Positions 1 to 64,000 of a stretch of DNA of 64,000 nucleotides are shown here, piece by piece. Position 1 is the stretch's first letter, and the number at the start of each line of letters is the position of its first letter. Source of the stretch: an uncultured Candidatus Saccharibacteria bacterium (GTDB lineage Bacteria > Patescibacteriota > Saccharimonadia > Saccharimonadales > Saccharimonadaceae). The notes below the pieces were generated by a model. It saw only the letters and a program-made list of their open reading frames with translations, made no database searches and was not told the origin of the DNA. The DNA is taken from contig CAVVEW010000001.1 in assembly GCA_963747455.1 (NCBI GenBank), forward strand, positions 32,005-96,004, given 5' to 3'. Position numbers and translations under genes: made by a program.

Positions 1-359
1 AGAATCTGAATCGGAAAGTTGAGAGAGTTTAGGAAGTTCTGGTAACTGTACTCCACACCTTCTCGTTCACGATTGCTCATGAGGTCGAAGTTGATAGATT
101 GACACGCGATAACTGCACGGTAAGAGCCATCTGCCATGATAATCATGCCGTCGCGGAGCTCAGAAAATAGGAGGCTTTTTTGTGCTGTTGTGCCATTGGT
201 TTGAGCTTTTTTTGCCTGCTCTGCGGCAGTTTGGGAGGCCGCAACACCAGCCGAGCCGACACCAAGAGGAGCTCCTGCTTGAGGGGCTTGTGGTTGTCCT
301 TGTGGTTGTACCGGCGGTTGTGGTGGAGTTGTTGCCGGTGGTTGGTTACTTGGTGGCAC
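1..359 (-). CDS. VirB4/TraC-like type IV secretion ATPase, N-terminal part (gene continues past window start)
   Basis: GTG at 359 preceded by AAGGAG (364-369); frame open to position 1. P/Q-rich linker, then LLFSELRDGMIIMADGSYRAVIACQSINFDLMSNREREGVEYSYQNFLNSLNFPIQI, which resembles the N-terminal block of Gram-positive-type VirB4 ATPases. Absent from the ORF track because it is truncated. Confidence 0.5.
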   Translation of the reverse strand, partial: MPPSNQPPATTPPQPPVQPQGQPQAPQAGAPLGVGSAGVAASQTAAEQAKKAQTNGTTAQKSLLFSELRDGMIIMADGSYRAVIACQSINFDLMSNREREGVEYSYQNFLNSLNFPIQI

Positions 360-388
360 GCCCACTCCTTATGTTCGTCAAACGGCGG

Positions 389-499
389 TTAGCGAAGTGA
401 TATGACAACTTCGCCTTCATCCTCTTTCTCATGAATGCGCTTTGCCTCATGAGCTATTGTCTCCACCGAGAGATTTTTCGAATTGTTTGCAAGGTTCAT
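389..499 (-). CDS. hypothetical 36-aa ORF between PrgI-like and VirB4-like genes
   Basis: ATG 499 to TAA 389: MNLANNSKNLSVETIAHEAKRIHEKEDEGEVVISLR. Below the ORF-track cutoff. Its ATG overlaps (TAATG) the stop of an alternative frame of the upstream gene. No homology recognised. Confidence 0.25.
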   Translation of the reverse strand: MNLANNSKNLSVETIAHEAKRIHEKEDEGEVVISLR

Positions 500-524
500 T
501 ATATCAGGTGACACCACCTTATCG

Positions 525-1382
525 CTAGTGCTTTGTTGGTGGCTCTGGTGTAGGGCTTGGCGCTGGTTTCGTCGGCTGCGGCAGGCTGAGCGCCCATAGG
601 CTGTATGACAGACTGGTGAATCGATGGGTATGGATTGTAATGAACAGATGCTGGTGTAATTTGTGGTTCTGGTTCAGGCATAGGCCGTGGTTGGTGTAAA
701 TTGCTGTGGCTGGACGAGCACCGGTGCTGCAATTGGGGCTGGCTGAGCCTGCAGGACGGGTGCCGGTGCTTGGGGGGTAGACGCTTGTGGGTGGGTAATG
801 TGATTCGATAACGTTTTTGCGCCTGACGGCATCGGCCTTATCGATGAGACTATCGATCGTCTGGGCGAGATTTCCTCCATCGTCGAGCATATCTTCGGCC
901 GTCTGGGCTTCGCTATAGACTTCGTTAGTCAGTGAGGTGCTCGCTGTCGGTGCGGCTGCGTGACGAATAGCCCAGCCGCGTGAGTCGGCGATATCTGCCA
1001 GGTAGGATAAACGGCGATCTGCCTCGTTGCCACCAAAGCTCTTTGTTAGACTCTCTTCTTCGGTCTTGGGTGCGGTGATTTCAACGATCTGCTCCACCCC
1101 GTCAGGTTTCCACAGGCGTTTACGGGGCTTGAGATAGTAGGATACCATCGCTGCGAGATACGTCTCCATGGGCTGATCTTTGCGCAAGGGCAGCGCAAGT
1201 GCTCCAAACAGTACGATGATCGGTAGTGGTAATATCGCGAGCGGTGGTAGCAATTTCCAAAGGCCGTACCCTAAAATACCTGCCATCGCAACGATGATCA
1301 GGTAGATAAACTGCCGAAACCCAAACGGGCCAACGAGTTTGTCGTCTGCTTCGACGTCTTGTGCTACTTTATAACTTGCCAT
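525..1382 (-). CDS. PrgI/VirB3-like T4SS membrane protein
   Basis: 285-aa ORF. The N-terminus MASYKVAQDVEADDKLVGPFGFRQFIYLIIVAMAGILGYGLWKLLPPLAILPLPIIVLFGALALPL is a short lead-in plus two TM helices, as in PrgI-family proteins that precede VirB4. The P/Q-rich C-terminal third has equally plausible alternative frames (ORFs 674-880 and 499-732), so the 3' end may be frameshifted. Confidence 0.5.
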   Translation of the reverse strand: MASYKVAQDVEADDKLVGPFGFRQFIYLIIVAMAGILGYGLWKLLPPLAILPLPIIVLFGALALPLRKDQPMETYLAAMVSYYLKPRKRLWKPDGVEQIVEITAPKTEEESLTKSFGGNEADRRLSYLADIADSRGWAIRHAAAPTASTSLTNEVYSEAQTAEDMLDDGGNLAQTIDSLIDKADAVRRKNVIESHYPPTSVYPPSTGTRPAGSASPNCSTGARPATAIYTNHGLCLNQNHKLHQHLFITIHTHRFTSLSYSLWALSLPQPTKPAPSPTPEPPTKH

Positions 1383-1402
1383 AACCTACACTATAGCAAA
1401 TA

Positions 1403-4102
1403 TTATTTCCACTTATCCTTAAACGTCGGATTCGTAACACTAATACTTCCGCCGAGTATGGTAGCCAGCTTTTTCATCTGCTCAACTTGGCGTGACTCAA
1501 GTTTAGCTCCGACATCTTTATCGTTTGCCGCTTCACTCATGGCGTCAACGAATCGCTGCTTTGCTTGAGGTGAAAGCGCGGTAAGAGTGGCAATGGCACT
1601 TGGGTCTGTTGCCCATTCGTTCATTTCATCGACATCCATACCACCAAGGTATTGGCCGTTTACTTTCGACCCCTTGGCGTCACCCTCGAGATCGCGTCTA
1701 ATTCGTTGATCTCTTGTCATCGTGAGCTGGCCATTTTCTAGCATTCCTCGGTCCGTTCCACTTAATGATTTTGGCATAAGCGGACTGCCGGCGAACGTAC
1801 GGTTGAGGTCACGCTGCAGTCGGACTACTGTTGCTTTTTGTGTTTCTGTCGCCCCGGGCGCCTGGGCGTCTGCACCCATTTGAACAAGATCTTCAACTAG
1901 ATCCTGCGTCGATTTTGCATTAGCAACTTCTTTAAAGCGCCTAAGAGCGGCAACTCTCTCATGATCCTTTAGGTTTGAATCATTTATTCTGATCATAAGT
2001 TCGTCTTTTGTACGCCCAGCTTTTTGCTCAAAGACCTGAGCGGCCTTAACGTCTTTCTCGAACTCATCTTCCTTTGCTTGAAGGGCGTATGACTGCACGA
2101 GCCCGCCAAGCTCCTTGTCGCCAGCTGCAAGTTTATTCGCGTATGCTACATCCGAACTTGCTCGATCGGCAACATAGTTACGCTCCCCTGCTTCGGCTGC
2201 TAGCTTAGCGTATCTATCTTTTTGCTCGCCCGTAATTCTATTGGCAGAGCCAATGCCGGCGACCCATGCTCGAGCTTTGCGCCTGCGACTGTGTGCGTCG
2301 CCGTATCTACTTCCGCCGCGCTCTCCATTCAGGATTTCTTGAGCTTTTGTAGCTTGGTTTCCACTTCGGAGGTTTTGTCGACGTTCGCTGTACCGGGCGC
2401 TCGCTTTTTTGGCGCGATCGAGCGGTCCGCGGTTTGGATTGTTGGTAAAACCGGCAATCTTGCCCATAATATTACTACTGGCACGCATAACACTGATTAC
2501 CAAGAACGCAGGTATTGCAAGTATTACAAGTGAAGCAACATAGAGGATACCACTAGTTGTCGTACTACGAATAATCTCTGAGGCGAGTTGCCCGGCACCA
2601 AAGAGTAGCGAGATAGTCGGAAACAATAAAAGCATCGCAAAAAATAACTTACGCCACTTAGTGAACCAGCTCTCCGTATTTGGAAGCAGATACGCCACAA
2701 ACGCAATGGTGAAAGGATAACGAGCATAATAATGATCGCTTGACGAGCAATTAAGAGGAATATAACTGTTAAAAATGCCATCAGTGCTGCAATCGCCCCA
2801 GGTATAAGTAGTGCTAGTGCGCCAAAAAATCCATACGATCCAACGGTTACGGCTGCTGTTCCAACCGCGAAAGCACAACCCCCCCAGCCAACAGCCACCC
2901 TGTGACTTCCGACCATGCGTTCAGATTATTATCTGCGCCATCAGCTACGATATTACCAAGCTGTACATCAAGAATGTTGTATATCGAGGTGCCTATGAGA
3001 TTTGATACATCGATGGCTAGGGCTGCAATCCAAAAAGACGCATTAACTAGAATTGCCGCAAGAATGAGCCGGGGAACCATCCGTTTGATACCATAATTGC
3101 TGAGCATTACTTTTTCGCCCCTCCTACCATCTGCGAGTAGATGATTATGAGAAATGCGACGATAAATAATACGTTAGCAAGGTTGCGCACATCCTTCCAG
3201 ATGCGGTAGGCCTCTGCATTTTTCCCTCCGAAGGATTGGTCGAAAACATCGACGAGTCCACTACGAGAAATTCTTTGATGATACCATATAAACTATCGTT
3301 TAATTTCGACATAAACGGCCACGGCTGGACAGACGATCCACCCGACTCCATCAATCTTGCAATCCTGTCGCACCTCTTCGCTGCAGGTTCCATCGGCGTT
3401 GTACGTCCCGCCACCATCTTCGCAGTCTGTTTAAGTTTGGTTTGATAGCTGCATCAAGTGTGGTGCCCCTTGTTTTTTGGCTTCATCCTCGACATTTTGC
3501 ATGGTTTGAAGTATAGTCCGATACGACTCGGTTCGTTTATTCGCTATACATCTAGCGACTGACATCGATGTTAATATCAGGAAATGTAAAGGTCGAACTT
3601 CCTTCATAGCCATTTTCATAAAACGCATTCATACACGTCGTCACCTGACTCTTCAGGATAGATTTACACTCATTTGCAATCTTTACATCTGAAGCGGTAT
3701 TGCTCGCCGGTCGACAAAATTTGTCGGCGAGCGCGGTATAGTAGATGTTTGTCACAGTAGAGGCCGCGGCAGCCTGGAGGGTTCTGGTTGTTGGCGGATA
3801 CGTCGACACAAGTGACTTTATAGCTCGGAGTGTACCACCGGGATTAGTGAGGTCACCCGTCGGGCTCGTACTAAATTTCGGGGTACACACTTCGTTACAA
3901 CTCTTGTCGTAGTCATCAATCGCGACAATCTTACCATTATATTTGCTGTAACAGGCTTTTTTCTGATCGTATGTCAGTGCGCTTGCGGATGGGCTGAAGC
4001 CATATGCAGCAAGAGTGAGCTGCACATCAGTACCCCAGCCATCATTACAAGTAGAGAGCGTCGAATATTCGCTGTGCCCCCAGCAACACGCTTATGTATC
4101 AT
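1403..4102 (-). CDS. giant VirB6/TrbL-like polytopic T4SS protein, paralogue 1 (multiple frameshifts in this assembly)
   Basis: Pieces in three frames join into one protein. They are the signal peptide MIHKRVAGGTANIRRSLLVMMAGVLM (ATG 4102), ORF 3552-4025, the motif CKIDGVGWIVCP (about 3300-3345), and ORFs 3145-3417, 2847-3107, 2524-2916 and 1403-2878. TM block MVPRLILAAILVNASFWIAALAID and FTKWRKLFFAMLLLFP, then a long charged tail. Paralogue of 5229-8225. Frame breaks lie at T5 runs 3111-3115 and 3229-3233. Confidence 0.6.
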
Positions 4103-4201
4103 AGGTATATTTAACAGCATTTACGGAGAAAAAGCTAGGACAAAACAAAAACCCCCAGGTAATTAAATGGGGGTTATTGTGTTTCTCGCTACTGCGTAGT
4201 C

Positions 4202-5066
4202 TTATGGTCGCTTAAAAAGCGATCCCTGACTGTGGTACATGAGTGTACCGTTCTCGTTTACGACGTACGTCACCACGAGTGGGCCAGCTGGCGACTTGGA
4301 GCCGATAACGAGACTCGGCATTTCTTTGCCGTCGACTGTCACGGTGTCTTCGTATGTTGCTTCCCTGCCGTCGGCCATGACCATCACCTTTATGTCAGTA
4401 GAAGTATTGTACTGACCTGTCGAAGACGCACCTTTCTCATTGAACATCTTGATATTTTCGAGCCAGCGCGCGAGCAGATCGTTGCTCTGGGGGTCGGTGT
4501 CTTCAAAGAACCCGTAAGCTATCTTCGTCGCATCGCTTACACTCTATTCTGCCGTTTTTAGGCGACGGCTTCGGACCGCCATAACGTGATTAAGTATCCA
4601 TTGTGTATCCTGTTCAGCAACGGGCTTATCGTCGCTCGGGACGAGATAATCTATAAGGGCTGTTCTGGGTACATCTACAGGATTTTTGGCCGGAGCCATG
4701 ACGATCCCTGGTGCATAATTTTCATCGTCATAGAGAGCCTGAAGCTTATCGTTTAGCCAGGCCGCACGCTCAGGGGCGGGAAGTTTTTCAAAGTCGATAG
4801 ACCAATCTCTTTTTCGGTGTCTGCCGTTACTGCAACTTCTGACGGACTAGGAGGGTGTCGGCTCTGCGGATGGCGAGGCGGTACTAGGAGGGGTCTCTTG
4901 TGAAGTACTGTGGGAGATTTGGTAGGAGTGCCCTCACCTATAGCAGATGCAGGACCACCAAAGCAACCGCTTAAGTTGGCGGCAAGTGTACCCATGCCAA
5001 GAAAGATCGACGAGGTCTCCTTACTCTGTTCCAGAGTTCGTGTCGGTTAGCCATAATGATTTTCAT
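4202..5066 (-). CDS. lipoprotein of the T4SS-like operon (frameshifted)
   Basis: ATG 5066 (or 5054). MKIIMANRHELWNRVRRPRRS, then in a shifted frame FLGMGTLAANLSGC (lipobox LSGC), an S/T/P-rich linker, DWSIDFEKLPAPERAAWLNDKLQALYDDENYAPG.., and ORF 4202-4447 as the C-terminus. At least 3 frame changes. Confidence 0.4.
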
Positions 5067-5128
5067 TTCCTTTCCGCTACTATAGCGGGTTACATCATAT
5101 TGTCGTGAAACAATGTATGTTTGTGTAC

Positions 5129-5159
5129 ACTATACCGCAAATGGTTAAAAAAGTCAATA
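5129..5159 (-). promoter_or_regulatory. sigma70-type promoter, conserved cassette copy a
   Basis: Minus strand reads TATTGACTTTTTTAACCATTTGCGGTATAGT. -35 TTGACT (5152-5157), 17-nt spacer, -10 TATAGT (5129-5134). Lies upstream of the lipoprotein gene. Confidence 0.45.
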
Positions 5160-5228
5160 CCTATGTGATTTTACAAATGTATTGCTAGGGGGCGCGAGGG
5201 GGTTTAAGGCCGGTTCCGGCTACATGGT

Positions 5229-8225
5229 CTATCTGGCGGTCGATAAGGTATTCATTTGGTGTTTCGACAGCACCTTAACTCGCGAGTGCCTGGGGGTCCC
5301 CGCCGGTACGCGCACACCGAATCTCGGGTCTTCGCTATCGTCGATATGGGTATTCATGTAGTAAATTTCTTTATGGATAGGAGGACGTGGGTCGGTAGGA
5401 TCGAGGTACGATGCAAGGACATTCATGATACCGCGCTCACGATCTTTGATGCGACCCTTGAGCATTGGGTTTGATTGAGCATCTTCGATGGCACGGAGGA
5501 TGGCCTAGTCGCCTCTTTTCAGGAATACTTTCACGGAAGTCTTCATTACGGTAGAGCTGCACCATACGTCCGAGCTCGTCTGGATCCATTGTTGACATGC
5601 GTTCTGGATCGTATTTACCACTGTTTGATTCGTATGCAATTAACTGTTCACTCATCGTGCTGAAGCCCTGCTCAGCCTTTACGCGGTATTGACCAGATTC
5701 CATGAGTGATCGCTGGGTTGAGGAGACGTAGCCAACCTTGAGTGGTGAGTTTGCGATTGCATCATTCATAATCTGCTGCATGTCACGGACATAGGTAACT
5801 TCTTCGCTATTTGCATCACCAACCAACGTTTTCGATCCATCCGTATTTACCTTGAAGTACGTATCGGTCGAGTCATCTCGCTCCAGTCCAAGTGTTGCAG
5901 ACCAGTCAATAATCTTCTGCGCCGCCCAGTTATTCCCAACGCCATTCATGACGCGTTGAATAGCAGCATGAATCTGGATCTCGTTTGCCTCAGATCCGTC
6001 TCGCATTTTCTTGTTCTCAATCACATTCATGAGCTCTTGTGCTTCATACCCTTCGTTCGTGTAGACGGAGTTGTAAGCTTTGACGTTCTCCATATGGAGG
6101 GCAGAGTGCTCGGAGCGTGCTTTCGCAAGCACCTTATCGGCACCAAGCTGATCGATACCACCGGCATATTCACGCGCGGACTGATCTGTGCGGAGGCGCT
6201 TCACTTCATTTGACTTGATCATGGTATCTGCGCTTGATTTACGCTTCTCTTGCTGGGCAATATCAAAGGTCAATTGGCCGAGGCGTTGCGTACGATCATC
6301 CATGGTTTGGCTACGAAGGTATTCGTCGACACCTTTTTGGAGACCGTCAAACTCGCTACCCTGGTAGCTGTTGACGCCGGCTTCCATCTCTCGGATGATT
6401 GCTTCGAACTTGTCTTCATCACGTTTCGCCTGGCTCTTGAGTTCGCGGGTGTTAAGTGTTGCGCGGTGAACACCCTGGTCAAAGTGGTGGCTGGTTGGGT
6501 CGAGCCGATTTTGCCAGTGTGCATCACCTGCAGCCTCAACTTGACCTTGGAACGTCTCAGCCTGCTTATGGAAGTCATGCGAATCGATAGCTCGTGTCTG
6601 CATGCGACGTCCGTAGCGACTCGATTCTTCGGCGATTTCGCGCTGACGAGAGGCATCTTGCCTGTTGTCGAGATACGACTCGTTGTCTTTTTTGGTCGCA
6701 TCGCGGCGGCGCTTTTGCTGGTCAAAGCGAAGGCCGAGTCGGGCTGCACCGCGGCCACGTGGGCTGAAGCGGCTGAGTTCGCCGTTTCGTCGGCGCTCGA
6801 CATCTTGCGCGGCATTGGCGAGCTTGTTGCTCTTGTGCATATCGGCATTGTCTTGTGCCCAGTTTCTCGCTCGGTCGGTTAGCCCCTTTTGCTTGTTGTT
6901 CGCCATATTGGCGATCTGACCGAGTACACCTGTGCTGAGGCGAGTAAGGAATGGCGTCAGAGCGAGCGGGATGACCTGGACGGTGAGACCGATGAGGAGC
7001 AGTGGAATCTGCATGGCTTCCGTGGCGTCTTTTGCTGTGCCGATAATTGCCGCCCCTGCGAGTTGCGACGCACCAAAGAGGAGGGCAAATGCTGGAAATA
7101 TGATGAGAAGGTTGGTAAATAGCTTGCGCCATTTGTCAAAAATCCCACGCGTGCTCGGTAGGATAAATGCGATAAATGCCAGTGGTGCGACGGCGGTCAA
7201 GACAACAATGAGCGCCTGGCGTGCTGCTAGGACGACAAAGGCTGCGAGTACGGAAAGCGCTGCGGATATCAGGGCCGCAAATATGATGAATCCCATCGAG
7301 GCCGCACTACCACCTGCTGCTGCAGCAAAACCGGCGATACCAATCGTGCCACCACCGAGTATTACGGCAGTCATGCTCGCCCAGTCAATATCTGTTGCTA
7401 CGGTATAGTTTTCTCTAATATTTACGAGGATTGCCTGAATTGAATATCCGAGAAGGTTTGAGGCATCGACTGCAAGGGCGCAGATCCAGAATGAGACATT
7501 GACGAGGATTGCGCCGATGATGAGCCGCGGTACCATGTCCTTGATGTTGTAGTTTGAGTATCCGGCGCCGGTAATCTGAGAGTAGATAATCACCATGAAA
7601 ACGATAAGGAAGGCGACGTTTGCGATATTACGCATAAGCTCCCAGAGCTGGTAGATTGCACTGTCGGTGGTGCTGATGGTTTGTACTTCGAGGAAGTTCG
7701 AGACGATGCTATATACCCAGTCGATACCGTCTGCGAGGTAGTTTGACAAGCGGACAGACCATCCAGCCTACGCCATCGATATTACAGTTGTTGTTGCCGG
7801 TTTGATTGGTGTCTTGCGCGTCGATAGTAAGGTCACGCGTGACGGTGACGGTTTGAGGGTTTGATGCTGCTGCAGTGAGGTAGTTGCCGCTGACGATTGG
7901 ATAGGAGATGAGGATGGCGCTATCTAGCCTGAGCGGGGTTGTCGGGGCCAAAGTACAGGACATTTGCCATCAGCGAATTGCCCGATCCTGAGCGCCACTC
8001 GTATTCATTTGGGGTGTCTGTTCGATCGGGGGGTGCGGTTACTTTGGTGTAGACACTGCCGTTGTAGGTTAGCTCGGTGCCCTTCCAGATAGCATCAGCA
8101 GCAAAGGCCTCCCGCGCGAGCGGTCCGACCGTGGTGAATGCCGGCATGAGAAAACTCAGTGCCAGTAGAATAATAAAGCGCCGAAAGTGTACCCTCGGCG
8201 CGCGTTGTTTACGCGTAACCCACAT
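5229..8225 (-). CDS. giant VirB6/TrbL-like polytopic T4SS protein, paralogue 2 (frameshifted)
   Basis: Main ORF 5437-7749 (770 aa) with MVPRLIIGAILVNVSFWICALAVD and FDKWRKLFTNLLIIFP. The N-terminal ectodomain is in ORFs 7920-8225 (signal peptide MWVTRKQRAPRVHFRRFIILLALSFLMPAF) and 7709-7963 (CNIDGVGWMVCP). The C-terminus continues in ORF 5229-5465 (AILRAIEDAQSNPMLKGRIKD..) after an extra G near 5500. Confidence 0.65.
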
Positions 8226-8234
8226 TACCTACCG

Positions 8235-8265
8235 ACTGTACCATTTTACAGATGAAAAGTCAATA
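8235..8265 (-). promoter_or_regulatory. sigma70-type promoter, conserved cassette copy b
   Basis: Minus strand reads TATTGACTTTTCATCTGTAAAATGGTACAGT. -35 at 8258-8263, 17-nt spacer, -10 TACAGT at 8235-8240. Only 9 nt separate the -10 from ATG 8225, so the leader is very short or absent. Confidence 0.45.
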
Positions 8266-8350
8266 CTTTAAGGTGTATTTCACTACGTACTTTGACGGCT
8301 GCGACCAGGTATTGCATAAATCGCTTATCTCACCTATTCTAGGAGGTAGG

Positions 8351-8735
8351 ATGAAACTCAAACAAACATTCCTCGGTTTTGCAACATTTGCTGCTCTCGT
8401 AAGCAGCTCGCTTGCTGTAGCGCCTAGTGCTCACGCCCTCGAATGTACCGTCCTTCCAGATAGTATCTGTGGCAAAGCAGATAACGGTACACTCGAAAGT
8501 AGCGGTACATGGGCGTTGTTGATCTTTATAATCCAGCTGCTGACAGCGGGTGTTGGACTGGTCGCTGTGGGTATGATTGCCTATGCGAGCTTTTTGTATA
8601 CCACCGCGCAAAGTGATGAATCGCAGACCAAACAAGCTAAAGAAATGATACGAAATGTTGTTGTCGGACTACTGGTATATGCCTTTATGTGGGCAGCTGG
8701 CACAGTGGCTCATACCGGGAGGAGTATTCGCATGA
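8351..8735 (+). CDS. VirB2/TrbC-like T4SS pilin paralogue P1 (frameshifted, fused to next ORF in this assembly)
   Basis: AGGAGG then ATG 8351. Signal peptide MKLKQTFLGFATFAALVSSSLAVAPSAHA, then a two-helix hairpin. A 1-nt shift near 8695 restores ..LAQWLIPGGVFA with TGA 8733-8735 overlapping the next ATG. As given it reads through (ORF 8252-9154). Confidence 0.5.
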
Positions 8736-9154
8736 TTCGGCAAATGATGAGCGCATTTTTGATAACGGCATCGCTCGCGGGAGTGGTTGCGGTCGCGAGT
8801 CCAGCGCAAGCCTCCGCGGCCTGTGGCCGTCTCGTCACCTTCCCTGCTTGGTATAACGGCTTAACAGATAAAAATTGTGAGCTTAAGCCAGTTGGACAAG
8901 CTGACACAAGCACCGAGGTAACACTGAAAACTTTTATCGTACGCATCCTCATGAATATTATCGAGATGATTTTACAGCTCGTTGCCTATGCGGCGGTCGT
9001 CATGCTGATCATCGGTGGCTTCCAATACATCACGAGTACTGGTGACTCTGGTAATATGTCCAATGCCAAAAAGACGATTCTCAACTCTATCATCGGTTTG
9101 ATTATCTCGCTATTTTCGGTGGCGATTGTAAATATAATTGCGAATGCGTTTTAG
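8732..9154 (+). CDS. VirB2/TrbC-like T4SS pilin paralogue P2
   Basis: GGGAGGAG RBS then ATG 8732. Signal peptide MIRQMMSAFLITASLAGVVAVASPAQASA. C-terminal hairpin LVAYAAVVMLIIGGFQYITSTGDSGNMSNAKKTILNSIIGLIISLFSVAIVNII. Confidence 0.6.
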   Translation: MIRQMMSAFLITASLAGVVAVASPAQASAACGRLVTFPAWYNGLTDKNCELKPVGQADTSTEVTLKTFIVRILMNIIEMILQLVAYAAVVMLIIGGFQYITSTGDSGNMSNAKKTILNSIIGLIISLFSVAIVNIIANAF

Positions 9155-9157
9155 GCT

Positions 9158-9451
9158 ATGAAAGAACTTCTCTATTTAGCAGCAACAAAGTTAGACGCAG
9201 GATCTGTGGGCATACCGAAGGTTGATGCCGATGGAGCTTCGGTTGCTAAGTTGCTCAACGTCGTCTATTTTTGGGCGGGCATGATTGCAGTTCTTGTGAT
9301 TGTTATCGCAGGATATTACTTCGTGCTTTCAAGGGGTGATGCAAACCAAGTCACCCGTGCACGAAATGCCATCATCGCGGCCGTGGTCGGGTTGATAGTC
9401 ATACTCATGGCATTTACCATAACGCAATTTATTTTAGGAAATGTTGGATAA
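9158..9451 (+). CDS. VirB2-like pilin paralogue P3 (no obvious signal peptide)
   Basis: 97-aa ORF. Hairpin VYFWAGMIAVLVIVIAGYYFVLSRGDANQVTRARNAIIAAVVGLIVILMAF matches the shared core of its neighbours. Confidence 0.55.
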   Translation: MKELLYLAATKLDAGSVGIPKVDADGASVAKLLNVVYFWAGMIAVLVIVIAGYYFVLSRGDANQVTRARNAIIAAVVGLIVILMAFTITQFILGNVG

Positions 9452-9460
9452 GGAGACTCT

Positions 9461-9829
9461 ATGTTAAAAAAATTACGCTACACACTCGCCCTCGTTGGCC
9501 TCGGCACGACAGTATTGTTGGCACCAGCAGCACCAGCACACGCCATAAATCTATTTCCCGACTGTAAAGGATCGAGCACGGCAGTGTGCAAAGCGACAAA
9601 TAATGATAACGCTTCGTCGCTGATACAAGATATTATCAACGTGTTGCTCTTTGTTATCGGCGCGGTGGCCGTAGTGATGATAATCATCGGTGGTATCAGG
9701 TACACTACCTCAAACGGCGATTCAAATAGAACAACCGCTGCAAAAAACACGATACTGTACTCTGTAGTTGGTCTGGTGGTAGCAATTATGGCCTCGGCTA
9801 TAGTAAACTTTGTACTATCGTATTTATAA
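9461..9829 (+). CDS. VirB2/TrbC-like T4SS pilin paralogue P4
   Basis: AAGGAG RBS. Signal peptide ending APAHA. Core VLLFVIGAVAVVMIIIGGIRYTTSNGDSNRTTAAKNTILYSVVGLVVAIMASAIVNFV. Confidence 0.7.
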   Translation: MLKKLRYTLALVGLGTTVLLAPAAPAHAINLFPDCKGSSTAVCKATNNDNASSLIQDIINVLLFVIGAVAVVMIIIGGIRYTTSNGDSNRTTAAKNTILYSVVGLVVAIMASAIVNFVLSYL

Positions 9830-9853
9830 AGTTAATAAGAAACGGATTTACTC

Positions 9854-10233
9854 ATGCGAAATATAACCTCACTCCTCGCCTCACTCACACTTATCGTCGG
9901 TAGTATCGTGGCATGTCACTTGCTCCGACACCTGCACTCGCTGCGTGTAGTGGAGTCAACTGTGCGAAAGCAGGTGCAAAGGCAGCTGACACTGGCAGTA
10001 CGAAGAAAACACCAAACGATCTGATAAAATCCGTCGTCAACGTCTTGCTATTTATTACGGGCGCAATTGCCGTGGTTATGATCGTTTTGGGTGGGTTGAA
10101 ATACACTACATCTAACGGCGATTCAAACCAAGTTACCTCTGCAAAAAACACTATCTTGTATGCTGTCATCGGACTCATCGTCGCGATCATGGCATATGCC
10201 ATCGTAAACTTTGTTATCACCTCATTTGTATAA
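9854..10233 (+). CDS. VirB2/TrbC-like T4SS pilin paralogue P5 (frameshift in signal peptide)
   Basis: ATG 9854 encodes MRNITSLLASLTLIVGSIV, then a frame shift near 9908 into ORF 9913-10233. Core LLFITGAIAVVMIVLGGLKYTTSNGDSNQVTSAKNTILYAVIGLIVAIMAYAIVNFV. Confidence 0.6.
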
Positions 10234-10312
10234 ACAGAGCTTTACTCCTAAAGGGTTTTTTGGTATAAACATATAAGAACGACGCTAGTAAAAAACAAGA
10301 AGGGATAACCTT

Positions 10313-10717
10313 ATGAAGCAACGTATCACAAAAATTTTAAATATCGCAATGGCATTGCCTGTCGCCGCACTTATCGCGAGCGCAGTCCTGCCTATGTCAC
10401 CAGCATTCGCTGTCACCTGTGACCCCGCAAATGGTCTCGATGGCTCAGCGGAGTGTGCGCAAGGTAACGGACAGCCTGATAATCTCGTCGGTAACGGTGG
10501 TATTTTCCAGACTGTAACAAACATTCTGCTCTTTATCATTGGTGCAGTAGCAGTCATCATGCTCGTCATCGGTGGTATTCGCTACACTATCAGCAATGGT
10601 GATAGCAACCAAGTTACGGCCGCAAAAAACACAATCCTGTACGCGATTATCGGTATCGTCGTAGCCATCCTGGCATACGCAGCGGTCAACTTCGTGATTA
10701 CAAGCTTCGCGGTCTAA
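10313..10717 (+). CDS. VirB2/TrbC-like T4SS pilin paralogue P6
   Basis: 134-aa ORF with a signal peptide ending PAFA. Core LLFIIGAVAVIMLVIGGIRYTISNGDSNQVTAAKNTILYAIIGIVVAILAYAAVNFV. Confidence 0.7.
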   Translation: MKQRITKILNIAMALPVAALIASAVLPMSPAFAVTCDPANGLDGSAECAQGNGQPDNLVGNGGIFQTVTNILLFIIGAVAVIMLVIGGIRYTISNGDSNQVTAAKNTILYAIIGIVVAILAYAAVNFVITSFAV

Positions 10718-10740
10718 GAAACCTACTAGCGCATCTTAAT

Positions 10741-10767
10741 CCCTCGCACGCGTGCGAGGGATTTTTG
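10741..10767 (+). terminator. rho-independent terminator of the pilin array
   Basis: CCCTCGCACG/CGTGCGAGGG perfect 10-bp stem (10741-10760) followed by ATTTTTG. Confidence 0.7.
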
Positions 10768-10800
10768 TTGAAAGTAGACAGGACTTTTCATCGTATACTA

Positions 10801-10830
10801 AAAACGTCCGGAGTGTATCCGGACGTTTTT
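10801..10830. terminator. bidirectional terminator (hsp20 side)
   Basis: AAAACGTCCGGA gtgta TCCGGACGTTTTT, with A/T runs on both sides. Confidence 0.65.
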
Positions 10831-10848
10831 AGTCGCATTGCTGTTGGA

Positions 10849-11331
10849 TTACTGAACCATAATCTTCTTAGCTTGTTCTTGCTTGACCTTGTTGAAGGTG
10901 ATAGTAAGCACGCCGTCTTTTAGTACTGCTGCTACTTCTTCTTCCCTGACTTGAACTGGAAGTGCGAGGGTACGGTTGAATTCACCCCAGTAACACTCCT
11001 GTACATGCCAGTTTGTCGCATCTGAATCGTCACCACTACTTAGTGTGCCGCTAATAGATAGAATGCCATCAGAAATACTGACATCTAGATCTTCTTTGTT
11101 TACACCTGCGGTGCGTGCTTTTACGATTAATTGTTCGTCGGTTTCGTAGACGTCGACAGCGAGTTGACCGGGAAAATCATCTTGTTCTTGTTCCCAATCT
11201 TGTGAGTCATCCTGTGTCGGAGCCGCTTGTTGAGCAGGTTCAGCCACTGGGGTCGTCGTCGTGTCGTCGTCAAGAAAAGCTGCTGCCAGCTCGTCCTCGA
11301 TCAATAAATCGTCATTTTGCTTCCGGGCCAT
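10849..11331 (-). CDS. Hsp20/alpha-crystallin family small heat-shock protein
   Basis: ATG 11331 six nt after GGAGGA (the ORF-track start at 11343 is an upstream GTG). Acidic N-terminus, then an alpha-crystallin-type domain FPGQLAVDVYETDEQLIVKARTAGVNKEDLDVSISDGILSISG...LKDGVLTITF. Promoter TTGATT-17-TATAAT lies upstream. Confidence 0.8.
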   Translation of the reverse strand: MARKQNDDLLIEDELAAAFLDDDTTTTPVAEPAQQAAPTQDDSQDWEQEQDDFPGQLAVDVYETDEQLIVKARTAGVNKEDLDVSISDGILSISGTLSSGDDSDATNWHVQECYWGEFNRTLALPVQVREEEVAAVLKDGVLTITFNKVKQEQAKKIMVQ

Positions 11332-11441
11332 GATATCCTCCACTTTTCTCTAGGCTCTAATTTGACGTCTAGTCTAAAACAAATTATAACCAGTATATAT
11401 ACTATAATCAAGAACTATCAGGGGTATACGTAAAAATAACA

Positions 11442-12113
11442 ATGATATCTGCTCTAAAAAACCTTATTTTACCCGACTACTGTTGCTCTTGCGGTGATAT
11501 TGGCGCAATTATATGTGAAAATTGTAAATATGACATCGTTTCTGATATTCCTCAGCTTTGCGTTGCCTGCCGAGTGCCGCAAAGTCGTGATGGTGTGTGT
11601 GGATCGTGCGCCCTCCCCTATACTCACTCCTGGTACGTCGGTGACCATCGAGGGGCGCTGGAGTCTCTTGTCGCTGTGAGTAAGTTTAATGCAAACCGCA
11701 GTGGATGCGACGCGCAAGCAGGGCTGATTAACCATATCCTGCCGAGTCTGCCAACTGGTACCGTGATTGTGCCAGTCCCAACGATAGCAAAACACATTCG
11801 ACAGCGAGGTTATGGGCATGCCGAACGCATCGCTAGGCAGCTCGCACGCCTCCGTGGGGTACAGTCGCGACGTGTCGTCGGTCGAAATGCACAGTTTGTT
11901 CAACACGGTGCCAATCGTACGACGCGTCAAAAACAAGCAAAAAGTTCGTACATACTGACAGAGAAGCTCGAGCCGAATGTGACGTATGTGATTGTCGATG
12001 ACGTGTTTACGACTGGCTTTACGACGCAGTATGTTGCGCAAACACTTCGTGATGGAGGCGCGAGTGATGTGTGGGTCGCAGTCACCTCTCGCCAGCCTAT
12101 CGACGAGAAGTGA
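11442..12113 (+). CDS. comF: ComF-family protein (phosphoribosyltransferase domain, ComFC-like)
   Basis: N-terminal Cys clusters (CCSCG..CENC..CVAC..CGSC) plus C-terminal PRTase motif YVIVDDVFTTGFT. Confidence 0.7.
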   Translation: MISALKNLILPDYCCSCGDIGAIICENCKYDIVSDIPQLCVACRVPQSRDGVCGSCALPYTHSWYVGDHRGALESLVAVSKFNANRSGCDAQAGLINHILPSLPTGTVIVPVPTIAKHIRQRGYGHAERIARQLARLRGVQSRRVVGRNAQFVQHGANRTTRQKQAKSSYILTEKLEPNVTYVIVDDVFTTGFTTQYVAQTLRDGGASDVWVAVTSRQPIDEK

Positions 12114-12151
12114 TAGATTTGCTATAATTCACCGAGTGTCACGCACTTTAT

Positions 12152-12239
12152 GGAGAGGTGACCGAGTGGTTTAAGGTACTTGTCTTGAAAACAAGCGTGG
12201 GGCAACTCACCGCGAGTTCGAATCTCGCCCTCTCCGCCA
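12152..12239 (+). tRNA. tRNA-Ser (anticodon TGA)
   Basis: GGAGAGG acceptor, anticodon stem-loop CTTGT-CTTGAAA-ACAAG, long variable arm, T-arm GCGAG-TTCGAAT-CTCGC, encoded CCA. TATAAT at 12123-12128. Confidence 0.9.
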
Positions 12240-12241
12240 AG

Positions 12242-12271
12242 AAAAATGCAGATCGTTTGGTCTGCATTTTT
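12242..12271 (+). terminator. terminator after tRNA-Ser(TGA)
   Basis: AAAAATGCAGA tcgtttgg TCTGCATTTTT. Confidence 0.65.
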
Positions 12272-12435
12272 CTTGCCCGCACTTCAACAAGTATAAACCC
12301 GGAAACCGCAGCACGAATGCTAACGATTTCCGGGGGTGGGTGTAGTGGAGCCGAGACGGGGCGCATATCTGCACGGCATCTGGCCTGACTTCACCTCACC
12401 TATCGTGGCTATCCACCACGCTATTCAAAAGTATA

Positions 12436-12831
12436 CTAGACGTTTGTTCCCGACGTGCTGCCAGGCGCAAAGCTACCGATTACAAAGTTGACGGCTGCGT
12501 AGGCTAGGATTGCGACCACGATACCGATGATTGCATACAAAATTGTATTTTTTGCCGCGGTAATCTGGTTTGAGTCACCACCCGAGAGAACGTAGCGCAT
12601 ACCACCGATGACAATCATGATGACGGCGATTGCTCCGATGATGAAGAGTAGAACATTGGTGATAGTTGAGAAGGTGCCATTTGCTCCGAAAAGTTCAACT
12701 GGTTGACCCTGGCCACGAGCTGCGTTTGCTCCATTTTGCACACCATCGACTGCATAGACGCCAGGAGCGAGGTAGAGTGAGGTTGCGGATATGACGGCGA
12801 GGCTGAGGACTGCTGATAATAGCGTTTTCAT
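12436..12831 (-). CDS. VirB2/TrbC-like T4SS pilin paralogue P7 (stand-alone copy)
   Basis: 131-aa ORF with a signal peptide ending PGVYA. Core LLFIIGAIAVIMIVIGGMRYVLSGGDSNQITAAKNTILYAIIGIVVAILAYAAVNFV. Protein is near-identical to P6 in the core, with many synonymous nucleotide differences. Confidence 0.7.
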   Translation of the reverse strand: MKTLLSAVLSLAVISATSLYLAPGVYAVDGVQNGANAARGQGQPVELFGANGTFSTITNVLLFIIGAIAVIMIVIGGMRYVLSGGDSNQITAAKNTILYAIIGIVVAILAYAAVNFVIGSFAPGSTSGTNV

Positions 12832-12981
12832 GATTTCACGACTCCTTTGGAATTATGCTTCGATTATTGCACAGAGCGGAGTCCGTGTCGAGGTCTGAAA
12901 CTGTTTTATCAGAGAGAGGAGTATGCTATACTTACTCGAGCCAGAGCCTGTAATAAGGCTCAAAAATTCATAATGGAGTGT

Positions 12982-13113
12982 CCAGGTGGCTGCTGCGTGA
13001 AACGTAAATAATCGACGGTTATTGTCCCGAAACGTTACGTACATGCAGGAGTTACGTGGAAACGAAACTTCACAATTTGGCTAAGCGCCCAGGTGGCTGC
13101 TGCGTGAAACGTA
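12982..13113 (+). repeat. two exact 25-nt direct repeats (107-bp period), resembling the tRNA-Ser(GCT) D-arm
   Basis: CCAGGTGGCTGCTGCGTGAAACGTA at 12982-13006 and 13089-13113. Compare tRNA CCCAAGTGGCTG at 13197-13208. The first copy is preceded by GGAGTGT, which looks like an acceptor stem. Confidence 0.6.
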
Positions 13114-13187
13114 CGTTATGAGACGGTTACCGTCCCCTGTGTACAAGTGTTTTGCAGAAGCCACAAGAAAGCGTTACCAAAACAATT

Positions 13188-13280
13188 GGAGGAGTACCCA
13201 AGTGGCTGAAGGGGACGGTTTGCTAAATCGTTAGTGTGGGGAGACCTGCAGCGGGAGTTCGAATCTCCCCTCCTCCGCCA
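13188..13280 (+). tRNA. tRNA-Ser (anticodon GCT)
   Basis: GGAGGAG acceptor, anticodon loop TTGCTAA, long variable arm, T-arm GGGAG-TTCGAAT-CTCCC, encoded CCA. Confidence 0.9.
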
Positions 13281-13321
13281 AATAAAATAGAGTAGTGCGG
13301 CTGCACTACTCTATTTTATTT
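13281..13321 (+). terminator. 19-bp perfect hairpin after tRNA-Ser(GCT)
   Basis: AAATAAAATAGAGTAGTGC ggct GCACTACTCTATTTTATTT (13280-13321). Confidence 0.6.
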
Positions 13322-13330
13322 GCTTCGGAA

Positions 13331-13427
13331 GTTCGGCGAAGCGCGGTGCAGAAACAAAAGCAGCGTTAGCTATTTTTGTTTCAAGCAAGCGGAGGAGCGA
13401 GCAAAGTGAGCGATATCTCCCCTCCTC
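13331..13427 (+). repeat. tRNA-linked repeat E1: pseudo 3'-half of tRNA-Ser(GCT) split in the T-loop
   Basis: GTTCG + 79-nt insert (GCGAAGCGCGGTGCAG...CAAGCAAGCGGAGGAGCGAGCAAAGTGAGCGAT) + ATCTCCCCTCCTC. The last 13 nt repeat tRNA positions 13263-13275. Confidence 0.6.
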
Positions 13428-13449
13428 TCGAATCTGCTATGATTGAACT

Positions 13450-13815
13450 ATGAACATCTACGTTTCTCACTCTAGTGGCTATGACTATGCAACAGAGCTC
13501 TACAAACCTCTAAAAGATACACTGGCTCATGAGCACACGGTATATTTTCCCCATGATCCCGGCAATGATGGCAGCAAATCTAAGGAAATTTTGCTACAGA
13601 GCGATGTATTGCTGGCTGAAGTTTCCTACCCGTCCACGGGCCAAGGTATCGAGCTGGGGTGGGCCGACGATTCACATATGACGATCATAGTTTTTTACCG
13701 ATCTGACGCCACTCCTTCTAGCTCGATAGCACATATCGCAAGCAAGTCGTTCGCGTACGGCACCACAGAGCAGATGGTTGAGCGGCTGACCGAGGCAATC
13801 CTTTCGCTCAAATAA
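13450..13815 (+). CDS. nucleoside 2-deoxyribosyltransferase-like family protein
   Basis: 121 aa. Pattern IYVSHSS...DVLLAEVSYPSTGQGIELGWA resembles the Rossmann-like fold signature (AE.s.pS.G.G.ELG.A) of the nucleoside deoxyribosyltransferase-like superfamily. -10 TATGAT lies 6 nt before the ATG. Confidence 0.4.
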   Translation: MNIYVSHSSGYDYATELYKPLKDTLAHEHTVYFPHDPGNDGSKSKEILLQSDVLLAEVSYPSTGQGIELGWADDSHMTIIVFYRSDATPSSSIAHIASKSFAYGTTEQMVERLTEAILSLK

Positions 13816-13839
13816 TCCTTCTCATGCTATAATTATTTC

Positions 13840-14671
13840 ATGCAGCCGCAAGAGCAAAATCCTGGTGAGCAACCGCAGCCACAGCCATCCGCTGACTGGC
13901 AGCAGCCGACAGCCCCTGTTGCACCAGAGGCAGCTCTGCCGGCCCCTCAAGCTGTGCCCGTTCAAACTCCCGTGACTCCTCCCCAGCCGCAACCTGTCCA
14001 ACCTGCAGCACCTCAAGTCGTGCCGACGCCTGAGCAGCTTAGTGCCCCAGCTCCAGAGCTTCCCGTGCAGGCAACTCCAGTCGCACAGCCTGTCGCGGCT
14101 CCCGAGCCTGCCGCTACGCAAGCGTTACCAGAACAAGATCAAGGACTTGAGCAGGTATATCAAGCAGATGAAACAGCTGAAGCAACTGACGAAGGTGAAT
14201 ATACTGGCGACGAGGAACTCGTGCGCTGGCAAGCTACCGAGCATATCCACCGCGAAAAAACCGCCATATGGTATGGAATTTTCGGCGTAGTTGTCCTCGT
14301 GCTCATCGCACTGGCTATCTTTTTGGTAAAATCATGGACATTTGCCGTCCTCGTCCCTGTCATGGCAGCAGCACTCATCATCTATGCACGTCGCCCACCA
14401 GCCGTACTCGACTACACTCTCAGCCGAAAAGGCCTGCACGTCAATGATCGCCTGTATGAATTTGAACTTTTCAAAGAATTTGGACTTGGTACACGATGAC
14501 GACGAGAACGCAGTGTCTTTGGTGCCGCGTAAACGATTCCAACCGAGCCTAACCGTCTACTTCCCCGACGAAGTCGGTGAAGCGGTCGTCGATATGTTTG
14601 CCGCGCGCCTGCCTATGCATGAAGTTCGGCTTGATCCTATCGATCGCTTGATTCGCCGCCTCCATATCTAA
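13840..14671 (+). CDS. membrane protein with P/Q-rich N-terminus (frameshifted near 14490)
   Basis: ORF 13840-14499 (two TM helices WYGIFGVVVLVLIALAIFLV, FAVLVPVMAAALIIY) continues in ORF 14342-14671 (..VHDDDENAVSLVPRKRFQPSLTVYFPDEVGEAVVDMF..). TATAAT 13828-13833 lies 6 nt before the ATG. Confidence 0.45.
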
Positions 14672-14728
14672 TCTTGCAGCTCACCCCTGTTTGTGGTACA
14701 CTTACTCGAGTTGCGATACAACATTTAT

Positions 14729-14805
14729 GCACCCGTAGCTCAGCTGGATAGAGCATCGGCTTGCGGAGCCGAAGGCCATAGGTTCGAATCCTGTCGGGTG
14801 TACCA
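14729..14805 (+). tRNA. tRNA-Arg (anticodon GCG)
   Basis: GCACCCG acceptor, D-arm TAGCTCAGCTGGATAGAGC, anticodon stem-loop TCGGC-TTGCGGA-GCCGA, T-arm ATAGG-TTCGAAT-CCTGT, encoded CCA. Confidence 0.85.
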
Positions 14806-14874
14806 AGAAAAATGACTCATCAAAAGATGGGTCGTTTTTCTTGGTAGCATTCTGCAAGAATGCGAGAACCGTAA

Positions 14875-14971
14875 GGTTCGGCGAAGCGTAGTGCAGCGAG
14901 AAAAGCGCGAAGCATTTTTCGAGCAAGCAAGCGGAGAAGCGAGCAACGCGACCGCTATCCTGTCGGGTGTA
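14875..14971 (+). repeat. tRNA-linked repeat E2: pseudo 3'-half of tRNA-Arg split in the T-loop
   Basis: GGTTCG + 76-nt insert (GCGAAGCGTAGTGCAG...CAAGCAAGCGGAGAAGCGAGCAACGCGACCGCT) + ATCCTGTCGGGTGTA. The last 15 nt repeat tRNA positions 14788-14802. Confidence 0.6.
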
Positions 14972-15032
14972 AAAGAACATTTTAGTTCCACTATCATCAG
15001 CTATGGTCATTTGTACGTAAAAAGAGTGATAG

Positions 15033-15740
15033 CTAAAAATCCTCAGATTTATAGACGGTGTCATTTTCCGAGAACCACATTTGGCTACCTGTGAGCCTAT
15101 TCAGCATTTCTACACAAGAATCAAATCGCTTTTCCTGAGCAGCTAACTCATCAGTTGTCATCCACTGAGCTTTCGCGTATGGCCAGTGACTAGGTTCCTC
15201 ACCTTGCCATTCTGCTTCAAACACAACAAATAGCTTATCTTCGAGTATCGAGGTTGAGGAATTTGAGTAATCTCTTTGACGGTAAAAACCTTTCAGTGCT
15301 AGTCGAGCTGTTAGACCAGTTTGCTCACGCAAGCCACGAGACGCGGCCTCATCAAACGATTCCCCCCAACGCACTGGCTGACCAATTACACCCCAGTATC
15401 CATAATATGGCTGCCGTAGGCGTTGATGGAACAAGTACTCAATGTTTCCTGTATCTGAGTTGGTCCGCTTAACATACGTTGCTGTGGTCAGTTTTGGCTG
15501 ACGGATAGGAGCACGGTTTTCGTAGTCGAACCGATTCGCGAATTCTTTACCCTCGGGTGTTAATTCATATACCCCTTCGTCATTTTTCATCACCAAACCT
15601 AAGTTAACGAGCTTTCTCAAGTGAAATTTAAAATCGTCGCTTGTTAAATCAGTAACTGCCATCATCTCGGAAAACCGACGTGATGGATAGTGAGATAATT
15701 CCCTCAGTACGCTTACCTGTAATTTGTGTAATTCGTTCAC
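15033..15740 (-). CDS. winged-helix + NUDIX hydrolase domain protein
   Basis: The N-terminus LQVSVLRELSHYPSRRFSEMMAVTDLTSDDFKFHLRKLVNLGLV is wHTH-like. Nudix box GQPVRWGESFDEAASRGLREQTGL. GTG start 7 nt after TATAAT (15748-15753). Confidence 0.6.
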   Translation of the reverse strand: MNELHKLQVSVLRELSHYPSRRFSEMMAVTDLTSDDFKFHLRKLVNLGLVMKNDEGVYELTPEGKEFANRFDYENRAPIRQPKLTTATYVKRTNSDTGNIEYLFHQRLRQPYYGYWGVIGQPVRWGESFDEAASRGLREQTGLTARLALKGFYRQRDYSNSSTSILEDKLFVVFEAEWQGEEPSHWPYAKAQWMTTDELAAQEKRFDSCVEMLNRLTGSQMWFSENDTVYKSEDF

Positions 15741-15839
15741 AGTGCCTATTATATTGAAATCTCATTTTATAGCTACTTCGCTTCATAGGGTATATACGCA
15801 CCCTAGCGTGCTTGCATAGAAATAGGTACTATCGAGCGC

Positions 15840-16790
15840 ATGCGTTATATAGCAAATAGAATCTATAATGAATTCTCTGGTACCTCATATGGCCAGAGTT
15901 TGGCGGAATACCCAAGGTATGATCGGTTCATGCCGGAAGGTTGGCTCGTGGACCAATGGGGGCTACTCATGGGTGACGACATGAATAACTTGTACCATAT
16001 GAGAGAAACGATTGAAAACGCGTGCTGGTTAATTGAAAATGAAAACCAGATTCAACCAGGTACGTTCTCTTTTGAGGATGCAGTGAAACTCACAATCACT
16101 GCTGCCCTACACGATCAAGGCGAAGCGATTGTTGGAGATATTGAGTATGGACGCAAAACCGCCGATAAAGAAATGGCTGAACGTACCGCTTTACGAGACT
16201 ACGAATCTGTGTTTGTACCGGGATTGAGCGGACGAGCACTTGATATATATCGTATTGGCCGCGACGAAATTGCGTTTGGTGATAAAAACGAAAAATTGCC
16301 AGGGGCATTTACTACCATTGAACTTATAGGATTCATCAACAATACGTTGCGTGCTCTTCAGCAACTAAGACGGTTAAGCGGAGTAGATATGTCTGATCGA
16401 AAGCTGATGGCAATGGGAATCCGAAATGATTCTGATCGCCACACTGCAAGAGAGGTTCTTGAGCGTTTAGTCGCTGAAGTACTGGGTAGTGGAGTGCTCG
16501 AAATGTTAATACGTATGGCTAATCGCTATTCTGGAGCGAACCAGTACCTAAAGGCGCATTCGAGTGAGATAAGTTTAGGATTTAATCAAATAAGTCAAAA
16601 AGCGTTTGATTGGTACGAATCCGAAGATCCAGGCGCGGTTGAAGGCGAAAAAAGTAGTCGCATAGAAAAGTTCAATCGCCAAAAATTAATTTGGGAGCGA
16701 TGGTCAGATTCTGAAAATGTAGCCACAATTTCACGGCTAGGAGTTACTGCTACAACTGACGCCTTGTCAGAAATCGGTGATTCAATGTGA
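15840..16790 (+). CDS. HD-domain phosphohydrolase (YfbR/5'-deoxynucleotidase-like)
   Basis: 316 aa. AALHDQGEAIVGDI matches the HD...GD metal-binding signature of HD_3/YfbR-type enzymes. TACTAT lies 7 nt before the ATG. Confidence 0.5.
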   Translation: MRYIANRIYNEFSGTSYGQSLAEYPRYDRFMPEGWLVDQWGLLMGDDMNNLYHMRETIENACWLIENENQIQPGTFSFEDAVKLTITAALHDQGEAIVGDIEYGRKTADKEMAERTALRDYESVFVPGLSGRALDIYRIGRDEIAFGDKNEKLPGAFTTIELIGFINNTLRALQQLRRLSGVDMSDRKLMAMGIRNDSDRHTAREVLERLVAEVLGSGVLEMLIRMANRYSGANQYLKAHSSEISLGFNQISQKAFDWYESEDPGAVEGEKSSRIEKFNRQKLIWERWSDSENVATISRLGVTATTDALSEIGDSM

Positions 16791-16854
16791 TGCTTGCAAA
16801 TTAGGGTATTACATTACCCTATATTATGGCTACGACGTGTGTTTTAATGATGGT

Positions 16855-17775
16855 ATGAGTGAACAATTTCCTAGCACAAGCCCAATTGATGAACCAGTAG
16901 AGAGCTCTATAGACCATACGTCGTCGCATGAGCAGCTCGATTTGGAGGTACCTTTGCCAGAGGAGATACAGCGCCTGATGGATTTGATGCACGACCGTAA
17001 TCTTGAGCATCTCCCTACTATGGAGCATCGTACAAATCACTTATTCTTGGGGCACGCGGGAATCGGAGGTTTACTGACCCAACCAAAATTTGACCAGGAC
17101 CCAGAAAGGCGCAAAGAGCTCCTTAGGATTGACGTTGCAAAAACCTACCTTCGCATACTGACATTGGCTGAAGCACTGGGCACTCCCGATGAATTTACTG
17201 CTAAGTTTGTAGAGCAATACGAAAAATGTCATAGATGCGGTCAAAACCCATGCGTCTGCAACCCCAGTGAGGCCGGTTTTGAAAGTGAGCAACCTACTGC
17301 AACTGAGATACATGCAGGATCAAGCCTTTCTGAATGGCAGGCACACCTCAAAAGGTTGTACGGGGGCAATAATGCACTACGCGACCTAGAGTGGATGGGC
17401 TTAAAGCTTGGCGCCGAGCTGGGTGAATCAATCACAGAGGTAACGCGAATGCAGAAAGCCATTCAGGCTGGCGGTAGCCCGGAGCAAGTAGAAGAATATC
17501 GACAGAGAGCTCTCGAAGAGCTAGCTCAAGTCACCGCATGGCTCCTTGGCATATGTGTTCACCCTGACGCGCGTCTTAACAATCAGGAAATAAATCTTGA
17601 ACAAATCCTGGTAGATTTATACGGCGATGGCTGCCCTAACTGTGGTCAGATGCCGTGCCAATGCGGACCATTCGGACTCGAGGAAACCCGCAAAGATGAG
17701 ACAGCGCCAGTATTACTAGAAATACTTAGGATGAAAGATGAGCAACGAGCTTCGGCACAAAGTGTTGATGCATGA
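16855..17775 (+). CDS. tandem MazG-like (all-alpha NTP pyrophosphohydrolase-like) protein with two CxxCGQxPCxC knuckles
   Basis: Start taken at MSEQFPSTSP (ATG 16855). Two helical modules (..RIDVAKTYLRILTLAEALG.. and ..LGAELGESITEV..EELAQVTAWLLGI..) end in KCHRCGQNPCVC and GCPNCGQMPCQC respectively. Confidence 0.35.
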   Translation: MSEQFPSTSPIDEPVESSIDHTSSHEQLDLEVPLPEEIQRLMDLMHDRNLEHLPTMEHRTNHLFLGHAGIGGLLTQPKFDQDPERRKELLRIDVAKTYLRILTLAEALGTPDEFTAKFVEQYEKCHRCGQNPCVCNPSEAGFESEQPTATEIHAGSSLSEWQAHLKRLYGGNNALRDLEWMGLKLGAELGESITEVTRMQKAIQAGGSPEQVEEYRQRALEELAQVTAWLLGICVHPDARLNNQEINLEQILVDLYGDGCPNCGQMPCQCGPFGLEETRKDETAPVLLEILRMKDEQRASAQSVDA

Positions 17776-17850
17776 AATCCGGTGAGCAGCCGAAGAAACT
17801 TAATGCCCGCATTGAGTACATTGGAAAAGCAACTATTCTTCGATGAGATT

Positions 17851-17887
17851 AGCGCCATCCTGTCGGGAAAACAAGCGGAGGAGCGAG
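17851..17887 (+). repeat. orphan fragment of the tRNA-linked repeat (tRNA-Arg 3'-end copy plus repeat core)
   Basis: AGCGCC-ATCCTGTCGGG (17857-17867 repeats the tRNA-Arg 3' segment), then AAAA-CAAGCGGAGGAGCGAG (17872-17887, identical to 13386-13401). Confidence 0.55.
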
Positions 17888-17928
17888 TCTGGATAAAGCG
17901 CCTTTCTATGAAATGATATACTCAGCAT

Positions 17929-18235
17929 ATGATCAAATCCCATGCCTCCCCTGACTACATATGCCCAATCTGCGTAGGTTTGCGCGAAGAAAATAAACGA
18001 CAATACACTTATTCGACCGAGCGATATCGTGTATCGCGATGAACGCGTGACTGTACTTATCAATTCATTCTTTATGGGCAAGAATGCCGGTCATGTCATC
18101 ATCGTTCCAAATGAACATATCGAAACCGAGCCGTCATACGAGGCTGTAATGACATCTATGAACTCCCCGAAGAGCATGACACCATATCTGAACTGGAATG
18201 CCGCAAAGCAAATGCGCACTAGTGCAGGCGATTAG
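17929..18235 (+). pseudogene. HIT-family-like gene, disrupted (several frame changes; 3' end uncertain)
   Basis: ATG 17929 gives MIKSHASPDYICPICVGLREENK. A shifted frame gives ..LIRPSDIVYRDERVTVLINSFFMGKNAGHVIIVPNEHIE (ORF 18029-18235). No intact HxHxH motif was found downstream in any frame. Confidence 0.35.
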
Positions 18236-18593
18236 GACAGCGTACGAATGCAGACGGCATCACTCAAGCCGAGATAATGAGGCCAGAAAACTGGTCGATC
18301 ACAGCATACCTTTTATTTTCAACCTTGCAGCGTGATCAGACAGTTCAACTACTCAAAAAATCGTTCGACGATGGATCACATCACTCCGAGCTTAGTCTAT
18401 AAAAGCGCCTGGCCCCACGAGAGCGGCAGCTATATCCGAGAAGCTAGCACAGCCGTTCTACGAGACTTGTTCTAGGTTCAACTGCTACGAATCATACACT
18501 ATTCGGAGTAAAACAGTGGGTAATAATTGTTGTTGTATTTCCTTGACAGCCAGGCGTACAATAACACTAGCAGCTGAACATAAAGGAGGATGT

Positions 18594-19016
18594 ATGCGCG
18601 GACCAATTGACTACATAATTGTGGGGTTCGAAGGGAATACCTTCGATGGAAGCATACTAAAAGCTATCGGCGACGCACTCGACCAAGGCGTCATTGCGCT
18701 CGTTGACCTTCTCGTCGTCAGCAAAGACGAAAATGGCGCTGTCAGGGCGCTGGATGTTGCCTCTACTGGCGATGAATTTGCAGTAAGCTTCGTACAGAAG
18801 TACAAACCGGGTGAAAGTCACGTCAACGATGACGACAAAGACGAAATCGGCGACTTGCTCGAGAACAATACGACCGCAGGCATGCTCGTTATCGAGCAAC
18901 TCTGGGCGATTCCGCTCAAGCAAGCCCTTATAGATGCAAATGGTGTACTGGTCGCGGAGGGTCGAATTCACCCTGAAGCGGCAGAAGAATTTAATGTCGA
19001 AGAAGAGGAGGAATAA
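18594..19016 (+). CDS. DUF6325-like protein
   Basis: AAGGAGGA then ATG 18594. GPIDYIIVGFEGNTFDGSILKAIGDALDQGVIALVDLLVVSKDENGAVRALDV resembles the family usually found next to SHOCT proteins. Assignment is from memory only. Confidence 0.4.
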   Translation: MRGPIDYIIVGFEGNTFDGSILKAIGDALDQGVIALVDLLVVSKDENGAVRALDVASTGDEFAVSFVQKYKPGESHVNDDDKDEIGDLLENNTTAGMLVIEQLWAIPLKQALIDANGVLVAEGRIHPEAAEEFNVEEEEE

Positions 19017-19017
19017 G

Positions 19018-19278
19018 ATGCCGGGATTATTACGAGGGGTAGCGAGAACGGCTGTCATAGCAGGAACCGCTACGGCAGTATCGAACAACGTCAGTCGGCG
19101 TCAAGCGCGGCGCTGGTCTGATCAGCAAGCCGAAGCGCAGCCACAGATGGAGGCAGCGCCGCCCGAGCCAGCTAATGATATGGTCTCTGAGCTGCAGCAG
19201 CTCGCACAGCTAAAAGATCAGGGCATCCTGACTCAAGAAGAATTCGACGCCAAGAAAAAGCAGATTCTTGGTATCTGA
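19018..19278 (+). CDS. SHOCT-domain protein
   Basis: GAGGAGGA then ATG 19018. N-terminal TM-like segment, C-terminal LQQLAQLKDQGILTQEEFDAKKKQILG, which is the SHOCT motif. Confidence 0.6.
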   Translation: MPGLLRGVARTAVIAGTATAVSNNVSRRQARRWSDQQAEAQPQMEAAPPEPANDMVSELQQLAQLKDQGILTQEEFDAKKKQILGI

Positions 19279-19299
19279 TAGACGTAGTGTGCTCTATGC

Positions 19300-19329
19300 A
19301 AAACGTCGCCTGGGCAAGGCGACGTTTTT
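19300..19329. terminator. bidirectional terminator
   Basis: AAAACGTCGCC tgggca AGGCGACGTTTT between convergent genes. Confidence 0.65.
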
Positions 19330-19349
19330 AGTATGGTATGGAAGAATGG

Positions 19350-19496
19350 TTACGCTCGGGCGCGGACAGCATGTACGGGTATATCGACTGCTTGGTCGCG
19401 AAGACGAAGCTGGTTCAGGCGGCGGCGGTGGTACTGTGACGCCAGTCGACGGATGCGAAATTTTGGACTAGTGAATTTACGTTTCGTATCTGCCAT
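19350..19496 (-). CDS. hypothetical 48-aa Arg-rich ORF
   Basis: MADTKRKFTSPKFRIRRLASQYHRRRLNQLRLRDQAVDIPVHAVRARA. Its ATG lies 2 nt after the upstream TAA (GTGTAATCATGG). Below the ORF-track cutoff. Confidence 0.3.
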   Translation of the reverse strand: MADTKRKFTSPKFRIRRLASQYHRRRLNQLRLRDQAVDIPVHAVRARA

Positions 19497-19498
19497 GA

Positions 19499-19678
19499 TT
19501 ACACTCCTGGTTGTGGTACACCAAAGAAATAGTTGATTTCGTCGATGATGCGACCGCGCTGATAGACGGGGACTTTTCGTGGTCGTATGTCTACGTCGTT
19601 TAGCTCAGGGAATTTGCGTGATTTTGATGCCATGAATTTTTTGATTCGAGCATCTGTTACCATATCTACTCTTTTCAT
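19499..19678 (-). CDS. hypothetical 59-aa ORF
   Basis: AGGTGGAGAATC then ATG 19678. MKRVDMVTDARIKKFMASKSRKFPELNDVDIRPRKVPVYQRGRIIDEINYFFGVPQPGV. One residue below the ORF-track cutoff. Confidence 0.4.
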   Translation of the reverse strand: MKRVDMVTDARIKKFMASKSRKFPELNDVDIRPRKVPVYQRGRIIDEINYFFGVPQPGV

Positions 19679-19815
19679 GATTCTCCACCTCTTCTTGCGT
19701 TAACAATACCCGTAGTATAGCTAGGCTCGCAAGGGAACACTGTAAAAAATGTCACATAAAAACACAATCACGATTCGTATGTGAGAAACTCTCGACTTTT
19801 TGTTACTATACGAGA

Positions 19816-20268
19816 ATGACAATACAGTATATCTGTCGAGGCAATGCCTTTCGAAGTATCATGGCTGAAGCATATACAAACTCTCTACACATCCCCGGTG
19901 TGGAAGTGTTATCGAGTGGTACTATTGCAACCCGCGCTAAACACGGAAACATCGCGCGCTTTCCGATGACGCTCGATGTTCTATCGGAGCATGGAATCCA
20001 AAAGTACGCCAAGGATCACTATGCGGATGATTTGACCCAGGAATTACTCGATCGCTCAGATGTTGCCGTATTCGTAAATGACCGAGCATACCAGGAGGCA
20101 GCAACTACCTACCGTATGCCGCGGCAAGTCTACATATGGGATATTACGGATATTGGCGAAGGCGACCGAGTTGCGCATTCATTGACCGAAGAGCAGCACT
20201 TCAGTGAAATAATTTTCGGTGAGATCAAGCAAAACATCGACGAGCTCGTAAAGCAATTAGGCTTGTAA
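19816..20268 (+). CDS. low-molecular-weight phosphotyrosine phosphatase / ArsC-like
   Basis: P-loop CRGNAFRS (CX5R-S) at residues 7-14. 150 aa. TACTAT lies 6 nt before the ATG. Confidence 0.7.
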   Translation: MTIQYICRGNAFRSIMAEAYTNSLHIPGVEVLSSGTIATRAKHGNIARFPMTLDVLSEHGIQKYAKDHYADDLTQELLDRSDVAVFVNDRAYQEAATTYRMPRQVYIWDITDIGEGDRVAHSLTEEQHFSEIIFGEIKQNIDELVKQLGL

Positions 20269-20745
20269 GCGCCCGTTATTGACATGTATATACTCACGCA
20301 AGCCGGCTTCGCCGCGCTGCATTATACGGTGATGAAAGAATGTAAAGAGAGGCCGGAGCAAAAAAGATAGTCTCTGCATCCACGCTTTCGTCGTGACAAC
20401 GTTCCAGGTGATGACAATCGTGGTGGGTGTGCTTGGTGTGGTATCTGTGGCGTGAATCATGAAGCTTCCCTTTCCGACTAAGTCTCCGTCTGAGTCGAAG
20501 TAGATGTGGCGAGCCTTTTCGTATTCGGTGACAGTGATGTCGGTTCTGAGTCTATAGCCACCTCCACTTTTCCAGGTGCATATATAGCGCGAACCGGCTC
20601 CGTGCACTTCGTCTAAAATTTCGACAGATTCGAGTCCCGCCCACCAGCTTTGCCAGTCCTCACTGCGGAGGATTGCTTCGGAAACTACCTCGCGAGAAGC
20701 GGGGATTGTCCAGGTGTGGGTGAACTCGTATTCGGCTGGCTGCAT
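20257..20745 (-). CDS. SRPBCC (START/polyketide-cyclase-like) family protein
   Basis: 162 aa. Size and W-rich pattern (SEDWQSWWAGLESVEI...) are typical of SRPBCC proteins. Weak assignment. Confidence 0.4.
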   Translation of the reverse strand: MQPAEYEFTHTWTIPASREVVSEAILRSEDWQSWWAGLESVEILDEVHGAGSRYICTWKSGGGYRLRTDITVTEYEKARHIYFDSDGDLVGKGSFMIHATDTTPSTPTTIVITWNVVTTKAWMQRLSFLLRPLFTFFHHRIMQRGEAGLREYIHVNNGRLQA

Positions 20746-20811
20746 AGAAGCATATTGTAGCGAAGCTTGCTATGATTTTCCAGGGGTAGTGTGAGAAAAT
20801 AAGTACGAATA

Positions 20812-20903
20812 TGGCGGAGAGGAAGAGATTCGAACTCTCGGTACGAGTCGCCCCGTACACACGCTTTCCAAGCGTGCGCCTTCAACCGCTCGGCCACCTC
20901 TCC
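20812..20903 (-). tRNA. tRNA-Ser (anticodon GGA)
   Basis: Minus strand reads GGAGAGGTGGCCGAGCGGTTGAAGGCGCACGC-TTGGAAA-GCGTG..., long variable arm, GAGAG-TTCGAAT-CTCTT, CCA. Confidence 0.9.
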
Positions 20904-21065
20904 ATAGTTTCCTATTGTACAAAATTCATTCGACTCATACGAGCCCAATAGACAGGCGCAGCGCCGCGTGCTCCTATCGCTTAGCTCTTCCGCCTCCTCA
21001 CCGACAAATAAGTAAACTTATTGTCGATTTCGCTCGGCTCCACCAACCGCTCGGCCACCTCTCCA
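20904..21065 (-). repeat. repeat upstream of tRNA-Ser(GGA) ending in a 22-nt copy of the tRNA 5' end
   Basis: CAACCGCTCGGCCACCTCTCCA at 20883-20904 (tRNA 5' end, plus strand) recurs at 21044-21065. The interval contains GGCGGAAGAGCTAAGCGAT, related to the E-repeat core, and a second degenerate copy GTGGAGCCGAGCG. Confidence 0.5.
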
Positions 21066-21147
21066 TTAGAACCTAGTATACACGAGTGAAAAATACATCA
21101 CGGTCATGGTTGCTCTCGTTGCAATTGGCAGTGATAATAGATAGAAT

Positions 21148-22008
21148 ATGCCGACCAAAAAACCTATTATCCGTTTGAACGGTCTCGTAAAAAAGTACGG
21201 GATTGGTGACGCTGAGCACCGAGCACTCGATACGGTCGATTTATCGATCGATGCGGGTGAGTTCGTGGCTATCATGGGGCCGTCGGGATGCGGCAAGACG
21301 ACGCTACTCAATATCTTGGGTCTGCTCGACCGTGCAGATGATGGCGAATACCTACTCGACAACGAGGACGTTGAGCAATTCTCTGATCGGCGCCGTGCAC
21401 ACGTTCGCTCAAAACAAATCGGCATCGTATTTCAAAACTTCAACCTGATTGATCGCATGACCGTAATCGAAAACGTCGCCCTTCCTCTGACCTATCATGG
21501 TTTGCGGCGTACAAAGCGCCTCGAAGCTGCGAGCCAATCGCTCAAGACATTTCATCTCTCTGAGCGAGAGTATTATCTGCCCCATCAGCTATCTGGTGGA
21601 CAAATGCAACGCGTGGCGATCGCACGTGCGCTCGTAAACAAGCCTACCCTCATCTTGGCCGACGAGCCAACTGGTAATCTCGACAGCCGCTCAAGTCACG
21701 TCATCATGGAAGAGCTAGCGGATTTGCACCGTCGTGGAAACACAATTCTTATGGTGACTCATAATCCCAATCTAACAAGTTATGCGAGTCGTGTAATCAA
21801 CATGCTCGATGGTCGTGTGGCGAGTGACAAGAAGATTCGGGTTTCGGCGGTATCGGATGTCCAGAAGATTACGCTCCGTACACCGAAGAAGACGAAAGCC
21901 GAGGAAAAGCCTACGAAAAAAGCGACGAGTAAGAAAAAGTCGACCAAGACCGCAACAAAGAAGCGAGTGACCGCAAAAAATGCGAAGAAAAAGGAGAAAA
22001 CGTCGTGA
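21148..22008 (+). CDS. ABC transporter ATP-binding protein (MacB/LolD-like) with Lys-rich C-terminal tail
   Basis: Walker [10 protein letters not shown], signature [15 protein letters not shown], Walker [13 protein letters not shown]. 60-aa K/T-rich tail. Confidence 0.85.
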
Positions 22009-23223
22009 GAATGCTCATCGCTGACTATATCGATACCGCTGCGCACTCGCTTCGCATGAACAGGATGCGAACGCTCCTCACTACCGTTGGAGTTGCAATA
22101 GGTATTGCGAGCGTTACGACGATTCTGGCACTCGCGCAGGGCGTAACCTCTGCGGTGAACAGCCAAGTGAACCAAGTCGGCGGAAATGTCGCGGTCATTC
22201 GACCTGGTGTCGAAACGCCGAGTGATTTGACGCGTCCCATTCTGCCCCAGCAGTTCAACACGAGCAGCTTAACAGAGAATGATGTCGAGGCTATACGTAC
22301 AGCAAACAAGGGGCTTACCGTTGCGCCTATCATGACGCTAAACGCAACCCTTCGATCGAAAACATCTACTGTTCCAACTACCTTGGTTGCGAGTTCACCT
22401 GAACTGGCTAAGACGACCGATTTACCGATAGATCAAGGACAGTTTCTCGATGAAAGTACCTCGGACAATGTCGCTATCGTTGGTCGGCAGCTCTCGATTG
22501 ATCTGTTCGGTACAGATAACCCAATCAGTCAGCAGTTTAAGGTTCAGAGGAGAGACGTTCACCGTTATCGGCGTACTGAAGATGCTCGACAATCCAGTCA
22601 ATTACAACAATGTAGATTTTGATAATGCCGCAGTAATCACTTTCCGCCAGGGGAAGTCGCTCAACGATGGGCGTACGCAGATTCAGCAAATAAATATCCG
22701 TGCCAGCAGCCCTGAGGAGCTAGAAAAAGCAATCGATTCGATTTCTACACAATTGAAAAAACTTCACGGCGAAGATGACTTCCAAATCCTCACTGGCACC
22801 GATGTTGCATCGACGACCAATCGCACCTTTCAATGGGTGGCAGCAGTCATGACAGCAATTGCCGCAGTATCGCTACTCGTAGGTGGGATTGGCATCATGA
22901 ATATCATGCTCGTCGGGGTCGCAGAACGTACGCGCGAAATTGGTATCCGAAAGAGTGTGGGTGCAAGTAATGGCACGATCGTGATTCAGTTTATGGTTGA
23001 GGCATTGATGCTTAGCTTGCTCGGCGGCATCGTCGGTGTTATTGCAGGTCTGGTACTTGCGTTCTCACTATCGCTCGGTCTCTACTTTACACCGGTCTTT
23101 TCATGGCAGATTTTTGCTCTGGCGCTTGGCGTATCACTCGTTGTGGGCGTCATATTTGGCCTTTATCCTGCAATACGTGCTGCGCGAAAAGACCCTATCG
23201 AGAGTCTTCGACAGTACAGATAG
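22005..23223 (+). CDS. ABC transporter permease, MacB/FtsX-like (frameshift near 22555)
   Basis: ORFs 22005-22622 and 22450-23223 join at ..ISQQFKV/GETFTVIGVLK... The C-terminal FtsX block IGIRKSVGASNGTIVIQFMVEAL is present. Start overlaps the ATPase stop (GTGA). Confidence 0.75.
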
Positions 23224-23242
23224 CTACCAATCTGTTAACGGT

Positions 23243-23353
23243 CGCGACACGACCCTAGTTTCTTCAGGCACGCGCGGGCGCTTAGTTACATATCTGTCTT
23301 GCCCGCGCTCTGCCGGAAAGGCAGAGCCTTCAGAAACTAGGGGGCGTGTCGCG
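23243..23353. repeat. 111-nt GC-rich nested inverted-repeat element
   Basis: Outer arms are 23243-23269 and 23326-23353, about 27 bp with 3-4 mismatches. Inner hairpins are GCGCGGGC (23272-23279) with GCCCGCGC (23301-23308), and CTGCC-ggaaa-GGCAG (23310-23324). Lies between convergent genes. Confidence 0.5.
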
Positions 23354-23369
23354 CCCTACCCGGTTGCTT

Positions 23370-24416
23370 TTAGGCGAGTTCTTGCTTCAACTTTGTGATC
23401 AGAGGCACTGGGCCAGGATCGGCGTTGTTGAGGATACCGACATAGATACTGACAAAATCTGCGAGCAGGTGCCCTGCGACAAGTTGCTTGAGGAGGGTGT
23501 CTCCGACGAGATGAATGGTATTTGCCTTCGGTCGTTTGCCGCTGAGTAAACGATCACTCACCTCGAATCGTTTGAGAATTTGTGGATGTTCTTTATCGCT
23601 GACAAGGTCGAAAATAACAAACGGCTTGTCGATTGGGTGTGAGGTCCAGCCGATGAATTCGTTGTGATTGACCTCTGGGTAATAGTTCCAAAACGCGACG
23701 TTTTTGGCATTTTCATTCCAGCTAATCTTCCATTTGTAGGCGAGTGAGCGCGTGTCGTAGCCGCCATAAAATACTGGCGTCTTTCCGACAGCCGTCAGTG
23801 CTAATTGCTTGGCATAGTTTCGCTCAACAGGCACTTCTTTGACCCATTTTTCGCTCTGCTCATGGAGCCACTCAGAGGCGTCTTCTAGTTCGGCTAGATG
23901 TGGCTTGGCTTTGAGCACGCCAAAGTGGTCGAGTAGTGTGACAAGCACGCGGACCTGAACAAAGGTCAGCATGCGTGGCTGAATTTTGATGTCTGGCAAG
24001 GTTACATTGACGACTTTGTCGGCCATGGCCGTTTCGCGCAGCTTGCCACCACCAGCGATAACGGCAAGTTGACTGCCGCGTTTTCGCGCCTGGGCGTATG
24101 CATTTAAAATTTCTTCGGTGTTGCCAGAACAACTCGAAGTGATTACGAGCGTGTCTTCATCTGCATAGGTGGGTAAACTGTAATCCTTGACTACTTCAAA
24201 AGGTATGCAAAGGTCTGCATCGAGCCATGATTTTACAAATTCTGCAGCGAGCGCTGATCCGCCCATGCCTGCAAACACGATGTTTTTCACCGTACGGTGA
24301 TCATGCTCTGGCTCGTTTATCTCGACATCCATAGCGAGTTGTTCGTACTGCATCGCTCCTGAATCGAGCGTCCGTTCACTGTCTCGTTGCTTTAGCACAT
24401 TACTATCATCGAGCAT
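23370..24416 (-). CDS. bifunctional phosphoglucose/phosphomannose isomerase (SIS domain, PGI/PMI family)
   Basis: Start taken at MLDDSNVLKQ (ATG 24416 after GGTGGAG). SIS motif VFAGMGGSALAAEF and SSCSGNTEE. C-terminal ADFVSIYVGILNNADPGPVPLITKLK is typical of archaeal-type PGI/PMI. Confidence 0.65.
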   Translation of the reverse strand: MLDDSNVLKQRDSERTLDSGAMQYEQLAMDVEINEPEHDHRTVKNIVFAGMGGSALAAEFVKSWLDADLCIPFEVVKDYSLPTYADEDTLVITSSCSGNTEEILNAYAQARKRGSQLAVIAGGGKLRETAMADKVVNVTLPDIKIQPRMLTFVQVRVLVTLLDHFGVLKAKPHLAELEDASEWLHEQSEKWVKEVPVERNYAKQLALTAVGKTPVFYGGYDTRSLAYKWKISWNENAKNVAFWNYYPEVNHNEFIGWTSHPIDKPFVIFDLVSDKEHPQILKRFEVSDRLLSGKRPKANTIHLVGDTLLKQLVAGHLLADFVSIYVGILNNADPGPVPLITKLKQELA

Positions 24417-24508
24417 CTCTCCACCTTTCTGTCTTGTCTCGCTGTTTGTCTCCATGATACAATACACAGTAAGTAAGCGTAAACAATATATCGATAAACG
24501 AGGTGGGC

Positions 24509-25004
24509 ATGAATATCGAACCAACAGAACAGAAGCAATCGATTAGTGATGATCAAGAACTCGCGAAAGTACTCGCGGGTATCAACAATGACGCTGGTGA
24601 GCCAGCTCCAGTAGCAGATGCGGTTATGCCTGCGATGCCAACGCCGCCTACTCCCCCACCTGTGGCGGATGATGCAGCAGCTGCTGTTGTAGCAGACCCT
24701 ATCGATGAACCAGCACTGCCTGCCGTCCCTGCCGCAGAAGCAGGACGAATCGCTCGAGGTTATCAAGAAGCAAGCCCTCGGCGAACTCCGCCCACTTGTC
24801 GATAAGCTCCAGGTTGAGCCAGATGAAAAGTTCGACATCTACCTCCTGCTCCTTCGTTCAACTGACGACAAAGAGCTCATCGCGCCAGCACACGAGGCTG
24901 CCAAGGCTATCACCGATGAGTCAAAGCGCGCCCAGGCACTCCTCGATATCATCAAGGAAATCGACTTTTTGAGCCAAGGCACTTCCTCGGCACAGCAACT
25001 GTAG
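24509..25004 (+). CDS. hypothetical protein with A/P-rich linker (frameshift near 24740)
   Basis: GAGGTG then ATG 24509. ORF 24503-24805 joins ORF 24705-25004 (..DESLEVIKKQALGELRPLVDKLQVEPDEKFDIYLLLLRSTDDKELI..). Confidence 0.4.
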
Positions 25005-25023
25005 ATTTACTACCTCCAAAACC

Positions 25024-25052
25024 AAAACTCCCGCTTATACGGCGGGAGTTTT
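25024..25052. terminator. bidirectional terminator
   Basis: AAAACTCCCGC ttatacg GCGGGAGTTTT. A second hairpin CCCCGACTTGCGCCGGGG lies at 25070-25087. Confidence 0.6.
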
Positions 25053-25157
25053 GTATATGCATGAAGATGCCCCGACTTGCGCCGGGGACTTTTTCGTACC
25101 AATGGTACTCTCGGTCTGGACGGGCCGATAACGTTTTCATGAGAGGATGTATGCGTG

Positions 25158-25685
25158 TCAGTAGCGAGTACTCTCGCGCCGCTCGTCGACAAGCCGAAGC
25201 GCGGCGTTGCGCATCACCTTGTTCGCCTCTGTACGAAGATGGTTGACTCTGTTGGCACTCAGACCCATCTGAATGCCGAGCTCCATGGCGGTGAGGATCG
25301 AGCCGCCGTCCATGCCAGACCGCCGAAGGACGACCTGAAGCTGAGTTCTGGTCAACTGACGAAGAAGCCAGCTGACGTTTTGCTCAGTGCTCAACCATTC
25401 CCTTTCGTCCTCGTAGAGCGCGCGAAGTTTTTGCGCCTTCTTGTGACCTTCCGCGTCGATCTTCGCAGGCAAGAGGGTGGCAATCAGCTTCTCGCACTCA
25501 GCCGGCCTAAGCTTGCTAGGAACGTGTGGAGCTTGCGCGGTGAGTGACTCAGCAAGTTCGCGTACTCGCCCCGGATTACGGAGGGCCCGCTGAAGATCCC
25601 ATTCCCTCACGCCGAGAGCCGCGAGCGCCTCAATGAGAGACGTCGCCGTTGAAAGTCGTACATCGTCGGTATCGATGGTGACCAT
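25158..25685 (-). CDS. GC-rich orphan: HTH protein with sigma-70 region-4-like C-terminus
   Basis: GGGGAGG then ATG 25685 (the longer track ORF 25158-26198 is an out-of-frame extension over groEL). The C-terminus LTRTQLQVVLRRSGMDGGSILTAMELGIQMGLSANRVNHLRTEANKVMRNAALRL has the spacing of sigma region 4.2 (L..RE..VL.LR.G.....T..EIG...GVS..RV.Q....A...LR). Confidence 0.5.
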   Translation of the reverse strand: MVTIDTDDVRLSTATSLIEALAALGVREWDLQRALRNPGRVRELAESLTAQAPHVPSKLRPAECEKLIATLLPAKIDAEGHKKAQKLRALYEDEREWLSTEQNVSWLLRQLTRTQLQVVLRRSGMDGGSILTAMELGIQMGLSANRVNHLRTEANKVMRNAALRLVDERRESTRY

Positions 25686-25757
25686 CGTACCTCCCCTTCG
25701 TGAAATGTTGCCCTGAGGGCAACAACGAAACTCCCGCTTAAGCAAGGAGTTGAATGA

Positions 25758-25786
25758 ATTATATAACTTTATATAAAAAAAAGCAA
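25758..25786 (-). promoter_or_regulatory. sigma70-type promoter of the sigma4-like gene
   Basis: Minus strand has TTGCTT (25781-25786), a 17-nt spacer and TATAAT (25758-25763). The -35 overlaps the groEL terminator stem. Confidence 0.4.
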
Positions 25787-25808
25787 GACCGTCGCAAAAC
25801 GGTCTTGC
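25783..25808 (-). terminator. groEL terminator
   Basis: GCAAGACC gtcgcaaaac GGTCTTGC, followed on the minus strand by T8. Confidence 0.7.
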
Positions 25809-25825
25809 TTTCGCAGAGGGTGAAT

Positions 25826-27470
25826 TTACATCATCCCAGGCATGCCGCCACCCATTGAAGGCATCGATGATTCCTTCTCTGGGATATCGACGACGAGGGC
25901 ACCCATAGTTGCTGCGGTGCTCGCGATAGATACGGCATTTTGCACAGCTTCTTTGGTGACGCGAGTTGGGTCGATGACACCGGCTTTTTTGACATCGATG
26001 AGGCCTTTGTCGGGTGCCATGACATCGACACCCATACCAGCCTTGGCTGACTTCAACCTGTGCCAGGAGCGCTGCAGAATTGAGGCCAGCATTTGCGGTG
26101 ATCTGCAGGAATGGCTGCTTGAGCGCATCACGGACGACTTGGCGACCAGCGCTTCGCTGTCGCGCCGTCGACCTTGATGCTGCCTGCGAGGTTGACAAGT
26201 GTTACGCCACCACCAGCGACGATACCTTCAGCGAGTGCGGCTTTTGTAGCGGCGACGGCGTCATCGACGCGGAATTTCTTCTCATCGATCTCGGTTTCGG
26301 TTGCGCCACCGACTTTGATGACGGCGACTTTGCCGCCGAGTGCTGCCGCACGCTTTTCGTACTGCTCTTTGTCGTATTCGCTGCTGGCGTTTTCGGCTTG
26401 AGCGACGATTTGCGTCAGACGAGCCTTGAGCTCTCTGGCGTACCAGCACCTTCGATGATCGTCGTTTCGTCTTTGCCGACGATAACTTTGCGGGCTGTAC
26501 CGACTACTTCGAGGCCGACGTTTTCAAATGTCAGACCTTGGTCTTCGCTGATAACCTGTGCACCGACAAGTGTGGCGATATCGGCCATGATGTCTTTGCG
26601 GCGGTCACCGAACGACTGGCGCCTTGACGACGACAGTGTTGAGCACACCCTTTGAGCTTGTTGAGTACAAGGATACTGAGTGCTTCCCCGTCGACTTCGT
26701 CGGCGATGAGCACGATGTCTTTTTTGCCAGCTTGCGCCAATTTTTCGATCAGCGGCAATAGCTCTTGCGCACTCGAAATCTTTTTGTCGGTGATGACAAT
26801 CGATGGTTTTTCGTAGACTGCTTCTTGGCGATTGGAATCAGTCACGAAGAATGGACTTGCCCAGCCTTTGTCGAGGCTAAATCCTTCGACAACTTCGGCT
26901 TCCATGTCGAGGCTTTGGCCGGCTTCAACCGTGATGACGCCGTCTTTGCCGACTTTTTCCATAACGTCTGCAATCAGCTTGCCGATCTGGCTATCACCAG
27001 CAGAAATCGTCGCGACTTCAGCGATACGATCACTTTTGCCTTCGATTGATTCGCTCAGGCCATCGATGCTTTTGACAATCTCAGCGCCCGCAGCTTCGAT
27101 GCCTCGTTTGAGTTCCATCGGGTTGTGACCAGCGGCAATCAGGCGGTTGGCTTCGTTTAAGATGTGGTACGTCAGTACTGTTACGGTCGTCGTACCGTCA
27201 CCGGCTACTTTGTTGAGCTTGCTCGCAGCCTGATTTGATAAGCTCTGCACCGACTTTGTAGCCGAGTGTTTCGTCGTCTTCCTCTGGTAGGTCAACGCCT
27301 TCAGCTACCGTTACACCATCGTGTGTGACCGTTGGGCCGCCGTAGCCTTTGGCAATCACAACATTGCGGCCTTTTGGCCCGTAGGTTACCTTGACTGCGT
27401 CGTAGAGCGCTTTTGCTCCGCCAAGTACACGAGCGCGCGCATCATCATCATAAAAAACTTTTTTTGCCAT
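25826..27470 (-). CDS. groL: chaperonin GroEL (at least 4 frameshifts in this assembly)
   Basis: AGGAGGAACC then ATG 27470. [38 protein letters not shown].., [39 protein letters not shown], and a C-terminal GGGMPGMM repeat. Pieces lie in ORFs 27198-27515, 26531-27295, 26415-26648, 25158-26198 (part) and 25826-26131. The first break lies at TTT 27234-27236. Confidence 0.9.
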
Positions 27471-27600
27471 GGTTCCTCCTATATTGCTCACACTGAATGC
27501 ACCGCCCGCGACCATACGCCTCTATTGTTCTATTGAAATATCGGCTCTCCAAAAATGGAGAATGGTCGTCGGACGTGTGGCATCCAGTACTCGCAAGTTG

Positions 27601-27864
27601 TTAAACGGTTGCTAAAATATCTTCTTCTTTAACGATCAAGTATTCGTCACTGTCTAGCTTGATCTCTGTCGTCGAGTATTCTTTATAGAGAATCTTATCC
27701 CCTACTTTGACTGCCTTTACATCGGGGCCGACAGCTTTTACGGTAGCCATGACGGGTTTTTCCTTGGATTGTTCTGGCAGGTAAAGCCCGCTGGCAGTCT
27801 TTTCTACGGCTTTTTCGCGGACAGCTACCACGCGATCGCCGAGTGGTTTGATAGGTGAACTCAC
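27601..27864 (-). CDS. groES: co-chaperonin GroES
   Basis: 87 aa. IKPLGDRVVAV...ASGLYLPE...KVGDKILYKEY..TEIKLD.DEYLIVKEEDILA. GTG start after GGAGGAAAAG. Confidence 0.9.
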   Translation of the reverse strand: MSSPIKPLGDRVVAVREKAVEKTASGLYLPEQSKEKPVMATVKAVGPDVKAVKVGDKILYKEYSTTEIKLDSDEYLIVKEEDILATV

Positions 27865-27916
27865 GTCGCTTTTCCTCCTATAGTTTCATGTTGTGACTCT
27901 AGTCTAGCAGACAAAA

Positions 27917-27943
27917 TTAGCACTCGTCAAGCGCGAGTGCTAA
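27917..27943. promoter_or_regulatory. CIRCE operator (HrcA binding site) upstream of groES-groEL
   Basis: TTAGCACTC-gtcaagcgc-GAGTGCTAA is a perfect match to the TTAGCACTC-N9-GAGTGCTAA consensus. Confidence 0.9.
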
Positions 27944-27965
27944 TTTTCTGGATTTGAAGAAGACG

Positions 27966-28337
27966 CTATTTTACAGGGTTTTCGCGCCAGTCTTCTGGTG
28001 ACTGCGAAGGTAAGAACGGCTCATAGTGAGCGGTGGCAGGACTTCCCGGGTCGTCTGGTGTACCCGCTTCGATGCGCACGACAAAATCCCTGCCTTCTGC
28101 GACGAGAAAGCCATGTATGCCGTAATTCTGTGCAATCAATAGCATATCCAATGTGTAGGCAGTGTGGCCGAGTCTCTTAGCTCGTCTCGTCGAGAGTTCG
28201 TCTTCTGGAGAAGCTGCGATATCGACACGTAGTTCCTTGAGTCCGGTGTCACCCCGTGGTGCTTCATCGACACACTTGAGGACACCAGCCCATGTAGGGG
28301 GTTCAGTAACGTGATATCGGCCAGCGGGTAGGTTCAT
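27966..28337 (-). CDS. hypothetical protein (moderately GC-rich orphan)
   Basis: 123-aa ORF. Own promoter TTTACT-17-TATAAT at about 28344-28372. No family recognised. Confidence 0.45.
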   Translation of the reverse strand: MNLPAGRYHVTEPPTWAGVLKCVDEAPRGDTGLKELRVDIAASPEDELSTRRAKRLGHTAYTLDMLLIAQNYGIHGFLVAEGRDFVVRIEAGTPDDPGSPATAHYEPFLPSQSPEDWRENPVK

Positions 28338-28376
28338 AATGGTATATTATATCATTTATACTACAAAAAGTAAATG

Positions 28377-29174
28377 CTATACTGCCTTTGCTTGCTCTGC
28401 GTCCAGTCGAGCGAGGAGTCGAGCTCGTATGATAGCCAGCTGCTCGTCATTTGCACGGAAACTCTCGCCTAGCTGGTAGCCGGTCAGTCCTGTCCAGAAA
28501 CGGAAATGTCCTGAACTACCGATGCCAACGTTTTCATTTTCTTCGGAAGACTTCACATCCATTTCGTACATGTCGCGTTTGTAGGAAAAACGGATGTCCA
28601 CACCCTTTTTCTCATCCTCTACGGAGACTTCTTCATATACTTCGACATCTGGGATAGTCCACAATGCCTGCTCGGTAAAAATCTCTTGCTGCATGGCAGT
28701 TACCCTTCGTCGGGTCTCTCGGCTGAAGTCCCCCGTGTCATCGTTTGGTAGCACCTGTATGGCCAGCTGGTCGATTAGCGACAGTAGCTCACGACGAGTC
28801 GTACTGGGCGATGCATCAATTATCAGTCGGACACCATGGTTAAACCGAATTAGCGTATCTTTTGCTTGGCCAATCTCTTCTTTACTTGCATCGGGAGAGT
28901 GGACGACATTCATGGCTTCAGCCGCAGGGCTAACCGTCGATAGGAGTGCCAAAACTTGATGCTTTTCATCGAGGTATTCGGTCTGGTTCTCTACCTGGTA
29001 CTTCCGCACCATAACAGCTGCTGCTCTACCAATCGCCGTTGCGATACGGTCTGGGACGGGTAGCTCGCGAAGATCATCTCGATCGCGAGCGAGTACAGCT
29101 AGATACTCATTTGAGCCCTGGATCTGGCTCGTGAGTTCGTGGGGTTGTGTGGTGGGTGTGTATGTTTTTGCCAT
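28377..29174 (-). CDS. hypothetical protein
   Basis: 265-aa ORF with coding-like composition. No family recognised. Confidence 0.45.
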   Translation of the reverse strand: MAKTYTPTTQPHELTSQIQGSNEYLAVLARDRDDLRELPVPDRIATAIGRAAAVMVRKYQVENQTEYLDEKHQVLALLSTVSPAAEAMNVVHSPDASKEEIGQAKDTLIRFNHGVRLIIDASPSTTRRELLSLIDQLAIQVLPNDDTGDFSRETRRRVTAMQQEIFTEQALWTIPDVEVYEEVSVEDEKKGVDIRFSYKRDMYEMDVKSSEENENVGIGSSGHFRFWTGLTGYQLGESFRANDEQLAIIRARLLARLDAEQAKAV

Positions 29175-29254
29175 AGGTACGCTATTAGCATAACAATTAT
29201 AGTCAGTTTTGTCAACCCTACTGGCATACCTACGGAGTATGCTTAAATAGTCAC

Positions 29255-30292
29255 ATGTCTATACGATTTGCGACCGACGACGAGATTGCCGTCTGGAATG
29301 AAATGATTATTGCCAATCCCGATGGAGGAAATATCCTCCAGGGTGAAGAATTTATGCAGCAAAAGCGCGAAGCTGGCTGGACGATTCGCTATGCTATGGC
29401 CGATAAGCGCGCGATTTCTGTGATGGAAAAGTACGTTTTTCCCTTCGGTAAGGTGTGGTACGCGCCAAAAGGTCCATCGACGACTTCGCTCGATGATCTC
29501 GATGCACTTCTCGCTATACTTGTGCCCTTTGCACGAAAAAACGGTGCTTTTACACTGAAAATTGAGCCGGAGCTCGACCACGACGTAGACCTAACGAGTT
29601 TGATACAAAAGTACGGGTTACACCGCACTAATCCGATCCAGTACAACTTTGCGACAGTTATCGTCGATTTATCACCGAGTCTCGATGAAATCATGGCAAG
29701 CCTGCCGCAAAAAGGTCGCCATGCAATCCGCCGAGCTGAGCGCGACGGCGTGACAGTGCAAAAAGTCGAGCCAACTGACGAAAACTGCAAAATTATGTAT
29801 GACCTGCTTCGTGGCACCGCCGACGATTCGTCGTTTGCTATCCGCCCACCCGAGTATTACAAACGATTTTATCGTCATTATGGCGAAAACGGCGGACTAT
29901 TTCTCGCGTACTTTGAAGGCCAGCCTGTCGCTGGCGCCTTTGCTATGGTTCAGGGAAAAAAGAGTATGTACAAAGACGGTGCATCTATCCGCCAGCGAAC
30001 CGCCTATGGCGCCAGTCACCTCTTGCAGTGGCATGTTATACAGTGGGCCAAGTCCAAGGGCTCTGAGTACCACGACCTCGCTGGTGCGCCACCGATTGCA
30101 CGCGTCCATGACCAGACGCATCCTTTTTACTATATGGGCAAGTTCAAGCGCCAATTCAATAAGGAAACGACTGAATTTGTCGGCACCTACAACATACCGG
30201 TTGCAAAACTTCGTGGTATCTTCTGGGATCGATTCTACGAGAAAGTACTGCGCCGCGCATATTTCAAATTTCGCGGCCAATCGTGGTATTAA
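29255..30292 (+). CDS. FemAB-family peptidoglycan aminoacyltransferase (FemX-like)
   Basis: 345 aa. W..I......G.ILQ...F...K...GW, ...FLAYFEGQPVAGAFAMVQGKKSMYKDGAS and the overall length match Fem/MurM-type lipid II peptide-bridge transferases. Confidence 0.6.
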   Translation: MSIRFATDDEIAVWNEMIIANPDGGNILQGEEFMQQKREAGWTIRYAMADKRAISVMEKYVFPFGKVWYAPKGPSTTSLDDLDALLAILVPFARKNGAFTLKIEPELDHDVDLTSLIQKYGLHRTNPIQYNFATVIVDLSPSLDEIMASLPQKGRHAIRRAERDGVTVQKVEPTDENCKIMYDLLRGTADDSSFAIRPPEYYKRFYRHYGENGGLFLAYFEGQPVAGAFAMVQGKKSMYKDGASIRQRTAYGASHLLQWHVIQWAKSKGSEYHDLAGAPPIARVHDQTHPFYYMGKFKRQFNKETTEFVGTYNIPVAKLRGIFWDRFYEKVLRRAYFKFRGQSWY

Positions 30293-30322
30293 CCCTCTAA
30301 ATTGTGAGATAATAAACATCCT

Positions 30323-31212
30323 ATGATAAACACACGAGTACTCATGTCCGGCGTCCAGTATTTTGCCGATGATGCCCCGATCAATCCCTTTATGGACAAA
30401 GACAGCACCTATCGACCTCGCATGAGGCCAAGCGTGAACACGATGCTATCCAATCAGCGCTCGAATCTGTCGGCGTGAGCGTCGAGCGTGTCGATCCGCC
30501 TGCTGATTGCCAAGATGGTGTCTTCACGGCCAACTGGGCGCTTGTACGTGGCGACAAAGCAGTCCTGGCTCGCTTACCCAATGCTCGCAAAGACGAGGAG
30601 CCATATGCCAAGCAAGTACTGGAGAGTATGGGAAAGACTGTCTATGAACTGCCAGCAGATATCGAAAAGTTTAGTGGTCAAGGCGATGCCCTTCCCTGTG
30701 GCAACTATCTCTTTTGCGGCACTGGCTATCGTACCGATGAGGCGGCTCAACTATTTGTCTGCGAAACCCTAGGCTTTGAGCGCGTAAAAGTTCAAGCAAA
30801 GCCTCAGCTCGATGCAAACGGGCAGCCGATGATAAATGCCTACTCTGGTTGGCCAGACAGTTTCTACTATGACCTAGATCTAGCAGTGTCGATTCTCAAG
30901 GCGCCAGTCTATGACGGCGATGAGATTATCGAAAATGGTCTGATTGGCTTTTGCCCCGAAGCGCTGACACCGGAAAGCGTCGAAGTTATCCGTAGTCTGC
31001 CTGGCCTCGACCGTATCGAAGTCAGCGAAGATGAAGCAGTCCACAACCTCGCCTGCAATCTCGTCAGCACCGGCACGCACGTCGTCATGAACGACGCGCC
31101 AGAATTTGCGGCCGCCATAGAGTCACACGGCCTCACGACCACTCGCCTCTCCAACCCTGAACTCGCCAAAGGTGGCGGGTCGATGCGGTGTACGACGTTG
31201 ACGTTGGAATAA
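30323..31212 (+). CDS. amidinotransferase/DDAH-like guanidino-group-modifying enzyme (frameshift near 30410)
   Basis: ATG 30323 gives MINTRVLMSGVQYFADDAPINPFMDKDS.., then shifts into ORF 30475-31212. C-terminal KGGGSMRCTTLTL carries the catalytic Cys context of the pentein fold. Confidence 0.5.
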
Positions 31213-31295
31213 TTTTTCCAATTAGAAGACCCCGCAGGGGTCTCCCACTCTCCTTTCGGATCGTAGTTGTCTTGCGGGGTAGTGCCTGAGCGAGC

Positions 31296-32129
31296 TCAGG
31301 CGGGTTGCAGTGCCTCGGGCATGACGCCAAGAGCCTGCAGGCGGAGGATGGTGAACGCGAAGCCACGACGGACCCACACCTCTGAGGTGTCGGAGCATTC
31401 TTGGCTGAACTGCGTTCGGGTCAGGCTCTTGAACTCAGCAGCACCGTCCTCGATGTCGAGACCGGAGCCCCATGCCACGTCGACGAGCTGCCCACCGAGC
31501 TGGATGTTCTCGTAGTGCCAGTAGTTGCGGTGGCCAGAGAACTGCCAGTAGCCGAGGATGAGCTCGACTTCCTTGGCGGGACGGTAGTGGCAGCCAGTCA
31601 TCTCTCCAAGATCGGCGAGTCTCACCCAGCCGCGCTGACCACGACGACGCTCCCGCGCCTTCATGCTCAGTCCTCGATGGGTTGCGAGAGGCTGTCGGGC
31701 GTAGTTGAGCCTGGGGATGTTGACTCCACGGCCCAGCTCGCCCTTGTGAATCATGCGGGCGTACTCCAGGGTCTTGCGACCACTGGGCTTGACCTGCCGT
31801 CTCGGCTGGTCGACATCCTCTTCTTCTGCGCAGACGTAGCCGAACGGCTTGTCGCTGATGTAGAGCACGTCGGGGGTGCTGTAGAGCGAGCTCAGTGTGA
31901 TGCTCTCGAGCTGGCTGTGGTCGATGCCGACGAGCCAACTGTAGTAGCCGGGGATGAGCGTACGCTCCATGACCCACATGCCGTTCGGTACGACGAAGGG
32001 GGTCTTTTCGATCACCTCATCAGCGCCAGTGTATGTACGGGGCTTCAGGCCGGACTTAATGTCCGGGTCGAGCACCCACTTCTTCTTCGTGAACGTCATT
32101 CCCTCGGGGTTGTCGGTCACTTGAACCAT
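31296..32129 (-). CDS. GC-rich orphan protein, 277 aa
   Basis: Intact ORF with RBS GGAG. Line 31621-31680 is 41/60 G+C. No family recognised. About 120-nt leader behind cassette promoter c. Confidence 0.5.
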   Translation of the reverse strand: MVQVTDNPEGMTFTKKKWVLDPDIKSGLKPRTYTGADEVIEKTPFVVPNGMWVMERTLIPGYYSWLVGIDHSQLESITLSSLYSTPDVLYISDKPFGYVCAEEEDVDQPRRQVKPSGRKTLEYARMIHKGELGRGVNIPRLNYARQPLATHRGLSMKARERRRGQRGWVRLADLGEMTGCHYRPAKEVELILGYWQFSGHRNYWHYENIQLGGQLVDVAWGSGLDIEDGAAEFKSLTRTQFSQECSDTSEVWVRRGFAFTILRLQALGVMPEALQPA

Positions 32130-32263
32130 CTCCTATGCGATACTATCGGTATATTCGTGAAGCGTATCGCCACCCCACGAACTCGCCACCTGATGCGACG
32201 AAGACAAGAGCTATCCAGCTCCTCTCTTCGCCCCATCAAACGACTCTGTTAAAGAACAGATAT

Positions 32264-32294
32264 ATATTAGCATAAATAGTATAAAAAGTCAATA
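32264..32294 (-). promoter_or_regulatory. sigma70-type promoter, conserved cassette copy c
   Basis: Minus strand reads TATTGACTTTTTATACTATTTATGCTAATAT. -35 at 32287-32292, 17-nt spacer, -10 TAATAT at 32264-32269. Confidence 0.5.
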
Positions 32295-32329
32295 ATCGAG
32301 CGGTAGCAAACAAGAGGGGCTGCTATTTG

Positions 32330-33645
32330 TTAGCTCGAGTGCATTTCGCACTTCACCGGCTTCGTCCCACGGATGGACTTCCCAGAGGCACTGTCGTCTT
32401 TTTCGCCGCCAGATCCTATCGCACGTTCGATGGTTTTTTCGTGGCCTTTGCCGAGCAATATGACGACATCGTCTTTGCCTGAAACTCTGGTCATCGCGAA
32501 TTTGATAGCTTCTGGGCGGTCGAGTATGAGGAACATGTCTTTATCTTTTACTTTGCCGCTTCGCTCTGCACCTTCGGCGATTTGGATGAGGATGAGATTG
32601 CCGTCGATATCGCGGTCGTCTTCTTCGGTCAGGACGACTTCATCGCAGTATTTACCAGCAATTTCACCTTGGGTCCATCGCTTGCCTTCGTCGCGGCGGC
32701 CAGCTGAGCCAAATACCGCGATCAGTTTGCCCTTGGTGCTTTTTCGTAAATCACCGAGCAGTCGTTCGAAACTATCTGGCGTATGCGCAAAGTCGACGAT
32801 GACGCTAAAGTCTTGTCCTTCGTCGATGGTGTCCATGCGGCCTTCAACGCCCTTGAGGCTCGCAATTCCCTGCTCGATCTGTTCTTTTGATAGACCGAGA
32901 TGATGGCCGACAGTCACGGCAGCGAGACTATTTGATACGTTGAATTCACCAGGAATATTGCAGCGGATGTCGTAGCTCGTTTCGCCGATGACTGCGCTGT
33001 ACGTGCTGCCGTCACCCTGCATGTCGATAGTCGTGTGCCTGGACGTCACCCTTTGCGATACCGTAGGTTGCGCTGTGGTCGATGGCTCCAGTGAAGATAT
33101 CTGCACTCGGATCATCGGCGTTTACGACACCAAACCCGCCACGTTTGTTTGCCAAACGAAACATCGATGCCTTTGCGTCGCGGTAGCGTTCAAATGTCCC
33201 GTGGTAATCGAGGTGCTCATGGGTAATGTTCGTCATGACGGCGATCTCGTACGGGATACCCCAGACGCGGTGCTGCGCGAGCGCATGGCTGGTAGTCTCG
33301 AGTACGACCCAGTCAGCTCCTTGTAGCTTTGAACTCTTTGAGGCGGCGATTTAACAGAGGTGCCGATACGGTCGTCATGTGTGCGACTTGAGGGGTAATG
33401 TCATTGCCGACACCGTAGGCAACTGTTGTCATAAGAGCAACATTATAACCAGCATCAGCGAGCATCTTGTGAATCATGAAACTCGTCGTCGTCTTGCCGT
33501 TTGTGCCTGTTACACCGATGACATGCATGCCGCGTGCAGGAAAGCCGTAGCGGGCACTCACGAGCATTGCTTCTAGTTTGTGTCCTGTTGGTTCGATAGC
33601 CTTAAAGACGCTCATGGGCATGAGCTTTTTTAGGAGTTGTTTCAC
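32330..33645 (-). CDS. murE: UDP-N-acetylmuramoyl-L-alanyl-D-glutamate--(L-Lys or meso-DAP) ligase MurE (at least 2 frameshifts)
   Basis: GTG 33645 overlaps the upstream stop (GTGA). VIGVTGTNGKTTT P-loop, then ..TNITHEHLDYHG.. (ORF 33012-33236), then ..DFAHTPDS..FGSAGRRD.. (ORF 32330-33115). Confidence 0.75.
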
Positions 33646-34718
33646 GCTTTCAGTACCTCTTCTAGTAATATTTCGCTTGTTAATTTTCCGTTCGTCGACT
33701 TCGTGCGTAAAGTGCGGGCCGAGCAAGAGTACGACGTCATCTTTTTTGGCTGAGCGGAGGGTCAACTCGATCGACTGCTTCAGGTCGTCAGCATGGTAGC
33801 GTGCCGTTGACTTCCTCGCCCCTTGTGACGGTCACATGGTCGGCTCTGAGTCGAGAGCATGTCGAGCGTGTCGCTGTCGAAACTATCATCACAGGCGATG
33901 AGCAGACGGCGCTTGGCAATCTGCTTGAGTGAGGCCGTGACGAGATCTGCTGAACGAGATGACGGAGCACCATCGACATAGAGGGAGTACGGCTCATTGA
34001 GCGGCAATTGCTCGAGATTTCCTCGGACGGTTTCGAGCCGAGCAATCCCCTCTTGGAACTTAGAAATATCGAGTCCTAGCAGATAGCCAGCGGCGACTGC
34101 TGCGGCGACATTGTAGGCATTTGCCTTGCCAAGGAGGTAGGTCGACAGCGTCAAATTGGTTTGGTGGTCAATTGTTACTTCAATTTCTGTGCCTTTGCGA
34201 TACAGTACGACATTTCGCAGGTATGCTTCGGCAAGTTCGCTGTCGCCAAAGCTGATTTTTTGATGTGGTGCGATGGCCAAGCCTTCGGTGGCCATGCCTT
34301 CAGGAATCACGACATACGCTGACGGTGTTTCCATCACTTGCTTAGAAAGCTCGCCTTCTGAGGTGACGACCATCATTTCTACCTGGAGTGTCTCCAGTAC
34401 GCAGCTACGCAAAATAGCCGGTGTGACCGCCATGACGACCGTCTCAGCTCGTTTTTTACTCTTTGAGATGGCTCGTTGGACGGCTTCGGCGCTGGCATCG
34501 TAGCGCTCTGGGTAAGGTTCGCCATCGATGTGACTCGTTCTGTCGGTAAATACTGCAGCTGTTTGGGCATTTTCCCGTAGGAGCTCGCCGATATAGAGAG
34601 CTGTCGTCGTCGCACCGTATTCCCCCACTACCAGTATCAGCCGGACGTTACGCGACGGGTGGTTGTAACGCAATGCAGCCTTTTTGGCTCGAGCTTTCCC
34701 AAAAAAATCTCGCTTCAT
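33642..34718 (-). CDS. Mur-ligase-family protein with degenerate P-loop (frameshifted C-terminus)
   Basis: ORF 33780-34718. LILVVGEYGATTTALYIGELL occupies the GxxGKT/S position. The C-terminal ..DDVVLLLGPHFTHE.. piece is in the frame of ORF 33313-33765, and the natural end ..LLEEVLKA-TGA is in a third frame. Confidence 0.5.
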
Positions 34719-34761
34719 ACCCCTATTTTACACCTAATCAGCGATGGTATACTAGACGAGT

Positions 34762-35850
34762 ATGAAAATATTGGGAATCGAGTCGAGTTGCGACGAGACG
34801 AGCGCGGCGGTTGTCGAGGATGGCCGGACGCTGCTGAGCAATGTAGTTCAGAGCCAAATCGACATCCATGCAGAATATGGCGGAGTGATTCCAGAGATTG
34901 CAGCGCGCAGCCATATCGAGGCAATCAACCCTGTGATCGCAAAAGCGTTGCAGGATGCGCATGCTGACTGGGATGATATCGATGCGATCGCCGTCACAAA
35001 TGCCCCTGGCCTCGTGGGCTCTCTATTGATTGGCACGCTTGCCGCTCGAACTCTCGCTGTCATTCACAATAAGCCCCTCTACGGCATCCACCATGTGGAG
35101 GCGCATGTGTATGCAAATTTTGTAATTCAACAGAGTGAAGACAGTGAAAAGCAATTGATACTTCCCTCTTCTCAGCCCAAATTTCCTATGCTCGCACTCA
35201 TTGTCAGCGGTGGCCACACACAGCTAGTGTTATTTCGAGCTCATGGTGACTATGAACTCCTCGGTCAGACGCAGGACGATGCCGTCGGCGAGGCTTTTGA
35301 CAAGGTAGCGAAGATCCTTGGTCTCCCCTATCCAGGCGGACCGTCGGTTGAGATCGCAGCCAAGGAGGGTGACCCGTACGCGTATGATTTGCCAAAGGCT
35401 CGTATGCAAAACCCATACGATTTTAGCTTCTCGGGCCTCAAGACAGCCGTTCTGAGGGCCGTACAGCGCGATGTGGGCAAGGACTTTAGATTTCCCTCTC
35501 ACGAGCTCTCAGCGCTTCTCACGGCCAAACAGCAGCATGATTTCGCTGCTAGCTTCGTCCGTGTCGCGATAGAGACACTCGTCGACAAGACCGAAAAGGC
35601 TTTCCATGACTACTCCCCTGCCTCTGTTGTGATCGCTGGCGGCGTGGCAGCGAGCCCACCGCTACGTGCAGAACTCTCGCGTCGCTTACCGATAGCTATC
35701 GAGTACGCTCCGATGAGCCTTTGTACGGATAACGCAGCAATGATTGCGACTCTCGGCTACTACTATGCTCAGCATCATCAGGCGGATGACCCCTACTCTC
35801 TCGAAGTCACCCCTAGCCTGAGTATGACCAAAACTGCGTGGGCAAACTAG
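34762..35850 (+). CDS. tsaD: tRNA N6-adenosine threonylcarbamoyltransferase TsaD
   Basis: MKILGIESSCDETSAAVVEDGR...GGVIPEIAARSHIE...VSGGHTQL are hallmark Kae1/TsaD motifs. Confidence 0.9.
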   Translation: MKILGIESSCDETSAAVVEDGRTLLSNVVQSQIDIHAEYGGVIPEIAARSHIEAINPVIAKALQDAHADWDDIDAIAVTNAPGLVGSLLIGTLAARTLAVIHNKPLYGIHHVEAHVYANFVIQQSEDSEKQLILPSSQPKFPMLALIVSGGHTQLVLFRAHGDYELLGQTQDDAVGEAFDKVAKILGLPYPGGPSVEIAAKEGDPYAYDLPKARMQNPYDFSFSGLKTAVLRAVQRDVGKDFRFPSHELSALLTAKQQHDFAASFVRVAIETLVDKTEKAFHDYSPASVVIAGGVAASPPLRAELSRRLPIAIEYAPMSLCTDNAAMIATLGYYYAQHHQADDPYSLEVTPSLSMTKTAWAN

Positions 35851-36060
35851 CAAAAATCGCTATCTGACCTCGAGAAAATGACTATTGTACACATACGTAT
35901 TGCGTGTGCTATACTGATATCGAACATAAACACGTGAATGCGGGGAAAAGCGACCTGTCAACATTTTCGTAAGAAGATGAGTATTGACATTATGCCCAAT
36001 TTCACGTGAAATATTGATAAGCTTTCAGCGTGTTGGTGGATAGCTACAAGAGGTGATTAG

Positions 36061-38623
36061 GTGAAATTAGCGAGTACATACACCCCCGGAGACTACGAAC
36101 CGAACATCTACGCTCTCTGGGAAGAATCTGGTGCATTCAAGCCGTCTGGTAAGGGCGAACCTTTTTCTATGGTCATGCCACCGCCAAATGCCAACGGCAA
36201 TCTGCATATCGGTCACGCACTTGATATGAATCTCAAGGATATCCTGGCCCGCTGGCGACGTATGCAGGGTAGGGACGTGGCATTTCTGCCAGGTGCAGAT
36301 CACGCTGGCTTCGAAACGTGGGTGGTATACGAAAAATATCTACAGTCTGAAGGCAAAAGCCGCTTTGATTTCACCCGTGAACAGCTCTATAGCCAGGTGT
36401 GGGATTTTGTCGAAAACAGACGAGGCGATATGGAGCTTCAGCTCCGCGCTCTCGGAACCAGTTGTAGCTGGGACGATTTGGTATTTACACTCGATGAAAA
36501 AGTCATCGACACCGTATACGACACCTTCAAGCGCATGTGGGATGACGAACTCGTCTACCGCGGTAAGCGTATCGTTAACTACTGTACAAAGCATCAGACG
36601 AGCTTTGCTGATATCGAAGTCGAGCACAAAAACGAAAAAGGGAAGTTATGGAAAATTGCCTATCCGTTGCTCGATAAACGCGGCGAAATCGTCGTTGCGA
36701 CAACTCGTCCAGAGACAATGCTCGGTGATACAGCAGTTGCCGTCCACCCCGATGACGAGCGCTACAAAGACCTCATCGGCACACGCGTACAGCTACCGAT
36801 AACAAATAGGGAAATGCCGATCATCGCCGATGAGCATGTCGACAGGGAATTTGGTACTGGTGCAGTCAAGGTGACGCCAGCGCACGATCCAAATGACTTT
36901 GAGATTGCCGAACGGCATGGTCTCGAAATCCTTACTATCATCGACGAACAGGGTAAGATGCAGAATGTCCCAGAGTACCTGCAGGGCATGACAGTTCTAG
37001 ATGCCCGCAAGCGCCTGCTTGCCATGCTCGAAGCTGATGAAGCGATGCGTGGTTCAGAAGATATCGAACACGCCGTCGGCCATTGTTACAAGTGCGGCAC
37101 TATCATCGAGCCAATGCTCAAAGAGCAGTGGTTTGTGAAACTAGAGCCGCTTGCACACGATGCGATTACGCGCTTGCAGCAAAAGGAGATCAAATTTCAC
37201 CCGGCAACCAAGCAAAAGGAAGTCATAGCCTACCTCTCACAGATACGCGATTGGAATATTTCTCGCCAGATTCCGTGGGGAATCCCAATACCGGCATTTC
37301 AAAGTACCACAAATCCAGATGATTGGATATTTGATACGCGGGTTGATCAGAAAACTATCGATGTAAAGGGTACAACATATAAACGTGAAGAAGATACCTT
37401 CGACACGTGGTTTAGCTCTGGTCAATGGCCCTATATCGTCACCGATAGTTTGTCCGAGGGCGAACTGAGCCGATTCTTCCCGACTGATCTGATGGAAACA
37501 GGCAGCGACCTTCTGCGGCAGTGGGTGAGTCGTATGATTATGCTCAGCGTCTATCGTACTGGCCAAGTACCGTTTGAAGATGTTTATTTCCACGGCATGG
37601 TCAATGACGAAAACAACCAAAAAATGAGCAAGTCAAAGGGCAATGTCATCAATCCTATGGAGATGGTCGCCGAATTTGGTTCGGACGCGCTCCGAATGGG
37701 TATTATTTCTGGACGTAGCGCCTCGCAAAACCAAGCCTTCAACAAGGGCGCGGTGGTTGCTGGACGCAATTTCTGCAATAAGCTCTGGAATATCGCTCGT
37801 TTTACCGAAAATACTCTTGGCGATAGTCCGGCTATCAGTTCTGCGTTGGCGCAGACGATGGCGGATCATTGGATTATTCGCCAGCTCAATGAAGCGCGCG
37901 CTACTATCGACGAGCAACTAGAGCAGTATCGGTTCTCAGAGGCCGCCGATACGGTCTATCATGTCATCTGGGGCGATGTTGCCGACTGGTTCCTCGAAGT
38001 CAGCAAGGTAGAAAAAAATACCGACATGCTGGCATGGGTGCTCGATACGTCACTCAAGCTCGCTCATCCGTTTGCGCCATTTGTGACCGAGACGATCTGG
38101 CAGAGCCTGTCGTGGCACGAGAGTATTACCGATAACCTCATTACTGCCAAATGGCCAACAGATCAAAAGTACGATGAAATTGCCGCAGCAGAGTTTGGCC
38201 GATTCAAGGATTTGGTCAGCGAAGCCCGCTTTGTCACGGCAGGACTTCCTGGAAACGACAAGTATACACTGCTCTATCACGATGATTCGTTGATTGCCGA
38301 CAATGCCGAGTTGCTCAAGCATCTCGTACGCTCCGTAAACGCCGTTGAACATGTCGACGTAGGGCAGGGGACTGCGCCTCGCGAGTAGCGGACGTGACGT
38401 CTGGCTCGATATCAGTGATGAAGTTCTCTATGAGCACCAGATCAACCTCGAGCGACGCCTTGCCGAAGTACGCCAGTCTATCGCCGCACTCGAAGCACGA
38501 CTCTCGAATGAAAACTATATTGCAAAAGCTCCTGAGCATCTAGTAGAAGAGACGCGCACCAAGCTCGACGAAGAAAAAGCCCATGCCGAGCGACTCGTGC
38601 ATGAGCTTGAAGTACTGAGTTAA
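36061..38623 (+). CDS. valS: valine--tRNA ligase (frameshift near 38370; C-terminal coiled coil in second frame)
   Basis: GTG after AGAGGTGA. HIGH motif PPPNANGNLHIGHAL, KMSKS motif NQKMSKSKGN. After ORF end 38388 the coiled-coil tail ..YEHQINLERRLAEVRQSIAALEARLSNENYIAKAPEHLVEETRTKL.. continues to TAA 38621-38623. Confidence 0.9.
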
Positions 38624-38625
38624 AT

Positions 38626-38949
38626 TTAGGCTACGATCGGGAGAGAGTAGTTATCAAATGCGTGCCGGCCGCGAGGTTCGGCATTTTGCATGAGGTAGCG
38701 TTTCGATTTGTTCTCACGGGGTTGGATAGAAGGGGACTGATAGACAAATCCATTGAGGGTACGCTGTGTATGCTCGGGGTGGACGTGTGCTTCAGCAAGC
38801 GTTCCGGCATCGGTGGTGACTACGTTGCGTTTGAGCAAGTACTCGCCACTCATGTAGGTAGCTTTATCGATACGCGCGTCATGGATGAAAATACCAGTGG
38901 CGGTCACGAGGCTGAGAATGATTCCGAAGATGTTGATGAATTTTGTCAT
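38626..38949 (-). CDS. hypothetical membrane-anchored protein
   Basis: 107-aa ORF with N-terminal TM FINIFGIILSLVTATGIFI. Confidence 0.4.
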   Translation of the reverse strand: MTKFINIFGIILSLVTATGIFIHDARIDKATYMSGEYLLKRNVVTTDAGTLAEAHVHPEHTQRTLNGFVYQSPSIQPRENKSKRYLMQNAEPRGRHAFDNYSLPIVA

Positions 38950-39023
38950 GGTGGTGTATGTTTTTTGTAGTTTTACTTCACCATGGTAGCATAAGCTTTA
39001 TGAATTGTCAAGTATAGGTCAAG

Positions 39024-39479
39024 CTATACGTGGTGGTAGCTACCGCCACGAGCAATCTCTTGGGACCGGTACAGCTGTTCTATGAGCATAAGTCGAACCA
39101 GCTGATGTGGAAATACCAGAGGTGAGAGTGACCAAATATAGTCTGCTCGTCGCCTGGAGTTTGTCACTGACTCCATAGGCGCCACCGATGACGAAGGTGA
39201 CGGATTGGCTGTGTGTGAAACGCGTATCGCAGTAGGTGGCAAGTCCTGGCGAGTCGAGCATGTTGCCGGTCTCATCGAGCAGTACGACGGCAGACGATGC
39301 ATCGAGCCGCTCGAGTATGCGCTCTGACTCTTCTTCGCGGGCTCTATCGCCCTCGAAGCTCGAATGTGGCAAGAGTTCCCATTTGACGTCCCATGGCTGC
39401 TTGAGGCGCTTTTGATAGCGTTCTATGCCGACTGAACCCAGTCTTCGTGCTTTTTGCCGATAGCGAGGATGGTAATCAT
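39024..39479 (-). CDS. rlmH: 23S rRNA (pseudouridine1915-N3)-methyltransferase RlmH (2 frameshifts)
   Basis: ATG 39479 overlaps the HIT stop (ATGA). [17 protein letters not shown] / [38 protein letters not shown] / ..[29 protein letters not shown] matches the SPOUT RlmH pattern. Confidence 0.7.
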
Positions 39480-39874
39480 TGGAAGCGGAGTTTCTCGGCC
39501 ATTGCTTCCAAGTCATCATTGTTCGCAGGATTTTGCATGTCTGGAATTTCTCTGTATTGTCCGCGGTCGAAAGGGAATATCTTTACATGTGCGTGGTTTT
39601 CGACATCTAGGCCTTCAATAATCACGCCGACTCGTTGCTTGTCTGGGAACGCCTCACGGAGTCGTTTGCCTACTTTATGCACAGTACTCATCAGCGCTTG
39701 GTATTCTTGCTCTTCAAGATCCCACACGAAGGGGACTTGTCGCTTTGGGACAACGAGGGTGTGGCCTGGTTGTATCGGATGAATGTCAAGAAATGCAAGC
39801 GTATTTTCATCTTCATAAATTTTTTGACACGAGATTTCGCCGTTGATAATCTTGGTAAAAATTGAATCTTCCAT
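39476..39874 (-). CDS. HIT-family (histidine triad) protein
   Basis: MEDSIFTKIINGEISCQKIYEDENTLAFLDIHPIQPGHTLVVPK...NHAHVKIFP. TATACT (39881-39886) lies 6 nt before ATG 39874. Confidence 0.75.
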   Translation of the reverse strand: MEDSIFTKIINGEISCQKIYEDENTLAFLDIHPIQPGHTLVVPKRQVPFVWDLEEQEYQALMSTVHKVGKRLREAFPDKQRVGVIIEGLDVENHAHVKIFPFDRGQYREIPDMQNPANNDDLEAMAEKLRFQ

Positions 39875-39926
39875 GCCCTCAGTATACACCCCGTATCTGT
39901 TATACTAGAAATCGAAGAACCACTAC

Positions 39927-40014
39927 GGAGAGGTGCAGGAGTGGTTGAACTGGCCGCTCTCGAAAAGCGGTAAGCCGCAAGGTTTCGAGGGTTCGAATCC
40001 CTCTCTCTCCGCCA
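39927..40014 (+). tRNA. tRNA-Ser (anticodon CGA)
   Basis: GGAGAGG acceptor, anticodon stem-loop CCGCT-CTCGAAA-AGCGG, long variable arm, T-arm GAGGG-TTCGAAT-CCCTC, CCA. Terminator hairpin at 40018-40058. Confidence 0.9.
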
Positions 40015-40093
40015 TGAGAAAACGTCTCGTCGGGCTTTCGTCCTAACGAGACGTTTTCTTTTTGTCAGAAAAGAGAAGGGATTTGAACCCAGG

Positions 40094-40186
40094 GGTTCGT
40101 GAAGCGAGCGATGCGAAGTATCGCGTGCGGAAATAGGAAGCCCCGCTACTCGCGGGCGCGACCGCTATCCCTCTCTCTCCGCCATG
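40094..40186 (+). repeat. tRNA-linked repeat E3: pseudo 3'-half of tRNA-Ser(CGA) split in the T-loop
   Basis: GGTTCG + 67-nt insert (TGAAGCGAGCGATGCGAAG...CGCGGGCGCGACCGCT) + ATCCCTCTCTCTCCGCCATG. The last 20 nt repeat 39997-40016. Confidence 0.6.
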
Positions 40187-40215
40187 CAAAACGACCCAGA
40201 AATGGGTCGTTTTGC
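40186..40215. terminator. 13-bp perfect hairpin, bidirectional terminator
   Basis: GCAAAACGACCCA gaaa TGGGTCGTTTTGC. Confidence 0.6.
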
Positions 40216-40228
40216 ATAATGTGGACTG

Positions 40229-41318
40229 CTACTTCAAAGCTTTGTTATACACATCAAGCGTTTGGGCCGCCATTTTCTCCCAAGAAAACGATGCGTGTCG
40301 AGCTTTTCCGCGAGTAATGAGGTCTTTTCGGAGTGTCTCGTCCGAAAGAACCATGTCGATCTTTTCGGCCATGTCGTCAACGTTCAGCGGATCGAAGTAG
40401 AGAGCGCCATCGTCGTATACCTCGGGTAGGCAACTCGCGTTACTGGAGATGACTGGCACAGCCGAATCCCATAGCCTCGAGTGCACCCAGGCCGAATCCT
40501 TCAAACAGCGAGGGTGTGACATATGCTGTTGCCTTGGTATAGAGGTAGTCACGTTCACCTTTCATCGCTTTGAGCGTAAAGTGAATGTTTTTATAGCCGC
40601 GTGACTCAAATAAGGCTTTGTTTGTGAGAACCGAAGGATCCGGGCCATTGACGAATACAAGTCCGAGATCGGGGTGTGTCTTGAGTAATTTCTGATGAGC
40701 CTCGGCGAGCCGGACAGTGTTTTTGTAGTCACTGTGTCGGCCTACATTGATGAGAAACCGCTTAAACGGTACGTCATAGCGAATCGGCTTGAATTGCCCA
40801 ATATCGGCTGCCTCATAGGTAACAAATACCTTCTCTGGCGGTAGTTTCGCGTAGGAGACCAGGTCATTCTTGGTGTATTCTGTCGGTGTGATGACGGCGA
40901 CAGAGTCGCGCGCTGCTTTTTTAAATACATGCCGACCGATAAGTTGTTTGGTCTTAAAGATAAGATAATTTTTGTCTGAGTTATAGACGCGAAGGAGCGT
41001 CAAATCGTGCACTGTCGTTACCTTGCGCCCCTTATACATGATTGGTTGCTGCGGCATGCAAAAATGAACTAAATCAGCATGAAGGGTGTCCAAAAACCGC
41101 TTGAATCCGAACTGCTCCTCTAGTGAATATTGATCAAAATCGGCGATTTGAACCGAGAAGTTCTTGGCGGTCGGTTTCCAAAAGTCCTTATCTTCTGACG
41201 GCACCAGAATGGTATAGCGATTTACGGTATCGATGCGCTGCAGGTAATGAAGTAACCGTTCAATATACGTTCCGGTTGTAGTATTTATCATACGTGCATC
41301 GATGACAATATGGCTCAT
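40229..41318 (-). CDS. glycosyltransferase family 4 (GT-B, group 1; frameshift near 40500)
   Basis: ORF 40440-41318 ends ..YVTPSLFEGFGLGALEAMGFG and continues in ORF 40229-40558 as ..VPVISSNASCLPEVYDDGALYFDP.. (the E-x7-E region of GT4 enzymes). Confidence 0.7.
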
Positions 41319-42656
41319 TTTTCAAACCCCAATCGTTGTTCTTCTGTTAAGAGTAATCCGGTTTCGCGGTGAAGACGCTTGGTTACGCCGCGAACAATCT
41401 TTTCTGCCACGTGATCGCCATAGAGGTTTTGTTTGCGCATCGAATCATTGCCATAGGCGCCCTTGATGACTTCGAAGACGAACTCCTTGCTAAGTGGTGG
41501 CGCAGGAATATTTGCACCCGCAAAGAACGACTCACTCCGGTCGGAGCCGAACCGAACAGTGACCGACGGAACACCGACTATATTTGCTTCTTCTTGAAAC
41601 CCGCCAGAGTCTGATACAACCACGCTGGAATGTTGTACTCAAGGCAATAATGTCACGGTGCAGCGCTATAGCAGGTGAGTAGATGAAGAGCTCAGGATAC
41701 TCGCGTTGCAATCGAGTAATATCATCGCGGAATCCGAACTTGTCGATGGCATCTTCTGTCGAGAGGAGGGAGAGGAACAGCACTCTGTAACCATTGGCGA
41801 CGAGCTCCTCGACTGTCTGCATGATAATTGTGAAGCGGTTTTTGTCATAAATATTTTCTCTACGATGAATCGACATAAGTATATACTCGCCATCTGCGAG
41901 CTGTGTAAACTCTTCAAATATTGTAGAATCTTTCGCCGCCTCGATAGCCCGAAAGGTCGCGTCAGTGATGGTATTACCGACTACTTCTACCTTCGATGGA
42001 TCGACACCCTCTGCGATCAGCTGCTGCTTGTTTAGCTCGACTGGAGCAGCGCAATAGCCCGAAGCGGGCTCAGTCATGCGGGTATTCATTTGTTCGGGGA
42101 ATGGTTCGACACTTCCGAGCGAGTAATTTGTAGGATCTTGCATGGCCCCGTAGTACTCATCCCAATCAAATGTGCCTGCTTGTAGGGCATCGTAGAATTG
42201 GTGGTACACTTCTTTTTTCGGGGTCAGTGTACGGATACCAGCCTCGACATGTACGCAGGAAATTTTATGAAGCATCGCCGCGAATGAAATCGCAGAAGCT
42301 GTAGAGGTATCTCCATGCACATAGGGGACCGGTATGTTACCTTGTTCGGTCAATACAGTGAGTATTTCGCTAAAACGCTCGATCATTTGAACGGTTTTTT
42401 GGGGCCAGTCACCATTGATCCCGAGCCGAATATCGACTTCTAGGCCGAGCTCTTGCTCTACGCCACCACTGTAATTGTAGTCATAGTGTTGGCTGGTGTG
42501 GCAAAGCAGTACGGTTTCGCCCTGTTTGATCAGCTCGTGATAGATTGGAGCTTGCTTGATAATATCTGGTTTTGTACCAATGGTCACAATGTGCACGAAG
42601 TGGGCATTCTTCGTTTTTTCTATGGCTTCTGGTGTCATGTATGTGGATGTATGCAT
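41315..42656 (-). CDS. UDP-N-acetylglucosamine 2-epimerase-like (WecB family; frameshift near 41600)
   Basis: VHIVTIGTKPDIIKQAPIYHEL..TSQHYD...VHGDTSTA..VEAGIRT in ORF 41532-42656. ..VVSDSGGFQEEANIVGVPSVTVR.. in ORF 41315-41623. Confidence 0.65.
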
Positions 42657-42721
42657 CGGGCCTTCGTTATCGTAATAATCTCACCATACTATACAGGAGC
42701 TAAAACTATAGATAAAGCTGG

Positions 42722-43859
42722 CTATACTCGTTTAGACCGAGCGTCAATGTAGTCGATAATCTTTTGTTTGAAGGCAGAAACATCGAAACGCTCGGAGCTT
42801 TCATGAAGGCTATTTACATCAAAAGTGATTGATTCAGCTTGTTGAATAGCCCCGACAACGCTCTCGACAGTTTGCTGATCAAACAAGACACCGGTTTTTC
42901 CATCTGTCACGATATCGAGGGCGCCACCAACGCCATACGCAATCACGGGCGTTCCACCTGCCATCGCCTCTACAGGAGTAATACCGAAGTCTTCCTCGGC
43001 GGGAAATAGCAAACCGCGGGCAGTGTTGTATGCTTCGGTGATACGGGCCTGGTCCACGGCCGAGGGTGTTCCTGGATAAAACGACACGGTTGGCCCGGCC
43101 AGCGCGACGAGCTTGGTCATGTTCGCTGCCGTCGCCAAACACCCGAAGCGGCAAAGAAAGTTCATTCGCGGCCAAGATTGCAAGGTCGAGCCGCTTGTAG
43201 GGAATATGACGCGAAAGTGCCATATAAAAATCACTTCGTTTTTTTGAAGGCGTAAATCGCTTTGTGTCGACAGGCGGATGTATCACATCGGCGTTTCGCT
43301 CATAGTACTGTTGTATGCGACGAGCCACGCTACTAGAGTTGCCTATAAAATAGTCTACCGATTGAGCGGCCTGAAAGTCGGCGCGCTTAAGGCGAGGAAC
43401 AAAGAGCGGCATCGTGAGCCGGATGAGCCAGTTCAGCCTCCCAAAGCCGGGGTCGGATCGGTATTGCTCGTAATGGCTCCAGTAGTAACGAATCGGCGTG
43501 TGACAGTAGCAAATATGTACTTGGTCGTCGCGCGTTTTGCGGACCTGTTTTGCTTCGGCGCTAGCGCTCGAAAGGATGACATCGTACTCCGACAGGTCAA
43601 GCTTGCGAAATGCATGAACACGAAGCATGGGAAAAAACTTATGCAGCTTGCGCAAGGGGCGCGGCAATCTTTGTAGATATGTTGTTCGTACGTCGGCATT
43701 TGCAAACGCCGGAACGTATTCCGGGGTGTATACGCTGGTATAAATTGGCGCGTCAGGGAAGGCCTCGTGAAATGCGAGCACTACTTTTTCTGCGCCGCCC
43801 ATGTTTGTCAGCCAGTCACAAACGATCGCTACTCTAGGTTGGGATTTTGTCGTACTCAT
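42722..43859 (-). CDS. glycosyltransferase family 4 (frameshift near 43180)
   Basis: ORF 42879-43859 (N-terminal domain, VAIVCDWLTNMGGAEKV) plus ORF 42722-43234 (..LLFPAEEDFGITPVEAMAGGTPVIAYGVGGALDIV..). Confidence 0.7.
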
Positions 43860-43886
43860 AAGCTCGGGTATAATTATATACTAGCT

Positions 43887-44312
43887 ATGAAAAGAATTAT
43901 TGTTAGTGGATACTTCAATCCACTTCATGTCGGTCATCTGGAAATGATGGAAAACGGTCGCCAGCTCGGCGACTACCTTATTGTGATTGTGAATAACGAT
44001 CAGCAACAGCTGCTGAAAAAAGGCAAGATTATCATCCCAGAGCAAGAGCGTCTACGTATTGTGCGCGCACTGAGAATTGTTGACGAAGCAGTTCTGTCGA
44101 TTGACTCCGATTCGCCAGTTTCGAATACCATCCGCCAATTAGCCGAAAAATATCCTTCGGACGAACTGTTATTTGGAAATGGCGGAGACAGAAACACACA
44201 AAAAGCCGTGCCTGAAACCGCTGTGTGTGAAGAATTTGGTATCGAAATGCGTTTTGACCTAGCGGGGCAGCTGGATTCGTCTACGCGAATCAATCAAGAA
44301 CTTGATCGCTAA
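43887..44312 (+). CDS. cytidylyl/adenylyltransferase-family protein (HxGH nucleotidyltransferase)
   Basis: MKRIIVSGYFNPLHVGHLEMM carries the GxFxxxHxGH motif. 141 aa. TATAAT at 43869-43874. Confidence 0.6.
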   Translation: MKRIIVSGYFNPLHVGHLEMMENGRQLGDYLIVIVNNDQQQLLKKGKIIIPEQERLRIVRALRIVDEAVLSIDSDSPVSNTIRQLAEKYPSDELLFGNGGDRNTQKAVPETAVCEEFGIEMRFDLAGQLDSSTRINQELDR

Positions 44313-44352
44313 CTGTTATTCACGGTTCAGCGGTATGCTATAGTCTAGATTA

Positions 44353-45786
44353 ATGCGCCGATTGGGTAAATTAGAAGTAATTGCATTTGTCACAGGATTT
44401 AGTCTGATGGCGTTTGAGCTTGCTGCTGCTCGTATACTTGCTCCAACAATTGGCAGCTCAACATATGTATGGACGAGCGTGATTGGTGTGATCATAGCGG
44501 CACTCAGTGTCGGATATTATGCCGGTGGCATCGTCGCCGACAAGCGCAACTTGGCAGCCGACGTCGCCTGGATGTTGCTCTGCTCGGCGGCTACCGTAAC
44601 GCTGACACTGCTTATTTACGAGGATCTACTCGATTCTGCGATGCACTGGCAGGTCGACGTACGCTTGCAGGCGGTGATCGTCGCGACGGCGCTGTTTGCG
44701 CCAACCAGTTTTGTGCTGGGCATGATTAGCCCATATCTTGCCAAGCTCAATGTTCGTTCACTATCTGCGTCGGGACGGTCTGTTGCATCACTGAGCGCGC
44801 TCAATTCTATCGGTGGCATCGCCGGTACGTTTGTGACAGGGTTCATTCTATTTAGTTATATCGGCTCTCGGGAAACAATCGTACTCGTTGCGCTCATGCT
44901 CCTGGTGGCTAGCTGGGTTATAGTGCCAGAGTATAGGCGTCGTTTGCGAATTGGACTGACTGCTGCGGTGCTCGTTATCATTTTTTTCTCGGATAGCTCG
45001 GTCGAGGACAGTTACTCATTCGCGCTCGAAACGCCGAGCGCACATTATGAAGTACAAGAATTCGTCTATGACGGCCTACGTGTTCGCGGTATCAGGACGG
45101 GCCCGGGAAGTATCCAGTCTGGAGTCGATATGAGTGGTTCGAGCACGCCGGTGTTTTGGTATACCCAGCAGCTCGCCCAGCTGACTCTCGACGAACAGCC
45201 GCAGCGGGTACTCGTACTGGGTGGGGGAGCATTTACGTTGCCAGAGTATCTGGGGGAGCAACTGCCAGAGGCTACTATAGATGTCGTCGAAATCGACCCG
45301 GATCTCGCACCAATCGCGCGAAACTTCTTTTATTATGACGATCCGAGCAATGTGAATCTCATATTTGACGATGCGCGCGCCTATATAAACCAGACGGATA
45401 AGCGTTACGATGTGATCATCGTCGATGTGTATGGCGATACGAGTATTCCGTTTTCACTCATGACGCGCGAATACGGCGAGGCAATCGCCGCACACCTACA
45501 AGATGACGGTGTCGTGCTGGCTAATATCGTCGGAGGTACGGTTGGCGAGTGCAGAGGGGTGTTTGATGCTTTGAGCTCAACGTATCTGAACGAGTTCAAG
45601 TACGGTCGGTACAGTACTCAGCAGCCATCGCGCGAGTTGCGCCGAGGCAATATCATAGGAGTGTATACCAATCGCGATGATGTCGACTACGGTGTGCCAA
45701 TAAAACGCATAAACAAGACGGTGTATACCGACAACTTCACGCCGTCCGAACGCCTGTACTACCAATGTCTCGCGGCTACGACGTAA
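44353..45786 (+). CDS. membrane-fused spermidine-synthase-like (aminopropyl/methyltransferase fold) protein
   Basis: N-terminal half has at least 6 TM helices. The C-terminal half has VLVLGGGAFTLPEYL...IDVVEIDP...YDVIIVDVYGD, the spermidine-synthase-type SAM-fold motifs. Confidence 0.6.
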   Translation: MRRLGKLEVIAFVTGFSLMAFELAAARILAPTIGSSTYVWTSVIGVIIAALSVGYYAGGIVADKRNLAADVAWMLLCSAATVTLTLLIYEDLLDSAMHWQVDVRLQAVIVATALFAPTSFVLGMISPYLAKLNVRSLSASGRSVASLSALNSIGGIAGTFVTGFILFSYIGSRETIVLVALMLLVASWVIVPEYRRRLRIGLTAAVLVIIFFSDSSVEDSYSFALETPSAHYEVQEFVYDGLRVRGIRTGPGSIQSGVDMSGSSTPVFWYTQQLAQLTLDEQPQRVLVLGGGAFTLPEYLGEQLPEATIDVVEIDPDLAPIARNFFYYDDPSNVNLIFDDARAYINQTDKRYDVIIVDVYGDTSIPFSLMTREYGEAIAAHLQDDGVVLANIVGGTVGECRGVFDALSSTYLNEFKYGRYSTQQPSRELRRGNIIGVYTNRDDVDYGVPIKRINKTVYTDNFTPSERLYYQCLAATT

Positions 45787-45832
45787 TCCTGATATAAAAA
45801 TAACTCACAGTATATGTGAGTGTGGTGGGTGG

Positions 45833-45865
45833 CCGGACGAGAGAGCGACGTGCTCTCTCGTCCGG
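45833..45865 (-). terminator. 14-bp GC-rich hairpin terminating the GC-rich islet genes
   Basis: CCGGACGAGAGAGC gacgt GCTCTCTCGTCCGG. A second hairpin CTCACA-gtatat-TGTGAG and a T-run follow on the minus strand. Confidence 0.6.
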
Positions 45866-45880
45866 CGTGCACCCGGTGGA

Positions 45881-46282
45881 TCAGGCGGTCTGGGCGTCGA
45901 CGCGGGATGCGACGACGATGTAGCCGATCTCGTTGTCCTTGCAGAACTGCACGAACGCCTCGTAGATCTTCGTCTTCGTGCGGATGCAGAGGCTGGCCGG
46001 CACGGTGCTGTCACCGTAGGCCAGGGCGTAGATGTAGTCGAACACGAGCACGTCGTGCTCGGGGTTCGCCCAGCCCTCCTCGGCCTGCATGGCCTTCACG
46101 ATGTCGCCGAAGGCCTCGATCTGACCGGGCGTCAGCGGCGCGTCCTTGATGACGATGGTCTTGCCGGCCGTGTCCATCTTGGCAGCGCTACGGTTGCCCT
46201 TCTTGAAGGGCTTGCGCCCACGGCGGGTGGACTTCTTGGCCTTGGCCAGGCTCTTCGTGGCCATCTCGGTGTTAGCGGTCAT
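45881..46282 (-). CDS. GC-rich orphan protein, 133 aa, Lys/Arg-rich N-terminal tail
   Basis: GGAAGGA then ATG 46282. MTANTEMATKSLAKAKKSTRRGRKPFKKGNRSAAK.. plus a globular C-terminal domain. Line 46081-46140 is 42/60 G+C, against 15/60 in flanking line 46321-46380. Confidence 0.5.
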   Translation of the reverse strand: MTANTEMATKSLAKAKKSTRRGRKPFKKGNRSAAKMDTAGKTIVIKDAPLTPGQIEAFGDIVKAMQAEEGWANPEHDVLVFDYIYALAYGDSTVPASLCIRTKTKIYEAFVQFCKDNEIGYIVVASRVDAQTA

Positions 46283-46332
46283 GGCAGGGATCCTTCCGGG
46301 TGCTAATCGCCGGGTGCGATTATGTATATATA

Positions 46333-46363
46333 ATATTACTACAAATAGCAAGAAAAGTCAATA
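46333..46363 (-). promoter_or_regulatory. sigma70-type promoter, conserved cassette copy d
   Basis: Minus strand reads TATTGACTTTTCTTGCTATTTGTAGTAATAT. -35 at 46356-46361, 17-nt spacer, -10 at 46333-46338. Confidence 0.5.
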
Positions 46364-46453
46364 CTCCAGAAAAGGAAACAGGCTCACCGACGGAGCTCTA
46401 GCTGATGGATCGAATCCATCGGCAAGCCTGTTTCCGTACGGTGAGCCGTTGGC

Positions 46454-46672
46454 TCAGGACTGCTGGCCGATGCGCGCCTTCTCGGCGCGCTTCGCCTCGC
46501 GCTCTTCGTGCTTGGCGAGTCGCCTCTTGATCTCACCAGCTGACTGGCTGACCATGAGGACGACACCGATGCAAACCACGACGGTGCCAAGTCGGTCGAA
46601 CTCCAGTCCGGCGCGGGCCAGGGCCCAGAGGAACAGCATGGCGCCGATGGTACGAGTGATCATTACTGCCAA
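46454..46672 (-). CDS. GC-rich small membrane protein, 72 aa
   Basis: MAVMITRTIGAMLFLWALARAGLEFDRLGTVVVCIGVVLMVSQ (two hydrophobic helices) plus a basic tail EIKRRLAKHEEREAKRAEKAR. Confidence 0.4.
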   Translation of the reverse strand: MAVMITRTIGAMLFLWALARAGLEFDRLGTVVVCIGVVLMVSQSAGEIKRRLAKHEEREAKRAEKARIGQQS

Positions 46673-46714
46673 CTTTCGTCGAGGGATGTATCCAGGCGAG
46701 TCCTGGTCTATTTC

Positions 46715-46745
46715 ACAATATCACAAATAACAACAAAAGTCAATA
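46715..46745 (-). promoter_or_regulatory. sigma70-type promoter, conserved cassette copy e
   Basis: Minus strand reads TATTGACTTTTGTTGTTATTTGTGATATTGT. -35 at 46738-46743, 17-nt spacer, -10 TATTGT at 46715-46720. Confidence 0.45.
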
Positions 46746-46771
46746 TACACTTACTGTCAACACAAGCTTAA

Positions 46772-46818
46772 GCACTACATATAGCGTTGTAAATATGAAA
46801 CACACCACTATATAGCAC
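46772..46818. promoter_or_regulatory. NrdR-box pair 1
   Basis: GCACTACATATAGCGT (46772-46787, 13/16 to acaCwAtATaTwGtgt) and CACCACTATATAGCAC (46803-46818). Centres are 31 bp apart. Confidence 0.6.
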
Positions 46819-46886
46819 TTCTTGGGGTAGCGTAAGCAACTTAGCATTAGTTCGTTGTATTTTGTGTCAATTTGCCTATAAAAGTC

Positions 46887-46940
46887 TTGCAAATCACATA
46901 TCTAGCGTCCATAATGCTACGCAGACGCTACATATACAGT
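46887..46940 (+). promoter_or_regulatory. nrdA promoter overlapped by NrdR-box pair 2
   Basis: -35 TTGCAA (46887-46892), 17-nt spacer, -10 CATAAT (46910-46915). Box ATCACATATCTAGCGT fills the spacer (46893-46908) and box ACGCTACATATACAGT lies at 46925-46940. Centres are 32 bp apart. Confidence 0.6.
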
Positions 46941-47088
46941 AGTGCAATGAAAAACACACATTTGCAAGCGGGAGGACATATTCTCACCTGGATTCGCCAG
47001 GGGCTTATGTTCTTGCTTGCAAAGAGACGCTTTGGGAGGTGTCGGTGTGGAGGGTATAACAATCTAACTAACAAAAAAGGACTAGGGA

Positions 47089-49510
47089 ATGGACGGAATC
47101 CATGTGGTACATCGCGACGGCACCCGCGTACCATTTGACGCCAACAAGATCAACCTGGCACTTGTAAAAGCAAGTGAAGGCCTTCCTGATCAGATCAGCA
47201 AGGTAGTACAGGTTGCGACAGAGCTCCAGTTGACACTGTTTGACGGTATCACGACGGAACAGCTCGACGAGGCAGTCATCCAGACAGCGCTACAGAATAT
47301 CAAGGACGACCCTGATTTCGACAAGATCGCAGCGCGCCTACTACTAAAGAATATCTATAAGAACATTCTCGGTGATTTCGATACAAAAGCAGAGCTCAAA
47401 AAGCTCCATGCCCAGAAGTTTCCAAGCTATATCAAGAACGCAGTCGCTGATGGTTTGCTCGACAAGCGCATGAACGACGGTCGATATGACCTCAAGAAGC
47501 TCGCTGCTGCTCTGGAACCAGAGCACGACGAGCTATTTAAATATATCGGTGTGGTAACGAACAAAAACCGTTACGCACTCCGCAAAAACTCTGGCGCTCC
47601 ACTCGAGACGCCACAGTTTACCCACATGCGCATCGCTATGGGACTGGCATACAACGAAGAAGACCCAACCGCAGCGGCACTCGAGTTTTACGACCACATG
47701 GCCAAGCTCGAATACGTCACAGGTGGTTCAACTCGTGTCAACGCCGGCGGCGCATTCCCGCAACTCAGTAACTGTTTCCTCATGGAAGTCCAAGACGACA
47801 TGGAATCGATCGCAAAATCGGTTCGCGACACGATGTGGATCGCCAAGGGTACGGGTGGTATTGGTATCACTATGACCAAACTCCGTGCAGCAGGCAGCCC
47901 TGTTCAAGACGACCAACACCGAGTCAACGGGCCCAATTCCATTTATGAAGATGATCGACTCTGCGCTCTTTGCTGTCAGCCGCAAAGGCAAGAAAGCAGG
48001 CGCAGCAGCGATGTATCTCGAAAACTGGCACCTAAACTTTCCTCAATTTCTGGATCTCCGCCAAAACTCTGGCGACCCATACTTGCGTACTCGTATCATG
48101 AACACCGCCGTCTATATTTCGGACGAATTCATGAAACGCGTCGAAGCTGACAAAGATTGGTACCTATTTGACCCGGCGGAAGTATCTGACTTACCTGAGC
48201 TATATGGCGAGGAATTTTCAAAGCGTTACAACGAATACGTAAAACTCGCCGAAGCTGGCAAAATGAAGGAATTCACCTCACTCCCTGCTCGCCAGCAATT
48301 CCGACAAATCCTGACCACACTCCAGGCGACCAGCCACCCATGGCTCACATGGAAGGATACGATCAACGTTCGTGCACTCAACAACAACACCGGCACGATT
48401 CACTGTTCGAACCTCTGTACTGAGATCACACTGCCTCAAGACGAAAAGAACGTTTCTGTCTGTAACCTCATCAGCATCAACTTGAGCCAACACCTCAACG
48501 ACGACCTGAGTTTTGACTACGAGCGTATGGAAAAGAGTGTACGTGCGGCAACCCGCCAGCTCGACAACCTCGTCGACATCACCAACACGCCGATTCCAGA
48601 GGCAATGCACTCAAACTCAGCCAACCGCGCAATCGGCCTCGGCCTGATGGGCTTTACCGATGTCCTCGAACGACGCAACCACAGTTACGACAGCAAGGAA
48701 TCGTTTGATCTCATCGACGAAGTCGTCGAGTTCATCAGCTACCACGCTATCGACGAATCAGCAGAGCTCGCAAAGACTCGCGGCAGCTACGACACCTTCA
48801 AGGGAAGTGGCTGGAGCAATGGCTTGCTCCCAATCGACACGCTCGACGAACTCGCCGCATCACGCAAGACAAAGGTCAATATCACCCGCAAGCACAAACT
48901 CGACTGGGACGTCCTGCGCAAAAAGACCAAAAAGGGTATGCGAAACGCAACACTCATGGCGATTGCACCGACAGCAAACATCGGTCTCGTTGCTGGCACG
49001 ACGCCAGGCCTCGACCCACAATTTGCACAGATCTTTAGCCGAAGCACACTCAGTGGTAAATTTCTCGAAGTCAACGTCAACCTAGTAAACACACTCAAGG
49101 AAGCTGGCCTGTGGGACAAGGTAAAAGATGAAGTGCTTTCCCGCCAAGGTGATATCCAAGATATCGACGTCATTCCACAAGACATCAAAGACGTCTTCAA
49201 GACAAGTTTCCAGCTCAGCCCGTATGCCTTCATCGAAGTGGCAGCCCGAGCACAAAAGTATGTCGACCAAGCAATCAGCCGCAACATGTACCTCGATACC
49301 CGAAACATCGACGACTACATCGAGATTTATACCGAAGCATGGAGGCGCGGCCTCAAAACTACTTACTATCTGCACGTGAAACCACGACACCAAGCTGAAC
49401 AGTCAACCACTCATGTCAACAAGACTGAAGAGATGGCAAAAAGCTCTGGTGGTGCGAAACGATCTGGGTTTGGATTTGCAAAGAAACAATCGGTGGGAGG
49501 TGATGCATGA
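47089..49510 (+). CDS. nrdA: ribonucleoside-diphosphate reductase alpha subunit, class I with ATP-cone (frameshift near 47905)
   Basis: ATP-cone VVHRDGTRVPFDANKINLAL. ..NCFLMEVQDDMESI..GGIGITMTKLRAAGSPV / KTTNTESTGPIPFMKM..CSNLCTEITL.. joins ORFs 47089-48150 and 47885-49510. Confidence 0.9.
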
Positions 49511-49569
49511 GCAACACAAGCTGTGGATGCAACTGCAGCTGCTGCGCAAACTGCGATAGCTGCAAGTAA
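49507..49569 (+). CDS. 20-aa Cys-rich micro-ORF (alternatively the frameshifted C-terminal tail of NrdA)
   Basis: ATG 49507 overlaps the nrdA TGA (ATGA) and lies 6 nt after GGGAGGT. MSNTSCGCNCSCCANCDSCK has 7 Cys in 20 residues. Confidence 0.35.
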   Translation: MSNTSCGCNCSCCANCDSCK

Positions 49570-49618
49570 AGCAAATTTTAAGAAATAACGAGAAGAATAA
49601 AACGCAAGGGGAACTCAC

Positions 49619-49801
49619 ATGAACGCATCAGCAATATTTGGCGAAAACGAAGATCAGATGTCACTCGAGCAAAAGCTCGCTGCTATCGACAACGCCATGA
49701 AAGCTGCACAAGATCAGGCAAACGAAGACGCCTCATCTCGTGGACAGGTGTCTGCACCACTCGATCCTGCAAGCTTAACAATTTGTGACGGCTGCGAGTA
49801 A
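49619..49801 (+). CDS. 60-aa acidic protein ending in CDGCE
   Basis: AAGGGGA then ATG 49619. MNASAIFGENEDQMSLEQKLAAIDNAMKAAQDQANEDASSRGQVSAPLDPASLTICDGCE. Confidence 0.5.
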   Translation: MNASAIFGENEDQMSLEQKLAAIDNAMKAAQDQANEDASSRGQVSAPLDPASLTICDGCE

Positions 49802-49806
49802 CACGC

Positions 49807-50280
49807 ATGGCAGGACTTACTAGCGCCGAAGAAGCAGTACTGCCAAATATGCATGAGCTAGGACAGACACTCATGACCGAAGAAGAGGTTCGTGCCGAGC
49901 TAATGGCAATGTCTGCCCTAGAATTGCAGAAACTAATCATTGAAATACTTAACAACGTAGAGACTGGCCATACCGCAACCGATGCCTTCATGGACCAGGT
50001 TGAGCTTGCTGTCACTGTCTTGGCCGAAAAAGCTACTCCGCCTAAGAAGAAAACCAAATCTAGTACGGTACCTCCACTCGCATTTGGGAAGGTTATCGAT
50101 CAAGCAGATATTCACGAGACGGAAATGTATCGGAGGCTGACGATAGGATCGACCAAAGACTATATGAGTCAACTTCGAAAGGCTACCAGTCTCGGCGGCG
50201 GAGCACTTATTGCCGTTACGATTGCGGACAAAGATAGTACCGCTCATGCTTCACCTAAACAGGTAGAAGCGCTATTCTAA
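49807..50280 (+). CDS. hypothetical protein, 157 aa, between nrdA and nrdB
   Basis: Intact ORF. No family recognised. Confidence 0.45.
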   Translation: MAGLTSAEEAVLPNMHELGQTLMTEEEVRAELMAMSALELQKLIIEILNNVETGHTATDAFMDQVELAVTVLAEKATPPKKKTKSSTVPPLAFGKVIDQADIHETEMYRRLTIGSTKDYMSQLRKATSLGGGALIAVTIADKDSTAHASPKQVEALF

Positions 50281-50303
50281 ACTAATAACAAGGAGATAAC
50301 ACT

Positions 50304-51387
50304 ATGGCAGGAATATTAGGCAGCGGTATCCAAGACGGATTACTGCTCAAGCCAATCCACTACCCGTGGGCATGGAGCTGTACGACCAAGCAGTCGCAAA
50401 CACGTGGTTTCCAAACGAAATCCAGCTCGGGCAAGACCTGAGCTGACTGGAAGAAGATGACCGACGAAGAGCGCTACGCGGTCGAATTCCTCATGGGCTA
50501 TTTCAACCCAAATGAGCTGCTCGTCAACAAAGCACTCGCATTTGGCGTCTACCCATACGTAAACGCAGCAGAATGTCACCTCTACCTCGCAAAGCAAATG
50601 TGGGAAGAGGCAAACCACTGTATGGCGTTTGAGTACGTGCTCGAAACATTCCCGATCGACCGTGAAAAGGCATATGCCTCGCACGTCGACGAGCCAACTA
50701 TGGCGCGCAAAGAAGAGTTCGAGATGAAAGCTATCAAGCGCATGACCGAGAAGCACCTCGACATCACGACGACCGAAGGTAAAAAGGACTTCATCCGCAA
50801 CCTGATCGCCTACAACATCATCCTCGAAGGTATCTGGTTTTACTCTGGCTTCATGGTTGCACTCAGCTTCCGCCAGCGAAACCTACTGCGCAACTTTGGC
50901 TCAGCTGATCGACTGGGTCGTCCGAGACGAAAGTCTTCACCTCAAGTTCGGTATCAACCTGATTCTGACGACACTGGAAGAAAACGAAGACCTCCAGACA
51001 GAAGAGTTCGCAAACGAGATCAAGCAGACTATTCTCGACGCTGTGGAGATGGAAGAAGAATACAACAAGGCGATGCTGCCAAAGGGTATCCTTGGTCTCA
51101 ACGCCGACTACGTCAACCAGTACGTGAAGTACCTGACCGACCGCCGCCTCGAAGAGCTCGGTTTTGAGCCACACTACAAGGTTTCAAACCCAGCCAAGTG
51201 GATGGCGACAGCAAACGACACGCTCGAGCTGGTCAACTTCTTTGAAAGCACCAATACGAGCTACGAAGTCAACGCTGGCAACAGTGCCAGTACACTCAAG
51301 CCTCAGTCACCAAGTGGTGCACGCGGCGAAACCGATCCAGACGTAAGTATTCTGGAAAACGAAGCTGCCGAAAACGGCGACAAGTAG
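50304..51387 (+). CDS. nrdB: ribonucleoside-diphosphate reductase beta subunit (at least 3 frameshifts)
   Basis: AAGGAGA then ATG 50304. MAGILGSGIQDGLLLKPIHYPWAW / ELYDQAVANTWFPNEIQL.. / ORF 50457-51167 (..EEANHCMAFEY..ILEGIWFYSGF..) / ORF 50857-51387 (..RDESLHLKFG..). The ferritin-like di-iron motifs are present. Confidence 0.85.
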
Positions 51388-51405
51388 TTTACATAACAAG
51401 GTTCC

Positions 51406-51445
51406 AATAGAGCGCGGACGTTTCGCCACACGCCGCGCTCTATTT
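51406..51445 (+). terminator. nrdB terminator
   Basis: AATAGAGCGCGG ...15 nt... CCGCGCTCTATT followed by T. Confidence 0.55.
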
Positions 51446-51566
51446 GTATCAAAACATCGGGGGATGACATGACAAGCAGAGAAACTATCAAAGTATCGGC
51501 ACTCAGCGCAGCACTTGCTGCCGCGTATGTATTGATGTTTGTAATCGAAGCGAATAGGGGATTGTG

Positions 51567-52175
51567 ATGCAGGCCGAGATTGAAGCCAAATTTCTCGATA
51601 TTAACATTGAGGAAATACGAGAAAAGTTAAAAGCGGCAGGCGCCCAACTTGAGCAGCCGATGCGGTTGATGAAGAGAGTTCTCATAGAAGAGCCACATCA
51701 TGCAGCGGAGCGCTCGTTCATCAGGATACGCGATGAAGGAGACAAGACAACACTGACGTTTAAGCGTCGTCTGCGGCCAGATGAAGAAACAACTATCAGT
51801 AGCGTGCAAGAACTAGAGACGACAGTTGGAGACTTTGATACGACAGTTAAAATCTTTGCCGAGGCAGGATGGGACTATATCACATTCCAAGAATCAAAAC
51901 GTGAAACCTGGCATCTTAACGATAGTGAAATAGTTATTGATGAATGGCCATGGTTGAATCCAATGATTGAGATCGAGGCCGATACTGAAGACAAAGTTGA
52001 GCAGACGGCAGAACAGCTCGGGTTCAGTTGGAATGATGCTGTATTCGGATCGGTTGACGTTGTGTACCACCGAGAGTTTCCAAACATGACATGCCGAGGT
52101 ATTATAGAGGTCAAAGAAGCGCACTTTGCCGACCCTGTACCAAAGGAGTTTGGGGAAAGAGCGAATGGCTCGTAA
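51567..52175 (+). CDS. CYTH-domain protein (CyaB-like class IV adenylate cyclase / triphosphatase fold)
   Basis: AGGGGA then ATG 51567. N-terminal EIEAKF signature. About 200 aa. Confidence 0.6.
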   Translation: MQAEIEAKFLDINIEEIREKLKAAGAQLEQPMRLMKRVLIEEPHHAAERSFIRIRDEGDKTTLTFKRRLRPDEETTISSVQELETTVGDFDTTVKIFAEAGWDYITFQESKRETWHLNDSEIVIDEWPWLNPMIEIEADTEDKVEQTAEQLGFSWNDAVFGSVDVVYHREFPNMTCRGIIEVKEAHFADPVPKEFGERANGS

Positions 52176-53374
52176 TGCTCGGCATGTCTTAACACTGCTC
52201 GGTCCGGCCTTTGTCGCGGCTGTTGCGTATGTCGATCCAGGTAAATTTCGCTGCCAACATCTCTGCTGGTGCAAGATACGGCTACGCCCTCCTTTGGGTG
52301 CTCGTCGTCGCCAATCTCATGGCGATGGTCGTGCAGTATCTCAGTGCAAAGATTGGAATTGTCACCGGCAAAAGTTTGCCGCAGCTCATCGCCGAAAACT
52401 TGGGCAGAAAGAGTCGCATCACCTACTGGTTGCAAGCAGAATTCGTTGCTATCGCTACCGACATTGCCGAAGTTATCGGTGGGGCGCTTGCACTCAATAT
52501 CCTCTTTGGCATACCGATGCTACTCGGCGCGGTGATTACCGGCCTAGTTTCACTCGGTCTGCTGCTGATTTACAACAAGCGCGACACGCGTATATTTGAG
52601 CGCGTCATCATCGGCATGCTCTTGATTATCCCGATTGGATTTTTCGTCGGGCTATTCATCGTACCACCAGATCCTGTGGGCGTGCTCTCGGGGCTAGTCC
52701 CGACGCTCAAGAGCGCAGATATGCTACTACTTGCGACGGCTATGCTCGGTGCGACAGTCATGCCGCATGTGGTGTACCTGCACTCGGCGCTGGCGCGAGA
52801 CCGTCATGGCAAAGCAGCAGATGGGCGGCTCAAGTATTTGCTAAAAGCGACCAAGATCGACGTTGGTGTCGCCATGCTTGTAGCGGGCACTGTCAATATC
52901 GCCATGCTACTGCTTGCAGCGAGCGCCCTGAGCGGCCTGCCAGAATCAGATAGTCTGCAGTCTATCTTTGCCGCGATCGAGAGTAATGTCAGCTCTATCG
53001 TCGCATGGTTATTTGGGCTGAGCTTGCTGGCATCGGGCTTTGCATCGACAGCGGTGGGGGCACAAGCAGGCGCAGTGATCATGAAAGACATGATCGAGCG
53101 CAAGATTCCGATACTGCTGCGGCGTACCATTACTATCATCCCTGCGATTATCATCATCGGTTTTGGTGTCGATGCTACCATGGCACTCATCCTCAGCCAG
53201 GTGGCGCTGAGCTTTGGCATACCGTTCGCACTCGTCCCACTCATCTTTGTGACTCGTAGCGAGCGTATCATGGGTAAAAACCGCAACCCATCGTGGCTGA
53301 CATGGCTCCTCACGGCTATCGTAGCCGTCATTAGCGTACTCAATCTCGCACTCATAGTCTTAAGCTTGCAGTAA
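52165..53374 (+). CDS. mntH: Nramp-family divalent metal (Mn2+/Fe2+) transporter MntH (frameshift at 52243-52248)
   Basis: MARNARHVLTLLGPAFVAAVAYVDPGN / FAANISAGARYGYALLWV.. (DPGN motif restored by removing one base of the AAATTT run). MPHVVYLHS motif. 11-12 TM helices in ORF 52211-53374. Confidence 0.8.
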
Positions 53375-53400
53375 ATCCTACATCGTAATATACTAAAACA

Positions 53401-56205
53401 ATGTTTGGGATGGTGATGCGAGCATCCATAGCCATAGCCGCTGTCGTAGCGGCGTTTCTCGTATTGCCTGTGCATGCTGGCGAAGCTTCTTTGTGGCGTC
53501 AAAACCAGACCTTCAGTACAGAATCATCCAACGACGTACGTCAGGATATAGATTGTTATGAAGTCACCGCAGAGGTGGTTCAGCAATCGGGCGCTACAAA
53601 GCAGCAAAAGGTATGTGAACAACGCGGCAAGAATCTTACGCTCGGTAGGTACACCGATACCGATAACAAAAAGTACTACGCTGTAAAAATCGGCTTTGAC
53701 CAGTACTACCGCAATATCGCAAATGTGAACGCATACGACACGCGAATCTATCTACGCCCGAGTGACGATGCACTCATCGTCAAGTTTCCAGGTGCGCAGA
53801 AAGTACACATCCCATCTTTCAGTATTTATCGACTAGACAACGGAGGCATAGAATCCAAGCTGTCTAATGGCCATGGCACTATAGAATATGAGCTCGATTT
53901 TTATAAACGTACAACCCTCATGGGCCTCGTGCAGCCAGACGGCAGCGCATACTACACTAAACAAGACGGTTACGCTTTTTCGCAAAATCGCCAGTATCTC
54001 TTGACGTGGCACAGTGATCATTCAGTCGTTGTCACCAACACCATCACAGGTGATATGCGAATCATATCAGCGCAGTATCTCTCGGGAAAAATCGATGCGA
54101 CGATTTCGGATGACGGTCGGTATGCGGTACTGGGGACGGCGGGTTTTGTCTTCGATACGCAAAATTGCGGCGAGACGTACGACTTTCGGATGCATAACAT
54201 ACGCGAGTCAAATGGATTGCTCCGAACGGCATGTCCCATGGCGTATATATGGGATAAGATATATAGTGTCGCGAACATTACTTATATGGGCGCGAACTTT
54301 TATTTTGTCGACGACAACACTGCGCTGGCATTTGACTTCCCCCGTGAAAACCCACGCATACACGGCCTGATAAAAACTTCAGCCTACAATCCAACTCGTC
54401 TCGACTACCTTGCTCTGGGTGATTCGTATTCGAGCGGGGAAGGGGATACGGAAATCATTAACGGCGTGAGTTACTACACTCCTGTTACGGATGGTAATCG
54501 CGGGTGCCATCTCAGTACACGTTCATATCCGTTTAGGTTGAGCATTCATGGAGTATTCAAGACGATAAGATGCAGTCGGTGGCCTGCTCTGGCGCCAAGA
54601 TCAATCCTGATTATACCGGGGAACTTTCTACATATCTTGGGCAAAATGACAGGCTCAATAATGTTTCAGATGAACGCCGAGGAGAACTTCAGGGACAGGC
54701 ACTAAATGCTTTCATCCCTGGATATCTTCCACAACTCGAATTCGTCAAAAAATACCAACCAAAAATCGTTACGCTTACCGGTGGGGGAAACGATGTTGGT
54801 TTTGCAGAAATCTTAATAGACTGCGCATCTGACGTTTCTCGAAATGTAGTGTACATAAACAGTTGTGAATATATCGAGGGTGGTTCGCTACATAGCACTC
54901 TCAATGCATCGATTGACTCACAAAGAGCCGCGATGAGCGATTTGATCAAGCGTATCCATCAGATATCACCGAGCACGAAAGTGGTCCTTGTTGGTTATCC
55001 ATCATTTATCGCTGGCTCAGACGGCTCCTGCGCCCTGAACTCCGGCATATTAGACAACGATGAGCGAGATATGATTAATACTGCTGTGCATCGGATGAAC
55101 GGTGTCCTCAAAGATGCAGCGACAGAGGCGGGTGCTGCGTTTGTAGATATAGAAGATAGCCTCAATGGGGGGAGGCTATGCGAGGGGTCAGAGTACATGA
55201 CGGGATTTTTTGAGCTCCAGCTGAAATATTCGGACAGGGGGTATCTTTGATCAGAATCATTTTCATCCGAACGCCTCTGGCCATGAAAAGATGGCAAATG
55301 CCATTATCACATCAGGAGCTTATGAGACACCACCACCATTGCCTCAGGCGGTGAATAGCATCAGAGCTAACCTCGCAATCAACAGCGAGTTTACAGATTC
55401 CTCTGTCACCTTGAGTATATCTACTCAGCTGGGAATAGATACAGCCACACAAACATTTGCAGATGGCTCGTCTATCACCACAGCAATTTTTTCTGAAGAG
55501 ACGCCCCTCGGTACCTATGAAGCAGATTCGAATGGCGCGCTACATACAATTGTAGACGTAGCTGACGTTACCACCGGGTAGGCATGTCGTAGTGCTACGC
55601 GGGCAGACACCATCTGGTGACCCAATCACGCTGTACCAGTTCATCACTATCAATGACACTGAAGCTGACGCCGACGGAGATGGTATACCTGACGCATCTG
55701 ATCCATGTAACTTCATCGATAGTTGGTACGATGAACAGTCGGGCGTGGGTATTTGTGAAGCCGTTGCGCAGGATGAACCCACAGATATATCGATTCCGCC
55801 AGTTGTAGCCCCGCCCGTTACGGATACGAAGCTAGAGCTTCCAGAGACGCGAATTGAGATCGAGGCGCCACAAGTACTGGTCCCGCAAAAATCCGCGAGC
55901 ATAGAGGAGGGTCGGCAAGCAGTAACACCTTGGTTCAGCTCAACGCCCGCACAACATGGGTAGGCCGAGATATTTCAAGTTTGCAGACAGATGCCAACGC
56001 TGACATTATTGAGCGCAGTGATGTCTCATCGGTTCTTGGTGAGTCAACCGAGAAACCGCTCACGACAGTAGATGATCTAGCAAGCGCCGATCAGAATATA
56101 TCTTCTTGGGTATGGGCTATAATAGGAGGAAGTATTGTAATAGGGGGAGTAGTTCTATATGCCAAATCACAAAAAACCCGAAAAAGCTTCGACCATAAAA
56201 AATAG
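53401..56205 (+). CDS. large surface protein with SGNH/GDSL hydrolase domain and C-terminal TM anchor (at least 4 frameshifts)
   Basis: Signal peptide MFGMVMRASIAIAAVVAAFLVLPVHA. SGNH block I LALGDSYSSGEG (about 54410), block III TLTGGGNDVGF, block V HPNASGH (about 55270). DADGDGIPDASDPC is a thrombospondin-type-3-like motif (about 55670). TM WVWAIIGGSIVIGGVVLYA plus a basic tail. Pieces lie in ORFs 53401-54705, 54570-55250, 55291-55581, 55592-55963 and 55930-56205. Confidence 0.6.
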
Positions 56206-56509
56206 ACCTTATAAAGTAGCGCTACTCGCTGTAAGTCTTGTCGCATTGTTAGTGCTGTTCGATGTGAGCACAATTGGAGGAAATATCTACGGCTTTATGT
56301 GACATGGATTGATTGCGGGCGCTGGCCTGTTGAGACTGTAGGTCACGTTGCTGGTGAAGTACCCTACTACCATACGGCAGATGGATTCGCACTCGTACTC
56401 AGGGGTGAGCGAAATATTCTGCACACCCCTCGAAGCCGAAAAAGCAGGCTACTCTGCGGATTCAAAAGTCTATCGCTACCCAAATCTCAATGCAGAAAAG
56501 AAGCAATAG
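56159..56509 (+). CDS. small membrane-anchored hypothetical protein (frameshifted)
   Basis: ATG 56159 gives MPNHKKPEKASTIKNRPYKVALLAVSLVALLVLFDVS... It continues in ORF 56299-56514 and ends ..EAEKAGYSADSKVYRYPNLNAEKKQ in a third frame. Terminator hairpin AACTCCGAG...CTCGGAGTT at about 56530-56566. Confidence 0.25.
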
Positions 56510-56650
56510 ATTAGTTAGAGCAAATTCGAAACTCCGAGATAACTCCGATTTAACTCGGAGTTGCATTTGCGCTATTTACAGATGAAAAAAGCCACGTTTC
56601 GATAGCGGTGGCGGAGCGGTGGGGAAGTGGTGGATAGAAACTAACATTAT

Positions 56651-57424
56651 CTACAGTGGGTCTGCGTAGAGTAAGTCGGCAATATTCACACCAGTTAATG
56701 TGGCGAATACACTAAATCCGGGTGATCTGTTGACTTCCATCAGACGCAACTCGCCAGTGGCGGTTCGTGCGACATCGAGTCCGACTACGTCGAGATTTGT
56801 CGCCCTCCGGTAAATCATCGTAGCGAATGTCACTTCATCTTGCGTTAGCTCTCGCGCACTAATAGCCTGTGTCTTTTGACCGTTAGTCATGCTCCTTCTG
56901 ACTGCACCTGCAGGGTAGACTCGTCCGCAAACGACATAGATTCTTAGCTCCTCACTAATATCGAGCATTTCCTGTGTAATCCAGTCATTTGCCAAACCAT
57001 GAACGTCTCGAATATCTCTCGTCACTCCTTCACCTCTTGAGCTCAGCCTCTTTTTGTAAATCATTTTCCGGTCGTCGGTACTCTCAACTTCATCTAAAAG
57101 CTGCGTTCTGGGCACAAACTCTGAAAACATCTGATACTGTTTCCATTTGTCTTCAAAGTTAATTATCTTTTCTACAGTATCCATTTCGTCGATAACTTTG
57201 ATGTTAGGGTTTTTCTCCTTGCTCTGAGCAACTATACGACTGATTTCATTACGGAAATTTTGAGGTTGCAGCTTGGGTTCACTAAAATGACTTCGTATAT
57301 AAAGGCTTTCATACGGATGCTGAATATTTAGCTCTACGTCTTGGTCTAGTATAAGTACATCTGCATGCTTGCGAAGCAGTTCAATAGACGATTCAGCGCT
57401 GACTGTGACTACGAGATGCTTCAT
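56651..57424 (-). CDS. ATP-grasp (RimK-like) ligase
   Basis: 257 aa. FEDKWKQYQMF, KKRLSSRGEGV, ELRIYVVCGRV and GLDVARTATGELRLMEVNRSPGF follow the ATP-grasp motif order. Confidence 0.5.
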   Translation of the reverse strand: MKHLVVTVSAESSIELLRKHADVLILDQDVELNIQHPYESLYIRSHFSEPKLQPQNFRNEISRIVAQSKEKNPNIKVIDEMDTVEKIINFEDKWKQYQMFSEFVPRTQLLDEVESTDDRKMIYKKRLSSRGEGVTRDIRDVHGLANDWITQEMLDISEELRIYVVCGRVYPAGAVRRSMTNGQKTQAISARELTQDEVTFATMIYRRATNLDVVGLDVARTATGELRLMEVNRSPGFSVFATLTGVNIADLLYADPL

Positions 57425-57536
57425 TACCTAATCTTAGCAAATAGTTCTGTATCCACGTCGTTTTGTATACAAATAAAGTCCAAATGCTGTCTGGTAGGGA
57501 AGTGGTGCCAAAAAAAATAAGTTCAAAAATGAGTGA

Positions 57537-57574
57537 GGGGTCGGGGCGGACGCTGGTGCGTCCACCCCGACCCC
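57537..57574 (-). terminator. GC-rich terminator of the purN-like/purD-fragment islet
   Basis: GGGGTCGGGGCGGACGC tggt GCGTCCACCCCGACCCC (one bulge), followed on the minus strand by a T-rich tract. Confidence 0.65.
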
Positions 57575-57598
57575 GGTGGTAGTTCACTCGTTCGCCAC

Positions 57599-57736
57599 TC
57601 AGGCGGCGATGTCGGTCTGGTAGTGCATACCGGTGAACCGGATGAGACTGACGACCTTGTAGGCCAGGTCACGAGCCTTCTCGAGCGCGCACTCGCGACC
57701 GCCGCCTCCGACGACTGCAATCGTTTCCGGTTTCAT
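57599..57736 (-). CDS. 45-aa ORF resembling the N-terminus of PurD (GAR synthetase); probable gene fragment
   Basis: GGAAGGGA then ATG 57736. MKPETIAVVGGGGRECALEKARDLAYKV.. compared with E. coli PurD MKVLVIGNGGREHALAWKA... Stops after 45 codons. GC-rich. Below the ORF-track cutoff. Confidence 0.4.
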   Translation of the reverse strand: MKPETIAVVGGGGRECALEKARDLAYKVVSLIRFTGMHYQTDIAA

Positions 57737-57767
57737 GCTCTGTCCCTTCCGTTGAGGTAGATGGTTC

Positions 57768-58247
57768 TCAGGTCAAGCCTGTCTCCGAGGATGTCGGCTC
57801 TAGCGCCTTGATGTCTTTCGGGTCGATCTTACCGCCCAGAATCTTGGACAGCGTGTAGAGGTCGACGGTGACGGCGCGCTCGCCAGGTCGCGGCGAGTTG
57901 TCGAACTGCCTTTCGACGACGTGCAGCATCCAGCCGCTGTAGTACTGGAAGATGACCGGGTCGAAGGGCATTGCGCCTGAGGACAACAAGGCTACGTCGA
58001 TACCGTGGCCGGTGAGGACGTTGGCGATGTTCCTGCTGAACTGCCAGCAGTTCCACCCCTCTCGTGGGTAGCCATAGTGGCTACGTCTGAGGATTACGGT
58101 TTTGAGGCCGGCCTCTTTGGCTATGGCGTAGTCGGAGTTGGTGCGCTCTCCGATGACAACATCGATCCTCACTCCACGTTCGAGCAAGTTCTCCACCAGT
58201 GTGTCGTCGTAGACGAGCACTGCGAGACTCATCTCTCTGTCGCTCAC
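57768..58247 (-). CDS. GC-rich PurN-like (formyltransferase N-domain-like) protein, catalytically degenerate and truncated
   Basis: GGAG then GTG 58247. DVALLSSGAMPFDPVIFQYYSGWMLHVVER aligns with PurN DVVVLAGFMRILSPAFVSHYAGRLLNIHPS, but the N-x-H catalytic pair is replaced and the C-terminal third is missing. Confidence 0.35.
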   Translation of the reverse strand: MSDREMSLAVLVYDDTLVENLLERGVRIDVVIGERTNSDYAIAKEAGLKTVILRRSHYGYPREGWNCWQFSRNIANVLTGHGIDVALLSSGAMPFDPVIFQYYSGWMLHVVERQFDNSPRPGERAVTVDLYTLSKILGGKIDPKDIKALEPTSSETGLT

Positions 58248-58339
58248 GGTTTTCTCCGTTTCTGAATTGTGATGAACTAGCGTTTATACCACAGCGTCAG
58301 TATAGGCTATCTACTCGAGAGGAAAAAGCACGAGTGCAA

Positions 58340-58922
58340 TTACTGGCGAATAGTCTTCAGCGCACCCGCATACGCAACCAAGTCACCGAGCATGTGCTGC
58401 AAGGCACCGTTTGGTCCGTGAGGGTTTGCGGCGAGGTCAGGGCTGAGCGTGCCGTCTTCGCTAAATGCCAGGCTGGCATACGGAGTTGATATAGACGGTA
58501 CGTGGTACGGTGACAGCCAGGGTGCCGGCTGCTACAGAGCGGAGGGTATGGACTGCCTGTGCGCCACCAGTCGAGCCGTGGGCGATGATACCGATGGGCT
58601 TTCGCTCTAGTTCGTAGGCGACGTAGTCGAACGCGTTTTTGACTACTGCGGGCAGGGTACGGTTGTACTCTGGCGTGACGACGATCAGCGCGTCCATCTC
58701 GGCGAGCTTGTCGAGCCAGGCTTTTACGACACCAGTAGTTTTGCGCTCTGGGTTGTATTGCGGCGAGATCGCTTCGTCAAAAAAGGGCAGGGGATAGTCG
58801 GCGAGGTCGAGTAGTTCTACCTCGACATCGTCAAGTTGCTGGGCTGCTGCAAGCGCCCATTTTGCTGGTCGATCTGTGCTGCGACCTTGTCGTGTGCTGC
58901 CAATAATAATACCAAGTTTCAT
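58340..58922 (-). CDS. NADPH-dependent FMN reductase (frameshift near 58470)
   Basis: MKLGIIIGSTRQGRSTDRPAKW...VVTPEYNRTLPAVVKNAFD... ORF 58461-58922 continues in another frame as ..YASLAFSEDGTLSPDLAANPHGPNGALQHMLGDLVAYAGALKTIRQ to TAA 58340-58342. Confidence 0.7.
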
Positions 58923-59001
58923 AGTGCCTCCATTTTGAAATATATTTATGATATACTTTGTATAGTAACAATTGTAATCGCATTACTATATTTTGTAAAG
59001 T

Positions 59002-59361
59002 ATGAAAACAGCAGAACCGAAACGCATCACTCAATACGATACCGAACCGATCGAACCGAGTATCGGGTGTATCGCCTCGGCTATGCAGGTGATAGGCAAC
59101 AAATGGACAGCGCTACTACTGCGAGACTTAGCGACGGGTCCAAAACGCTTCACCGAACTGGAAAAATCGGTAGGGGGAATCAACCCACGCACGCTGAGCC
59201 AGCGCCTCGATGAACTCGAAACGCATGGAATCATCACCAAAGAAGCATACAAGCAAATCCCTCCACGTATCGAATACGCTCTGACGCCAAAAGGCTTCGA
59301 CCTCATACCGATTCTTCGGCAGATGGCAAACTGGGGCGAAAAGTACCCAGCGGATAAATAA
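59002..59361 (+). CDS. HxlR-family transcriptional regulator
   Basis: CIASAMQVIGNKWTALLLRDLATGPKRFTELEKSVGGINPRTLSQRLDELETHGIITKE..PPRIEYALTPKG is the canonical HxlR wHTH. Divergent from the FMN reductase gene. Confidence 0.75.
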   Translation: MKTAEPKRITQYDTEPIEPSIGCIASAMQVIGNKWTALLLRDLATGPKRFTELEKSVGGINPRTLSQRLDELETHGIITKEAYKQIPPRIEYALTPKGFDLIPILRQMANWGEKYPADK

Positions 59362-59433
59362 ACAAAACGAAACCCCGCCACGACCCGGAGGCCGCAGGGG
59401 GGCTTCGACGGGTGGACGGGGAACAACAGCGAG

Positions 59434-59721
59434 CTACTCGCCAACCCACTTCTGGAGCATCTTCTCTCCGTACAGCTTGTACGCTCCGAAGAGCGAAGCT
59501 GCCATCAAGATCGCTCCGATGATCAGGCCGGCCATCGCTAGGAGGCTGGCCTTGAGGGTCGTAGCCGGTGGCATGAAATCTGCCATTGCCCATGAGTAGG
59601 CCATTGTGACTGCGATTGCTGGCAAGCAGCAAGCTGCTGCGATGATGAAGATCTTCACGAAAATCATCACGGCGACTGCCAACCTTTTGATTGCCGCATG
59701 TAGCGGCTCGTACAAACCCAT
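59434..59721 (-). CDS. small membrane protein, 95 aa
   Basis: Three predicted TM helices. AGGAGATGG then ATG 59721. TTGTTT-17-TATAAT upstream. GC-rich hairpin region 59365-59425 downstream. Confidence 0.45.
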   Translation of the reverse strand: MGLYEPLHAAIKRLAVAVMIFVKIFIIAAACCLPAIAVTMAYSWAMADFMPPATTLKASLLAMAGLIIGAILMAASLFGAYKLYGEKMLQKWVGE

Positions 59722-59810
59722 GAGACCATCTCCTTGTGCTGTAGGTGCTGGGTTATATATATTATAACATACTTTTAAATATAAAACAATATGTATCTGT
59801 AGTATGTATG

Positions 59811-61172
59811 CTATGTACGATGACTCGTTGCTGTCTTGTTTTCGATCCCAATCATCGATACTATTCCACCGATAGCTAGTAGCGCGGCGGTGACGAGTAC
59901 TGCGTTGTGAAAGCCGGCGACGTCTAGCTGGACGCCCGTAACTATACCGATAAGTGCGATACCGATCAGACCTGCAACACGAGCAACCATATTGTTCACG
60001 GCCGAGGCGATACCGGCATCGCGAGAGGGAACAGAAGCGAGCACTGCCGAGGTAAGTGGTGAAACAGTGATCGCAAGACCCAGTCCAAAGAGCAAGATCC
60101 CAGGTAGTAGCTGCGTCCAGTACAGCACGCGTTCATCGACCATCACCATAGATACATATCCGGCGGCAGCGAGGAGCGGGCCAAAGCCCATAAACCACCG
60201 TGGCCCATGTGTGGCGGCAAGTTTGCCAAAGCGCGGCGAGAGAAAAAACATGATGATAGTGACGGGTATGATTGCCATACCTGATTGTATGGCTGTGTAG
60301 TTACCGACTTGTTGCACAAAGATGACGAGCAAAAACGTCGCGATACTGAGGCCTGCATAGATGCTGAACGTGGCGGCATTTCCGACAGAAAAATTGCGAA
60401 TGCGAAAGAGTTCTGGTGGCAACATCGGGTGTGCCTGCCGGCGTTCATAGAGCAAAAACGTCGCCAGTAGTATCGTGCCAAACACGATTGCGCTGATGAT
60501 TAATGGATCATCCCAACCATTTCGATTTTGCTCGATGAGTCCATAGACGACGCTCGCGAGGCCAAAGGTACAGAGAAGCGCGCCGATGGTATCGATTTTT
60601 ACCCGGTCTTTTGTGACATCCTCACGCTGCAAGCGGGTGAGGAGCCAGAGTGTCACTGCGATTGGTACGATATTTATAGCAAATATTAGTCGCCACGAAC
60701 TGATATCGACGAAAAATCCACCGAGAAGAGGGCCAAACAGAAACGCAATACCTGTCCACGCGGTCCATGTGCCGATTGCTTTTCCCTGAGCTACGCCAGA
60801 AAATGCTGAGATGATGAGTGCCAATGAACTTGGTACGAGTAGCGCGCCGCCGATACCTTGTAGTGCGCGAGATGCAATCAGCAGCTCGCCTGTCGGCGCA
60901 ACGGCACAGAGCAGGGAACCGACGAGGAATATAACGAGCCCAATTCGCAAGATAAATTGCCTGCCAAAGAGATCCGAAAGTGAGCCGGCGAGGAGTATCA
61001 GCGAGCCGAGGGTGATGAGATAGGCATCGACGACCCATTGCTGCAGGGGTAGGCCTCCGCCGAAATCATTTGTAATTGCAGGTAGGGCAACGTTGACGAC
61101 CGAGCCATCGAGAAACGCCACGAACGATGCCAAGATGGCGATAGTCAGTACTAGTTTTTGATCTCGCGTCAT
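59811..61172 (-). CDS. MFS transporter, DHA2 (EmrB/QacA-like) drug:H+ antiporter family
   Basis: 453 aa, about 14 TM helices. LDGSVVNVALPAI and LSDLFGRQFILRIGL motifs. Confidence 0.8.
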   Translation of the reverse strand: MTRDQKLVLTIAILASFVAFLDGSVVNVALPAITNDFGGGLPLQQWVVDAYLITLGSLILLAGSLSDLFGRQFILRIGLVIFLVGSLLCAVAPTGELLIASRALQGIGGALLVPSSLALIISAFSGVAQGKAIGTWTAWTGIAFLFGPLLGGFFVDISSWRLIFAINIVPIAVTLWLLTRLQREDVTKDRVKIDTIGALLCTFGLASVVYGLIEQNRNGWDDPLIISAIVFGTILLATFLLYERRQAHPMLPPELFRIRNFSVGNAATFSIYAGLSIATFLLVIFVQQVGNYTAIQSGMAIIPVTIIMFFLSPRFGKLAATHGPRWFMGFGPLLAAAGYVSMVMVDERVLYWTQLLPGILLFGLGLAITVSPLTSAVLASVPSRDAGIASAVNNMVARVAGLIGIALIGIVTGVQLDVAGFHNAVLVTAALLAIGGIVSMIGIENKTATSHRT

Positions 61173-61247
61173 GGGGCTATTTTATACCCAATATCTATCG
61201 AGCGATAGCAACTTGCCTCAACCTAGCCCGCACGCTATACTAGCCTC

Positions 61248-61508
61248 ATGATACTTATGCTTCACATATTCATCGCACTAGCCACTGTCGGTGGCGCACT
61301 CTACACAGCAATTTCACCCACGACTCGTCGTATGGGCCTCGTTTACGGAGGAATTGGCGCAACTGTCCTCAGTGGCATGGTACTAGTTTTTATCACGCCA
61401 GATATGCTGCCTCACGCCTGCGCGAGCGGTAGCCTGACAATCGCTGCAACGCTCGGCCTGCAATACCTCGCACACCGACGCAAGCCTGCGTTTGAGGCTG
61501 AGGTTTAG
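61248..61508 (+). CDS. small membrane protein, 86 aa
   Basis: Three hydrophobic helices. TATACT (61236-61241) lies 6 nt before the ATG. Confidence 0.4.
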   Translation: MILMLHIFIALATVGGALYTAISPTTRRMGLVYGGIGATVLSGMVLVFITPDMLPHACASGSLTIAATLGLQYLAHRRKPAFEAEV

Positions 61509-61510
61509 TT

Positions 61511-61813
61511 TTGAAAGCTGTCTGGAAGGACACCGTCGTCGCAGAAGCGGCACAGGACGATCTGATACGAATCGAAGGAAACTGGTATTTTCCACCATCG
61601 TCAATCAAGCAAGAATTTTTCGCGCCGAGCGATCATCATACGACATGTTTTTGGAAAGGCGAGGCCAGCTACCACGATGTCGTCGTCAATGACGAGGTAA
61701 ATGACGCAGCTGCCTGGTATTATCCAGAGCCAAAAGACGGCTCAGTCGAGCGTGTCGGTCGTGATTTCAAAGATTACGTGGCATTTTGGCACGGCGTCGA
61801 AGTCGTAGAATAG
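61511..61813 (+). CDS. DUF427-domain protein
   Basis: TTG start. VVAEA..LIRIEGNWYFPPSSI....S...T.C.WKGEASYHDVVV......AAWYYPEP resembles the DUF427 pattern. Confidence 0.55.
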   Translation: MKAVWKDTVVAEAAQDDLIRIEGNWYFPPSSIKQEFFAPSDHHTTCFWKGEASYHDVVVNDEVNDAAAWYYPEPKDGSVERVGRDFKDYVAFWHGVEVVE

Positions 61814-61888
61814 AGCTATAGAATTTCTAAGTTGATTAACGGTGACTTTTTGCGTATCTTAGGGCGCTATCTACAAGTACACCTGCAA

Positions 61889-62284
61889 CTATACCTGCAA
61901 GAGTACAGACGACAAGCCAGTCAGGTAAAGAAGCAGCGATCTCGCTTGGTGAATCCGGGAAAAGGAAGTGGTTTGTAAAACCGGATATGGATTGTCATAG
62001 CTGCCGCGGTACTGAGCAAGGATGTGGAGTACGAGACCAATCTGTAGTCCAATCCATGAGAAAAGCTGTGTATATTTAAAGCGATCGGGGATAGCGAACA
62101 GAGCGACCGCATTGAGTCCTACTGTAATCAGCATGATTAGTAAGAATGTCTGTAATGCTCCCGAAAACGCATCTGTAGCGAGCAGTAAGAGCTGTATCGG
62201 TACGACGACGAAAGGGACCGCTAACATTGCAATAATTTTTACTGTATTCCCATCCGATGTTCTTTTAAAAAGTTGATGGTTCAT
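61889..62284 (-). CDS. hypothetical polytopic membrane protein, 131 aa
   Basis: Four hydrophobic segments. No family recognised. Confidence 0.4.
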   Translation of the reverse strand: MNHQLFKRTSDGNTVKIIAMLAVPFVVVPIQLLLLATDAFSGALQTFLLIMLITVGLNAVALFAIPDRFKYTQLFSWIGLQIGLVLHILAQYRGSYDNPYPVLQTTSFSRIHQARSLLLYLTGLSSVLLQV

Positions 62285-62390
62285 AAAGCAAAAGTTTTCA
62301 CTATCTCGGTGGAACGGAACAGTTATACTATACTACAAATAGCCAAAAAAGCAACATACTGGCTAAAATACTATTGCTCATATCTTTAGT

Positions 62391-63293
62391 TTATGGTTCA
62401 GCTGGAGCGGGGAGAGGCGGCGTCTTTTTCGGCGTTGATAGCGCCAGACGGGCACCAAATAGCACGATAACTCCGCCGATAAATATCTGCCACGTGATTG
62501 CTTCATCTACGACCAGTGCCGCGAGAACTACCGTAATAATTGGCTGCAGGTATATAAAGATATTTGCTTGTGCTGCTTCCATGACCTTGAGTGCGCGCTG
62601 ATACAGCAGGTATTGGGCGCCCGTGCCGATAAAACCGAGGTATAACGTAGCTAGCAGTGGCCACAGTGTGACGTTACCAAACCATGGGTTCTGAACAGTT
62701 TCTACCACCGCAAACGGTATCGATATGATGGTCGTGATGACAGCAAAATAAAAGGCGAGGGCAGTGCCAGAGATTTGATCTTTGCGTTGTTCTTCTTTGG
62801 ACATGATGCCATAGGCGAAAAATGCGAATACCGAGACCAAAATGAGTCCGATCCCGATGTAGGGGTTGGATCCGTCTGTCGACACGGCGGTATGAAGCGA
62901 GACGATGCCGACGCCGATCAGGCCAAGCACGAAGCCGGCAATCTGAGCAAAGCTAGTGCGGACGTGTTTGACAAACATCAGATACAGCACACTTAGCCCT
63001 GGGATAATCGCATAAAACAGCGCAGTGATGTTCGAGGGAATATACTGCAGCGCCAAAAAGATAAAAATAGGGTTGAGCGCACCGATAATTCCGATCCATC
63101 GCAGCTTGTACAGATTTTGTAGCGAGAGCTCCTTTTTTGGCATAAAGAAGTATATGACGATAGATGCCGCCAAAAATCGAAAGAATACGAGTGTAAACGG
63201 GTCGAAACTCTCCAGCGCAAGTTTGGCAAACGGTGGAATCGAACCGCCTGCCAACGCTATGAGGGCGATGAGGAGAAAGTGTTTCCTATTCAT
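62391..63293 (-). CDS. EamA/DMT-superfamily transporter
   Basis: 300 aa, 10 TM helices in two EamA-like halves. Confidence 0.7.
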   Translation of the reverse strand: MNRKHFLLIALIALAGGSIPPFAKLALESFDPFTLVFFRFLAASIVIYFFMPKKELSLQNLYKLRWIGIIGALNPIFIFLALQYIPSNITALFYAIIPGLSVLYLMFVKHVRTSFAQIAGFVLGLIGVGIVSLHTAVSTDGSNPYIGIGLILVSVFAFFAYGIMSKEEQRKDQISGTALAFYFAVITTIISIPFAVVETVQNPWFGNVTLWPLLATLYLGFIGTGAQYLLYQRALKVMEAAQANIFIYLQPIITVVLAALVVDEAITWQIFIGGVIVLFGARLALSTPKKTPPLPAPAEP

Positions 63294-63783
63294 GGGAGCT
63301 TTGTTTAGCCAAGTCTTCGACTATCGTCACATTCGATATTTTTTTGAGTTCTTGGGGATCAAGAACGATCTTGCTCGTACGGTTGCCGCCACCCATGACA
63401 ACCTGCGGTTGTTGCATGACGGCACTATCGACGTAGACGGGCAGATCTGGCACACCGATGGCGACCACGCCGCCGATCTCCATGCCGGTGACGGCTCGTG
63501 TGGTTTCCGCGTCGGCGAATGACGCGCGCTTGATTTGCATAAGCTGACACACTTTCTTGTTTACATCGAGTCGCGTCGTGGCGAGTACGACGCATAGCGC
63601 ATACTTGATGGGCTCGACTTTGCGCGAAGCGACGAGGATAGTATTGGCAGATTGCTGTGGCAAAAAGTCATATTTCTCGCAAAACCTAGCAGTATCTGCA
63701 AATTCTGGGTCACATTCGAGCACGCGATACGTTAGATCGTTCGTATCAAGCGCATCGCGTACTTTTGGCATAAGTTCAGGCAT
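63286..63783 (-). CDS. YbaK/EbsC-family aminoacyl-tRNA deacylase-like protein
   Basis: 165 aa. ..ANTILVASRKVEPIKYALCVVLATTRLDVNKKV...TGMEIGGVVAIG.. is the YbaK/ProRS-associated editing-domain pattern. Confidence 0.65.
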   Translation of the reverse strand: MPELMPKVRDALDTNDLTYRVLECDPEFADTARFCEKYDFLPQQSANTILVASRKVEPIKYALCVVLATTRLDVNKKVCQLMQIKRASFADAETTRAVTGMEIGGVVAIGVPDLPVYVDSAVMQQPQVVMGGGNRTSKIVLDPQELKKISNVTIVEDLAKQSSHE

Positions 63784-63829
63784 AGCTTCTATACTACGCC
63801 TGTACGGTGTTGCAGTCTACGATTTTAGT

Positions 63830-63873
63830 CTCAACCAAAATACTTAAATGCATAATTAAGTATTTTGGTTGAG
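63830..63873. repeat. 18-bp perfect AT-rich inverted repeat
   Basis: CTCAACCAAAATACTTAA atgcataa TTAAGTATTTTGGTTGAG. Abuts a GC-rich hairpin at 63876-63902. Confidence 0.7.
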
Positions 63874-63916
63874 CCTCGACTCCGGGTTGCCCCGGAGCCG
63901 AGTGCCCACCATGGTG

Positions 63917-64000
63917 TTACTTGTTGAGCCAGCGCAGAACGGTGCGTCCCGACTTTGGCAGCCAGGGCGCACGCGTGCCGACCGGCATGGCGATCAGCTT
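63917..64000 (-). CDS. 3' end of another GC-rich gene (partial, enters from beyond window end)
   Basis: Minus frame ..KLIAMPVGTRAPWLPKSGRTVLRWLNK-TAA (63917-63919). Sharp GC rise after 63874. Hairpin CTCGACTCCGGG ttgc CCCGGAGCCGAG lies downstream. Confidence 0.4.
   Translation of the reverse strand, partial: KLIAMPVGTRAPWLPKSGRTVLRWLNK

Follow-up and report, generated by a model that had tools for sequence, protein, structure and literature searches.

A GC-rich islet of gutted purN-like and purD-like genes in a Saccharibacteria genome, probably a horizontally acquired relic

Saccharibacteria need hosts for nucleotides. According to a published report, soil members of the group have no de novo synthesis of bases (PMC6031116). 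What, then, is the origin and fate of two small open reading frames (ORFs) resembling purine-synthesis genes in the genome of an uncultured Candidatus Saccharibacteria bacterium? We examined a stretch of 64,000 nucleotides from this genome (contig CAVVEW010000001.1, hereafter 'the window'), in which a 159-aa ORF with a GTG start (57768-58247; an alternative ATG at 58232 would give 154 aa) and a 45-aa ORF (57599-57736) follow each other on the minus strand. The features discussed are collected in Table 1.

Table 1. Features of the islet and its surroundings (window coordinates).
Feature	Coordinates	Strand	Evidence
Native NAD(P)H-dependent FMN reductase gene, immediately upstream of the islet	58340..58922	-	PF03358, E 2.6e-35
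Lineage-specific 1.83-kb block (ATP-grasp gene and GC-rich islet)	56510..58339	.	Missing at the relatives' syntenic site
GC-rich islet proper (purN-like ORF, mini-purD and hairpin)	57537..58247	-	GC, GC3, AT-richer flanks
Remote homologue of the PurN N-terminal (Rossmann-like) subdomain, residues 7-109	57921..58229	-	phmmer, custom HMM, AlphaFold model
50-aa tail (residues 110-159) and stop codon	57768..57920	-	Coding periodicity, no relative
Shine-Dalgarno-like GGAAGGGA, 6 nt 5' of the mini-purD ATG	57743..57750	-	Direct sequence reading
mini-purD codons 1-18, PurD N-terminus MKPETIAVVGGGGRECAL	57683..57736	-	GARS_N, PDB 2yw2
mini-purD codons 19-45 and stop, extreme PurD C-terminus EKARDLAYKVVSLIRFTGMHYQTDIAA	57599..57682	-	GARS_C, TIGR00877, PDB 2yw2
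Intrinsic-terminator-like element	57510..57589	-	Fold energy, inverted repeat I1
RimK/R2K-type ATP-grasp gene, downstream of the islet, GC 44%	56651..57424	-	PF14243 and PF08443

The composition of the islet sets it apart from the rest of the window. Its 711 bp have a GC content of 60.3% compared to a window mean of 50.2%, a value matched by only 1.1% of 711-bp windows, and GC falls on both sides, to 44% over 58248-58338 and 35% over 57425-57536. GC at third codon positions (GC3) is 0.80 for the 159-aa ORF, the most extreme among 70 ORFs, and 0.76-0.78 for the 45-aa ORF, compared to 0.53 +/- 0.07 for the 70 ORFs of the window; the islet values (0.76-0.82) thus lie about 3.8 SD above the mean. 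A first-pass annotation, made from the sequence alone, had called this composition foreign-looking, which these figures bear out. The same annotation had seen no other purine-synthesis gene nearby, and we likewise found no second PurN or PurD and no PurL, PurC or PurH within the 64 kb, so the islet has no purine-pathway context there.

The relationship of the 159-aa ORF to PurN is real yet remote. The ORF has no match at all in Pfam, none to PF00551 or the NCBIfam PurN model even at E <= 10, and none among PDB sequences by phmmer; a word-indexed homologue search returned only the ORF itself, which is a singleton among about 15 billion proteins. Exhaustive phmmer against 1.84 billion representatives gave nine matches at E <= 0.001, counting the ORF itself: six proteins, all with PF00551 (E 1e-7 to 2.5e-4), and two long repeat proteins without it. 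A custom PurN HMM run against the six-frame ORF segments of the window (at least 30 aa) matched only this ORF (E 5e-10, 33 bits), along positions 2-102 of 195. Identity to any PurN is 19-35%. Similarity to both enzymes is detected by profile methods (the custom HMM for PurN; GARS_N and GARS_C for PurD, see below), and the proposed kinship of residues 7-109 with the PurN N-domain stands on the phmmer and HMM results.

What the ORF has lost exceeds what was first described. The GAR phosphate-binding loop of PurN, S-G-x-G-S/T near residue 10, reads SG(T/S/K)G(S/T) in the homologues and YDDT(L) in the window ORF; the SGxGS motif is lost. The catalytic residues are the Asn-x-His of N106/H108 (E. 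coli numbering) plus Asp144. Here 'LNIHP' of the homologues has become 'MLHVV' (Asn to His, His to Val), so that N-x-H reads H-x-V, and the HMM alignment stops at this point. The catalytic pair is thus missing as claimed, and the substrate phosphate loop is missing too. Loss of the C-terminus is also real, but the 'third' originally estimated is too small: positions 103-195 of the 195 in the model, about half of PurN and including the Asp-bearing region, have no counterpart in any frame.

In their place stands the 50-aa tail, for which we found no detectable relative and no Pfam match. It has high-GC coding periodicity in frame (GC by codon position 0.58/0.44/0.82). A frameshifted or deleted C-terminal half of PurN was considered as its origin and rejected, there being no signal in any frame and local alignments scoring no better than shuffles; the C-terminus of a gene normally preceding purD was rejected as well, for lack of signal. 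A single-sequence AlphaFold model of the whole ORF was uninformative (pLDDT 40). An MSA-informed AF2 model, which is not independent of the PurN homology since the alignment supplied consisted of PurNs, reached a block-mean pLDDT of about 74-93 over residues 1-110, and its top 20 matches in the PDB are all GAR transformylases (E 1.6e-5 to 6e-4, approximately 103-114 residues). With this PurN-informed alignment, the predicted fold is that of the N-terminal Rossmann-like subdomain; for the tail the model predicts disorder, pLDDT dropping below 50 over 112-122 and 138-159.

The 45-aa ORF, here called mini-purD, proves to contain both ends of PurD. Codons 1-18 match GARS_N positions 2-20 and residues 3-15 of PDB 2yw2, with on average 9.1 of 13 identities to 54 PurD N-termini, whereas the in-register C-terminal alternative reaches 2.4 of 13. 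A contiguous PurD C-terminal piece was rejected on the ground that residues 6-18 fit PurD N-termini instead. Codons 19-45 match GARS_C positions 62-90 of 92 (E 8.8e-5; owing to its shortness, the matched piece stays under the gathering score), TIGR00877 positions 390-420 of 425 and 2yw2 residues 388-414, and are 50-68% identical to metagenomic PurD C-termini. Both terminal signatures of PurD, G-x-GGREHA and F-x-G-M-x-Y-R-x-DI, are recognizable. The ATP-grasp domain GARS_A is entirely absent, as the ORF has only 45 codons, and the rest of PurD was found in no other frame or neighbouring DNA. By these alignments, mini-purD is an in-frame join of the first ~18 and last ~27 residues of PurD, with about 375 codons deleted. 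The earlier description of a fragment that starts like PurD was correct in that respect; what had been taken for an early stop is an internal deletion, and the C-terminus is present. Judged by its sequence, such a 45-residue product cannot be an enzyme, and by the same measure neither islet product can catalyse a step of purine synthesis.

Mini-purD is followed by a strong hairpin, GGGGTCGGGG, whose core is a 17-bp GC stem (57537-57574). The stem is extended by GAGUGA/UCACUC (57584-57589 paired with 57531-57536), lies 10 nt past the stop codon in this extended form, and is followed by A-UUUUU and a second U-run (57510-57529). Its fold energy is -51.8 kcal/mol (z = -7.45; none of 200 shuffles matched this stability), and it is unique in the window. 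A simple consensus terminator scan did not flag it, and a metagenome scan found the same hairpin in no metagenome. The GC hairpin, U-tract and position after a stop codon nonetheless bear out, structurally, the strong terminator described at first reading, termination activity being putative. The element is probably purD's own terminator.

We then considered the surroundings of the islet. The FMN reductase gene has Patescibacteria/Saccharibacteria homologues (77-90% identical, 192-193 aa), and relative to these it is frameshifted by a 1-nt insertion near 58486. It also looks GC-rich, yet is native: membership of the foreign islet was rejected in view of homologues up to 90% identical and an ordinary GC3. 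A promoter-like site lies 5' of it (58999-58971), and the terminator scan found no terminator between this gene and the islet. On the other side, the ATP-grasp gene belongs to a Saccharibacteria family, with Saccharimonadaceae/Patescibacteria homologues that share 50-60% identity and occupy diverse neighbourhoods lacking pur genes, yet it is missing at the same site in the nearest relatives. We also asked whether it could be the absent central portion of purD or act as a functional partner; both ideas were rejected, as it is of RimK/R2K type and Saccharibacteria-native, with no pur genes near its homologues.

At the syntenic site, the islet is absent from all seven related loci, which come from the nearest Saccharibacteria/Patescibacteria relatives. 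The closest relatives (approximately 80% nucleotide identity) lack it, and the window has an extra 1.83 kb at that point; homology resumes over 56408-56509 and from 58340 onward, placing the junctions at 56510 and 58339. In four loci (L001-L004) the FMN reductase gene abuts a convergent ORF, and in L001 and L002 its stop overlaps the stop of this 115-aa ORF by 4 bp. The other three loci (L005-L007) have other genes at that site, and none of the seven has purN or purD; the 255-aa ORF that follows the reductase gene in L005-L007 was examined as a relative of the ATP-grasp gene and rejected, the proteins being unrelated. The junction between the FMN reductase gene and the convergent ORF is a variable spot, which here also holds the ATP-grasp gene. 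We found no integrase, transposase or flanking repeats for the islet in the block, whose sole repeat is a 14/15-nt direct repeat around the ATP-grasp gene and not the islet.

Where the islet came from is harder to say. The six significant PurN matches fall within a clade in which most of the named members are Acidimicrobiia/Actinomycetota MAGs; by tblastn, the 159-aa ORF shares only 19-29% identity with these. Among 185,579 species genomes there is no close DNA or protein relative of the islet, only remote PurNs, DNA and protein searches of plasmid and phage collections gave no match, and the metagenome scans brought up no close relative either. In the Acidimicrobiia loci, purD is never adjacent to purN. 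A metagenome scan with the PurD C-terminal peptide recovered 120 ordinary purD genes. Upstream sequence was sufficient in 54 of these loci, and a single one of them (L206, 38% GC) has purN directly upstream; that purN is dissimilar to the window ORF. The suggestion of an actinobacterial host as donor is accordingly not established: the nearest clade is mostly Acidimicrobiia/Actinomycetota, but there is no close relative. The 19-35% identity to PurNs may point to an unsampled donor lineage, to divergence before transfer or to a new constraint on the ORF. Intact lone purN genes of the same clade also occur in a Patescibacteria MAG (L010, GW715_bin.47) and a Saccharibacteria MAG (L037, SRP133034_co1_63), both full length (198-219 aa; PF00551 E 1.5e-30 to 2e-42).

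We consider it likely that the islet is a horizontally acquired, non-functional purN-purD relic. A captured, decaying fragment, one of the two fates first proposed, is the best reading because both ORFs derive from purN and purD, both are catalytically dead, the composition is foreign and the islet is absent from the relatives' site. From this we infer the direction and source of the transfer and the absence of function. More specifically, a purN-purD segment would have been transferred horizontally from a genome of higher GC (roughly 60% or more) and have inserted where two convergent native genes meet, the FMN reductase gene and the small ORF. Deletions, after arrival or already in the donor, would have gutted both genes, leaving purN with its N-terminal subdomain only, devoid of substrate-binding and catalytic motifs, and purD with its terminal codons joined in frame and the hairpin after the stop. 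The islet may now be co-transcribed with the upstream FMN reductase gene, transcription ending at the imported hairpin. Some observations count against a relic. Both ORFs are open, have Shine-Dalgarno-like sequences and end at a terminator, and the clean high-GC coding periodicity of the tail is hard to square with prolonged neutral decay in a genome of 50% GC. Furthermore, we found neither a donor nor mobility genes or flanking repeats, and the adjacency of purN and purD is rare.

The 159-aa ORF, and perhaps the 45-aa ORF, could instead encode a functional, non-catalytic small protein that is expressed from the FMN reductase promoter and under selection, which we regard as unlikely. The fuller version, in which the 159-aa ORF is alive as a dead PurN N-subdomain with a new tail, serving in ligand binding or regulation, derived from a high-GC neighbour or host and co-expressed with FMN reductase, seems to us quite unlikely. 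A 159-codon frame open in 60% GC has, by our estimate, roughly a 0.6% chance in random sequence; it has a good GGAG ribosome-binding site and coding periodicity unbroken into the tail, the N-subdomain is confidently folded in the MSA-informed model, and a strong terminator lies 3' of the islet, with none between the islet and the FMN reductase gene. Against this, the singleton has no orthologue and hence no sign of conservation, every known functional motif is lost, the tail is modelled as disordered, the high GC3 may simply reflect recent transfer, and the confident fold depends on the PurN alignment supplied. An islet inherited vertically, as the last trace of an ancestral Saccharibacteria/Patescibacteria purine pathway lost elsewhere, would agree with the intact lone genes of L010 (in a 42% GC context) and L037; we think it very improbable, given its absence from all seven syntenic loci, the tight overlap in the nearest ones, a GC3 of about 0.8 compared to about 0.53 for the genome, and a window ORF that resembles non-CPR PurNs at least as closely as it does L010 (18.7% identity) or L037 (no match).

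A different doubt concerns the assembly, which looks noisy: in comparison with a close relative, about seven single-base insertions disrupt conserved genes (both RNR subunits, Nramp, GDSL lipase and FMN reductase); with such frequent indels, reading frames and ORF ends are not fully trustworthy. Reads of a high-GC community member might have been chimerically inserted into this error-prone assembly, and among public collections the islet sequence occurs in one contig only. We nevertheless judge such an artefact very unlikely: both flanks are collinear with relatives, so that a chimera would need two junctions in a span of about 0.8 kb; normal purN and purD, and not internally deleted genes with start, stop and terminator, would be expected in a chimeric read; and single-base errors are unable to make deletions of about 0.3 kb and 1.1 kb.

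Read as a relic, the islet is a 'datable' scrap of foreign purine genes, suggesting that reduced Saccharibacteria genomes acquire biosynthetic genes from neighbours of higher GC and subsequently lose them by deletion. It would document uptake and decay instead of pathway rebuilding, with no purine-making ability gained, and it identifies the HxlR/FMN-reductase region as a local hotspot of gene gain. Were the donor a co-occurring Actinomycetota population, the relic could be used as a marker of host association. A repurposed PurN fragment, if true, would be an uncommon instance in which a CPR epibiont has domesticated part of a biosynthetic enzyme that it could not otherwise use. As it stands, the islet is small evidence on genome dynamics and adds no capability.

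Compared with PurN (PF00551; PDB 3auf, 3dcj, 1cde), the 159-aa ORF shares the N-terminal Rossmann-like subdomain and the 'YGYP..GW' insert, which is clade-specific for Acidimicrobiia-type PurNs. It differs in having no phosphate loop, catalytic Asn/His or Asp-bearing C-terminal subdomain, and in its length, 159 aa with an unrelated tail compared to about 200 aa. With PurD (GARS_N/GARS_A/GARS_C; TIGR00877; PDB 2yw2), mini-purD has in common the N-terminal VVGGGGRE-AL in its first 18 residues and the C-terminal AY..V..I.F.GMHY.TDIA in its last 27, arranged in the correct order with a stop and a hairpin after them, whereas most of GARS_N, all of GARS_A and two thirds of GARS_C are gone. The lone CPR purN genes of L010 and L037 belong to the same PurN clade and likewise have no neighbouring pur genes; they show no specific kinship to the window ORF, and L010, unlike it, is host-like in composition. 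Oral Saccharibacteria have reportedly acquired an arginine deiminase system. Relative to the acquired genes of Saccharibacteria, the islet appears to be inactive debris and not a working module, and neither a mobility signature nor a donor was found for it; as with acquired genes in these bacteria and gene remnants in reduced genomes, it combines lineage-specific presence, atypical composition and a variable junction with the absence of a pathway around it.

The GC-rich islet is best explained as a purN-purD segment acquired horizontally from a higher-GC genome and presumably now an inactive relic (see table). Homologues of the adjacent FMN reductase (FMN_red, 77–90% identity) are annotated as Patescibacteria or Candidatus Saccharibacteria, and their contigs share the gene order of the window (RNR, CYTH, Nramp, GDSL lipase, small ORF, FMN_red, HxlR), with nucleotide identity of ~68–82% over conserved genes and ~80% over the FMN_red-HxlR pair. 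L001 (soil MAG, GCA_035494435.1) and L002 are the nearest relatives, and in them the FMN_red stop shares 4 bp with the stop of a 115-aa ORF that runs towards it; at this site the window carries 1,830 extra bases, comprising the ATP-grasp gene and the islet. Both are also missing from the related loci L003 and L004, and three others (L005–L007) have unrelated genes downstream of FMN_red. Across HxlR, a second lineage-specific block holds an MFS transporter gene and a 95-aa ORF; L001 lacks this block between HxlR and the conserved gene that follows. Because genes were gained on both sides of the HxlR/FMN_red pair, this neighbourhood is a hotspot for gene gain.

Layout of the islet and other features of the window
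Feature	Position	Strand	Remarks
NAD(P)H-dependent FMN reductase gene	58340-58922	minus	native
Spacer			91 bp, 44% GC; between FMN reductase gene and 159-codon ORF
159-codon ORF	57768-58247	minus	GTG start, GGAG upstream; alternative ATG at 58232
Spacer			31 bp, containing GGAAGGGA; between 159- and 45-codon ORFs
45-codon ORF	57599-57736	minus
GC-rich hairpin	57537-57574		begins 24 nt past 45-codon ORF stop (9 nt with extended stem)
Stretch			112 bp, 35% GC; between hairpin and ATP-grasp gene
RimK/R2K-type ATP-grasp gene	56651-57424	minus
Extra bases relative to L001/L002	56510-58339
Direct repeat	56618-56632 / 57493-57507		15 nt
Inverted repeat	56530-56562		16 nt, 1-nt loop
Promoter-like site	58999-58971
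Second lineage-specific block	59362-61235
MFS transporter gene	59811-61172
Other GC-rich patches	31231-31941; 45821-46531		62.7% and 61% GC
Single-base insertions vs L001	47906-47934		RNR large subunit
Single-base insertions vs L001	50896-50903		RNR small subunit
Single-base insertions vs L001	52244-52257		Nramp
Single-base insertions vs L001	54516-55801		GDSL lipase, three
Single-base insertions vs L001	58486-58488		FMN reductase

The ATP-grasp gene is a member of a Saccharibacteria family (50–60% identity) found in varied contexts with no pur genes nearby, which together with its low GC marks it as a separate acquisition of native type. Some homologues (P0135, P0138) carry a fused NUDIX domain, and another (locus L092) is followed by genes for a NUDIX and a Ham1-like protein; this may indicate a function in nucleotide-related metabolism. 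The direct repeat flanking this low-GC gene (14/15 identical, GGTGGGGAAGTGGTG / GGTAGGGAAGTGGTG; ~0.1 such matches estimated by chance in the region) could be its recombination or insertion scar. Between its stop and the convergent small ORF, a near-perfect inverted repeat may act as a bidirectional terminator.

The islet (711 bp) has 60.3% GC versus a window mean of 50.2%, a value reached by only 1.1% of same-size windows. GC3 is 0.80 in the 159-aa ORF, the most extreme among 70 non-overlapping ORFs (mean 0.53, sd 0.07), and 0.78 in the 45-aa ORF, in agreement with the foreign-looking composition described in the first-pass annotation. ORFs of the two other GC-rich patches gave no Pfam match on either strand; GC2 of 0.91 in one frame (45820-46149) points either to low-complexity sequence or to an incorrect frame.

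The 159-aa ORF is recognized by no curated profile (Pfam, NCBIfam) and matches no PDB sequence, and a word-indexed search of 5.8 billion clusters returned only the ORF itself. Exhaustive phmmer search over 1.84 billion representatives (E ≤ 0.001) gave nine matches: itself, two long repeat proteins without PF00551, and six PurN proteins (E 1e-7 to 2.5e-4, 30–35% identity across ORF residues ~6–130), all with PF00551 Formyl_trans_N (E 1e-22 to 2e-37). In a custom HMM built from 88 PurN sequences of the clade of these six (model length 195), positions 2–102 align with residues 7–109 at 33 bits, and the ORF is its sole match among six-frame segments of at least 30 aa in the window (E 5e-10). The similarity to the PurN N-domain noted at first pass is thus a remote homology.

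The alignment ends exactly at the catalytic Asn position. In place of the catalytic motif G-R-x-L-N-x-H-P the ORF has G-W-M-L-H-V-V-E, and in place of the phosphate loop S-G-x-G-S it has Y-D-D-T; the catalytic Asn/His are gone, as had been proposed, and the missing part, taken to be the C-terminal third, is the whole C-half (HMM positions 103–195 of 195). HMM and frame searches found this half in no frame of the DNA. Residues 110–159 match nothing: Pfam gave no match to this tail, and local alignments with PurN C-halves scored no better than shuffles. Read in the current frame, the tail nevertheless has the textbook coding periodicity of high-GC DNA (GC by codon position 0.58/0.44/0.82), so it is genuine coding sequence of high-GC origin rather than out-of-frame debris. 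An AlphaFold model given the PurN alignment was predicted confidently over residues ~1–110 and poorly across the tail; GAR transformylases make up all of its 20 best PDB matches, for a model not independent of the supplied alignment. The single-sequence model was uninformative.

The 45-aa ORF matches both ends of PurD. Residues 5–23 align with Pfam GARS_N positions 2–20, and residues 16–44 with GARS_C positions 62–90 of 92 (E 8.8e-5) and TIGR00877 positions 390–420 of 425; the PDB PurD 2yw2 is matched at its residues 3–15 and 388–414. Compared with real PurDs retrieved from metagenomes, residues 6–18 (IAVVGGGGRECAL) share a mean of 9.1/13 identities with 54 N-termini versus 2.4/13 with the in-register segment preceding the C-terminal piece, so a single contiguous C-terminal fragment was rejected. 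The last 27 residues are 50–68% identical to PurD C-termini. As judged from these alignments, the ORF is a purD that has lost about 375 internal codons in frame and keeps start and stop; the PurD-like N-terminus reported earlier stands, and the early stop gives way to an internal deletion. This mini-purD would also keep its own terminator: the predicted hairpin, whose 17-bp stem can be lengthened by another 6 bp (-51.8 kcal/mol, z = -7.45), has an A-UUUUU tract directly 3', matching the strong GC structure first described. It occurs once in the window and was not flagged by a simple terminator scan.

Relative to L001, single-base insertions split the genes for the two RNR subunits, Nramp, the GDSL lipase and FMN_red into overlapping ORFs; protein identity flanking each break is about 79–92%, and lower in the lipase. 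The likeliest cause is error in the assembly, not true pseudogene formation, so ORF-integrity arguments are weak and FMN_red is probably no genuine 'pseudogene'. Errors of this kind are incapable of making the ~0.3 kb and ~1.1 kb deletions that define the relic, and coding periodicity is unbroken inside both islet ORFs.

The window encodes no PurL, PurC, PurH or second PurN or PurD, consistent with the first-pass annotation; de novo base synthesis is reportedly absent from soil Saccharibacteria (PMC6031116). The six PurN matches are metagenome proteins, two of them on 53–55% GC contigs that also carry heme genes and a genuine purL or purC. When their alignment was scanned against 185,579 species genomes, the clade proved to be mainly Acidimicrobiia and other Actinomycetota MAGs (about 41–51% identity to P0002, a protein homologue). 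The exceptions, each with one intact lone purN, are L010 (Patescibacteria MAG GW715_bin.47; full-length, 4974-5570, between an IMPDH/GMP-reductase-like gene and metK) and L037 (Saccharibacteria MAG SRP133034_co1_63; full-length PurN-family formyltransferase gene, 3635-4294), which suggests repeated acquisition or retention of PurN by CPR genomes.

By tblastn, the 159-aa ORF is 19–29% identical to any clade PurN, the CPR copies being no closer. The species-genome scan gave no close relative of the ORF, plasmid and phage collections none of the islet, and metagenomes no close match to the hairpin. No Acidimicrobiia purN locus has purD within 5 kb; among metagenomic purD genes whose upstream sequence is long enough, 1 of 54 directly follows a purN, which lies on a 38% GC contig and is dissimilar to the 159-aa ORF. 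These data are compatible with an Actinomycetota-type origin but do not demonstrate it, and the actinobacterial host suggested as donor is unproven.

The islet may be co-transcribed from the FMN_red promoter; a promoter-like site lies upstream of FMN_red, and no terminator was found before the islet. GC3 of ~0.8 and clean periodicity speak against much neutral drift after transfer; even so, the PurN part is distant from all sampled PurNs and none of the functional motifs survives in it. This tension could be explained if the degenerate form pre-existed in an unsampled donor, or if decay was rapid. Alternatively, the 159-aa ORF would have been repurposed and evolve under some new constraint, a reading that we consider improbable. 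The captured, decaying fragment proposed at first pass agrees with the homology, motif loss, deletion architecture, lineage-specific presence and anomalous composition observed here. Read as such a relic, the islet is a fresh instance of a well-known feature, horizontally transferred genes that persist in a reduced genome as a remnant.
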